Source: a virus
Taxonomy: Duplodnaviria; Caudoviricetes
Reading direction: 5' to 3' (one strand)
Length of the DNA: 34,388 nucleotides
IMG/VR virus record: IMGVR_UViG_3300043036_000465
Location: 1 to 34,388 of that record
Positions 1-34,388 of the stretch are shown in pieces. The notes under the pieces are model-generated. The model saw only the letters and a program-made list of their open reading frames with translations. It made no database searches and was not told where the DNA came from. Numbering within the stretch: the stretch's first letter is position 1; each line of letters opens with the position of its first letter. The position numbers and the translations under genes are program-made.

Positions 1-85
1 CGTTAGCGCCCCGCTCTGTAATCAGCCCGAAAGGAACCTATGGGTTCCGGCCGATCGGCGCCGGTTGTGGCGGCGCGGGCATACG

Positions 86-114
86 AAAAAGGCCCGCCGG
101 GGTGGGCGGGCCTT
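86..114 (-). terminator. Intrinsic terminator (tR'-like) downstream of the putative late promoter
   Basis: 10-bp inverted repeat aaggcccgcc (89-98) / ggcgggcctt (105-114); the A run at 86-90 reads as a U-tract on the minus strand. Confidence 0.75.
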
Positions 115-141
115 CGTAAAACGCAGTTATCAGATATTGAC

Positions 142-171
142 GTTATGCCAATGCAATGGGCCGGCTGTCAA
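142..171 (-). promoter_or_regulatory. Putative late promoter (pR'-like) overlapping the 3' end of the late-regulator gene
   Basis: Minus strand TTGACA (171-166), 18-nt spacer, CATAAC (147-142); terminator follows within about 30 nt. Confidence 0.55.
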
Positions 172-781
172 GCCCCTCGCCCCAGGGCGCACGCGGCACC
201 GCTGGATCTGTCACCACGAACGACAGCGGGCGGCACGACAGCTGGAACGCCAGCAGCTGCAGCGCATCCCACCAGCGCTGATACAGCCGCCGGTTCTCTG
301 CCATCGTAACCGGGCTGCTCATCCGCTGCAGCGGGCAGTGATGCCCCATCTTGCCCTGCACGAACATCGTTACCGCTTCCTGTTCGGGCCGCTCCCAGCG
401 CAACGGCGCCAGCCACCGCGCCGGCGCGCTGATCCCGCCTGGCGCTTCCCCCGATCGGCCACAGTCTGTCACCAGCGCCCGTTGATCGTGCGGCAGCTGC
501 ACCACCAGCACAGCCACCAGATCGGCCACCGGATCGGTGTAATCCTTGCCGCGGCTGCCACCATCCACCTGGCAGCCCATCGCCGCGATCCGCTCCACCG
601 CCACACAGCCATCGCCGCTCACCCCGCGCGGCTTACCCGTGATGGCTTCTGCCTCAATGGCGAACAGCCCCGCAAACACATCACCCGCCCGCTGTTCAGC
701 CAGCGCCCAGTGCACCAGCGCATCGATTGCCACCTTGCCACCAGCCCACGGCCGGCCCTGATCGCTCACCTTTTCACTCAT
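143..781 (-). CDS. Hypothetical protein; positional analogue of late antiterminator or activator Q
   Basis: 212-aa ORF, last gene of the leftward early operon, directly followed by a promoter and terminator; no recognisable Q motif. Confidence 0.6.
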   Translation of the reverse strand: MSEKVSDQGRPWAGGKVAIDALVHWALAEQRAGDVFAGLFAIEAEAITGKPRGVSGDGCVAVERIAAMGCQVDGGSRGKDYTDPVADLVAVLVVQLPHDQRALVTDCGRSGEAPGGISAPARWLAPLRWERPEQEAVTMFVQGKMGHHCPLQRMSSPVTMAENRRLYQRWWDALQLLAFQLSCRPLSFVVTDPAVPRAPWGEGLDSRPIALA

Positions 782-801
782 GGGACCATCCTTTCATCAT
801 C

Positions 802-1065
802 GGGATGATCATTGATCAATCATCCCACACTTAAAACCACTACACTTCAACAGCTTAGAAACCCTTTGGGACTTTAGGGATGATTGGGATGATTATTTCC
901 AATGCACATAAGAGAATTCTCTTTGCCCCTTGGCTTTCTCACCCTTCACCCGCGCACACACGTTAGGCGCGAAACATCATCCCTATCATCCCACGCTTTG
1001 AAATCATTCGGGAAAACCCTCCCACGATGGTCCCGCATTGGGATGATCATCCTCCCAATCATCCT
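802..1065. repeat. GGGATGAT/ATCATCCC iteron array; putative replication origin
   Basis: GGGATGAT at 802, 877, 886 and 1040; ATCATCCC at 819, 976 and 985; near copies at 1046 and 1058; AT-richer intergenic DNA next to the helicase gene. Confidence 0.7.
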
Positions 1066-2800
1066 TTATCCCATCGATCCGGGGTCCAAGGGCCTCGCGC
1101 CGGATGGCTGGCAAGCCCTCCCGCTCCACCACGAACGCGCCTTCCTCCCGCACCAGGCGCAGCCCCAGGTAATGGACCGTGCTGGACTGTATCGATTTGA
1201 ACCCCTTGTTTCGCATCGCCGCGCCAAAGCCCTTTTGGCTCCACGGCTTTTCCCCTTCGAACAGGCACCACGCCGCATAGACGCGATACAGCGCGGTGGA
1301 CTGCACCCGCGCCGCGGGATCGATCACCGTGCCCAGGCGCAGGAATCGCGCCAGCGGATCGCGGGTGTCGCGCATGTCGCTGGTGGCGGCCATCACCGCT
1401 TCCACGTTCGGCAGCCCATCGCAGGCCCAATCGGTCAACCCGCGCAGCAAATGGTTCAGGATGCCGCTGGCCTCTGCCATCAGCTTGGGCACCAGCCCAT
1501 CATCGCGTTCGGCTTCCGGGATCGACACATCCCATGGGCACACCCGCACGCGCCGCCAGATCGCCGCATCATCGGATAACTGCGGCTCCGGGTTCATGCT
1601 CACCAATATCTTGAATTCCGGCACAAAGCGGAAAAACGGCTTGTTCAGCTGCCGCGCCGGCAGCGGTTCGCCGCCCGTCACCAGCTTCACCATCGCTTCG
1701 GCAAAGGGCACGTTGCGTGGCGGCTCACTGGTGCGCACCAGGCGCTTGCGGGGCAGTTCGGCCAGGTCAGGGCTGGGCGAAGATCCGCTGCGCACCTTTT
1801 CATCCATAAAAACGGCGATATTCACGGTGATGGCATAATCGCCCCACATCCGGCCCAGCACATCGGCCCAGGTGGATTTCCCGTTCGCCCCCAGCGCGCC
1901 GTGGCAGATCACGAATTTCTGTTCGCCGGTGTCGCCCGTCATCGAATAACCGGCATAAGCATGCAGGAACGCCCGCACCATCGGATCAGGCTGCACCCGG
2001 TTCAGGAACGCATCATAAAGCGGGCTTTTCGCCTCTTGATCATAGATCACCGGCGCCAGCATGGTGATCAGATCCTCCCGCCGATGCTTGCCATGCCGCA
2101 CCGTCGCGCCCACGCCCTTCACGCGGGTGAAATACAGCGTGCCGTTCATCAGGTTGAACGCCATCGGGTTGGCATCCAGATCATCCATCCGCACCGCCAC
2201 CAGGCTGGCGGCCAGCTGGGCAATGGCGGCGATCTTGGCCGCACTTTCCGATGTGCGCCCCCATTGCGCCAGCTTGTCACTGGCCAGCGTGATGCTGTCT
2301 TTCGTGGCCTTCACCACCGGATCAGGGCACGGCCCCAGCGCATCCACGGCGGCATCCAGCTGATCATCATCGATATCGCGTTCTTTGTGGCGCTGCCGCA
2401 ATTCCTCGCGCTTGGCTTCCCACGCCTGGCCGGCCTGATGCCGCGCCGCGGCTTCGAACTGGATGGCCCGCACCGTATCGAACACCGAATCCATCAACCG
2501 CGTGTCGGCATCATCGCGGCTCCACCGCCGCCCATCCCACGCCAGCCAGCCAATTTCGGCGCAGTGCCGATAATCTTGCCCGTGCCGCAGCTGCCAGCGT
2601 TCGGCGTTGCCCAGATCGGTGAGCGGCAGAAACCCTGCCTGCCGGTCCGCCCCCTGCTGTTCCGGGGATCGTTCGGCTGAACCTCCCATCTGGGACCATT
2701 GGCGGGCTTGGCTTCCAGCCAAGGGGCCGGGGGCACCCGCCATCACTTCGGCCGCCAGGGCATCCAGGCCAGCCCCGGCTTCGATCACATCATCACTCAC
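1004..2800 (-). CDS. P4-family / D5-like SF3 helicase (phage or plasmid primase P4 family)
   Basis: D5 N-terminal-like motifs (TDLGNAERW, GWLAWDGRRW, FNLMNGTL), Walker A GANGKST, RLVRTSE, KLVTGGE, AIWRR and a C-terminal winged helix. Confidence 0.92.
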   Translation of the reverse strand: MSDDVIEAGAGLDALAAEVMAGAPGPLAGSQARQWSQMGGSAERSPEQQGADRQAGFLPLTDLGNAERWQLRHGQDYRHCAEIGWLAWDGRRWSRDDADTRLMDSVFDTVRAIQFEAAARHQAGQAWEAKREELRQRHKERDIDDDQLDAAVDALGPCPDPVVKATKDSITLASDKLAQWGRTSESAAKIAAIAQLAASLVAVRMDDLDANPMAFNLMNGTLYFTRVKGVGATVRHGKHRREDLITMLAPVIYDQEAKSPLYDAFLNRVQPDPMVRAFLHAYAGYSMTGDTGEQKFVICHGALGANGKSTWADVLGRMWGDYAITVNIAVFMDEKVRSGSSPSPDLAELPRKRLVRTSEPPRNVPFAEAMVKLVTGGEPLPARQLNKPFFRFVPEFKILVSMNPEPQLSDDAAIWRRVRVCPWDVSIPEAERDDGLVPKLMAEASGILNHLLRGLTDWACDGLPNVEAVMAATSDMRDTRDPLARFLRLGTVIDPAARVQSTALYRVYAAWCLFEGEKPWSQKGFGAAMRNKGFKSIQSSTVHYLGLRLVREEGAFVVEREGLPAIRREALGPRIDGIKDDWEDDHPNAGPSWEGFPE

Positions 2801-3945
2801 AGCCCACCCCCGATCGCGTGAACCCCTTCACGCGCCGCATCGTTGAAATCTTTGCCCCACGCCGGGCGCAGCGCCCGCGGCGCGGCCCCGGCCCGCCGCC
2901 AGTGCTGGGTGGCCAGGGCGGCGCACACTTCGGCGCGCTCCCGCTGGCCCAGCACGGCTTCCCGCACTACGCCGCCGGCCCGAACCTTCACCTTGATCGG
3001 GCTCATGTCGGCATCGATGCCGATCACCACATCGCGGGCATGGCGCACCAGGAACGGCGGCCGCGCGGCATCGGCCGCCACCGGCAACAGCAGCGCGCCC
3101 AGATCATCGCGCAGCGCCCCGCCCTGCAGATTGTCCAGGCTCAACACGGCCGCCACGCTGCGCGCCTGCATCACCTGGCCCAGCGCCCAGGCGCTTTCGA
3201 TGCCTTCACCGATCACCAGCGGGTTCGAACCCACCGCCCGACACAGCCACACCGCACCGCCACCCACGCGCCCGAACATCTTGCGCGTGGTTTTCAGATC
3301 GGCCTTGGCCCGGCCATCGGCCGTCAAATAGGTCACGTGGCAGGCTGGCCACGGCCGCCCATCGGGGCCACTGATCGGTGCGATCATGGCGGGCCGGCGC
3401 GGCACATCTTCATCGCTGCCGCCGATCGGCCATGCCCGCACCGGGCAATCCGCCAGGAACATCAGCCCTGTTTGCAGCGCGCCGGGCAGCGCATAAGGAT
3501 TAAGCCCGCGCGCCCACAGCCATTGTTCCACGATCGTGCCCGCCGCTGGCACGGCACCGGCCAGGATGAACCGCGCCACTTCGGCGGAATCCACCGTTTC
3601 GGGTTCCACCAGTTCCCGCGCCGGCCGCGCCACCTGCGGCGCACTGGCCCGGCGGTGATCGTCACCCACCAGCGCCCGCGCCGCGGCCAGCGGGCCATCA
3701 TGGCCGCCGGCCAGCTGTTCGAACTTGATCACATCGCCCGAAAGCCCGCAGCCGTGGCACTTCCACAGCCCATCCTTCACCTTGGCCGAAAACGGGCTGG
3801 ATTTGGATTTCGCGCCCGCGCCGCACAACGGGCAAGCCCCGCGCGCCGCATCGCCCCGCGCCCGCAGATTCCCGCCACGTGCCCGCACCGCTTCGATGAT
3901 CGAAACAGCGCGGGCGCGGGCAAAAATGTCATCTGGCGCTGTCAC
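2797..3945 (-). CDS. DNA primase with CHC2-like zinc finger and Toprim domain
   Basis: CPLC...WKCHGC zinc finger with GDVI; Toprim motifs GEGIES, IDAD and GKDFND; 4-nt overlap with the helicase gene. Confidence 0.85.
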   Translation of the reverse strand: MTAPDDIFARARAVSIIEAVRARGGNLRARGDAARGACPLCGAGAKSKSSPFSAKVKDGLWKCHGCGLSGDVIKFEQLAGGHDGPLAAARALVGDDHRRASAPQVARPARELVEPETVDSAEVARFILAGAVPAAGTIVEQWLWARGLNPYALPGALQTGLMFLADCPVRAWPIGGSDEDVPRRPAMIAPISGPDGRPWPACHVTYLTADGRAKADLKTTRKMFGRVGGGAVWLCRAVGSNPLVIGEGIESAWALGQVMQARSVAAVLSLDNLQGGALRDDLGALLLPVAADAARPPFLVRHARDVVIGIDADMSPIKVKVRAGGVVREAVLGQRERAEVCAALATQHWRRAGAAPRALRPAWGKDFNDAAREGVHAIGGGL

Positions 3946-4002
3946 TTGGGGGCAAACTCCCGTGGCGCACGGCGGCGCGGTTCAATTCAGCAGTGTGAAA
4001 AT

Positions 4003-4200
4003 TCAGGTGGTGCGGATTTCGCCAGCCACCGGCGCGCGGGCGATCGTCACCCGGCATTCAAAACCATCAGGCAGCGGCACCACCCGGAACGTGCCCACTG
4101 GGCCCAGCTGCACCGGATCTTCCCGGCCCCGCTCCACCAGCGCATCATAGGCCCGCGCCACGTTAAGCCGCGCATCGCGCCAGGCATCAGTGGCCGTCAT
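4003..4200 (-). CDS. Hypothetical protein (65 aa)
   Basis: ATGA overlap with the upstream gene in the operon. Confidence 0.6.
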   Translation of the reverse strand: MTATDAWRDARLNVARAYDALVERGREDPVQLGPVGTFRVVPLPDGFECRVTIARAPVAGEIRTT

Positions 4201-4502
4201 GCCCCCACCACCCGCAGGTTCGGCTGTTCGGCTTCAAGCGGATCGCCCGAAGCCCGGCCGCCGTGCGCCAGAGGCTGCAGGCTCAATTCAATGCTGCCCA
4301 GATAACCAAAGCAATCGGCCACCAGCTGTTCCCAATCGCGGCCCAGATAATGCACCGGCCGCCACTGCAGCAGCTTGCGCAGATCACCCACATCGCAAAG
4401 CGTGGGTTTCGCCGCCAGCGCCGCCAGCGCGCTACGCATCGCGCGCGCCCAACCCGGCACCGTAACCGGCACCTGCGTGCCATCGCTTAACAGCACGTTC
4501 AT
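4197..4502 (-). CDS. Hypothetical protein (MNVLLSDG..., 101 aa)
   Basis: Start moved to the ATG at 4502, which overlaps the thioredoxin stop codon (ATGA). Confidence 0.6.
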   Translation of the reverse strand: MNVLLSDGTQVPVTVPGWARAMRSALAALAAKPTLCDVGDLRKLLQWRPVHYLGRDWEQLVADCFGYLGSIELSLQPLAHGGRASGDPLEAEQPNLRVVGA

Positions 4503-4846
4503 GCCGCCACCTTTGCCGGGTTGATCACGCCTGAAATCCATTCCGCCCACTGCCCGGCGCTGGCGGCGCCCAGGCGCACGCCGGCCAGCCCGCCATCGCG
4601 GTACAGGGCCAGCGTGGGCACGCCCTGCACATTGGCCGCCAGCGCCATGCCTTGGCATTCATCCAGTTCTGCCAGCAACACCGGCACGCCGACGATCGTC
4701 CTAGCCAGCGCCACCGCCTCGCCTTCGGCCTTGCGGCACGGCGGGCACCAGCTGGCGGTAAAAATCACCACCACCGGGCCGGCAATGCCAATAGCAAGCG
4801 GCAGCGTGCGATCATCCACCTGGCGCAGTGATGCCGGACGGTTCAT
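4499..4846 (-). CDS. Thioredoxin family protein
   Basis: FTASWCPPC active-site motif, VQGVPTL cis-Pro loop, 115 aa. Confidence 0.88.
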   Translation of the reverse strand: MNRPASLRQVDDRTLPLAIGIAGPVVVIFTASWCPPCRKAEGEAVALARTIVGVPVLLAELDECQGMALAANVQGVPTLALYRDGGLAGVRLGAASAGQWAEWISGVINPAKVAA

Positions 4847-5409
4847 GCCTTGGCCCTTTCGGTTTCGATGCCCAGGGCCGGGATGCCAAACACCCGCAGG
4901 CCCTTTTCGCGGCGCACCGCGATCAACCCATCGCGTTCGAGCCGGCGCAGAACATCGCGCACGCCTTCGATGCTAGAAACATCGCAGGCCGCCCAAAAAT
5001 CTTCATTACTGGGCGAAGGATGCCCGCCAAGCGCAGCGGCCTTGATCTTTTCAAACACCACATCGGTGGCAAGCCGGCGGGCCTTTGGTGCTGCTGCAGT
5101 GCCAGACTTTGGCGCCACCAGCAGCGGCCACGCCGCTGGCACTTCCCGGCCCGTTCGCACTAGGTGCCATTCCCATCGGGCATCGCCCGATGGCGCCGCC
5201 GCCTTCCACGCCGCGATCAGCAACTTTGCACCCACCAGCGCCTGCACCCGCTGGCCCACCACATCATCCACTAGGTACGTCATCGCCACCGGGCCGATCA
5301 TTTGGCGCGCGCCAGGGCGGGCATGGCCCACCCACTTGTTTAGCCAATCAATGCTGCCGATCATCACCGGTTGGCTCAGAACAGGATCAAAGGCGCCATC
5401 CGGCATCAC
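4843..5409 (-). CDS. Protein with a C-terminal LexA-like winged-helix DNA-binding domain
   Basis: C-terminal PSNEDFWAACDVSSIEGVRDVLRRLERDGLI resembles the LexA wHTH pattern; overlaps both neighbouring genes. Confidence 0.65.
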   Translation of the reverse strand: MMPDGAFDPVLSQPVMIGSIDWLNKWVGHARPGARQMIGPVAMTYLVDDVVGQRVQALVGAKLLIAAWKAAAPSGDARWEWHLVRTGREVPAAWPLLVAPKSGTAAAPKARRLATDVVFEKIKAAALGGHPSPSNEDFWAACDVSSIEGVRDVLRRLERDGLIAVRREKGLRVFGIPALGIETERAKA

Positions 5410-5894
5410 AACACACCTTTTTCAAGTTGATCTGCAGCCGCACGGATTGCTGCCGTTTTGGCCATCACATTGTCGCAATCGACAATGATGCGGCGGTGAT
5501 TGCTGGCACCGCCGGCCATCACCGCCAGCCCAGCCAATAATGCCGCCGATTCCTTTGAAAGTTCGGCGATAGCCGACAGCGGATCGATGCCGCCCAACTG
5601 TTCCACCGGCACCAACGCGAAGCCCGCTTCAGCCGCCAGATGCGCCAGCAGCTGCACCGCACCGGCATGGCCACGTGTCACCGCCATAAGATCGCGCAGA
5701 GCATCCACCGGCAGCCAGCGATCCGGCTGATTAATGCAGCCTGCAGCTGCGAGTTGCGATTTACCGACACGGCACAACCGGGCCGCCATTTCGCAGCCGT
5801 CTGCCGCCTCCACCAGCGCCCGCGTGGCCCGCTTTAATGCCTGATCCCGCGGCTGCATCGCCGCACTATTCGGCATGCTCATTTCCGCATCCAT
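5406..5894 (-). CDS. CII-like phage regulatory protein
   Basis: Lies downstream of cro; N-terminal HTH-like AARLCRVGKSQL, then LPVDALRDL and LAAEAGFALVP, then a helical tail; exact start uncertain (5894, 5882 or 5876). Confidence 0.65.
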   Translation of the reverse strand: MDAEMSMPNSAAMQPRDQALKRATRALVEAADGCEMAARLCRVGKSQLAAAGCINQPDRWLPVDALRDLMAVTRGHAGAVQLLAHLAAEAGFALVPVEQLGGIDPLSAIAELSKESAALLAGLAVMAGGASNHRRIIVDCDNVMAKTAAIRAAADQLEKGVL

Positions 5895-6193
5895 GCGGAA
5901 AATTCACTGATCTTTCCGCATGACATTACAGGCAATGAACGCGAAATCTGCCGGCCATGATGCACACCACCCCGAAGCAACAGATCGAACCGGCAATCGG
6001 TGGGCGCGGCCACTTCCAATGCCGAACCCACCGACGCCCCTGCAGCCGCCAAGGTCGCGGCGTGGCCAGCTGGCAGAAAAATTTGGGTGGCGGGCGCCAG
6101 GGAGAATTCCACACGCCCGCCACCCGCCGCGCCGGGGGCCTCAAATGGGGGGGTAAAGCCCCCGCGCGGAAACTGGATAATCTGGGCACTCAC
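5879..6193 (-). CDS. Possible hypothetical protein overlapping the twin-hairpin element
   Basis: GTG start overlaps the cro stop (GTGA), but the ORF is low-complexity and spans strong hairpins; may be non-coding. Confidence 0.3.
   Translation of the reverse strand: MSAQIIQFPRGGFTPPFEAPGAAGGGRVEFSLAPATQIFLPAGHAATLAAAGASVGSALEVAAPTDCRFDLLLRGGVHHGRQISRSLPVMSCGKISEFSAWMRK
6085..6169 (-). promoter_or_regulatory. Twin stem-loop RNA element after cro
   Basis: Stem 6127-6139/6158-6169 (one bulge) and perfect 12-bp stem 6085-6096/6114-6125, separated by a single nucleotide (6126). Confidence 0.6.
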
Positions 6194-6417
6194 GCTGCAG
6201 CCCTCGTCACATCATCGATACCCAGCCCAACCAGGAAATCCGCCGGCAGCGGGTGGCCCAGTTCATCGGCCAACGCCTTAACACGCAGCAGAAAGGCCGC
6301 CGGCACACCGCGGCGCCGCCAATTGTTGGCGCGAGTTGGGGACACCTGCAGGCGGGTGCACAACGTGCGCGGGCCAATGGCATCCAAAACCCGGTGATGG
6401 CTATGCAGGTCGTTCAT
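6190..6417 (-). CDS. Cro-like small HTH protein
   Basis: 75 aa from the ATG at 6417; HTH LCTRLQVSPTRANNWRRRGVP; divergent from the repressor. Confidence 0.8.
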   Translation of the reverse strand: MNDLHSHHRVLDAIGPRTLCTRLQVSPTRANNWRRRGVPAAFLLRVKALADELGHPLPADFLVGLGIDDVTRAAA

Positions 6418-6424
6418 GCCCACA

Positions 6425-6453
6425 AATATCCACGCAGCGTGGTTTTTTGTCAA
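6425..6453 (-). promoter_or_regulatory. Leftward early promoter with embedded operator CCAC-N5-GTGG
   Basis: TTGACA (6453-6448), 17 nt, GATATT (6430-6425); palindrome ccacgcagcgtgg at 6430-6442. Confidence 0.8.
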
Positions 6454-6504
6454 CCCGGCATCGCAAATGGCGCACACTGCCGCAATTGCGTTAGGCGTTG
6501 ACGC

Positions 6505-6912
6505 GTGGATATCGCATCACGCCTTCGTTCTTTGCTAAAATCCAGCGGCCTATCGCAGGCTGAAGTGGCGCGGCGCGCTGGCATCAGCGCCACTAGGTTT
6601 AACAATTATGTTTCGGGCGATCGCATACCGGATAACCAGATGCTGGATCGAATCGCAGCGATCCTGGGCACCGATGCCGATCAACTGAACGGCGCGACAG
6701 AAAGCCTTTCCACCGTACTGGCTGGCATCCTTACAACGCTGTTTCGCTTGAATGGACTGCCCCCGGAACGGGGCGCCTTAATGGCTGAAGTTGCTGTCGA
6801 AGCGCTTCGAGCAATTCGATCTCTGCCAGACGATGGCGATGCTGAATTGCGCTCTCGCCTGGCGGCGCAGATTGCCTGGCAGCAGCACACCGGGCCAAAG
6901 CCCCAGCTATAA
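6505..6912 (+). CDS. CI-like repressor, XRE-family HTH, without an S24 peptidase domain
   Basis: LSQAEVARRAGISATRFNNYVSGDRIP HTH; divergent from cro; the C-terminus is short and helical. Confidence 0.85.
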   Translation: MDIASRLRSLLKSSGLSQAEVARRAGISATRFNNYVSGDRIPDNQMLDRIAAILGTDADQLNGATESLSTVLAGILTTLFRLNGLPPERGALMAEVAVEALRAIRSLPDDGDAELRSRLAAQIAWQQHTGPKPQL

Positions 6913-6973
6913 CCTCATCATAGTTCATGGGCACGGCACACCCTTGCATCAGCTTCGTCACGGCATAGAACAT
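6731..6973 (-). CDS. Candidate SOS-induced ORF or transcript antisense to the 3' half of cI
   Basis: 80-codon ORF with alternative starts at 6949 and 6928; the first ATG lies inside a LexA box; coding status unproven. Confidence 0.3.
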   Translation of the reverse strand: MFYAVTKLMQGCAVPMNYDEVIAGALARCAAARQSAPPGESAIQHRHRLAEIELLEALRQQLQPLRRPVPGAVHSSETAL

Positions 6974-6982
6974 TATGCGAAC
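6968..6982. promoter_or_regulatory. Alphaproteobacterial LexA (SOS) box
   Basis: GAAC-attatgc-GAAC, a perfect GAAC-N7-GAAC; on the minus strand the spacer contains CATAAT (-10-like). Confidence 0.75.
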
Positions 6983-7043
6983 AAAGCTGTGTAGGATAGC
7001 GCCTTAATGCTTGCTTTGCTGACAGCGTAACGCTGATCAATTT

Positions 7044-7058
7044 GTTCCGCATTCGTTC
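7044..7058. promoter_or_regulatory. Second alphaproteobacterial LexA (SOS) box, opposite orientation
   Basis: GTTC-cgcattc-GTTC, a perfect GTTC-N7-GTTC. Confidence 0.75.
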
Positions 7059-7119
7059 AAATTCGTAAAATTTACAGTTCACACATACCCGGCCCGCGCC
7101 GCGCGCCGGGCCAGCATCT

Positions 7120-7171
7120 TCACTTATCGTGGATGTCAGTGGTTGACAACAATCCACTGTGCGTGGATTAT
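7120..7171 (+). promoter_or_regulatory. Rightward early promoter with two operators
   Basis: TTGACA (7143-7148), 17 nt, GATTAT (7166-7171); operator aatccac-tgtgc-gtggatt (7151-7169); degenerate operator tcac-ttatc-gtgg (7120-7132); closely mirrors the leftward promoter. Confidence 0.8.
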
Positions 7172-7200
7172 GCGCCCTCCACAACGGAAGGGCTGATGCC

Positions 7201-7617
7201 ATGTCATCTGTGTTTGAATTTTTCTCTGGCGGCGCCGGGCTGGCGCTGGGCTTTGTCGGCGGCGTTGGCGCGATGATGCTGCGCCGCGACACCCGCCGCG
7301 ATGCGCTGGCCACCGCGCTAGATCTGCAGCGCAACTATGCTGCGCAGCTGCGCGCCAGCCTGCTGGCCCACAGGAACCAGCTGCTGAACTATGGCGCCGG
7401 CAGCCTGCCCGCCATCCCCAACGCCCCGCCCGCGCGCAACGCCGCCGGATGGACGGCTGCCAGCCTTGATCGCATTGCGGATGCGCTTGCCCCGCCAACG
7501 GCCACCGCCGGTGATTTTCTGGGCCTGCCGCCTGATCTGGCCGCAGCCACGATGCGCAAACGCGCCCGAATGGCAGCCGGCAACATTGAGCCCGCCGGCC
7601 ACCAGGCCGCCGCCTGA
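7201..7617 (+). CDS. Hypothetical protein with an N-terminal membrane anchor
   Basis: ATG at 7201 with ggaagg upstream; hydrophobic GAGLALGFVGGVGAMML; first gene after the rightward promoter. Confidence 0.7.
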   Translation: MSSVFEFFSGGAGLALGFVGGVGAMMLRRDTRRDALATALDLQRNYAAQLRASLLAHRNQLLNYGAGSLPAIPNAPPARNAAGWTAASLDRIADALAPPTATAGDFLGLPPDLAAATMRKRARMAAGNIEPAGHQAAA

Positions 7618-7628
7618 TTTCAGTTGAA

Positions 7629-7682
7629 GCGGCGGGACAACCCCGCCGCCGCCGGGGGTGGTTTCTATCTTACACCCCCGGC
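7629..7682 (+). promoter_or_regulatory. Twin stem-loop RNA element after the first rightward early gene
   Basis: 8-bp stem 7629-7636/7642-7649, a single C at 7650, then a 10-bp stem 7651-7660/7673-7682. Confidence 0.6.
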
Positions 7683-7713
7683 ACCCTTTCCCTTATCATC
7701 ACGGGCCATCTTG

Positions 7714-7962
7714 ATGACTGATCAACGCCAGGGCGTCACTAAAACCCAGCACAAGATGCTGGATCTGTTGGATGCCCGCACCCCGCTGTGGAACATGGGC
7801 AGGATCGACGAACATGCTGCGCGCCTTGATCGCGAAGCATGCCGCGATCGGCCCGATTTTCTGATGATGGCCGCGCTGGCCCTGCATCTGGCTGAACGCG
7901 CTGCGGTGGCCGCCACCACCTGCAAAGTAGTGGGCGCCAATATCGATCAGGTGCAGCCGTGA
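7714..7962 (+). CDS. Hypothetical protein (MTDQRQG..., 82 aa)
   Basis: ATG at 7714 after the hairpins; stop overlaps the next start (GTGA). Confidence 0.6.
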   Translation: MTDQRQGVTKTQHKMLDLLDARTPLWNMGRIDEHAARLDREACRDRPDFLMMAALALHLAERAAVAATTCKVVGANIDQVQP

Positions 7963-8180
7963 AGTTGCGTTCAAATCTGATCACCATACTGGGGCGGGTA
8001 CACAACCCAAGGCTGCGCGCGCATCGGTTCCGGTGCCAAGGCTGCGCCAAGATCATTGGCGATGGCAGCGATATCATCATCGAACGCCGGGGCAGTTCGT
8101 CCCACGGATATCATCAGCCCTGTTTCACATCGGTGGCCGGCCACGCTGCTGCCAGGCGCGATCACGAGCGCGCCGCATGA
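7959..8180 (+). CDS. Small putative zinc-finger protein
   Basis: CQGC...HQPC ligand pattern; overlaps both neighbouring genes. Confidence 0.65.
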   Translation: MKLRSNLITILGRVHNPRLRAHRFRCQGCAKIIGDGSDIIIERRGSSSHGYHQPCFTSVAGHAAARRDHERAA

Positions 8181-8827
8181 ACCTGTTCCCCAATCTGCCG
8201 GCCGCCCTTAGCCCTGCCACGATCGGGAACACCCGCCTTTCGCCGGAGCAAGCCGCCCAGCGCGGCGCCGGTAAATCTGCTTTCGCCAAGGATGCGCTGA
8301 ACCGATATGACACGATCGATCCCCGCGCCGTGGCCGCCCTGCTGCCGCACTTGGCCCCGCGCACCCGGTTCATCGAACCCTGCGCGGGCAAGGGCGATCT
8401 GGTGCGCCAACTGCAGGCCGCCGGGCACCTGTGCGTGTCGGCTTTCGATATCGCCCCGCGCGCCGAAGGCATTGGCACAGTGGACGCCGCCACCTGGGCC
8501 AACACGGCACAGTCACGCGATGCCATCATCATCACCAATCCGCCGTTCGATTGGGCGATGCTGCACCCGCTGCTGGAAAATTGGCGGGATCAGGTGCTGA
8601 TCAGCTGGCTGCTGCTGCCGGCAGCGTTCATGCACACCCACAGCAATGGCCGCGGCGAAGTCATCCAGCGCACCCGCAAGATCGTGAGCATCGGCCGGCT
8701 GAAATGGGTGATTCCCTCTGATAACGACGATACCAAAGATTACTGCTGGTATCAGATCGGCAGCACTCCCGCGCCCGGCAACACTCCCGCCTTCCACGGC
8801 CGGGCTTGGCAAAAGGTGCAGCCATGA
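8177..8827 (+). CDS. Orphan DNA amino (probably N6-adenine) methyltransferase
   Basis: Motif I FIEPCAGKGDL followed by motif IV IITNPPF; start at the ATGA overlap at 8177. Confidence 0.85.
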   Translation: MNLFPNLPAALSPATIGNTRLSPEQAAQRGAGKSAFAKDALNRYDTIDPRAVAALLPHLAPRTRFIEPCAGKGDLVRQLQAAGHLCVSAFDIAPRAEGIGTVDAATWANTAQSRDAIIITNPPFDWAMLHPLLENWRDQVLISWLLLPAAFMHTHSNGRGEVIQRTRKIVSIGRLKWVIPSDNDDTKDYCWYQIGSTPAPGNTPAFHGRAWQKVQP

Positions 8828-9150
8828 TCATCGATGCGCTTGATTTCCTGATTCTGATCAGCGGCTGCACCTTTGCCGGTGGCATGCTGGCGTTCAATGC
8901 CGGCATCAGCAAGGGTTGCGATATCAGCCAGGCATCAGTGGAACGCGCGGCGAACGCTTTTGCCCGCGACAACGGCGCCACCATCGCCCTGGGCAAGGCC
9001 ATGATCGATGTGCTGAAGCGCCACGCCGCCGCCCGCGGCTTTGCCGGCAGCGAACTGGAAATCACCACCCAGATGAACTGGGATCACGCCGGCCGCACCT
9101 ACACATTCACCCTGAAAGAGGCCGATCACCTGGAAGGCCGGGCCAACTGA
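8824..9150 (+). CDS. Hypothetical protein with an N-terminal hydrophobic segment
   Basis: ATGA overlap at 8824; LDFLILISGCTFAGGMLAF hydrophobic stretch. Confidence 0.6.
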   Translation: MIIDALDFLILISGCTFAGGMLAFNAGISKGCDISQASVERAANAFARDNGATIALGKAMIDVLKRHAAARGFAGSELEITTQMNWDHAGRTYTFTLKEADHLEGRAN

Positions 9151-9341
9151 TGGCCACCCGCGCCGCCCGCGCCCGCTATGCCACAAAGGCCGCTGTTGCG
9201 CGGGCTGTGGCCGTGGCGCGCGCCTGCGGCATCGATCCGGGTGGGCTGGAACTTGCGCCCGATGGCACGATCCGTATCATTCCCGCCAGCGCCCGGCCAC
9301 TGGACCTGTTCGAACAGCTGGATGCGCAGGGGAAGTTATGA
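9150..9341 (+). CDS. Putative excisionase or recombination directionality factor (63 aa)
   Basis: MATRAARARYATKAAVARAVAVARACG...LAPDGTIRII; small, basic N-terminus; stop overlaps the integrase start (ATGA). Confidence 0.55.
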   Translation: MATRAARARYATKAAVARAVAVARACGIDPGGLELAPDGTIRIIPASARPLDLFEQLDAQGKL

Positions 9342-10405
9342 CGATCAAGGGCCTGCACTTTGTCGCCCGCCGCCAGCAGGGCCGGCCGATTCGCTGGCAC
9401 GTTTACGCCTGGCGCGGCGGCCCCTGCATCCTGCGCAGCGAAGGCGGGCCCCGGCCCACGCTCACCCCCGATGCGCTGGCCCGCTATCAGGCCGCCATCG
9501 CCGAACGCCATGCCGTGCCGGCCGATACGATCCACGGGCTGGCCACCAACTGGCGGGGCAGCGCGGCGTGGCAGGCGATGGCCGCCACCACCCGCCGGCA
9601 ATGGGCTTACACCCTGGCCGATATCGAAACCAAATGGGGAAAGATCCCGCTGGGCATTTTCGATGATCGCCGGATCCGGGCCAAAATCATCGGGTGGCGC
9701 GATGATGCCGCCGCCACGCCCCGCAAGGCGGATTATCGGGTGCAGGTGCTGTCGGCCCTGCTGGCCTATGGCCGCATGCTGGGCCGCCTCACCCACAACC
9801 ACGCCGAAGGCATCCCGCAACTGTACAAGGGCGGCCAGCGCAGCGCGATCATTTGGACGGTGGACGAAGTGCAAACGTGGCAGCATGCCGCGCAGCCGGT
9901 GCGCGATGCCGTCAACCTGGCGCGCCTCACCGGCCTGCGCCGCGGCGATCTGATCGCGCTGCCGATCGATGCCGCCGGCAATCACGCGATCGTGTGGCGC
10001 ACCGGCAAAAGCGGCCGGCGCGCTATTGTGCAGATCCCGATGCTGCCCGAACTGGCCCAGCTGGTGGCCGATCTGCGCACCCGCCACCGCGCGCCGGGCG
10101 TCACCAGCCTGCTGGTGAACAGCCACGGCCACCCGTGGACGCCCAACGGATTGGGCAGCAGCTTCACCGATGCCCGCGCCCTTCTGGCACTGCCCGATAA
10201 ACATTTCCACGATTTCCGCGGCACCTGGTGCACCGAACTTTGCCGGGCCAATCTCACCAACCGGGAAATTGCGCGGCTGATGGGGTGGACCGAAGCCCAG
10301 GTTGACACGATCCGCACGCTTTATGTTGACGAAGCGGCGGTGGTGGTGGCAATCGGCGAACGCCTAGCTGGCCGCACCGCTGTAAACGGAAGTGTAAACC
10401 AGTGA
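9338..10405 (+). CDS. int: Tyrosine integrase
   Basis: Catalytic residues R (TGLRRGD), K (TGKSG), HxxR (HDFR), W (LMGW) and Y (TLY); N-terminal arm-binding-like region; next to attP. Confidence 0.95.
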   Translation: MTIKGLHFVARRQQGRPIRWHVYAWRGGPCILRSEGGPRPTLTPDALARYQAAIAERHAVPADTIHGLATNWRGSAAWQAMAATTRRQWAYTLADIETKWGKIPLGIFDDRRIRAKIIGWRDDAAATPRKADYRVQVLSALLAYGRMLGRLTHNHAEGIPQLYKGGQRSAIIWTVDEVQTWQHAAQPVRDAVNLARLTGLRRGDLIALPIDAAGNHAIVWRTGKSGRRAIVQIPMLPELAQLVADLRTRHRAPGVTSLLVNSHGHPWTPNGLGSSFTDARALLALPDKHFHDFRGTWCTELCRANLTNREIARLMGWTEAQVDTIRTLYVDEAAVVVAIGERLAGRTAVNGSVNQ

Positions 10406-10562
10406 GCGCCAACGGGCCTAACCCGTTGATAAGCGGGTATGATGTAATGGTAGCCTGTCAGCTTCCCAAGCGGCAGGTTTCCCAGCAAGATCAATCGGTT
10501 GCGTGTAAACCGCCGAAAATCACGCCCAATCAAATCAAAGGGATACAGCCGGGGTGTAAACC
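10381..10562. other. attP site: arm-type repeats, IHF sites and tRNA-derived core
   Basis: TGTAAAC at 10381 and GTGTAAACC at 10392, 10503 and 10554; perfect IHF consensus TATCAAcgggTTA (minus strand, 10419-10431) and near-consensus gatcaatcggttg (10489-10501) flank the core. Confidence 0.85.
10433..10471 (+). pseudogene. 5' fragment of tRNA-Gly(CCC), the att core; not a complete tRNA
   Basis: GCGGGTA acceptor strand, D-loop TAATGGTA, anticodon arm TCAGC-TTCCCAA-GC; no T-arm or 3' acceptor strand follows. Confidence 0.85.
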
Positions 10563-10654
10563 GGAATCGCACACTTGCGCCGCGCTGGCGCTGTGGGTGC
10601 TAGGCGATCAGGTGATGGCGCGGCAGGCGGCGCGGGCTTGTGACGATGGGCAGC

Positions 10655-11041
10655 CTAGAACAGCCCCAGAAACTTGCGCTTCGGCTGCAGCGCGTCCCTG
10701 ATTTCGGCTTCGCGCGCTTCGCACCTGGCATAAATTTCGATGATCGTGGCACGGCCGGCGTTGGCGGTGGCCAGCTGCAACGTCTGGCTGGCGCCGAACG
10801 GCACCCAGGCGCGCGCGATCGCCTCCCAATCGGTGGCAGCGTTGCCGGTAAAGGCCGGTGCAGCGGGCAGCGCCGCGCTTGGCGTGTCAGCTGTTAGGCT
10901 TGGCGGGATCTGTTTGGCGCAGCGCGCAGGCGGGATCTGCAGCGCCACTTGTGGGCGAAAGCAGGCAGACAGCGGCAACGCCAGCGCGGTGCAGATCAGC
11001 AGGCGAAACGGCGCTGCGGATTTCAGATTGTGCAGCATCAT
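10655..11041 (-). CDS. Outer-membrane spanin (Rz1-like lipoprotein)
   Basis: Signal peptide with lipobox LSAC, Pro-rich mature region, overlaps the 3' end of the i-spanin gene in another frame. Confidence 0.8.
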   Translation of the reverse strand: MMLHNLKSAAPFRLLICTALALPLSACFRPQVALQIPPARCAKQIPPSLTADTPSAALPAAPAFTGNAATDWEAIARAWVPFGASQTLQLATANAGRATIIEIYARCEAREAEIRDALQPKRKFLGLF

Positions 11042-11276
11042 GAATCCTTTCGATGCGGCGGGTTTCGGTGAAATGGCGTTCGATCACGCGGGCGGCATCG
11101 CTGGCCGCCGCGCCGCGCTTGTCAGCCACCACGGTGCCGGCCTTGGCCGTGGCCAGGCGCGTGGCATCGCGTTCGGGCCGGCCGATCAGCAGCCACCACA
11201 GCAGCGTGATCAAACTAGCCGCCGCCAGGGCCAGCAGCAGCGCGATCGCCGGCCAGGTGCGGGCGGGCTTGATCAT
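10887..11276 (-). CDS. Inner-membrane spanin (Rz-like)
   Basis: N-terminal TM helix, helical periplasmic region, C-terminal cysteines; downstream of the endolysin. Confidence 0.75.
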   Translation of the reverse strand: MIKPARTWPAIALLLALAAASLITLLWWLLIGRPERDATRLATAKAGTVVADKRGAAASDAARVIERHFTETRRIERIHDAAQSEIRSAVSPADLHRAGVAAVCLLSPTSGAADPACALRQTDPAKPNS

Positions 11277-11572
11277 TTGGCAATCACTTCGTGGCTGCTC
11301 ACATCAACACTCATGCCTGCCGGCCCGTTGATCTTAAGATTACGCAATAGGTTGCGCGCCACCAGGCCCAGCTGCTGCACGCCCAGCAGCGCCAGATTGG
11401 CCAGCCCAAACGCGCCCAGCAGTTCGATGCGCTTGGCAGCCAGCGCCGGCGGCCACTGGCCATAGGCCAGATCGATGTGCAGCCAGGTCAGGTGCACGAT
11501 GGAATAGATGCCCAGCACCATCATGGCCGCACGGTAAACCCACCCGGCCCAGGCTTCAGCGGGCGGCCTCAT
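11273..11572 (-). CDS. Two-TM membrane protein; holin or antiholin candidate
   Basis: Start at the ATGA overlap with the endolysin stop; two hydrophobic helices; lies between endolysin and spanins. Confidence 0.6.
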   Translation of the reverse strand: MRPPAEAWAGWVYRAAMMVLGIYSIVHLTWLHIDLAYGQWPPALAAKRIELLGAFGLANLALLGVQQLGLVARNLLRNLKINGPAGMSVDVSSHEVIAK

Positions 11573-12039
11573 GCCGCCAGCCCTTCGGAATAGATCATGC
11601 GCCCGCCCGGCCGAACGGTGGCGGTGAGAACTTCGCCGCGCAGGCGGCCGGCGCGATAGGAAACATGAACCCACCCGCTTCCGGGCACTGCCGGGTGCCA
11701 GGCTTCCAGGATCAGCTGATCGAACGGGATGCGCGCATCGATGATGGCCTGCGCCAACGCCCGGTTTGAAAGGCCGGGCCGTTCAATATCCACCGCTTCG
11801 CCCAGCACGTGCTGCGATGTGGCCGCCCCGCCGATGCGCCGATTTAACGCCAGGCCACGATAGCCGGAATTGATCACCAGCGGGCCGCCAATGCGGGCCC
11901 GCAGCGGTTCAAGCACTTCGGTGCACAGCGTGCGCAGCGCCTGCAGCACGGCCGGTGGCGGGCTGTTGTCGATGCCGTGGCGCGCCGCCGCCTGCGATCG
12001 CGTCAATTCAGCCAGCGTAAAATTGGGTGACAGGTTCAC
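11569..12039 (-). CDS. Endolysin, peptidase M15A-like zinc peptidase
   Basis: GTG start with GGAGG RBS; LSPNFTLAEL, SGYR, SQH...GEAVD and WVHVS motifs. Confidence 0.9.
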   Translation of the reverse strand: MNLSPNFTLAELTRSQAAARHGIDNSPPPAVLQALRTLCTEVLEPLRARIGGPLVINSGYRGLALNRRIGGAATSQHVLGEAVDIERPGLSNRALAQAIIDARIPFDQLILEAWHPAVPGSGWVHVSYRAGRLRGEVLTATVRPGGRMIYSEGLAA

Positions 12040-12242
12040 GGCTTCGCCTCCAATTTCATCGCCGCCCGGCGCAGCGCATTGATCGCCAAGTGCCGGCCCA
12101 GCTGGGCCGGGATGCCGCATGTTTCCAGGAACACGGCTTCGCCTTTCGCCTGCGCCACGAATTCGCGGGCCAGGCGTTCGGTGATTTCATCGGCGGCATC
12201 GTTCGCCGCGGCCAGTTCGGCGAAGGCGTGCAGGGCCGTCAT
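12036..12242 (-). CDS. Small hypothetical protein (68 aa)
   Basis: 4-nt overlaps with the genes on both sides. Confidence 0.65.
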   Translation of the reverse strand: MTALHAFAELAAANDAADEITERLAREFVAQAKGEAVFLETCGIPAQLGRHLAINALRRAAMKLEAKP

Positions 12243-13897
12243 GCCCACCACCGCCCGCCGTCCATTGTGATCAGCTGCCGCTTGGCGTTGGCGTGCGTGA
12301 TCACGAAACTGTGGCTCCACCCGCTGGGCCCGGTGTTATATCCCTGATCCAGAGTGCCGAAGATTCCGGCCATCCACACCCCATCAATCACCTGCGGGCT
12401 ATGGCCGTGGCCAATCACCATCCGAACGGCCACGCGGGCCAGGTTGTTGGGATTGCCGCGCGCGCCGTTCGGGCCTTCATCCCCGTGCGCGCCCACCTCC
12501 ACACCGCCGGCGCTTTGGCACACCACAAAACTGCCGTTGCGCGGCACGAACACCACATCAGCCAGGCCGCGCCCGGTGGGATCGTGGGCGGCCAGCGCAT
12601 AGCTGATGATATCGAAATCATCATCACCGGCTTCGATCGCCCGATAAAGGCGGGTGGAAAGTTCGCACCAGTAACGGGCATTGGCTGGATCATCCGCCGG
12701 GCTGGCTTCGCGCAGCCACTTCACCAGCGCATCATTGTGGTTGCTGGCGGCCACGATCGAAATGCAATCATCGCGGGCTGTCTGCCGCAGGAACCGGGCC
12801 GCCTGCGCCACTTCGGCTTCCACGCTATCGGTGCCGCGTGCGTGCATCTTCACCTTGAAATGCGGATCATTGCGCCGGTGGTGATTGCGCACCTTGAAAT
12901 CGATCAGATCCTGAAACACCTGGTGCCGCGGTTTCAGGATATCGATCACGCTGCCAGCCTGGGCAACCGCTTCGGTTTCAACATCCAGGCCGAACACCGT
13001 GCGCGCCACAACAGGATCAAGCCCGATGCGGTGGATATCGCCCCAGGTTGCCGCCTCCACCCGTTCGCCCGCAAACACACGTTCGCCTGCAACCCGCGTT
13101 GTCAGATCCTGAAAACTGCCATCCTCTGCGGCGCCGATCTGGCGCGCAAACAGGCGGCCTTCGCCGTCAAGCTCCACCAGCACCGCGCCAATGCTGTGGT
13201 GGAATTCAGCTTTTTGCCCCGCTTTTTTTTCGATGTAGTTGGCGATCGTGCAGGCGCCCGTTGTCATTATGTGCGCCGCCGCTTCGCCCGGCTTGGCCGG
13301 CACGCTTAACAGCTGCACCTTGGCATGCGGGAACACTGCCCAGCGCCCACGGCTGAATGTTTCCAGCCCCGACAATGGCCGCACCGCGGTGGGCAGGATG
13401 TTCATCTTTGCCGCCCACAGCAGCGGCCCCAGATCAAAATTATCGTGGTCCAGATAGGGCTGCACCATGGGCGAGAATGCCGCCGTGCGGGTGGCGTGAT
13501 CTTCAAACAGCCCCTTTTGATAGGTGAAACCGGCCACCCGGATTTCGGCCCCGATGTGGCGGGCAAACGCCTGCAGATTGACCCAGAACGGGCCGTGCAC
13601 CGCCGTATCATCCTGGGCCGCTGTCAGCAGCCAACGCCGCACCGCTGGCCTGCGCGCCGCCAATTGGGCCGGCAACGCATCACACGCCGGCGGTGTCGCC
13701 AGTGGTGCGCCGGCATCGGCGCCGCGCTCACGGTGCCGCCGGATCGCGGCCAAGATGCCCGCTTTGCCCCCATAGCCGCCCAACTTTGCCAAGCCCCTGG
13801 CGCTGCCCGCCGCCTGTGCCGCTTCATAAATTGCGGCATCCTGCGCGGGATCAACGTCTGTGGCGTTGCGCGGCAGCTTGATTGCTGGGCCGGCCAT
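12239..13897 (-). CDS. Metallophosphoesterase resembling the T5 A1-like family, with a possible N-terminal HTH
   Basis: Calcineurin-like motifs WGDIH, FQD, SNHN, HGD and GHGH; C-terminal GPNGARG...YNTGPSGW...KRQLI recalled from A1-like phage proteins; start moved to the ATG at 13897. Confidence 0.75.
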   Translation of the reverse strand: MAGPAIKLPRNATDVDPAQDAAIYEAAQAAGSARGLAKLGGYGGKAGILAAIRRHRERGADAGAPLATPPACDALPAQLAARRPAVRRWLLTAAQDDTAVHGPFWVNLQAFARHIGAEIRVAGFTYQKGLFEDHATRTAAFSPMVQPYLDHDNFDLGPLLWAAKMNILPTAVRPLSGLETFSRGRWAVFPHAKVQLLSVPAKPGEAAAHIMTTGACTIANYIEKKAGQKAEFHHSIGAVLVELDGEGRLFARQIGAAEDGSFQDLTTRVAGERVFAGERVEAATWGDIHRIGLDPVVARTVFGLDVETEAVAQAGSVIDILKPRHQVFQDLIDFKVRNHHRRNDPHFKVKMHARGTDSVEAEVAQAARFLRQTARDDCISIVAASNHNDALVKWLREASPADDPANARYWCELSTRLYRAIEAGDDDFDIISYALAAHDPTGRGLADVVFVPRNGSFVVCQSAGGVEVGAHGDEGPNGARGNPNNLARVAVRMVIGHGHSPQVIDGVWMAGIFGTLDQGYNTGPSGWSHSFVITHANAKRQLITMDGGRWWA

Positions 13898-13899
13898 GT

Positions 13900-14100
13900 T
13901 CAGGCGTTCAGGCGCCGGCCAATAGCCGCGATGACACGCTGCGCCGTGTTGGTTTCGTAAATACGAATCACCGTCCAAATGATGGTGAACAGCGCGGCAA
14001 GGTTCGGCAGCCATTGCGCAAACGTGGCCAGCACAACGCCGAGCGACACTGCATCGGCCCCCACCTTCACGCTTTGGATTACATCATGGCTGTCGAACAT
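13900..14100 (-). CDS. Putative holin (66 aa)
   Basis: Hydrophobic VSLGVVLATFAQWLPNLAALFTIIWTVIRIYET, basic C-terminus, AGGA RBS; first gene after the tail module. Confidence 0.7.
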   Translation of the reverse strand: MFDSHDVIQSVKVGADAVSLGVVLATFAQWLPNLAALFTIIWTVIRIYETNTAQRVIAAIGRRLNA

Positions 14101-14164
14101 TTCAGCTGTTCCTGTAATCATTATGTAGAAGGCAGCGCGCCGGCGCCGTGAGACAGGTAATTTT

Positions 14165-14548
14165 TCACAGCGGCGGCAGCCCATCTTTGATTTGCTGGGC
14201 CTGGGCAGTTGTAAGTATGGCAATGGCTTCGGCACGATCGATACCGGCCCGCACCATGGCATCATCCAGATTGATCGGGCCTTCCCACGCTTCGAACAGG
14301 CTGCGGGCGCGGGCCATCTGCACGTCGGTGGATTGCTTCACCGCCAGATCGGCTTCGGGTGGCCACAGCAGCACATATTGAAACTTGCTGATCCAGCGCG
14401 TGGCGTCCACAAACGCCTGGCGCGGCACATCCCAGCGGGTTTGCAGCGGCACTTGGCGCAGGGTTTCGCCTTCGCCTGCGGTGGGCGCTTCGGCCACCGG
14501 CCCGGCCACGATCACACCGGTTTGATCATCGGTCACGATCCACATCAC
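14165..14548 (-). CDS. Hypothetical protein; possible tail-fibre assembly or accessory protein
   Basis: 127 aa, overlaps the tail fibre stop codon. Confidence 0.55.
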   Translation of the reverse strand: MMWIVTDDQTGVIVAGPVAEAPTAGEGETLRQVPLQTRWDVPRQAFVDATRWISKFQYVLLWPPEADLAVKQSTDVQMARARSLFEAWEGPINLDDAMVRAGIDRAEAIAILTTAQAQQIKDGLPPL

Positions 14549-17067
14549 AGCACCCGGACAAACGATGGCGGCACGTTAACCGAACGCGACTGCCGAACCG
14601 AAACGGCGCGGATATCGAACAGGCGATCGGCGCCGCCGTTGGTGAAGGTGGCGCCGGTGATCACCAGTTCCACCGGCTCTGTGGTGGGCTGGCTGTCAGT
14701 GACGGTGCCACTTGTCATCGCCGCCCAACTGCCCGCGCCGGCCACGCTAATTTGCAGTTCCAGGCTACACACGCCGGCCACCCCCCCCGTGTTCAGGTAC
14801 AATTCGGCAGCAGCCGTCACCGTTTGGCCATTCAACAGGCGGATCGGATCAAGCTGTGCCGCGCCTGTTGAAAGCGATTTTATCGGCGGCGCTGAAACGC
14901 CGGTGGGCCCTTGCGCGCCCACGTTGGCCAACAGAGCCCAGTTTGCCCCCGGTGGGCCATTTGCGCCCGTGCTGGTGTGAGCAATGATCACCGTGAAGCT
15001 GCTGCCGTCGCGCGTGACGATATCGCCCAGCGCATAGACCACCGATGACGCGGACCATGCGCCGCGTTGCAGTGCGGGCAGCACAGCGCGCGTCACATCA
15101 GCATTATCAGCAGGGCGGCCCGCGCCGGTGACATAAGGCCATTGCGCGGTGGTCGCGGCGCTGGCCACCGCTGGTGCAATTGCAGCTGAATCGGTATAGC
15201 CACCGACAGGGGTTCCAGACGGCGCGCCGACTGTGGCCGTGCCAAGATACACCATGCTGATTTCGTGGATGCGGATTGTTTCAGGGATCGCGCCGTCAAA
15301 ATCGATCCGCACCCTTCGCACAATTTCATCGCGCCAGGCGTTGCCGCCGGCGGTAAGGCTGTGCATGTCCAGCAACACTTCAAACGGCGTGCCGTTCGTG
15401 GGGTGGTTTGCCGGAATCCAATCACCGTTTTTTGATCGTGTTCCATCGATCGGAGCATAGGCGTTAGTGCTGAAATAGACTTCCACGTTGCGCATGCCCG
15501 CAGACAGCGTTGCAGTAGCTGACAAGATCAGCCGCAGATAGCGCCCAACCCGTCCATCAACACCCAGCATGTCAGGCGAAAAGAAAGCACAATCACTTGA
15601 GTTTGCGGTAAATGTCGCAAACTGTTCGCCGGCCGTTACAGTTGGAGCCGCGCCAGTAAAGGTGACGCCAGACCAGCCATTCAGCGACTGATTGTTAAAC
15701 GCCCATTGCCGCACTGCCACACGTTGCGCCGTGTTACTAATCTCGCCATCTGTCAGGGTGCGGCCGCCGCTGTCTTGCAGGTTTGTGCCCGCAACTGCAC
15801 CGACTGTCGCGCCCGCCTGCGCAGGCTGCAGGCCGGAAACGAGCGTGCCATCGGGATAGCTGATCTGATCGGCCACGCCGATCACCCCATATTCGCCCTC
15901 GCTGTGCACGCGCCAGGTGGGTTCGGCGGCGATGGCCTGGCGCCAGAACGGCGCGCTGGTTTCCAGCAGCTGCACATCGGCCACCGCCGGCGTGCGGCTG
16001 CCATCGGCGGCCAGCGTGAAGGCCGGGCTGCCGATCCCGGCGCGGGCCACGAACAATTTGCCATCAAAGCCCACGCCTGCCGCCGCGTTGCAGCTGGCGG
16101 CGATCTGCTGGATGATATCGCGCGCCGTTGTCTGTTCGCCCAGGTACAGCGAAAGGTTGCCGCCGCCCGGCAACGTGGCCGCCCAAGTGTCCAGCGCGCC
16201 CAGGCTGGTGCTGTTGATCTGGCCGGCGGTGGCGCCGGCGATTTCGGCGATGCGCTTGATGATGGCGCCGGGCCGGCGCACCCATCCGGCGGCGCTGCTG
16301 TTGTCGCCTTCCACCCAAAAGCTGGGCACGGCCGCCGGCGCGCCAAAGCGCACCAGGCCCAGCGCCAGGCAGGTGCGCAGGCTGCCGGCCGCGATCGTGG
16401 CGCCGGCAAGCGCTGCATAGCTGGCGTCATTGCCGGTAAACGCCCCGCCGCCAAAGCGCGCCAGGCGATCCAGCACCTGCGGCACCGCCTGCACGCTGCC
16501 GGCCCCACCGTGCAGCTGCCAGATGTTCAAGGCGCTGTTGATCAGCACACCAGGGACAAACTGCGGCGCGCCGAACGCCAGCGGCTTGGGCGCGCCTTTA
16601 AGCGCGGCCAGGCCTTCTGCATTGCCAGTGCCGGCATAGATGGCCAGCAGGGGCTTATCCAGCCAGCGATCATCCGGGCGCAGGCCAATACGCAGGCGGC
16701 CGTTGCTGCCGCTGGCCGGGCGGGTCAGGCCAGCGAAAACCTGCACATATTCACCCCACGAACCGCCCAGCGGGCCCTGCCACACAGTGACCGCGCGTTC
16801 CCCCCAGCTGTAGCGGGGCGCATTGGAAAGGATCGATGCCGATCGGGTGGTGGTGATTTCCAGATCGCCAATGCCAATGCCGATCTGCCCGGAGAAATCC
16901 CCATCGAACAGATCAAGCCTGCGCTGCGGCGCGCGGGCCAGGACCGGCCACCAGCGCTGCCCGTTCAGGCTGGTGACGCGGTGATCATCCACGTTGCAGG
17001 CGCGCAGCACCACCGCCGCGCCGGCCACCGGGTCCCAAGCGCTGATTTCAATTAGGGTTACAGCCAT
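14545..17067 (-). CDS. Tail tip or central fibre protein (host specificity) with carbohydrate-binding modules
   Basis: N-terminal hub-like region (KGAPKPLAFG), beta-rich middle domain, CBM5/12-like RGAWS...YALGDIVT...W segment; follows the tape measure and tip genes. Confidence 0.8.
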   Translation of the reverse strand: MAVTLIEISAWDPVAGAAVVLRACNVDDHRVTSLNGQRWWPVLARAPQRRLDLFDGDFSGQIGIGIGDLEITTTRSASILSNAPRYSWGERAVTVWQGPLGGSWGEYVQVFAGLTRPASGSNGRLRIGLRPDDRWLDKPLLAIYAGTGNAEGLAALKGAPKPLAFGAPQFVPGVLINSALNIWQLHGGAGSVQAVPQVLDRLARFGGGAFTGNDASYAALAGATIAAGSLRTCLALGLVRFGAPAAVPSFWVEGDNSSAAGWVRRPGAIIKRIAEIAGATAGQINSTSLGALDTWAATLPGGGNLSLYLGEQTTARDIIQQIAASCNAAAGVGFDGKLFVARAGIGSPAFTLAADGSRTPAVADVQLLETSAPFWRQAIAAEPTWRVHSEGEYGVIGVADQISYPDGTLVSGLQPAQAGATVGAVAGTNLQDSGGRTLTDGEISNTAQRVAVRQWAFNNQSLNGWSGVTFTGAAPTVTAGEQFATFTANSSDCAFFSPDMLGVDGRVGRYLRLILSATATLSAGMRNVEVYFSTNAYAPIDGTRSKNGDWIPANHPTNGTPFEVLLDMHSLTAGGNAWRDEIVRRVRIDFDGAIPETIRIHEISMVYLGTATVGAPSGTPVGGYTDSAAIAPAVASAATTAQWPYVTGAGRPADNADVTRAVLPALQRGAWSASSVVYALGDIVTRDGSSFTVIIAHTSTGANGPPGANWALLANVGAQGPTGVSAPPIKSLSTGAAQLDPIRLLNGQTVTAAAELYLNTGGVAGVCSLELQISVAGAGSWAAMTSGTVTDSQPTTEPVELVITGATFTNGGADRLFDIRAVSVRQSRSVNVPPSFVRVL

Positions 17068-17846
17068 CAGATCACGCTGCGGATTTCAGCGCGCCATTCA
17101 AAGCGCTGGCCCACGTTCCACACCATGTTCAGGTTGCCACCCAGCGGGCCAAAATACAGCCGGCGCTGGCGCTGGGCGTTGGCATCGGGATCGGTGCAGA
17201 TCAGCACCATGCCGTTGCCGCCCACCTGTTCCATCAACACGCTGATGCGTTCTTCAGCTTCGGTGCGGGTGGACCAGGGCCAGCGCAGCGAAAGGGTGCG
17301 CAGCTTGGCGCTGCGGTTTGGCAGCCACACGCCGCGCGGGCTGAAATCAGCTGGCGCCAGATCGGCCACGCCCAGCGCCGCGCCAAAGCTGAAATTGACT
17401 TCGGGCTGATACCGGCGGCCGATCACCAGGCGGCCGATTTCGATCGGCGCCGCCAGCCCGGAAAAACTGATGCGCCACCACCGGAAACTAGATGGGCTGG
17501 CCAACACCGCCAGCGCATGGGTGCGGCCGCTGGTGGGCGTGGCGCTGCCGGCGGCGATCGCGCCGGTAAACAGATCACTGGCCGCGCCCAGATTGGCCTG
17601 GGTGGTGGCGCCGCGCACAGCCCAGTTGCCGGTGGCACCATTGGTTTGCAGCAGCGCCACGGTATCGATGCTGGTGGCCACGCCGAAATCCAGATCGATG
17701 CTGTCGGTGTCACCGGCGGCCGCGCTCACATATTGCACGCCGATCATGTCGTTAAACAGATCGCCCAGCACAGTGGGTGCAGCCGCACCCGCTGGCGACG
17801 ACAGCGCGGTGGGCACCAGCGGGCCCAACAGGAATCCGTTGCTCAT
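17067..17846 (-). CDS. Tail tip or distal-tail-like structural protein
   Basis: Discoidin-like IDLDFG...FRWWRISF...IEIGRL; synteny. Confidence 0.65.
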   Translation of the reverse strand: MSNGFLLGPLVPTALSSPAGAAAPTVLGDLFNDMIGVQYVSAAAGDTDSIDLDFGVATSIDTVALLQTNGATGNWAVRGATTQANLGAASDLFTGAIAAGSATPTSGRTHALAVLASPSSFRWWRISFSGLAAPIEIGRLVIGRRYQPEVNFSFGAALGVADLAPADFSPRGVWLPNRSAKLRTLSLRWPWSTRTEAEERISVLMEQVGGNGMVLICTDPDANAQRQRRLYFGPLGGNLNMVWNVGQRFEWRAEIRSVI

Positions 17847-18208
17847 GCCATCACTTCCAGCGTGGTGGTTTCCGCGTCATCATCAATAACGATGCGCGCG
17901 GCCAGCCCGGCGGCGTTCACCACCAGATTGGCATCGATCAGGGTGATCGCCGGCGTGGCGGTGCTGGCATCCAGCGCCAGCACCGATTGCACCTGCACCT
18001 GAAACCGGCGGCGTTCGGTGCCGATCAGGGCGGCCGCTTGGGACAGCACAGCGGTGGCATCGGCAGCGCTGTCCCAGAACCCCACCCGCGGGCTGGCCAG
18101 GCCATCGCGCGCGCCGGGCTGGCGGGCAAGCACGGCCGCATCCTCACTGGTGATGGTGCTGGCCGGGCGCGTGGCGCGGGCGATATCGGCGGCGGTGGGC
18201 GCAGGCAT
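17843..18208 (-). CDS. Minor tail protein (hypothetical)
   Basis: Overlaps the tape measure stop; synteny. Confidence 0.6.
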   Translation of the reverse strand: MPAPTAADIARATRPASTITSEDAAVLARQPGARDGLASPRVGFWDSAADATAVLSQAAALIGTERRRFQVQVQSVLALDASTATPAITLIDANLVVNAAGLAARIVIDDDAETTTLEVMA

Positions 18209-21126
18209 CAGGCAGCCTTCACATCATCGATTACGAAACCGCGGCCACCGCCGCCGCCACCGATGCCGGCCTGGGCCAGCGCCGCGGCGATCTGCTGGCC
18301 GATCATCGCCGGCAGCTGCGGCAGCATGTTCAGCATGGCAGTGTTTTCTGCTGTCGCGGCAGTGTTATCGGCGGTGGCGCGGGCGAAGGGATTATCGCCG
18401 GTGATGCTGGCGGCGTTATCGATCGCGGCAATTGCCCGCGATGTATCGGCCTGCACCTGCCGGAACGTCGAAAAAAAGCTGTCGGTGCGGCCAAACAGTT
18501 GGCCTTCGATATCCAGCAGCCGCTGGCCCGCCGCCACAAACGCACCTTGATCAAATCCGCTTTCACCGATGCGGCCGGTGGCCGCCTGGTAATTGGCCAA
18601 TGCAGCGCTGCGCTGATCGCCCAGCGACAGCGGCGATGCAGAACCAAAGCCCAGGCTCGACAGGAAATCGCGCAGGGTTGACGTTGCCGCCGCTGCTGCA
18701 TCCTTGATCGCCTGCAGGCCGCGTTCATATCCGGCGCTGGCCTTGTTTAAATCGGCGGTGCTGCTGCCGGCTTCGATCATGATATCGCGCAGCTGGGTGA
18801 ATTCATCGGTTAGGCTGCGCACCTCCTTGGCAAAAGGATTGGCAACTTCATCGAACACGCGGAGCGCATTAGCCAATGCGGCCGCCTTGCCCACTTGGAT
18901 CTGCAAATCGCCTGTACTCAAAAGGCGTTTAACGCTTTCATCCACCCCAGTGATCGCGCCCTGGCTGATGGCGTTGCGCAGCGCCGCGGTGATCGCTTCT
19001 TCCGGCGTGGCAAAACTTTGCCGGCCCGCCGCCTTAAAATCGCCGCCGGTGGGGTTGAAATAAAACGTGCCCTTGTTCGATCCGATCGCGCCCAGGTTCA
19101 GCCCGTTGGCAACGCTGCCACCCAACGCGCCGGCCAGCTGCGCCAGGCCCTGGGCCACACTGTCCACCAATCCTAATGCTTCATCTTCCCGGCCATCACC
19201 GCGCGCTGATATTCTGGATGCGCCGACCTGCCCGTTTTGAGTGGTCAAGAAGGCATCAGAATAAGGATCTTTGCCTGCGATCGATTCAAGGGCGCCGCCG
19301 GCAAACAGGCCGATCAGGGCACCGACCGGGCCACCAAGTGCAAAGCCGGCGGCAGCACCCGCCAGCGCGCCTACGCCGCTCGTTTTTTCCAAAGGCTCAA
19401 ACACAAAATCAAGCGCGGCGCCGATTGGCTTAAATGCTAGATCAAAGGCACGGCCCAGCGTTTGGTTTACTGCGCGATCAGCAAACGAGCCCGCCACATC
19501 TTTCAAACTTGCTTTAAGGTCGTCGCCAAAATCCTTAAAAGTAATCTTTAAATCATCGAACACCCGAGACAGCAGCGGCACATCCTTATTAAACAGCTTT
19601 GTGGCATCCCGGATTTGCCTTGCGGCTTCGTCCAGCGCTTTTCGGCCGTTTTCTGGTGACAGCGGCGCAAGCGGCGTCAAGGTGCGCGAAATCGATGCGT
19701 CTACCCCTGCCTGGAAACCTTTACCTAGGCCGGCAAGCGCGTCTCGCGTTGCTTCTGCATTGCGGGCGATCGTGAAATACAGATCAGCCTGCAGCCGCAG
19801 TTCGGGGGTAAGCGCCTTGCCGGCCTGCAGTTCCAAGTTGCGGAAAAACGCGGCCTTCTGTGCTTCATCGCGTGACAGGCCGGCAGTTTCCGCCTGAAAC
19901 CTTAAATCGGCCAGCGACTTGCTAACCGCGGCGGCCTGCTGTTCTGCGGCGCGGGCCACGGCCTTTTGCGCGGCTTCCTGCTTTACCAGTTCCTTGGCCG
20001 CCGCTTCGGCGGCGCGGCGCTTGTCGCCTTCGGCCTTGGCCGCATTAGCAGCGGCGCGGCCGGCCGCCAGATCGGCAGCGCCCGACAGGCGATCGGCGCC
20101 GGGCAGGCCCGCAAACTGCGCAGCACCTGCTGCAATACTCAACGGCGCAGGCGCCGGCGCAGCTGGTGCAGGGCGCAGGCCAAAGCGCACCAGATCATTC
20201 TGTAACGCGGCGGCGGTAAAGGGCGCAGGGCGGTTGGCAATATCATCAAGCGCGCCGCCCAGAAAAGCCACTTCGTTGGCCAGGCGCTTCACGAATTCGC
20301 GCGCGCCGTCATAGGCGCCGCTGCTTTCCGCCAGTGCGCGGGCGGAATCGCCGATGGCATCTTTCAGACGGAAAAAATCGCCGGTGAGATTATCGCCACC
20401 GGCCGCACCGGCACCGCCCACGCGGTTGCGCAGCGCATCGATCAGCGCCTGCTGCGCTTCGAAGGTCTTGCCGGATTCGGCCAGCGCTTTTACCGTGGCC
20501 AGCGTTTCCACGCCCAGAAACTTAAACCCCTTGGCCAGCCCATCCACATCACCGGCCGCCAGGTTCTGCAGGACATTGCCCAGCTTTTCGCTGTTGGAAA
20601 CCACATCGCCGCCAAAGGTTGCGGCAAGATCCGCCGCCAGTTCCAACACATCTTTAAACGTGCTGCCGGCGATGCCGCGGAAACTGGAAAGCTGTCGTTC
20701 GGCGGCTAAAAATTCCTCCGCCGAAATTGCAAATGTGGTTTCTAGTTCATCGGCATAAGCGCGCAGCTGCTGCGCGCTGAATCCGGTGGTGTTCCCGGTG
20801 GCCTTAAGCACGGCATCCAGCTTGCTGGATTCCTTGGCATAGGCTTCGGCCTCGCCGATCGCGAACCCCAGCGCGGCCGAAACGGCGCCAATGCCCGCCG
20901 CCGCCAACAGGGCCGGGCCAGAAAGGCCCGCCAGCGCGCCGCCCACAACCGGGATGCGCGATGCAAATTCGTTCAGCTTCGAATTGGCTTCACCGGACAA
21001 GCCTTCACCGATCTGGCGCCCGCCGGTTTTTGCCTTGGCCGTGGCCTGATCGATCGCGCCATCGAACTGCGCGCGAAATTGCTGCGCATTCAGGGTAAGG
21101 CGGGCAACGATTTCGCCGATCGCCAT
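18208..21126 (-). CDS. Tail tape measure protein
   Basis: 972 aa, Ala/Gly-rich and helical, typical N-terminus IGEIVARLTLNAQQF, hydrophobic GG-rich segments. Confidence 0.93.
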   Translation of the reverse strand: MAIGEIVARLTLNAQQFRAQFDGAIDQATAKAKTGGRQIGEGLSGEANSKLNEFASRIPVVGGALAGLSGPALLAAAGIGAVSAALGFAIGEAEAYAKESSKLDAVLKATGNTTGFSAQQLRAYADELETTFAISAEEFLAAERQLSSFRGIAGSTFKDVLELAADLAATFGGDVVSNSEKLGNVLQNLAAGDVDGLAKGFKFLGVETLATVKALAESGKTFEAQQALIDALRNRVGGAGAAGGDNLTGDFFRLKDAIGDSARALAESSGAYDGAREFVKRLANEVAFLGGALDDIANRPAPFTAAALQNDLVRFGLRPAPAAPAPAPLSIAAGAAQFAGLPGADRLSGAADLAAGRAAANAAKAEGDKRRAAEAAAKELVKQEAAQKAVARAAEQQAAAVSKSLADLRFQAETAGLSRDEAQKAAFFRNLELQAGKALTPELRLQADLYFTIARNAEATRDALAGLGKGFQAGVDASISRTLTPLAPLSPENGRKALDEAARQIRDATKLFNKDVPLLSRVFDDLKITFKDFGDDLKASLKDVAGSFADRAVNQTLGRAFDLAFKPIGAALDFVFEPLEKTSGVGALAGAAAGFALGGPVGALIGLFAGGALESIAGKDPYSDAFLTTQNGQVGASRISARGDGREDEALGLVDSVAQGLAQLAGALGGSVANGLNLGAIGSNKGTFYFNPTGGDFKAAGRQSFATPEEAITAALRNAISQGAITGVDESVKRLLSTGDLQIQVGKAAALANALRVFDEVANPFAKEVRSLTDEFTQLRDIMIEAGSSTADLNKASAGYERGLQAIKDAAAAATSTLRDFLSSLGFGSASPLSLGDQRSAALANYQAATGRIGESGFDQGAFVAAGQRLLDIEGQLFGRTDSFFSTFRQVQADTSRAIAAIDNAASITGDNPFARATADNTAATAENTAMLNMLPQLPAMIGQQIAAALAQAGIGGGGGGRGFVIDDVKAA

Positions 21127-21278
21127 TGGCTTTCCCTATGCAGCAAAGGCCCGCAGGCCGCGCGGCATCATGCCGGAGCCAGCAGGCGAGTGGAACAAAA
21201 TGTGGTGGGGTGGGCGCAGGTGGCCCGATACGTTTGGTGTAATGCAATCCGGTGCAAAATTCAACAGCCTGGCCGGGC

Positions 21279-21974
21279 CTATGCCGCCCCGCCCCGCGCC
21301 ATCAAAGCCCGCACCTCCTGTTCAAATTCGGCGGTGAGATAACCGGCGGCGCGGGCAAAAATCGGTTGGATGTTCACCCGTTTCTTGATCGTCACTTCAT
21401 CCAGCAGCAAAAAGATCAGCAGCCGTTCCTGCGCCCGGCCCTGTTCAAGCCGGCGGATTGTGGATTTCACCGCCACCCGGCCTGTCTTTTTCGATCGCGT
21501 GGCATTGGCCACAAGGTATAGTTTGCCGCCGATGCGCGCCGGCGACAGCTTTATCCCGGTGCGGCGCTGCCATTCCTGTGGGCCGATCGGCGTTTTGCCC
21601 CGGCCAACATAGCGCTTGCCGGCAGCGCGCAGCGGGATGGCCAGCATCTGGCCGGGCGATTTGATCGTGGCGCCCTGGGCATAGGCGCGGATTGCCCCCA
21701 CCGTTCGGGCCTTGCCCTTCGGCCGCACATCGGCGGTGGGTGAATCCGATTGGCCGGTTTCCGGGTAGACGCGAGTGTTCCAGGCGCGGGCCAACTTGCC
21801 CAGGCCGGCGGCTTCATATGCCCCTTCCAGTTCTTTTTCCACGCGGCGCCCGGCCCGCTCCACCGATGTGCGCGCGGCCTTCAAAAAATCGCGTTCTGTC
21901 TGGGCGCGCAGCTTTTTCAGGGCGTCACTGTCGAACGCCAGTTCGGCGATGGTAAGCTGCCGGCCCAGTGTCAT
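21279..21974 (-). CDS. Basic neck or tail-completion-like protein (DUF6441-like)
   Basis: Arg/Lys-rich; AGLGKLARAW, GATIK...LAIP and VTIKKR motifs. Confidence 0.65.
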   Translation of the reverse strand: MTLGRQLTIAELAFDSDALKKLRAQTERDFLKAARTSVERAGRRVEKELEGAYEAAGLGKLARAWNTRVYPETGQSDSPTADVRPKGKARTVGAIRAYAQGATIKSPGQMLAIPLRAAGKRYVGRGKTPIGPQEWQRRTGIKLSPARIGGKLYLVANATRSKKTGRVAVKSTIRRLEQGRAQERLLIFLLLDEVTIKKRVNIQPIFARAAGYLTAEFEQEVRALMARGGAA

Positions 21975-22288
21975 GGCGTGGCCCCCACCGATTTAGGCGG
22001 CGCCGTCATCTGATCGATCATGGCCAGCGCCTCTATCAGTGCGGCGGGCTGTTCAGCCGCGCCGCCGGCCAGTGGCATCAGGTGCAGGGCGCCGCCCATC
22101 GGCGATGGCACCCGGCACGCTGCCCACACATCCAGCACGCCCCACACCCACGCCGGCAGAATTACGCGGGGGTTTTCTTTCCAGAGGCGCCCATCGATTT
22201 CCCACCCGCCCTGCCCACGCGGCGGCTGCCTGCCGCAGTGGAAGGCAACGGGCTGCCTTCGGACGTGGACGGCGGCGGCGATAAAGGG
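21971..22288 (-). CDS. -1 frame extension of the tail assembly chaperone (gpGT-like C-terminal part)
   Basis: Open 106-codon -1 frame from the slippery site to the TGA at 21971; contains MPLAGGAAEQPAALIEALAMID; not in the supplied ORF track. Confidence 0.75.
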   Translation of the reverse strand, partial: PFIAAAVHVRRQPVAFHCGRQPPRGQGGWEIDGRLWKENPRVILPAWVWGVLDVWAACRVPSPMGGALHLMPLAGGAAEQPAALIEALAMIDQMTAPPKSVGATP

Positions 22289-22857
22289 CGGTGCTGTTCC
22301 GCGTACATGAGATTGTAAGCATGCCAGCCCACCGCGTTCAGATCCGGCGCCGGGATGGCTTGCAGGCTGGCTTCGCTGGCCTTGGCATCAGGGCCCAGGC
22401 CGAACGGTTGATGCACGTTCTGCCAGCCCACCAGAAACCACTGTGCCGCCAGCACCGGCAGCGCGTGTTGCCGGCGCGATTCCGCCGCGCGCAACTGGCC
22501 ATATTCGGGCCAGCTGCGCAGCGCCATTTCCAGCCCGGCCAGCAGCTGGGTGGTTTCATCGGGGATGGCTTCGGGCGTGGCCATGTTGGCCCGCCAAGTC
22601 GCCAAGGCTTCCAGCACCTGGCCGCGCGCCTCGCCATCCAAAAGGGCAGTGACAGCGCGTTCGGCGGCATCGATCAGATCCCACGGAAACACGCGGCCGC
22701 TATTCCACGGCGGGCCGCCGATCACGCCTTCGAACATGGCGCGATCGGCAATGGAACCGGGGCGCACCAGATACACAGGTGCGCCCGGCGGGGTGGACCC
22801 GTCCTTAAGATACCAGGGCGGGGTGAATGGCTGGGGGGCAGCGCTGGTGTAAATCAT
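22162..22857 (-). CDS. Tail assembly chaperone (gpG-like)
   Basis: Follows the tail tube gene; LVGWQNV motif; in-frame slippery C CCT TTA at 22288-22282. Confidence 0.8.
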   Translation of the reverse strand: MIYTSAAPQPFTPPWYLKDGSTPPGAPVYLVRPGSIADRAMFEGVIGGPPWNSGRVFPWDLIDAAERAVTALLDGEARGQVLEALATWRANMATPEAIPDETTQLLAGLEMALRSWPEYGQLRAAESRRQHALPVLAAQWFLVGWQNVHQPFGLGPDAKASEASLQAIPAPDLNAVGWHAYNLMYAEQHRPLSPPPSTSEGSPLPSTAAGSRRVGRAGGKSMGASGKKTPA

Positions 22858-22858
22858 A

Positions 22859-24100
22859 TTAATAGAACGTCAGGACAAATTCATTGTCGCGGGTGCTGCT
22901 GTCACTGCCAGGATTGATCAGCTTAAGCTGCAACGCTTCGGTACGGGCGCCAGCGCGGTCCGACCCATCGGCGCGATCCACCGGCTGCAACACCGGCATG
23001 GTCAGGCCCCAGCGATTGCCGCCGGTGTAGCCCGCGCGGATCAGGCCGGGGTAACGGCTGCCGGCCTTGATATCGGCCAGCGTGTCGCGGGTGGCCACGT
23101 AAGTTTGCAGCGGATCGCAACTGAACTGGCTGTCACGCCCGCCGATGATCCCTTCGCCAAATCCGGCAAGGCTGTTGGGATCGCTAGGCGTTTCAACCTG
23201 TTGGTTGGTGGTCAGGTTCCAGGTGTCGATCGCCAGCGCGCGGCGGTTGATCAGGAAGGCTTCAGACACAGCGGCACCTTGCACCAGCAGCGGCGCACTG
23301 TGGCTGGCAAAGGTAAGCGTTGCCGGAAAGGCGTTATCATCTTCGCCGACATACACGCCCGTGCCCGTGAACGTGGCGATGCCGGGCCGGCTGCTGCCGC
23401 CGGTCATGCTGATGCTGCCGCGCACATCGATGAAACGGCGGCGCTTGCCGCCCATGCAATAATGCACCGTCGCCAGAGGGTGATCGGTGACGCGGGCAGC
23501 GGCATCGGCCGGGCTGGTGGGCGCATAGGTCCAGTTGGCGATCAGCGCGATGGTGCTGCCGGTGGTGAACGCTGTGGCCATCACACTATCGGCGAAAGTG
23601 GCCAAGCGGCCCGCCGTGTAATCGCTGCACAACAGCAGTTCGCCATTGTTGGGCCCGGCGGCCACGCTAAACGGCATGCCGCGATAAGCCTGCGCCGTGG
23701 CCACATATGGAGTGGCCAGCGTGGCGGTGGTGGTGGTGCCAACTGTGGCAGCGGTGGCGGCAACAGCTGCCGTGAACGCCCCGCGCAGGCCAGAAGCGCG
23801 ATACACGGCATGGTGCGGCGGCGTGACCAGCGCGGTGTAGGTGGTGCCAGCCCCGGCACCCTTCAGCTGAAACTGGAAAGTGAGTGTAACGGGCTGGCCG
23901 ATCACCAGCGGCGCACCCGATGCTAGGCCGATACCAACTTCAGTGCTGGCCTGGAACTGGGTATCGCTGCTGTTCGAAAAGCTGTCAGCTTCAAACGAGA
24001 TGGCATCCACGTTGGCGGCCGGGCCAGCATCAACGCCAGCACTGGATTGGATCTTAAACAGGATTGCCTGCTGCCGGGCAATAATCGGAAGGCCGTCCAT
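22859..24100 (-). CDS. Major tail (tube) protein
   Basis: 413 aa, beta-rich, with a Thr/Ala-rich insertion; ends NEFVLTFY; lies between the tail terminator and the chaperone. Confidence 0.8.
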   Translation of the reverse strand: MDGLPIIARQQAILFKIQSSAGVDAGPAANVDAISFEADSFSNSSDTQFQASTEVGIGLASGAPLVIGQPVTLTFQFQLKGAGAGTTYTALVTPPHHAVYRASGLRGAFTAAVAATAATVGTTTTATLATPYVATAQAYRGMPFSVAAGPNNGELLLCSDYTAGRLATFADSVMATAFTTGSTIALIANWTYAPTSPADAAARVTDHPLATVHYCMGGKRRRFIDVRGSISMTGGSSRPGIATFTGTGVYVGEDDNAFPATLTFASHSAPLLVQGAAVSEAFLINRRALAIDTWNLTTNQQVETPSDPNSLAGFGEGIIGGRDSQFSCDPLQTYVATRDTLADIKAGSRYPGLIRAGYTGGNRWGLTMPVLQPVDRADGSDRAGARTEALQLKLINPGSDSSTRDNEFVLTFY

Positions 24101-24134
24101 GGCGGTAACCTTTCTTTAAAATGTGAGGAAAGTT

Positions 24135-24371
24135 TCAGACCGCCGAAGGTTCGGCGGGCTGGTCGGACGCGGGCACGGGCGCAGGCATCAGGTGGCCGCA
24201 TTGCACCAGATGATTAGCCTGTTCGGCTGTAAGGTGCGGGCCGACAGTGACGATATCGCCGGCACCCACCGTGATGAACTTGCCATCACCATCAAGGTGC
24301 GGCGTGCCATCGGGCGCGCGCAGCGGAAAATAGGTGCAGGCCATCAAGGCTGCGGCAACGGCTTTGGGCAT
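24135..24371 (-). CDS. Small hypothetical protein
   Basis: 78 aa, AAAGGA RBS, within the late operon. Confidence 0.6.
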   Translation of the reverse strand: MPKAVAAALMACTYFPLRAPDGTPHLDGDGKFITVGAGDIVTVGPHLTAEQANHLVQCGHLMPAPVPASDQPAEPSAV

Positions 24372-24398
24372 GTGCCAATCCTTTTTTTCGGGTGTGCT

Positions 24399-24821
24399 TT
24401 AATTTAGCGCGGGATCGTGGGTGCGGGCGGTGAACTGGATATCGATCGACAGTTCAAAAAAGGTGGTGTTTTTCTGATCGATGGCAGCTGTATCGATCTG
24501 CAGATCGCCTTCGGTCACCAGCATGGCAATGCCGCCCAGCTGCGCGCCATCGGCGAACAGCGCGCGCACGGTGCCAGCATACAGATCGTTGATCGCAACG
24601 GCGGCATTCTGCCCAGCGATGAAACCACCAACCACCAGCTGCAGCGCATAGATGTTGTGGATGGCCCCGGATTCGATCAGGCGGTGGCCGCGATCATCCA
24701 GCGTCAGGGTGGGGCTGGTGCTGGGCTGGGCATTAGGCTGGCGCAACACCAGGGCCACGCTTGGCACCGTGTTTAGCCGGGCCAACACTTCGGCGATCAT
24801 GGTTTCGCGGCGGGCCGTCAT
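24399..24821 (-). CDS. Tail terminator (gpU-like)
   Basis: MTARRETMIAEVLARL N-terminus, ADGAQLGG motif; synteny. Confidence 0.7.
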   Translation of the reverse strand: MTARRETMIAEVLARLNTVPSVALVLRQPNAQPSTSPTLTLDDRGHRLIESGAIHNIYALQLVVGGFIAGQNAAVAINDLYAGTVRALFADGAQLGGIAMLVTEGDLQIDTAAIDQKNTTFFELSIDIQFTARTHDPALN

Positions 24822-25138
24822 GCTTCACTCACAGTGATAACATAGCTGTTCGTAAAATCCTGATCGGCCACCTGGGTGATTTCCCACACCGCGCCTTCGG
24901 CATCTGTGATGGTGCCGGATTGCAGGGGAACGGTGGCAAGCCCGTTGCGCGGGATCTCAAACGAAACCCCGCGCAACGGGTTGCCCTGGCCGGTCAGGCT
25001 GCCCGCCGCATCGCCGCTTCGCACTGCTTGCACACCGGGCACAGCAACCGCACCTGCACCGGGCGGGGTGTAGGTGACAGTTTCCGCGGCACCAGTGCGA
25101 AACAGCACGGAACGCAAATGCAACAGCGGGCTGGCCAT
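24818..25138 (-). CDS. Head-tail joining protein (gpFII-like)
   Basis: 106 aa, beta-rich, AETVTYTP motif; lies between cement and tail terminator. Confidence 0.7.
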   Translation of the reverse strand: MASPLLHLRSVLFRTGAAETVTYTPPGAGAVAVPGVQAVRSGDAAGSLTGQGNPLRGVSFEIPRNGLATVPLQSGTITDAEGAVWEITQVADQDFTNSYVITVSEA

Positions 25139-25142
25139 CAGC

Positions 25143-25475
25143 TTAGATCGTCGGACTCAGGCGCACCGCGATGGTGGCCACACCCGAAGCAACCGTGCCG
25201 ACAGCGGCGGCCGTGCCAACCTTCGTGTTGCTGCCCACCGTAGTGGTGACGTTGAAGTTGGTGTTATCCCAGTACAGGGCGACACCTTCACCAATCGAAA
25301 CAGCCGCCTTGGGCAGGGTGAACACGCCTTCGATCGCAAATTCGCCGGTGGCGGCGTTAGCCGTGTCACCAAGAGCAACGCCGAAAGTGTTGCCGCGCAA
25401 CATGCCCTGCCCCGAAGTGACAGCGCGCGAGGCGGTGAGGGTCAAGATGTGACCCAGCTGAACTACGTTCCGCAT
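25143..25475 (-). CDS. Capsid cement or decoration protein (DUF2190-like)
   Basis: MRNVVQLG...GVA...EGVFTLPK...LYWD signature; directly after the major capsid gene. Confidence 0.85.
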   Translation of the reverse strand: MRNVVQLGHILTLTASRAVTSGQGMLRGNTFGVALGDTANAATGEFAIEGVFTLPKAAVSIGEGVALYWDNTNFNVTTTVGSNTKVGTAAAVGTVASGVATIAVRLSPTI

Positions 25476-25500
25476 GAAAAGGTTTCCTTAATAGATGGCG

Positions 25501-25541
25501 GAAAAACGCCGCAGGGCCGGGGATTAGCCCGGCCCTGCGGC
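25501..25541 (-). terminator. Intrinsic terminator after the major capsid gene
   Basis: Perfect 14-bp stem 25508-25521/25528-25541 with a 6-nt loop, followed by GTTTTTC on the minus strand. Confidence 0.85.
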
Positions 25542-25574
25542 AGTGGTTCCTTGGGGAGGAAGATTGTCCGGCGA

Positions 25575-27554
25575 TTAGGCGCCGGCGTTATCGAACAGGC
25601 CGCGGTGATCGATGGCAGCCGCTGCGAAATCCAGACCGGCTTCAAGTTCGACACCCTGGAACCCGCCCAGATCACGGGTCGCCAGCTGCACGCCTTCGGC
25701 CCCATCGAGATAGGCATATTCAATGGTATCGATCACGCTGCTGTCTGCCGCCAAATACCAGCGGGTAAGGCTGCTGGCATCCAGCACCGCATCCACAACC
25801 AGGTTAAGGCTGTTGCGGCCACCAGGGCCGAACTGGTTCACGTTGCTGTTCTGCACTGGCATGATGGCACCGGTGACGAACTGTTCGGCCAGAGTTTCCA
25901 GCGAAGCCGGCACGATCAGGTGACGCGGGGCGATGTTCAGTTCCTCGCCCTGCAGGCCCTTCTGCACGCGCATGGCAGCGCGGCCCGCCGACAGGGTGGA
26001 AAGGCCGATGGCCGCACCCGAACCGGAACGGTTGCCGTTGCCAGCGCTGAACAGATCGCCAGCGTTATAGGTGCCGCTGCCGGTGAGCGCCGCATATACC
26101 GTGCGGTTTTCAAGGCGGCGGGCGGCGTTGGCAAAGCCGGTGGCCCAGCGATCCAGCGCACCCAGATCATCGTTGATCAGCGTCTGGCGGCTGATGTTGG
26201 TTTTCCGGGCGTAGGTGATCAGGCGATAAGTGGTGCCCTGATCGGACCAGGCACCGTGCTTGATTTCGCCGGCTTCACCCAGCGGCAGCAGATCGGGCGC
26301 GCCCGAAATCTGCGCAACAGTGCGGGCCTTGAAATCGGGCAGGTTGGCGCCGCGCTTGGCCCAGAGCATGTATGTCGGATTGTTTTCCGCATACTGATCG
26401 CGCAGCCGCTTGCTGACGACATTGGCCAGGATGTTGGGCAGATCGCTGGTGGTCATGCCCAAAGCGCGGGTGGCGATTTCGTTGCGAGACAGGCCGTTTA
26501 CCGAAACGCCGCGCGATTGCAGCAGTTCTTCGGCAATGCGCATCAGGCCCCAGCTGCGGAATCGCCGGCCATTATCATCCGGCATGCCGCCAGGCGTCAT
26601 TTTGGCCAGCAGGGCATTTTCAATGCCGGCGCGCATCGTGTCGCCTTCATCGCGGCCAACCGATACCGTGTTGCGGGTAACCGGCGCGTTGCCAGCGGCG
26701 AAGCGGCGGCCGATTTCAGCTTCCAGCTGTTCCTGGGTAAGGGCGGTGCCATCATGGCGGGCCACAATGGCATCCACATCAGCCTGCGGCAGCTGGGCGG
26801 CGCGGGTGGCAGCAAGAATGGCGCCGGCCGTGACGGTGCGAACGGCGCGGGTTTCAGTGATAGCCGCAGCTTGTGCCGGGGCCGGCGGGATGACGGCCGC
26901 CGGGGCGGCCACTTCGGTGGTATCGGGCATGATTGCCTCCGGGTTGGCCGCGCCGGTTTCGGCGGCACGGCGGATTATACAGGGGAAGCGCCCCTGCGCC
27001 GCATCGGTGCTGCGCGCGCCGGCTGCCGGATCGGCAGGCACGGGCACGAAGCTGATTTCTGCCGGTTCCCAATCGGTGGCGCGGTACAGCGGCCGCGCGC
27101 CTGGGGTTTCGGTGACTTCGTAACTGTGGACGATGTAGCCCACGGAAATATTGCGGATGATGCCGGCCTGGATATCGCCGACAATATCGGCGATCGATTC
27201 GCGCGCCGAAAGCTGCAGGGTTGCGATCAGCGCGCCGCCTTCAATGCGGGCCGAACCGGGCACCACTACACCGATTTGATCTTCAAGTTCTTCAGCGCGG
27301 TGGCTGTTCAGCACCGGGGCGCCGGCGTTCAGGCGATCGAAGCGGATGGCGGTATCGGAAACCACCAGTTCTTCATCCACATCGCGGAAGCTGTTCCAAT
27401 CAAACATGGCGCGGCGGGCGCCGGTGCTGGCCACCACGTCGATGGTGCGCATTTCGGGGTTGAACGATTCAGCGCGCAGCGACAGGGCGCGGTGCTGGCT
27501 GCCGATCTGCACCTGTTCAGTGCGGGCCGGCGTGGGGATGGCGGCATCAGGCAT
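25575..27554 (-). CDS. Prohead protease / major capsid protein fusion
   Basis: N-terminal HK97-type protease (VLNSH, ISVGY, EISFVPVPAD), Ala/Pro linker, Mu gpT-like capsid domain (TSDLPNIL, DFK, INDDLGA). Confidence 0.92.
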   Translation of the reverse strand: MPDAAIPTPARTEQVQIGSQHRALSLRAESFNPEMRTIDVVASTGARRAMFDWNSFRDVDEELVVSDTAIRFDRLNAGAPVLNSHRAEELEDQIGVVVPGSARIEGGALIATLQLSARESIADIVGDIQAGIIRNISVGYIVHSYEVTETPGARPLYRATDWEPAEISFVPVPADPAAGARSTDAAQGRFPCIIRRAAETGAANPEAIMPDTTEVAAPAAVIPPAPAQAAAITETRAVRTVTAGAILAATRAAQLPQADVDAIVARHDGTALTQEQLEAEIGRRFAAGNAPVTRNTVSVGRDEGDTMRAGIENALLAKMTPGGMPDDNGRRFRSWGLMRIAEELLQSRGVSVNGLSRNEIATRALGMTTSDLPNILANVVSKRLRDQYAENNPTYMLWAKRGANLPDFKARTVAQISGAPDLLPLGEAGEIKHGAWSDQGTTYRLITYARKTNISRQTLINDDLGALDRWATGFANAARRLENRTVYAALTGSGTYNAGDLFSAGNGNRSGSGAAIGLSTLSAGRAAMRVQKGLQGEELNIAPRHLIVPASLETLAEQFVTGAIMPVQNSNVNQFGPGGRNSLNLVVDAVLDASSLTRWYLAADSSVIDTIEYAYLDGAEGVQLATRDLGGFQGVELEAGLDFAAAAIDHRGLFDNAGA

Positions 27555-29055
27555 TGGTGGCTGTTCCTTCTGTTGGCGGCGCGGCAGCTGCGGTGCGGGC
27601 CAGCGCGGCGTTAAGGGCCATGGTGTCTACGCCCAGTTCGGCCTGGATTAGTTCGCGATCGGCCTTGATGCGCTCCACCAGTTCCGGCAGCGTCCACCCG
27701 CGTTCTTCCGCCAGTTCCGACAGGGTGCGGCTGAACATATCCATTTCGAGTTTGGCCGCGCGGGCATCCTTTTCTGGATCCGGGCTGGTGATCGGGCGCG
27801 GCGGCGTCCAGCGGATGCTGGCTGCAGCCGCGCCCGGCAAGGATTGCGCCATAGCCCCATCGATAAAACCGCGGGCAAGCATGCGCCCCATGCGGGGGAT
27901 CAGCACCTGCCACTGTTGCTGTTCGGCGAACTGGCCGAAATCAAACGAGCCCACGCGGTAACTGGAATAATTCACGCCCGACATATCGCCCGACATATGT
28001 TCGTACATTACGCCCACGCCGGCGGCGGCGAGGAACCCCATCTGCCGGATAAACGGGGACATATCGCCCACCGGCGCCACCGGGCCGGGCTGGAAGCTTT
28101 CGCCCGGCTTTGTGTAATGGATCATGCCCGGCACAAATTCCGTGACGCGGTTGCCAGCTTCATCCGGTGCGGATTTTACGCCCAGATCAAGCCCGCCCTG
28201 GCCGGCCGGTTCCGGCGATTGCACAAAGCCCACCAGGCAGGCTTCGATATTCTTGCGCATCGCCTCCCGATCGAGATAGGCGGCGAGTTCATTAAGCGGC
28301 ATGATAGCCGCGGCAAAGATCGAAACACCGCGATCTTGGCCGGGGCGCAGCACATCGTACACCTGCACCACATCGCCGATCGGCACCCGAACCGATTCCC
28401 AGGTGCCGCGCAGGTGGCGGGAAATATTGGCCGGGTGATCAGGCAGCAACCAAAGCGCCACCTTGCGGCCATCGGCATCATATTCGATTCCGCGCTCAAT
28501 CCAGCTACCGGTGGAACCGTAGAGGCTGGATTTCGCAAAATCGATGTGATCGATTTCCAGCACCTGAAACTGATAGGCCGGCCGCCCTGTGCTGAAATCG
28601 GCGCGATAGCGGCGCAGCAGCACATCCCCATCGCTATACAGCGCGCGGGCCAAAGTGAGTTGCAGGCCGTTCAGATCCTGTTCGCCCATCCAATCGGCGT
28701 TATCGACAAAGCGTGCATATTCGCTGCGCAGGCGGCGGTTTGCTGGCTTGCCATCCAGGCCCATCACACTCCCGGTTATGCCCGTGCCCACCGTGCTGCT
28801 CACCAGCTTGGCGTGGGCCTTGCGTGCATAGCCGTTATTCTGCAGCAGATTCCGGGTCAGGGTGCGGATACGCTGCGCGCCCTGTTCGGCTTCGCCACGC
28901 GGGCCGGAATCGGTGCGGCGCCAGTTTTCAATACGGCGGTTGCCGGGCCGCGCGGCTTCGTAGCTGCGCACATTGTCCAGCGCCAGGCGCGCCCGCGCGC
29001 GGGCCAGCCCGGCACTGGGCGACATGGCGGCGATGATTTGATCCAGCAGGTTCAT
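27547..29055 (-). CDS. Portal protein, lambda family
   Basis: RSYEAA, DGDVL, GIEYD, RPGQDRG, VNYSSYR and DPEKD motifs. Confidence 0.93.
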   Translation of the reverse strand: MNLLDQIIAAMSPSAGLARARARLALDNVRSYEAARPGNRRIENWRRTDSGPRGEAEQGAQRIRTLTRNLLQNNGYARKAHAKLVSSTVGTGITGSVMGLDGKPANRRLRSEYARFVDNADWMGEQDLNGLQLTLARALYSDGDVLLRRYRADFSTGRPAYQFQVLEIDHIDFAKSSLYGSTGSWIERGIEYDADGRKVALWLLPDHPANISRHLRGTWESVRVPIGDVVQVYDVLRPGQDRGVSIFAAAIMPLNELAAYLDREAMRKNIEACLVGFVQSPEPAGQGGLDLGVKSAPDEAGNRVTEFVPGMIHYTKPGESFQPGPVAPVGDMSPFIRQMGFLAAAGVGVMYEHMSGDMSGVNYSSYRVGSFDFGQFAEQQQWQVLIPRMGRMLARGFIDGAMAQSLPGAAAASIRWTPPRPITSPDPEKDARAAKLEMDMFSRTLSELAEERGWTLPELVERIKADRELIQAELGVDTMALNAALARTAAAAPPTEGTATNA

Positions 29056-29267
29056 GCAGCACCGTTTGAAAAGCTGATCAGCGACACCCGGCTGTTGCGG
29101 CCTGTGCTGGCTGGCTGCGAAACTTCGGCGGCGATCATGTCGCGGGTGCGCAGCATTTCATCCAAACTGCGATATTTCACCCGGCTGCCATCTGCATACG
29201 CCACTTCCATGGCGCCGCTGGCAATGGCCGCCCTGATGGCATCCAGATCAGTTTGCGTGAATGTCAC
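29052..29267 (-). CDS. Head completion protein (gpW-like)
   Basis: 71 aa, AIASG...V.Y...RVKYRSLDEM; lies between TerL and portal. Confidence 0.88.
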   Translation of the reverse strand: MTFTQTDLDAIRAAIASGAMEVAYADGSRVKYRSLDEMLRTRDMIAAEVSQPASTGRNSRVSLISFSNGAA

Positions 29268-31345
29268 GATCGATACCTTTCGAAGATGCTGCCCGCGCCC
29301 GCTGCCGGTTGCGTCCGGTCGGAGGAGCCCCCTGCAGCGGGCGCGGGGCCTGCCGGGGCGCTGCCCCCAGCGGCGAACGCCGGGGCAGGCTGGGTCAGAG
29401 CCTGCGCCAAAGCGCGCGCTTCACCCGGCAGGGATTCATCGAACAGTTCGGCCTGCGCCTTATCGGCAGGGCCATCCATGGCCTGGGCGATCGCCGCCCA
29501 GGCATCATCGGTGGTGCGTTTCCAGCCCATCATTTCAGCGGCCCAATGAGCATAAACCGCGCAATCTAGAACTTCGTTGCGGCGGCCTTTGAGGCGCACC
29601 CATTGATACTGGCGATGGCCGCGCTTGTTTTCGACTTCGCTGCGCACTTCGCTGGTAAGCTGTTCATACCAATCAAGGCTGAACCCCTTCCCCAGCGCGA
29701 CATGGCCGCGGGCCAGCGGATCGCCCTTGCGCAGATCGCCATACAGATACGCCTTGAGCGCGCCGCCGCCGACTTCATACACGATGCGTTCGGCCGCAAT
29801 GCGCTTGCCATTGGGCGCCGTCTGGCGGGTTTGCGCCATGCCGATCGCCGGCGCATGATCGGACCGGGCACCCACCACCGGCGCCACACGGGACGGCGGG
29901 TGGCGCTTTACCCAATCGAGCACCTTCTGCCGTTCGTAACCCACATCGATCGCCAGCTGCCTGATCTGGATTGGCTTTCCCCAGAAATCGGGCCAGCTTT
30001 GCAGCAGCAGCTTATCCAGCTGCGCCATTACATCATCGCCTTCTGCACCGGCGATGCTGCCGGCGATGATGATGTGATCCACCGGCTGCCGGCGCAAATT
30101 GGGGCCGAACGCCCACAGCCCCACTTCCACGCGGTTTTCCTGCACATCCACACCTGCAAACAGGAAGTAATGCCCAGGGGCAAGATGGCTGCGGCGCGCG
30201 ATCGGGTTGGATTCGCCGCGCTCCATCAGGGCGTGATAATCGGGGGCTTCACCTGCGATCTTATATGTGAGGCCCACGCCATCGTTAAGAAACGTCCGTT
30301 CCTTGGCCTGATCACCCCGTGCCGTGGCATAGGCGCTGGCGATGCGGCCCCAGCTTTCAAGCGGCGCATAGGCAGCCCAGATATAGAAGCTGCGTTCGCC
30401 CGGCGCCGGGTTCAGATTGTGCGGCACCATGGTGGCACCGTTGGCCGGGTCCACCATCCAGGCGCGGTGCTTTTCTCCGATCGGGGCTTCGCAGCCCTGG
30501 CAGGTGAAGAACGCGCCTTCCTGCGCTGGGCGGCCTTCGTCCAGCGCGGCATCGATGTTGCGCTGCATGAACGCCCATTCCAGCGGCTGCAGCGTTTGGC
30601 AGTGCGGGCACGGCACGTGCCAATGTTCCTGGGTGCCGCGATGGAAGGCGCGGCTGATCTTGCAGCTGCCTTCTTCCAGCGGCGTGGAAACCTTCAGGAT
30701 CTTGGCATCTTCATACGCTTTCGAACGACTGTCGGCCTGGGTTTCGGGATCGCCGGCATCGTTGTTTTCCCATTTTGACAGATCGTCCTGCACCTGCGCT
30801 TTGATTGTGTGTTGCGACAGGCTGGCCGAACTGTTGGCGCCAGTGGCCATGACGCTGCCGCGCCCATCCAAGCGTTCGAACAGCAGTTCGGTGACTTTGG
30901 CATCCTTGGGATTATCGAAGCTGATCACCTGCTGCAGCACCGGTGAATTGCGCACCTTGGGCTTTACCTTGCCAAACACCCACTTTTTGGCCTGCGGCAG
31001 CGTAGGGTGCACGCACATCAGCTGGGCCGGTGCCAGATCCAGCCAGCCCAACAGGAAACTATCGGCCAGCACCGTGCCGCCGATCTGCGCGGATTTCTTG
31101 AACGTCACCACCCGCGTGGGATCTTCGGGGCTCAAAGCCTCCATGATCGGCCGGAAGAACGGAAATTGTTCAAAGCTGTACCGGCCCGGCATCGGTTCAT
31201 CTTGCCCGAAGATGATGCTTCGTTCGGTCCAGGCCACCAGGTCAACCGCCGCAGCCGGTCGCAGCGCACCAGCCAACACCCCTGCCACCAGCGTTTCCGC
31301 ATCAGCAAAGGGTGGGCTGGTGAAGCCCGCGTGATCATACAGCAT
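29264..31345 (-). CDS. Terminase large subunit, lambda gpA family
   Basis: KSAQIGGT Walker A, QVQDD Walker B, VSTP, CPHC...CQGC, AGVDVQ, AIDVG and RNEVLDC motifs. Confidence 0.95.
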   Translation of the reverse strand: MLYDHAGFTSPPFADAETLVAGVLAGALRPAAAVDLVAWTERSIIFGQDEPMPGRYSFEQFPFFRPIMEALSPEDPTRVVTFKKSAQIGGTVLADSFLLGWLDLAPAQLMCVHPTLPQAKKWVFGKVKPKVRNSPVLQQVISFDNPKDAKVTELLFERLDGRGSVMATGANSSASLSQHTIKAQVQDDLSKWENNDAGDPETQADSRSKAYEDAKILKVSTPLEEGSCKISRAFHRGTQEHWHVPCPHCQTLQPLEWAFMQRNIDAALDEGRPAQEGAFFTCQGCEAPIGEKHRAWMVDPANGATMVPHNLNPAPGERSFYIWAAYAPLESWGRIASAYATARGDQAKERTFLNDGVGLTYKIAGEAPDYHALMERGESNPIARRSHLAPGHYFLFAGVDVQENRVEVGLWAFGPNLRRQPVDHIIIAGSIAGAEGDDVMAQLDKLLLQSWPDFWGKPIQIRQLAIDVGYERQKVLDWVKRHPPSRVAPVVGARSDHAPAIGMAQTRQTAPNGKRIAAERIVYEVGGGALKAYLYGDLRKGDPLARGHVALGKGFSLDWYEQLTSEVRSEVENKRGHRQYQWVRLKGRRNEVLDCAVYAHWAAEMMGWKRTTDDAWAAIAQAMDGPADKAQAELFDESLPGEARALAQALTQPAPAFAAGGSAPAGPAPAAGGSSDRTQPAAGAGSIFERYRS

Positions 31346-31959
31346 CAGGCGGTGGAGCGTTCCAGGCTTTCGGTGATATCGGCAAACTGCTGGCGTTCCC
31401 GGCGCAGCACGTTGCGCACGGAAATCAGCACTTCATTATAGGGCAGGCCGAACTGTTCGCTGATCGGCTTTGCAATGGCGACAGGCATTTTATCGAACAG
31501 GGCGCGCAGCGGCTGCAGCTGGCGGGCCAGGGCGCGCTTGACGGCGCCGATATCCACCAGCTGGCCGGCGGCCACAGCATCTTCGCGCGCGCCGCGTTCG
31601 ATCTGCTGGCGCAGCTTATCGCTGTTCAGGCGCAGCTGTTCTTCGCGCAAGGCCTCCACCGAAGCGGCAGGCAACGCGGCCGCCGCGCGGGCCGGTTGAT
31701 CGGCGGCCACATCCAACTGTTGCTGGCCTTGGATCGAACTGGGCAGGATCGGTTTCGCCTGGGCCAGCTGCTGGCCCAGATCCAGCGCGATGTTCAGCTG
31801 CCGCAACGCGGCCGCCAGGTTGATGCGCGCGCTGCGGCCTTTGCCCACCAGCGCATCGCCCGACAGTTTGCCGGCCTGAATCCACCGTGTCACCTGCGCA
31901 GGATCGCGGCCCACCTGTTGGGCAAACTGCGATTTGGACAGGACGGCGGCTTCGGTCAT
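31345..31959 (-). CDS. Terminase small subunit
   Basis: N-terminal HTH SKSQFAQQVGRDPAQVTRW, coiled coil, GQLVD; overlaps the TerL start. Confidence 0.85.
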   Translation of the reverse strand: MTEAAVLSKSQFAQQVGRDPAQVTRWIQAGKLSGDALVGKGRSARINLAAALRQLNIALDLGQQLAQAKPILPSSIQGQQQLDVAADQPARAAAALPAASVEALREEQLRLNSDKLRQQIERGAREDAVAAGQLVDIGAVKRALARQLQPLRALFDKMPVAIAKPISEQFGLPYNEVLISVRNVLRRERQQFADITESLERSTA

Positions 31960-32309
31960 CAGATGGTGCTATCTACGTTGCCATCGGTATAACAGATCAC
32001 CCGTATATTTGCGCCAATGTTGGCGGCCAGCACGCGCTGCACGCGCATGGGCACCGGGCGCACGCTGCCCGGCGGCACAAAGAACGACACGGCGCGGCTG
32101 GCGGCCTGGCCATCGATGCTGCCGGGAAGAGCATTCACCGGCACCAGGTCCACGCGCTGGAAGCCCGTGCCCTGGTTTTCAATATCCACCGCCTTCACGC
32201 CCACCGGCAAATCAGCCGTATCAGATGGCGTGGCGGCAAACGCGTTGCCGCACACCGCCGACAGATGGAAGCGGTTTTCCGAACTGTATGGATCGTTGCT
32301 CATAGCCAT
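31959..32309 (-). CDS. Head spike base protein-like (RcGTA Rcc01079 family)
   Basis: AFAATPSDTADLP...VSFFVPPGSVRPVPMRVQRVLA resembles the Rcc01079 pattern (from recall); next to a spike-fibre-like gene. Confidence 0.65.
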   Translation of the reverse strand: MAMSNDPYSSENRFHLSAVCGNAFAATPSDTADLPVGVKAVDIENQGTGFQRVDLVPVNALPGSIDGQAASRAVSFFVPPGSVRPVPMRVQRVLAANIGANIRVICYTDGNVDSTI

Positions 32310-32357
32310 TGAGGGTTCCTTAAATTGCCGCTGCTGCCGGATTTATAAAAATGGCCG

Positions 32358-32639
32358 TCAGGCCCAGACGCGGTACGGAACTGCGGGTTCAAGAATTAAC
32401 GGCTCCAAATCCGCAAGCTGGCCTTCGCTGAAGTTGCCGCGCAGATTTGTGTGCCAGCCAGGGTAATCCACGACGATAGGATCGCCGCCATTGTCGTAGC
32501 CCGTCACGCGGCTGAACGGCCCAACGTGGTCGATTGACACGCCAGCCACCGGAAAACCTTTGTCGTTGGTCACGCCCGCCGCCAGCAGCGCAGCGGCCAT
32601 AGCCGCTTCGGTGGCGGCGATCAGATACAGATCGATCAT
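32358..32639 (-). CDS. Small protein coupled to the fibre gene (possible fibre chaperone)
   Basis: MIDLYLIAATE...GWHTNLR...PYRVWA; ATGA overlap with the fibre stop. Confidence 0.7.
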   Translation of the reverse strand: MIDLYLIAATEAAMAAALLAAGVTNDKGFPVAGVSIDHVGPFSRVTGYDNGGDPIVVDYPGWHTNLRGNFSEGQLADLEPLILEPAVPYRVWA

Positions 32640-34388
32640 GCGGACAAAGCCCGCAGCTGCTGATTGGTCAGGCGCGCCGGATAGAAGGTCAGCGCCTGCA
32701 TATAACCCGTAAAGGCATTGCCGCCGTCTGCGTTTTGGCAACCGATACCTATCCGGTCAGGGAAAGGTAGATTGCCTAATGGGTCGGTGCCAACCGTTCC
32801 GCCATTTGCCGAAACTGCAAAATCGTCTGTGCGATAGGCGTATGCGATCTTGCGGACGCTGCTATTTCCAAGCGGCATGGCACCACCGAGGTTTGCCTGA
32901 TTAACGCCAAGAACAGTAGTAAATGCGTTCCAACCAGGGCCGTAACCACCAGACAAAATTAGCTGGTGTTTAGAGTCGCTGACAGCCGCACTGTCAATTT
33001 CGTAGACAAACGGGAAGTCATTTCCCCCACCATTATTGATGCCTGTTGTGGTTGCAACAAACTTAGAAACAATTGTTCCTTCGCTCTGGTTGTACCAGCT
33101 TGCAAAGTTTGTTCCCGTCATTGTCACAATGTCAACCGCGCGCGTGACCGTAGAGGCCACGGTGGGGATGTAACTGGTGGCAAACGCACCGGCTTCGAGT
33201 TGCGCGCCGTAGAGGAAGGCGCCCGACACGCCATCACCTGTGTAGGTAATAGACCCGGCATCCATAAGATTTACATAGCAAGTTGTTGTAGTGCTATCCG
33301 CCGCGCCAATTACCGACACTCGATACCATCCGCCACCCGCGTTGGTTATCGTAGCGGTGCCTGTAACTACCGAAATAGTGCCTGCTATAAGGTTTACAGT
33401 GCAATCGGCAAAAGTAGCTGTGCCGACAGAACGCACCCTAACAGTAGTACGCTCCCCAGCCTTTAAATACACGCTATAAGTGTAACTTACCCCACTAAGA
33501 GTTGTTACTGCTTGCTGAACACGGTGCTGCGTAGTGGCGGATGTATTATCCACCAGCTTTTCAGCGTTTACCGTGCCGTCAGGCGAAGTCGTAGCGTTGG
33601 CAGTTATAGTAGAGCCGGTTTTTACCCACGCCGCGTTGTCAAACTCCGCCGAATAAAACAGCAAGTTTGACCGCTGCTCCTCCATCAGCAGGCCAAGCGG
33701 GCCCAGCGTGACCGGATCGTAGTCAAAGCGCGGGCCGTAGTAAGCCGAGGCAACCGTCTGCACATACGTTGATGGCAGCGTCTGGTAGGTCACGGCTTCA
33801 AACTGCGCCCCCCAGATAAATAGGCCGCTGGTGCCATCGCCCGCGTAACTGCCTGTGTTAGGTGGTAGTGCCAAAAAAACAGATGGGCTGTTTGTCGCTG
33901 TCAAAGTAGCGGCTGCGCTGATGGACACGCGCCACCACCCGCCCGAAACAAGGACTGCAGAAGATGCTGTTACGGATGCAGAAACATCCGTTATCGCGCC
34001 CGTCAACAGATTGACGTAAAATGATGGACGCGTTGTAAAAGCATTTCCCGCAGTAGTTGGGTGCATAGCAACAAATGCAACCGTTCTTTCGCCTGCCTTT
34101 AAGAATATTGACCACGTGTATGCGGTGCCAGCGGTCATGCTTATTGCTGCAACAGACGTTCTATGTGTGTCAGTAGACGTATCTTCAACCAGTTTGTCGC
34201 CGGTCATTGTTCCGTCTGGCGCGGTCATCACATCTGCGGTGATGCTGGCTCTGGTTTTGTTCCATGCCGGATTGCTGGGCTCTTGAGAGTATGTTGCTAG
34301 ATTATTCGGCGCGTAGGTCACACGCCCGGTGGCGTCCACCAGTGTGGCGTTCGTCGTGCGGCTAAACGTGATGCGGCTGTCCAGCGTG
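32636..34388 (-). CDS. Head spike fibre-like protein (Rcc01080-like), 5' end outside the window
   Basis: Frame stays open to the window edge (TLDSRITFSRTTNATLVDATG...); PRFDYDP...GLLMEEQRSNL, two CBM-like repeats ending GAQxEA, LamG-like C-terminus. Confidence 0.75.
   Translation of the reverse strand, partial: TLDSRITFSRTTNATLVDATGRVTYAPNNLATYSQEPSNPAWNKTRASITADVMTAPDGTMTGDKLVEDTSTDTHRTSVAAISMTAGTAYTWSIFLKAGERTVAFVAMHPTTAGNAFTTRPSFYVNLLTGAITDVSASVTASSAVLVSGGWWRVSISAAATLTATNSPSVFLALPPNTGSYAGDGTSGLFIWGAQFEAVTYQTLPSTYVQTVASAYYGPRFDYDPVTLGPLGLLMEEQRSNLLFYSAEFDNAAWVKTGSTITANATTSPDGTVNAEKLVDNTSATTQHRVQQAVTTLSGVSYTYSVYLKAGERTTVRVRSVGTATFADCTVNLIAGTISVVTGTATITNAGGGWYRVSVIGAADSTTTTCYVNLMDAGSITYTGDGVSGAFLYGAQLEAGAFATSYIPTVASTVTRAVDIVTMTGTNFASWYNQSEGTIVSKFVATTTGINNGGGNDFPFVYEIDSAAVSDSKHQLILSGGYGPGWNAFTTVLGVNQANLGGAMPLGNSSVRKIAYAYRTDDFAVSANGGTVGTDPLGNLPFPDRIGIGCQNADGGNAFTGYMQALTFYPARLTNQQLRALSA

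What the first reader, a model, noticed from the sequence alone, without database searches (positions are those of the whole stretch)
6505..7058. Non-cleavable repressor with two LexA boxes placed to drive an anti-cI transcript: candidate new SOS induction switch
Seen in sequence: the 135-aa XRE repressor has no S24 autopeptidase domain. In the AT-rich gap after its stop are two perfect alphaproteobacterial LexA boxes in opposite orientation (GAAC-N7-GAAC at 6968-6982; GTTC-N7-GTTC at 7044-7058). On the minus strand the first reads GTTC-gCATAAT-GTTC, so it covers a -10-like hexamer pointing into the 3' end of cI. An 80-codon minus ORF (6973-6731; MNYDEVIAGALARC...LAEIELLEALRQQL) overlaps cI in antisense. 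Established: phages with non-cleavable repressors (186 Tum, N15 AntC, Gifsy) use LexA-controlled antirepressors encoded as separate genes. Inference: here SOS may shut off cI through an antisense RNA, convergent transcription or an antirepressor overprinted on cI. I see no other antirepressor gene in the window, though the genome is incomplete. The -35 for this promoter is poor.
Basis: partly seen in the sequence, partly recalled or inferred. Interest (0 to 1): 0.82.

Follow-up and report, generated by a model that had tools for sequence, protein, structure and literature searches.

The report
SOS gene overprinted on phage repressor
A small unannotated gene is written backwards on top of a temperate phage's repressor gene, is conserved in distant relatives behind a DNA-damage (LexA-type) operator, and likely makes the protein that switches the repressor off and wakes the phage.

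Summary
The core observation holds. CI (6505-6912) is an HTH plus a three-helix C-terminal domain with no S24 protease. A perfect GTTC-N7-GTTC box covers a predicted leftward promoter aimed into cI.

The antisense ORF is most likely 65 codons (6928-6731), not 80, with 182 of 198 nt inside cI. In 13 of 13 loci of this CI family (median 48% identity) the same frame starts just past the cI stop and runs into the C-terminal domain. Antisense stops number 1 in 780 codons there against 31 in 761 over the HTH half. The product is conserved far beyond a synonymous-codon null (z 11-16; HTH control 1-3). A box with at most one mismatch precedes it in 12 of 13 loci. No conserved RNA structure was found. 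The second box is broken in the closest relative and is not part of the conserved switch.

Best reading: a LexA-repressed helical-hairpin antirepressor (about 65%; function untested). The design has a precedent in Bacillus phi106 AimX/AimC, and this scan noted similar layouts in 8 other genomes (unchecked notes). New here are the protein family and the near-total overprinting.

The parts
6190..6417 (-). cro-like gene, 75 aa, divergent from cI
   Evidence: PHROG 8008 DNA-binding protein, E 7.5e-5; a like ORF with the WRxxG[IV]P motif lies divergent from cI in 12 of 13 loci, the 13th contig being cut there
6425..6453 (-). PR-like promoter (TTGACA-17-GATATT) with palindrome CCACGCAGCGTGG at 6430-6442, inferred CI operator
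   Evidence: the operator role is inference
6505..6912 (+). cI-like repressor, 135 aa: HTH (about 1-62) plus three-helix C-terminal domain (68-129); no S24 domain
   Evidence: (mean pLDDT 92.9); family alignment of 58 proteins
6731..6928 (-). overprinted antisense gene, 65 aa, predicted helical hairpin (helices 3-19 and 27-47) plus low-confidence tail; candidate antirepressor; 182 of 198 nt lie inside cI
6941..6945 (-). weak Shine-Dalgarno-like AAGGG, 12 nt before ATG 6928
   Evidence: sequence; duplex energy -3.9 kcal/mol, the weakest of the 13 loci (others -5.5 to -11.4; background median -2.2, 10th percentile -5.7)
6968..6982 (-). LexA box 1 (GTTC-N7-GTTC on the minus strand), covering the predicted -10 TAATGT at 6975-6970
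   Evidence: half-sites unchanged and spacer changed twice in the close relative; counterpart with at most one mismatch in 12 of 13 loci
6991..6998 (-). conserved TTTCCTAC-type element (here TATCCTAC); inferred -35 region of the antisense promoter
   Evidence: replaced by TTGTTA in the same register in L004 and L164; no listed change in the close relative
7044..7058 (+). LexA-like box 2; not conserved, probably not part of the switch
7143..7171 (+). PL-like promoter (TTGACA-17-GATTAT) with palindrome CCACTGTGCGTGG at 7154-7166, inferred CI operator; heads the operon that ends in the integrase
   Evidence: like promoter-plus-palindrome units in 12 of 13 loci

Best explanation
A conserved 65-codon gene lies on the opposite strand of the repressor's C-terminal domain behind a LexA-type box, and its product is likely the antirepressor that induces this prophage after DNA damage. 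Steps: (1) Shown: CI has no self-cleavage domain, and palindromes overlap the two early promoters. Inferred: CI represses both. (2) Shown: box, promoter-like register, start codon and open frame are conserved. Inferred from the known alphaproteobacterial motif: host LexA sits over the -10 or start site and keeps the gene off in the lysogen. (3) Inferred: RecA-driven LexA cleavage releases the promoter, and a two-helix protein is made. (4) Inferred by analogy with AimX and SinI: the protein binds its own CI, most likely the helical C-terminal oligomerisation domain, and frees PR and PL. Convergent transcription through cI may help but is not what the sequence selection reflects. Because both proteins are read from the same base pairs, they cannot be separated by recombination.
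For: Same antisense frame, starting 10-34 nt past the cI stop, in 13 of 13 distinct loci; these are about 10 independent lineages, CI identity 37-98%, median 48%. Antisense stops: 1 in 780 codons over the last 60 cI codons (the window's own terminator; 8.8-23.1 expected under four codon-usage models) against 31 in 761 over the HTH half (20.1-33.7 expected). The other two antisense phases carry 28 and 10 stops over the same stretch in 10 loci. Antisense core identity is 0.365 against 0.23-0.24 under stop-free synonymous resampling (z 11-14, 0 of 200 simulations reach it; HTH control z 1.8-2.7); with one of each close pair dropped, z 15-16 and HTH control z about 1. GC3 falls from 0.69 to 0.53, and A/T-ending codons are nearly fixed (E99 GAA 11 of 11, P108 CCA 11 of 12, S117 TCT 10 of 11, Q122 CAA 11 of 13). 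At cI columns 131 and 99 the antisense residue is Leu in 13 of 13 loci, by 3 different codons, while the CI residue varies. Stop at the HTH/C-domain boundary in 12 of 13 loci. A box with at most one mismatch lies 14-48 nt before the start in 12 of 13 loci (8 perfect), against 1.25% of random 60-nt windows. In the close relative there are 0 listed changes in 57 nt spanning the cI stop, start codon and leader, against 18 in 86 nt beyond the promoter (Fisher p 5e-5). A 14th locus (L216), found by the promoter pattern rather than by CI, also has the frame open to the same end. No S24 domain in 5 of 5 records, 3 of them rated complete. No antirepressor family among 80 of the 110 predicted ORFs of two complete relatives (structural genes left out). 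Precedent: phi106 AimX.
Against: Nothing here measures function; the antirepressor role rests on context and analogy. The product matches no Pfam, PHROG, PDB or viral-fold family, so homology gives no function. L005 lacks both the box and the promoter register at the usual place. The L216 product does not match the family profile at E 0.01. The last third of the ORF (over CI 66-85) is not clearly conserved beyond the null (z 0.4-2.0). In the close relative 8 of 9 listed changes in the overlap are silent in CI and change the antisense protein, so CI is the more constrained partner at short range. The window's ribosome-binding site is weak. The promoter pattern and the start codons were picked from these same loci. 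The null treats loci as independent; the HTH half is the control for that. The host is not identified, so the LexA specificity is inferred from the motif and from alphaproteobacterial best hits.
Confidence: 0.65

Rival explanations
1. The gene is real and SOS-controlled, but its product acts on something other than CI (host LexA or RecA, RNA polymerase, cell division, a co-resident prophage's repressor), and CI is inactivated another way.
For: Conservation shows a protein, not its target. Small phage proteins with other targets exist, for example GIL01 gp7 on LexA (passage seen, PMC11323111). Many ORFs in the complete relatives have no family, and G004 and G005 each have a further perfect box before small ORFs near the integrase.
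Against: The box before this ORF is the only one found at a shared position across the family. CI has no S24 domain in any of 5 records. Staying overprinted on the CI C-terminal domain across about 10 lineages is most easily explained by a cognate pair.
Confidence: 0.18
2. The SOS-induced convergent transcript is the effector (antisense pairing or transcriptional interference lowers CI), and the protein is an accessory.
For: A leftward transcript from about 6963 would run through cI. The window's ribosome-binding site is weak. The low-confidence tail stays open without being conserved.
Against: Selection tracks antisense amino acids, with the same residue reached by different codons. The consensus fold has 9 pairs, none compensatory, at -3.7 kcal/mol. 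In phi106 and phiW23 the antisense RNA without the ORF was inactive (bioRxiv 10.1101/2025.11.23.689978, passages).
Confidence: 0.12
3. The ORF is a shadow of CI's own sequence constraints, and the box serves something else (rightward transcription, or nothing).
For: Some antisense residues and the terminal stop are partly forced by CI residues. Open antisense frames are common in this GC-rich DNA (12 of 78 blocks).
Against: The nulls hold CI's protein fixed and still fall 10-16 SD short. Start codons, purine-rich leaders and an acidic N-terminus lie outside cI. The box has one orientation and a fixed place relative to the leftward promoter elements in 12 of 13 loci.
Confidence: 0.05

Closest known systems
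AimX/AimC of Bacillus phage phi106 and other extended arbitrium systems (bioRxiv 10.1101/2025.11.23.689978; abstract, passages and sections 9-11 read; supplements closed)
   Same: Short repressor that does not respond to RecA itself, next to a cro-like gene; LexA site directly before a small ORF that runs antisense into the repressor's 3' end; small, mostly helical product (29-80 aa).
   Different: phi106 AimX overlaps aimC by only 30 bp, here 182-218 nt (87-96% of the gene) across the C-terminal domain. No arbitrium genes adjoin the locus here (PL follows within about 100-230 nt). The LexA motif is the alphaproteobacterial direct repeat. No sequence family is shared. The paper says other AimX candidates 'sometimes' overlap aimC; the extent is in supplements I could not see.
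LexA-controlled antirepressors: coliphage 186 Tum, SPC32H Ant, Gifsy GfoA/GftA, N15 AntC (titles seen in reference lists for Tum, SPC32H and Gifsy; details and AntC recalled)
   Same: Host LexA controls a phage antirepressor gene, which gives SOS induction without repressor self-cleavage.
   Different: As recalled, these are free-standing genes away from the repressor gene; this one is overprinted on it. No profile match to any PHROG family for four members tested.
Qtip and smORF small antirepressors of VP882-like phages (review passages, PMC11323111)
   Same: About 80-aa or smaller proteins with little mutual homology that inactivate their cognate CI.
   Different: They are switched on by a phage-encoded transcription factor, not by LexA release; here no such factor gene lies in the gap.
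SinI/SinR mimicry (as described in the AimX paper's discussion)
   Same: A small helical protein against an XRE repressor with a helical oligomerisation tail; the antisense product and the CI tail are both predicted helix-loop-helix with a Pro-containing loop.
   Different: Profile-profile similarity between the product and the CI tail is not significant (probability 0.3%, E 0.21), so mimicry by homology is not supported.

Membership tests
LexA-controlled phage antirepressor systems | Master repressor lacks the RecA-stimulated S24 autoprotease | tested here: met
   (0 of 5 records; the control search rings in 9 of 14 reference genomes)
LexA-controlled phage antirepressor systems | Host LexA-type operator over the promoter of a small gene | tested here: met
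   sequence level only: 12 of 13 loci, background 1.25%; motif GTTC-N7-GTTC given for Alphaproteobacteria in PMC8565304 (passage)
LexA-controlled phage antirepressor systems | The small gene is a real protein-coding gene | tested here: met
   stop depletion and amino-acid conservation beyond synonymous nulls; translation not measured
LexA-controlled phage antirepressor systems | LexA binds, and transcription rises after DNA damage | not testable with these tools
   needs EMSA and RNA data
LexA-controlled phage antirepressor systems | The product binds and inactivates the cognate repressor | not testable with these tools
   needs reporter and binding assays
AimX (extended arbitrium module) | aimR-aimP directly upstream of the small ORF | tested here: not met
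   only the box, a short gap and PL lie upstream; no such genes among the ORFs beyond
AimX (extended arbitrium module) | Small ORF convergent with and overlapping the repressor's 3' end, cro-like gene on the other side | tested here: met
Named antirepressor protein families held in Pfam, PHROGs or PDB | Sequence or fold similarity | tested here: not met
   PHROGs 0 families for 4 members; Pfam none significant for 13 members; PDB sequences best E 0.4; viral folds best E 1.9 on a 69.7-pLDDT model
SinI-like mimics | Homology to the repressor's own oligomerisation domain | tested here: inconclusive
   18-column match, probability 0.3%, E 0.21

The most novel reading that the evidence does not exclude
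The antirepressor binds the very domain it is overprinted on. Lock and key are then written on the two strands of the same roughly 150 base pairs, every mutation touches both partners, and a repressor-antirepressor pair evolves new specificity as one indivisible unit. With the similar layouts this scan noted in other phages, hidden antisense antirepressors would be a widespread, repeatedly invented SOS switch that annotation misses.
Probability: 0.35. Interest if true: 0.82.

Novelty: new variant of a known kind. Interest (0 to 1): 0.62.

Why it matters
Many temperate phages have short repressors that cannot self-cleave and no annotated antirepressor, so how they sense DNA damage is open. This gives a concrete, testable answer for one apparently alphaproteobacterial phage family, and shows why the gene is missed: gene callers suppress it under cI (the window's ORF is not in the 15-billion-protein collection; one relative is). 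It is also a clean natural case of long antisense dual coding in which both proteins are under purifying selection. If they bind each other, it is a model for co-evolution of an interface under a shared nucleotide constraint.

Tried and rejected
Complex prediction of CI (58-row alignment) with antisense residues 1-52 (13 rows): no answer, score 0.02 against a mark of 0.32, controls not folded; no evidence either way.

Expression: no RNA holder listed among 4 runs; no evidence either way.

Cultured host or isolate phage: not found. The family was in 0 of 69 genome-collection pattern hits, 0 of 153 stretches and 0 of 401 sampled alphaproteobacterial genomes with the C-domain profile. A first sample gave 2 of 201 matches over the HTH part only. 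Phage and plasmid collections gave no match or partial, HTH-centred matches only. An attempt to get a sphingomonad genome as a search centre failed.

TTTCCTAC plus box as a general host SOS promoter: 0 of 151 genomes; in viral contigs 1 of 120 hits was a family member, the rest showed no link to it (scan cut at 16 of 64 parts).

Conserved RNA structure: rejected. Two-box model: rejected. 80-codon ORF and a 44-codon ORF starting inside box 2: rejected, the first because it starts inside the operator, the second because relatives show no counterpart. ESM Atlas: no usable hit for the product or the CI tail. Foldseek of CI against PDB: best DdrO and AimC (9iaq) at E 2e-3 to 8e-3, none at 1e-3.

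Synonymous-codon identity alone is not decisive: C-domain 0.45 against 0.32-0.35 under CI codon usage, but 0.50 under the usage of the window's other genes.

Literature: 7 answered searches listed no paper on this family or on an antirepressor mostly embedded in its repressor gene. The library lacks most subscription papers, so this is not proof of absence.

Full report
CONTEXT. The window is a 34.4-kb virus record, 44% complete. It is a temperate tailed phage with terminase, portal, capsid, primase and tyrosine integrase. Its best terminase match is Sinorhizobium phage phi2LM21 (39%), and 14 of 15 integrase matches are alphaproteobacterial plasmids. The host genus was not identified. The immunity region is lambda-like: a CII-like gene (5894-5406), a cro-like gene (6417-6190), cI (6505-6912), then a 290-nt gap and an early operon ending in the integrase. 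The only two consensus promoters found in 5800-7800 point outward from cI, and each overlaps a CCAC-N-GTGG palindrome, which I infer to be the CI operator.

THE REPRESSOR. Pfam sees only the HTH. A search of 1.84 billion representatives gave full-length relatives at 32-52% identity; I aligned 58 proteins. They share a C-terminal domain ending RSRxAAQAAW and have no protease domain. The model (pLDDT 92.9) has three C-terminal helices. PF00717 is absent from 5 of 5 records, 3 of them rated complete.

RELATIVES WITH DNA. Scans of viral, genome and metagenome collections gave 185 loci. Of these, 20 matched the C-domain profile, and 13 remained after dropping 7 duplicates. They were selected on CI residues with third codon positions free, so the selection does not bias synonymous sites. 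CI identity is 37-98% (median 48%), with three close pairs, so about 10 independent lineages. A cro-like gene faces away from cI in 12 of 13.

THE HIDDEN GENE. In all 13 loci one antisense phase has an ATG, GTG or TTG 10-34 nt beyond the cI stop and stays open for 65-83 codons. In 12 it ends at the codon opposite CI residue 64, the HTH boundary; the window's copy ends 12 codons earlier. In this phase the second base of each antisense codon is the third base of a cI codon, so the test is direct. Stops number 1 in 780 codons over the C-domain against 31 in 761 over the HTH half; the expectation with CI's protein fixed is 8.8-23.1. The core of the product is 36.5% identical between loci against 23-24% under stop-free synonymous resampling (z 11-14; 0 of 200 simulations). 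The HTH control is near its null (z 1.8-2.7). On 10 loci z is 15-16. A/T-ending codons are almost fixed where the antisense residue is Leu, Glu or Gln, and GC3 drops from 0.69 to 0.53. At two columns Leu is kept in 13 of 13 loci by three codons while the CI residue changes, which points to protein-level selection. RNAalifold finds no compensatory pair. The model is a two-helix hairpin (3-19, 27-47; block pLDDT 71-82) with a low-confidence tail; the tail region is not clearly conserved. No family or fold match was found. One relative was called as a gene in public assemblies (P0173).

RESULTS AGAINST. In the closest relative (39 differences in 421 nt, 31 listed), 8 of 9 changes in the overlap are silent in CI and alter the small protein. 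The window's ribosome-binding site is the weakest of the set. L005 lacks the usual box and promoter. L216, a 14th locus found through the promoter pattern, has the frame open to the same end but its product misses the profile.

THE PROMOTER. On the minus strand 12 of 13 loci have a GTTC-N7-GTTC box with at most one mismatch 14-48 nt before the start; 8 are perfect, and the background is 1.25% of 60-nt windows. That motif is the alphaproteobacterial LexA site (PMC8565304, passage). Upstream lies TTCCTA (ATCCTA in the window, TTGTTA in L004 and L164), then 16-18 nt, then a hexamer starting TA, in 12 of 13 loci (pattern derived from these loci). In most relatives the box lies just downstream of that hexamer; in the window it covers it. 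Either place would repress. Box 2 loses a base in each half-site. Box 2 has a counterpart only in L005, so I leave it out of the switch.

MECHANISM. Shown: non-cleavable architecture, a conserved coding gene, a conserved operator and promoter-like layout. Inferred: LexA repression, SOS induction and action on CI. I put a real gene at about 0.93, LexA control at about 0.85, and protein antirepression of the cognate CI at about 0.65. No conventional antirepressor family was found among 80 of 110 predicted ORFs of two complete relatives, though many have no family. Rivals are another target (0.18), RNA or interference as the main effector (0.12) and a shadow ORF (0.05).

COMPARISON WITH WHAT IS KNOWN. 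LexA-controlled antirepressors are established (PMC9437464, passages). The nearest design is phi106 AimX: a LexA site, then a 29-aa ORF overlapping the repressor's end by 30 bp antisense. There the protein, not the RNA, was active; it formed a heterodimer with the repressor and was modelled on the C-terminal domain (bioRxiv 10.1101/2025.11.23.689978; abstract, passages, sections 9-11). Its supplements, which I could not see, may show longer overlaps. This system works like AimX/AimC without being a member: no arbitrium genes, a different LexA motif, no shared family, and 87-96% of the gene inside cI. Seven literature searches listed nothing on this family. This scan's own notes describe similar layouts in 8 other genomes, with no sequence look-alike to this one. 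Those notes are unchecked and are not counted as support; they suggest the design recurs.

VERDICT. A real, unannotated, dual-coded gene in the position of an SOS induction switch. New variant of a known kind; interest 0.62.

Noticed in passing
G004:C1:1840-1854 (+) and G005:C1:3075-3089 (+): Both complete relatives have a further perfect GTTC-N7-GTTC box just past the integrase, ahead of small ORFs (an HTH protein at L190:2097-2339; PHROG 8130-like at L193:3181-3636). Possibly other SOS-controlled genes near the attachment site.
   Followed up: no
window 7044-7113; L005 137 nt past the cI stop: Box 2 is followed by a GC-rich inverted repeat before PL, and L005, which lacks the usual box, has a like-oriented perfect box followed by a GC-rich hairpin (seen in sequence). 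It could be a lineage-specific second LexA input; it is broken in the window's closest relative.
   Followed up: partly
window 6991-6998 and relatives: TTTCCTAC is more exactly conserved than a non-consensus -35 usually is (exact in 9 of 13 loci); it may also be an activator site. Not found with a box in 151 sampled alphaproteobacterial genomes.
   Followed up: partly
alignment A1 (P0018-P0153): Many database entries of this CI family are 160-290 aa because of N-terminal extensions; these probably come from gene callers reading through the cro gene on the opposite strand (inference).
   Followed up: no
window 6490-6507: cI starts at GTG with no clear Shine-Dalgarno sequence; a leaderless transcript, as recalled for lambda PRM, is possible.
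   Followed up: no
L315:6107-7271 (NZ_CP155750.1, Sphingomonas parapaucimobilis): In an unrelated prophage-like region, an HTH repressor gene and a HIRAN-domain gene overlap tail to tail by 47 bp.
   Followed up: no
window 4499-4846 (-): A thioredoxin-domain gene sits in the early operon between the CII-like gene and the primase genes.
   Followed up: no
window 8941-8955 and 28669-28683: Two more exact GTTC-N7-GTTC matches lie inside coding sequence (ORF 8806-9150 and the portal gene); probably chance.
   Followed up: no
window 14545-17067 (-): An 840-aa protein in the tail region carries a CBM_5_12 carbohydrate-binding module.
   Followed up: no
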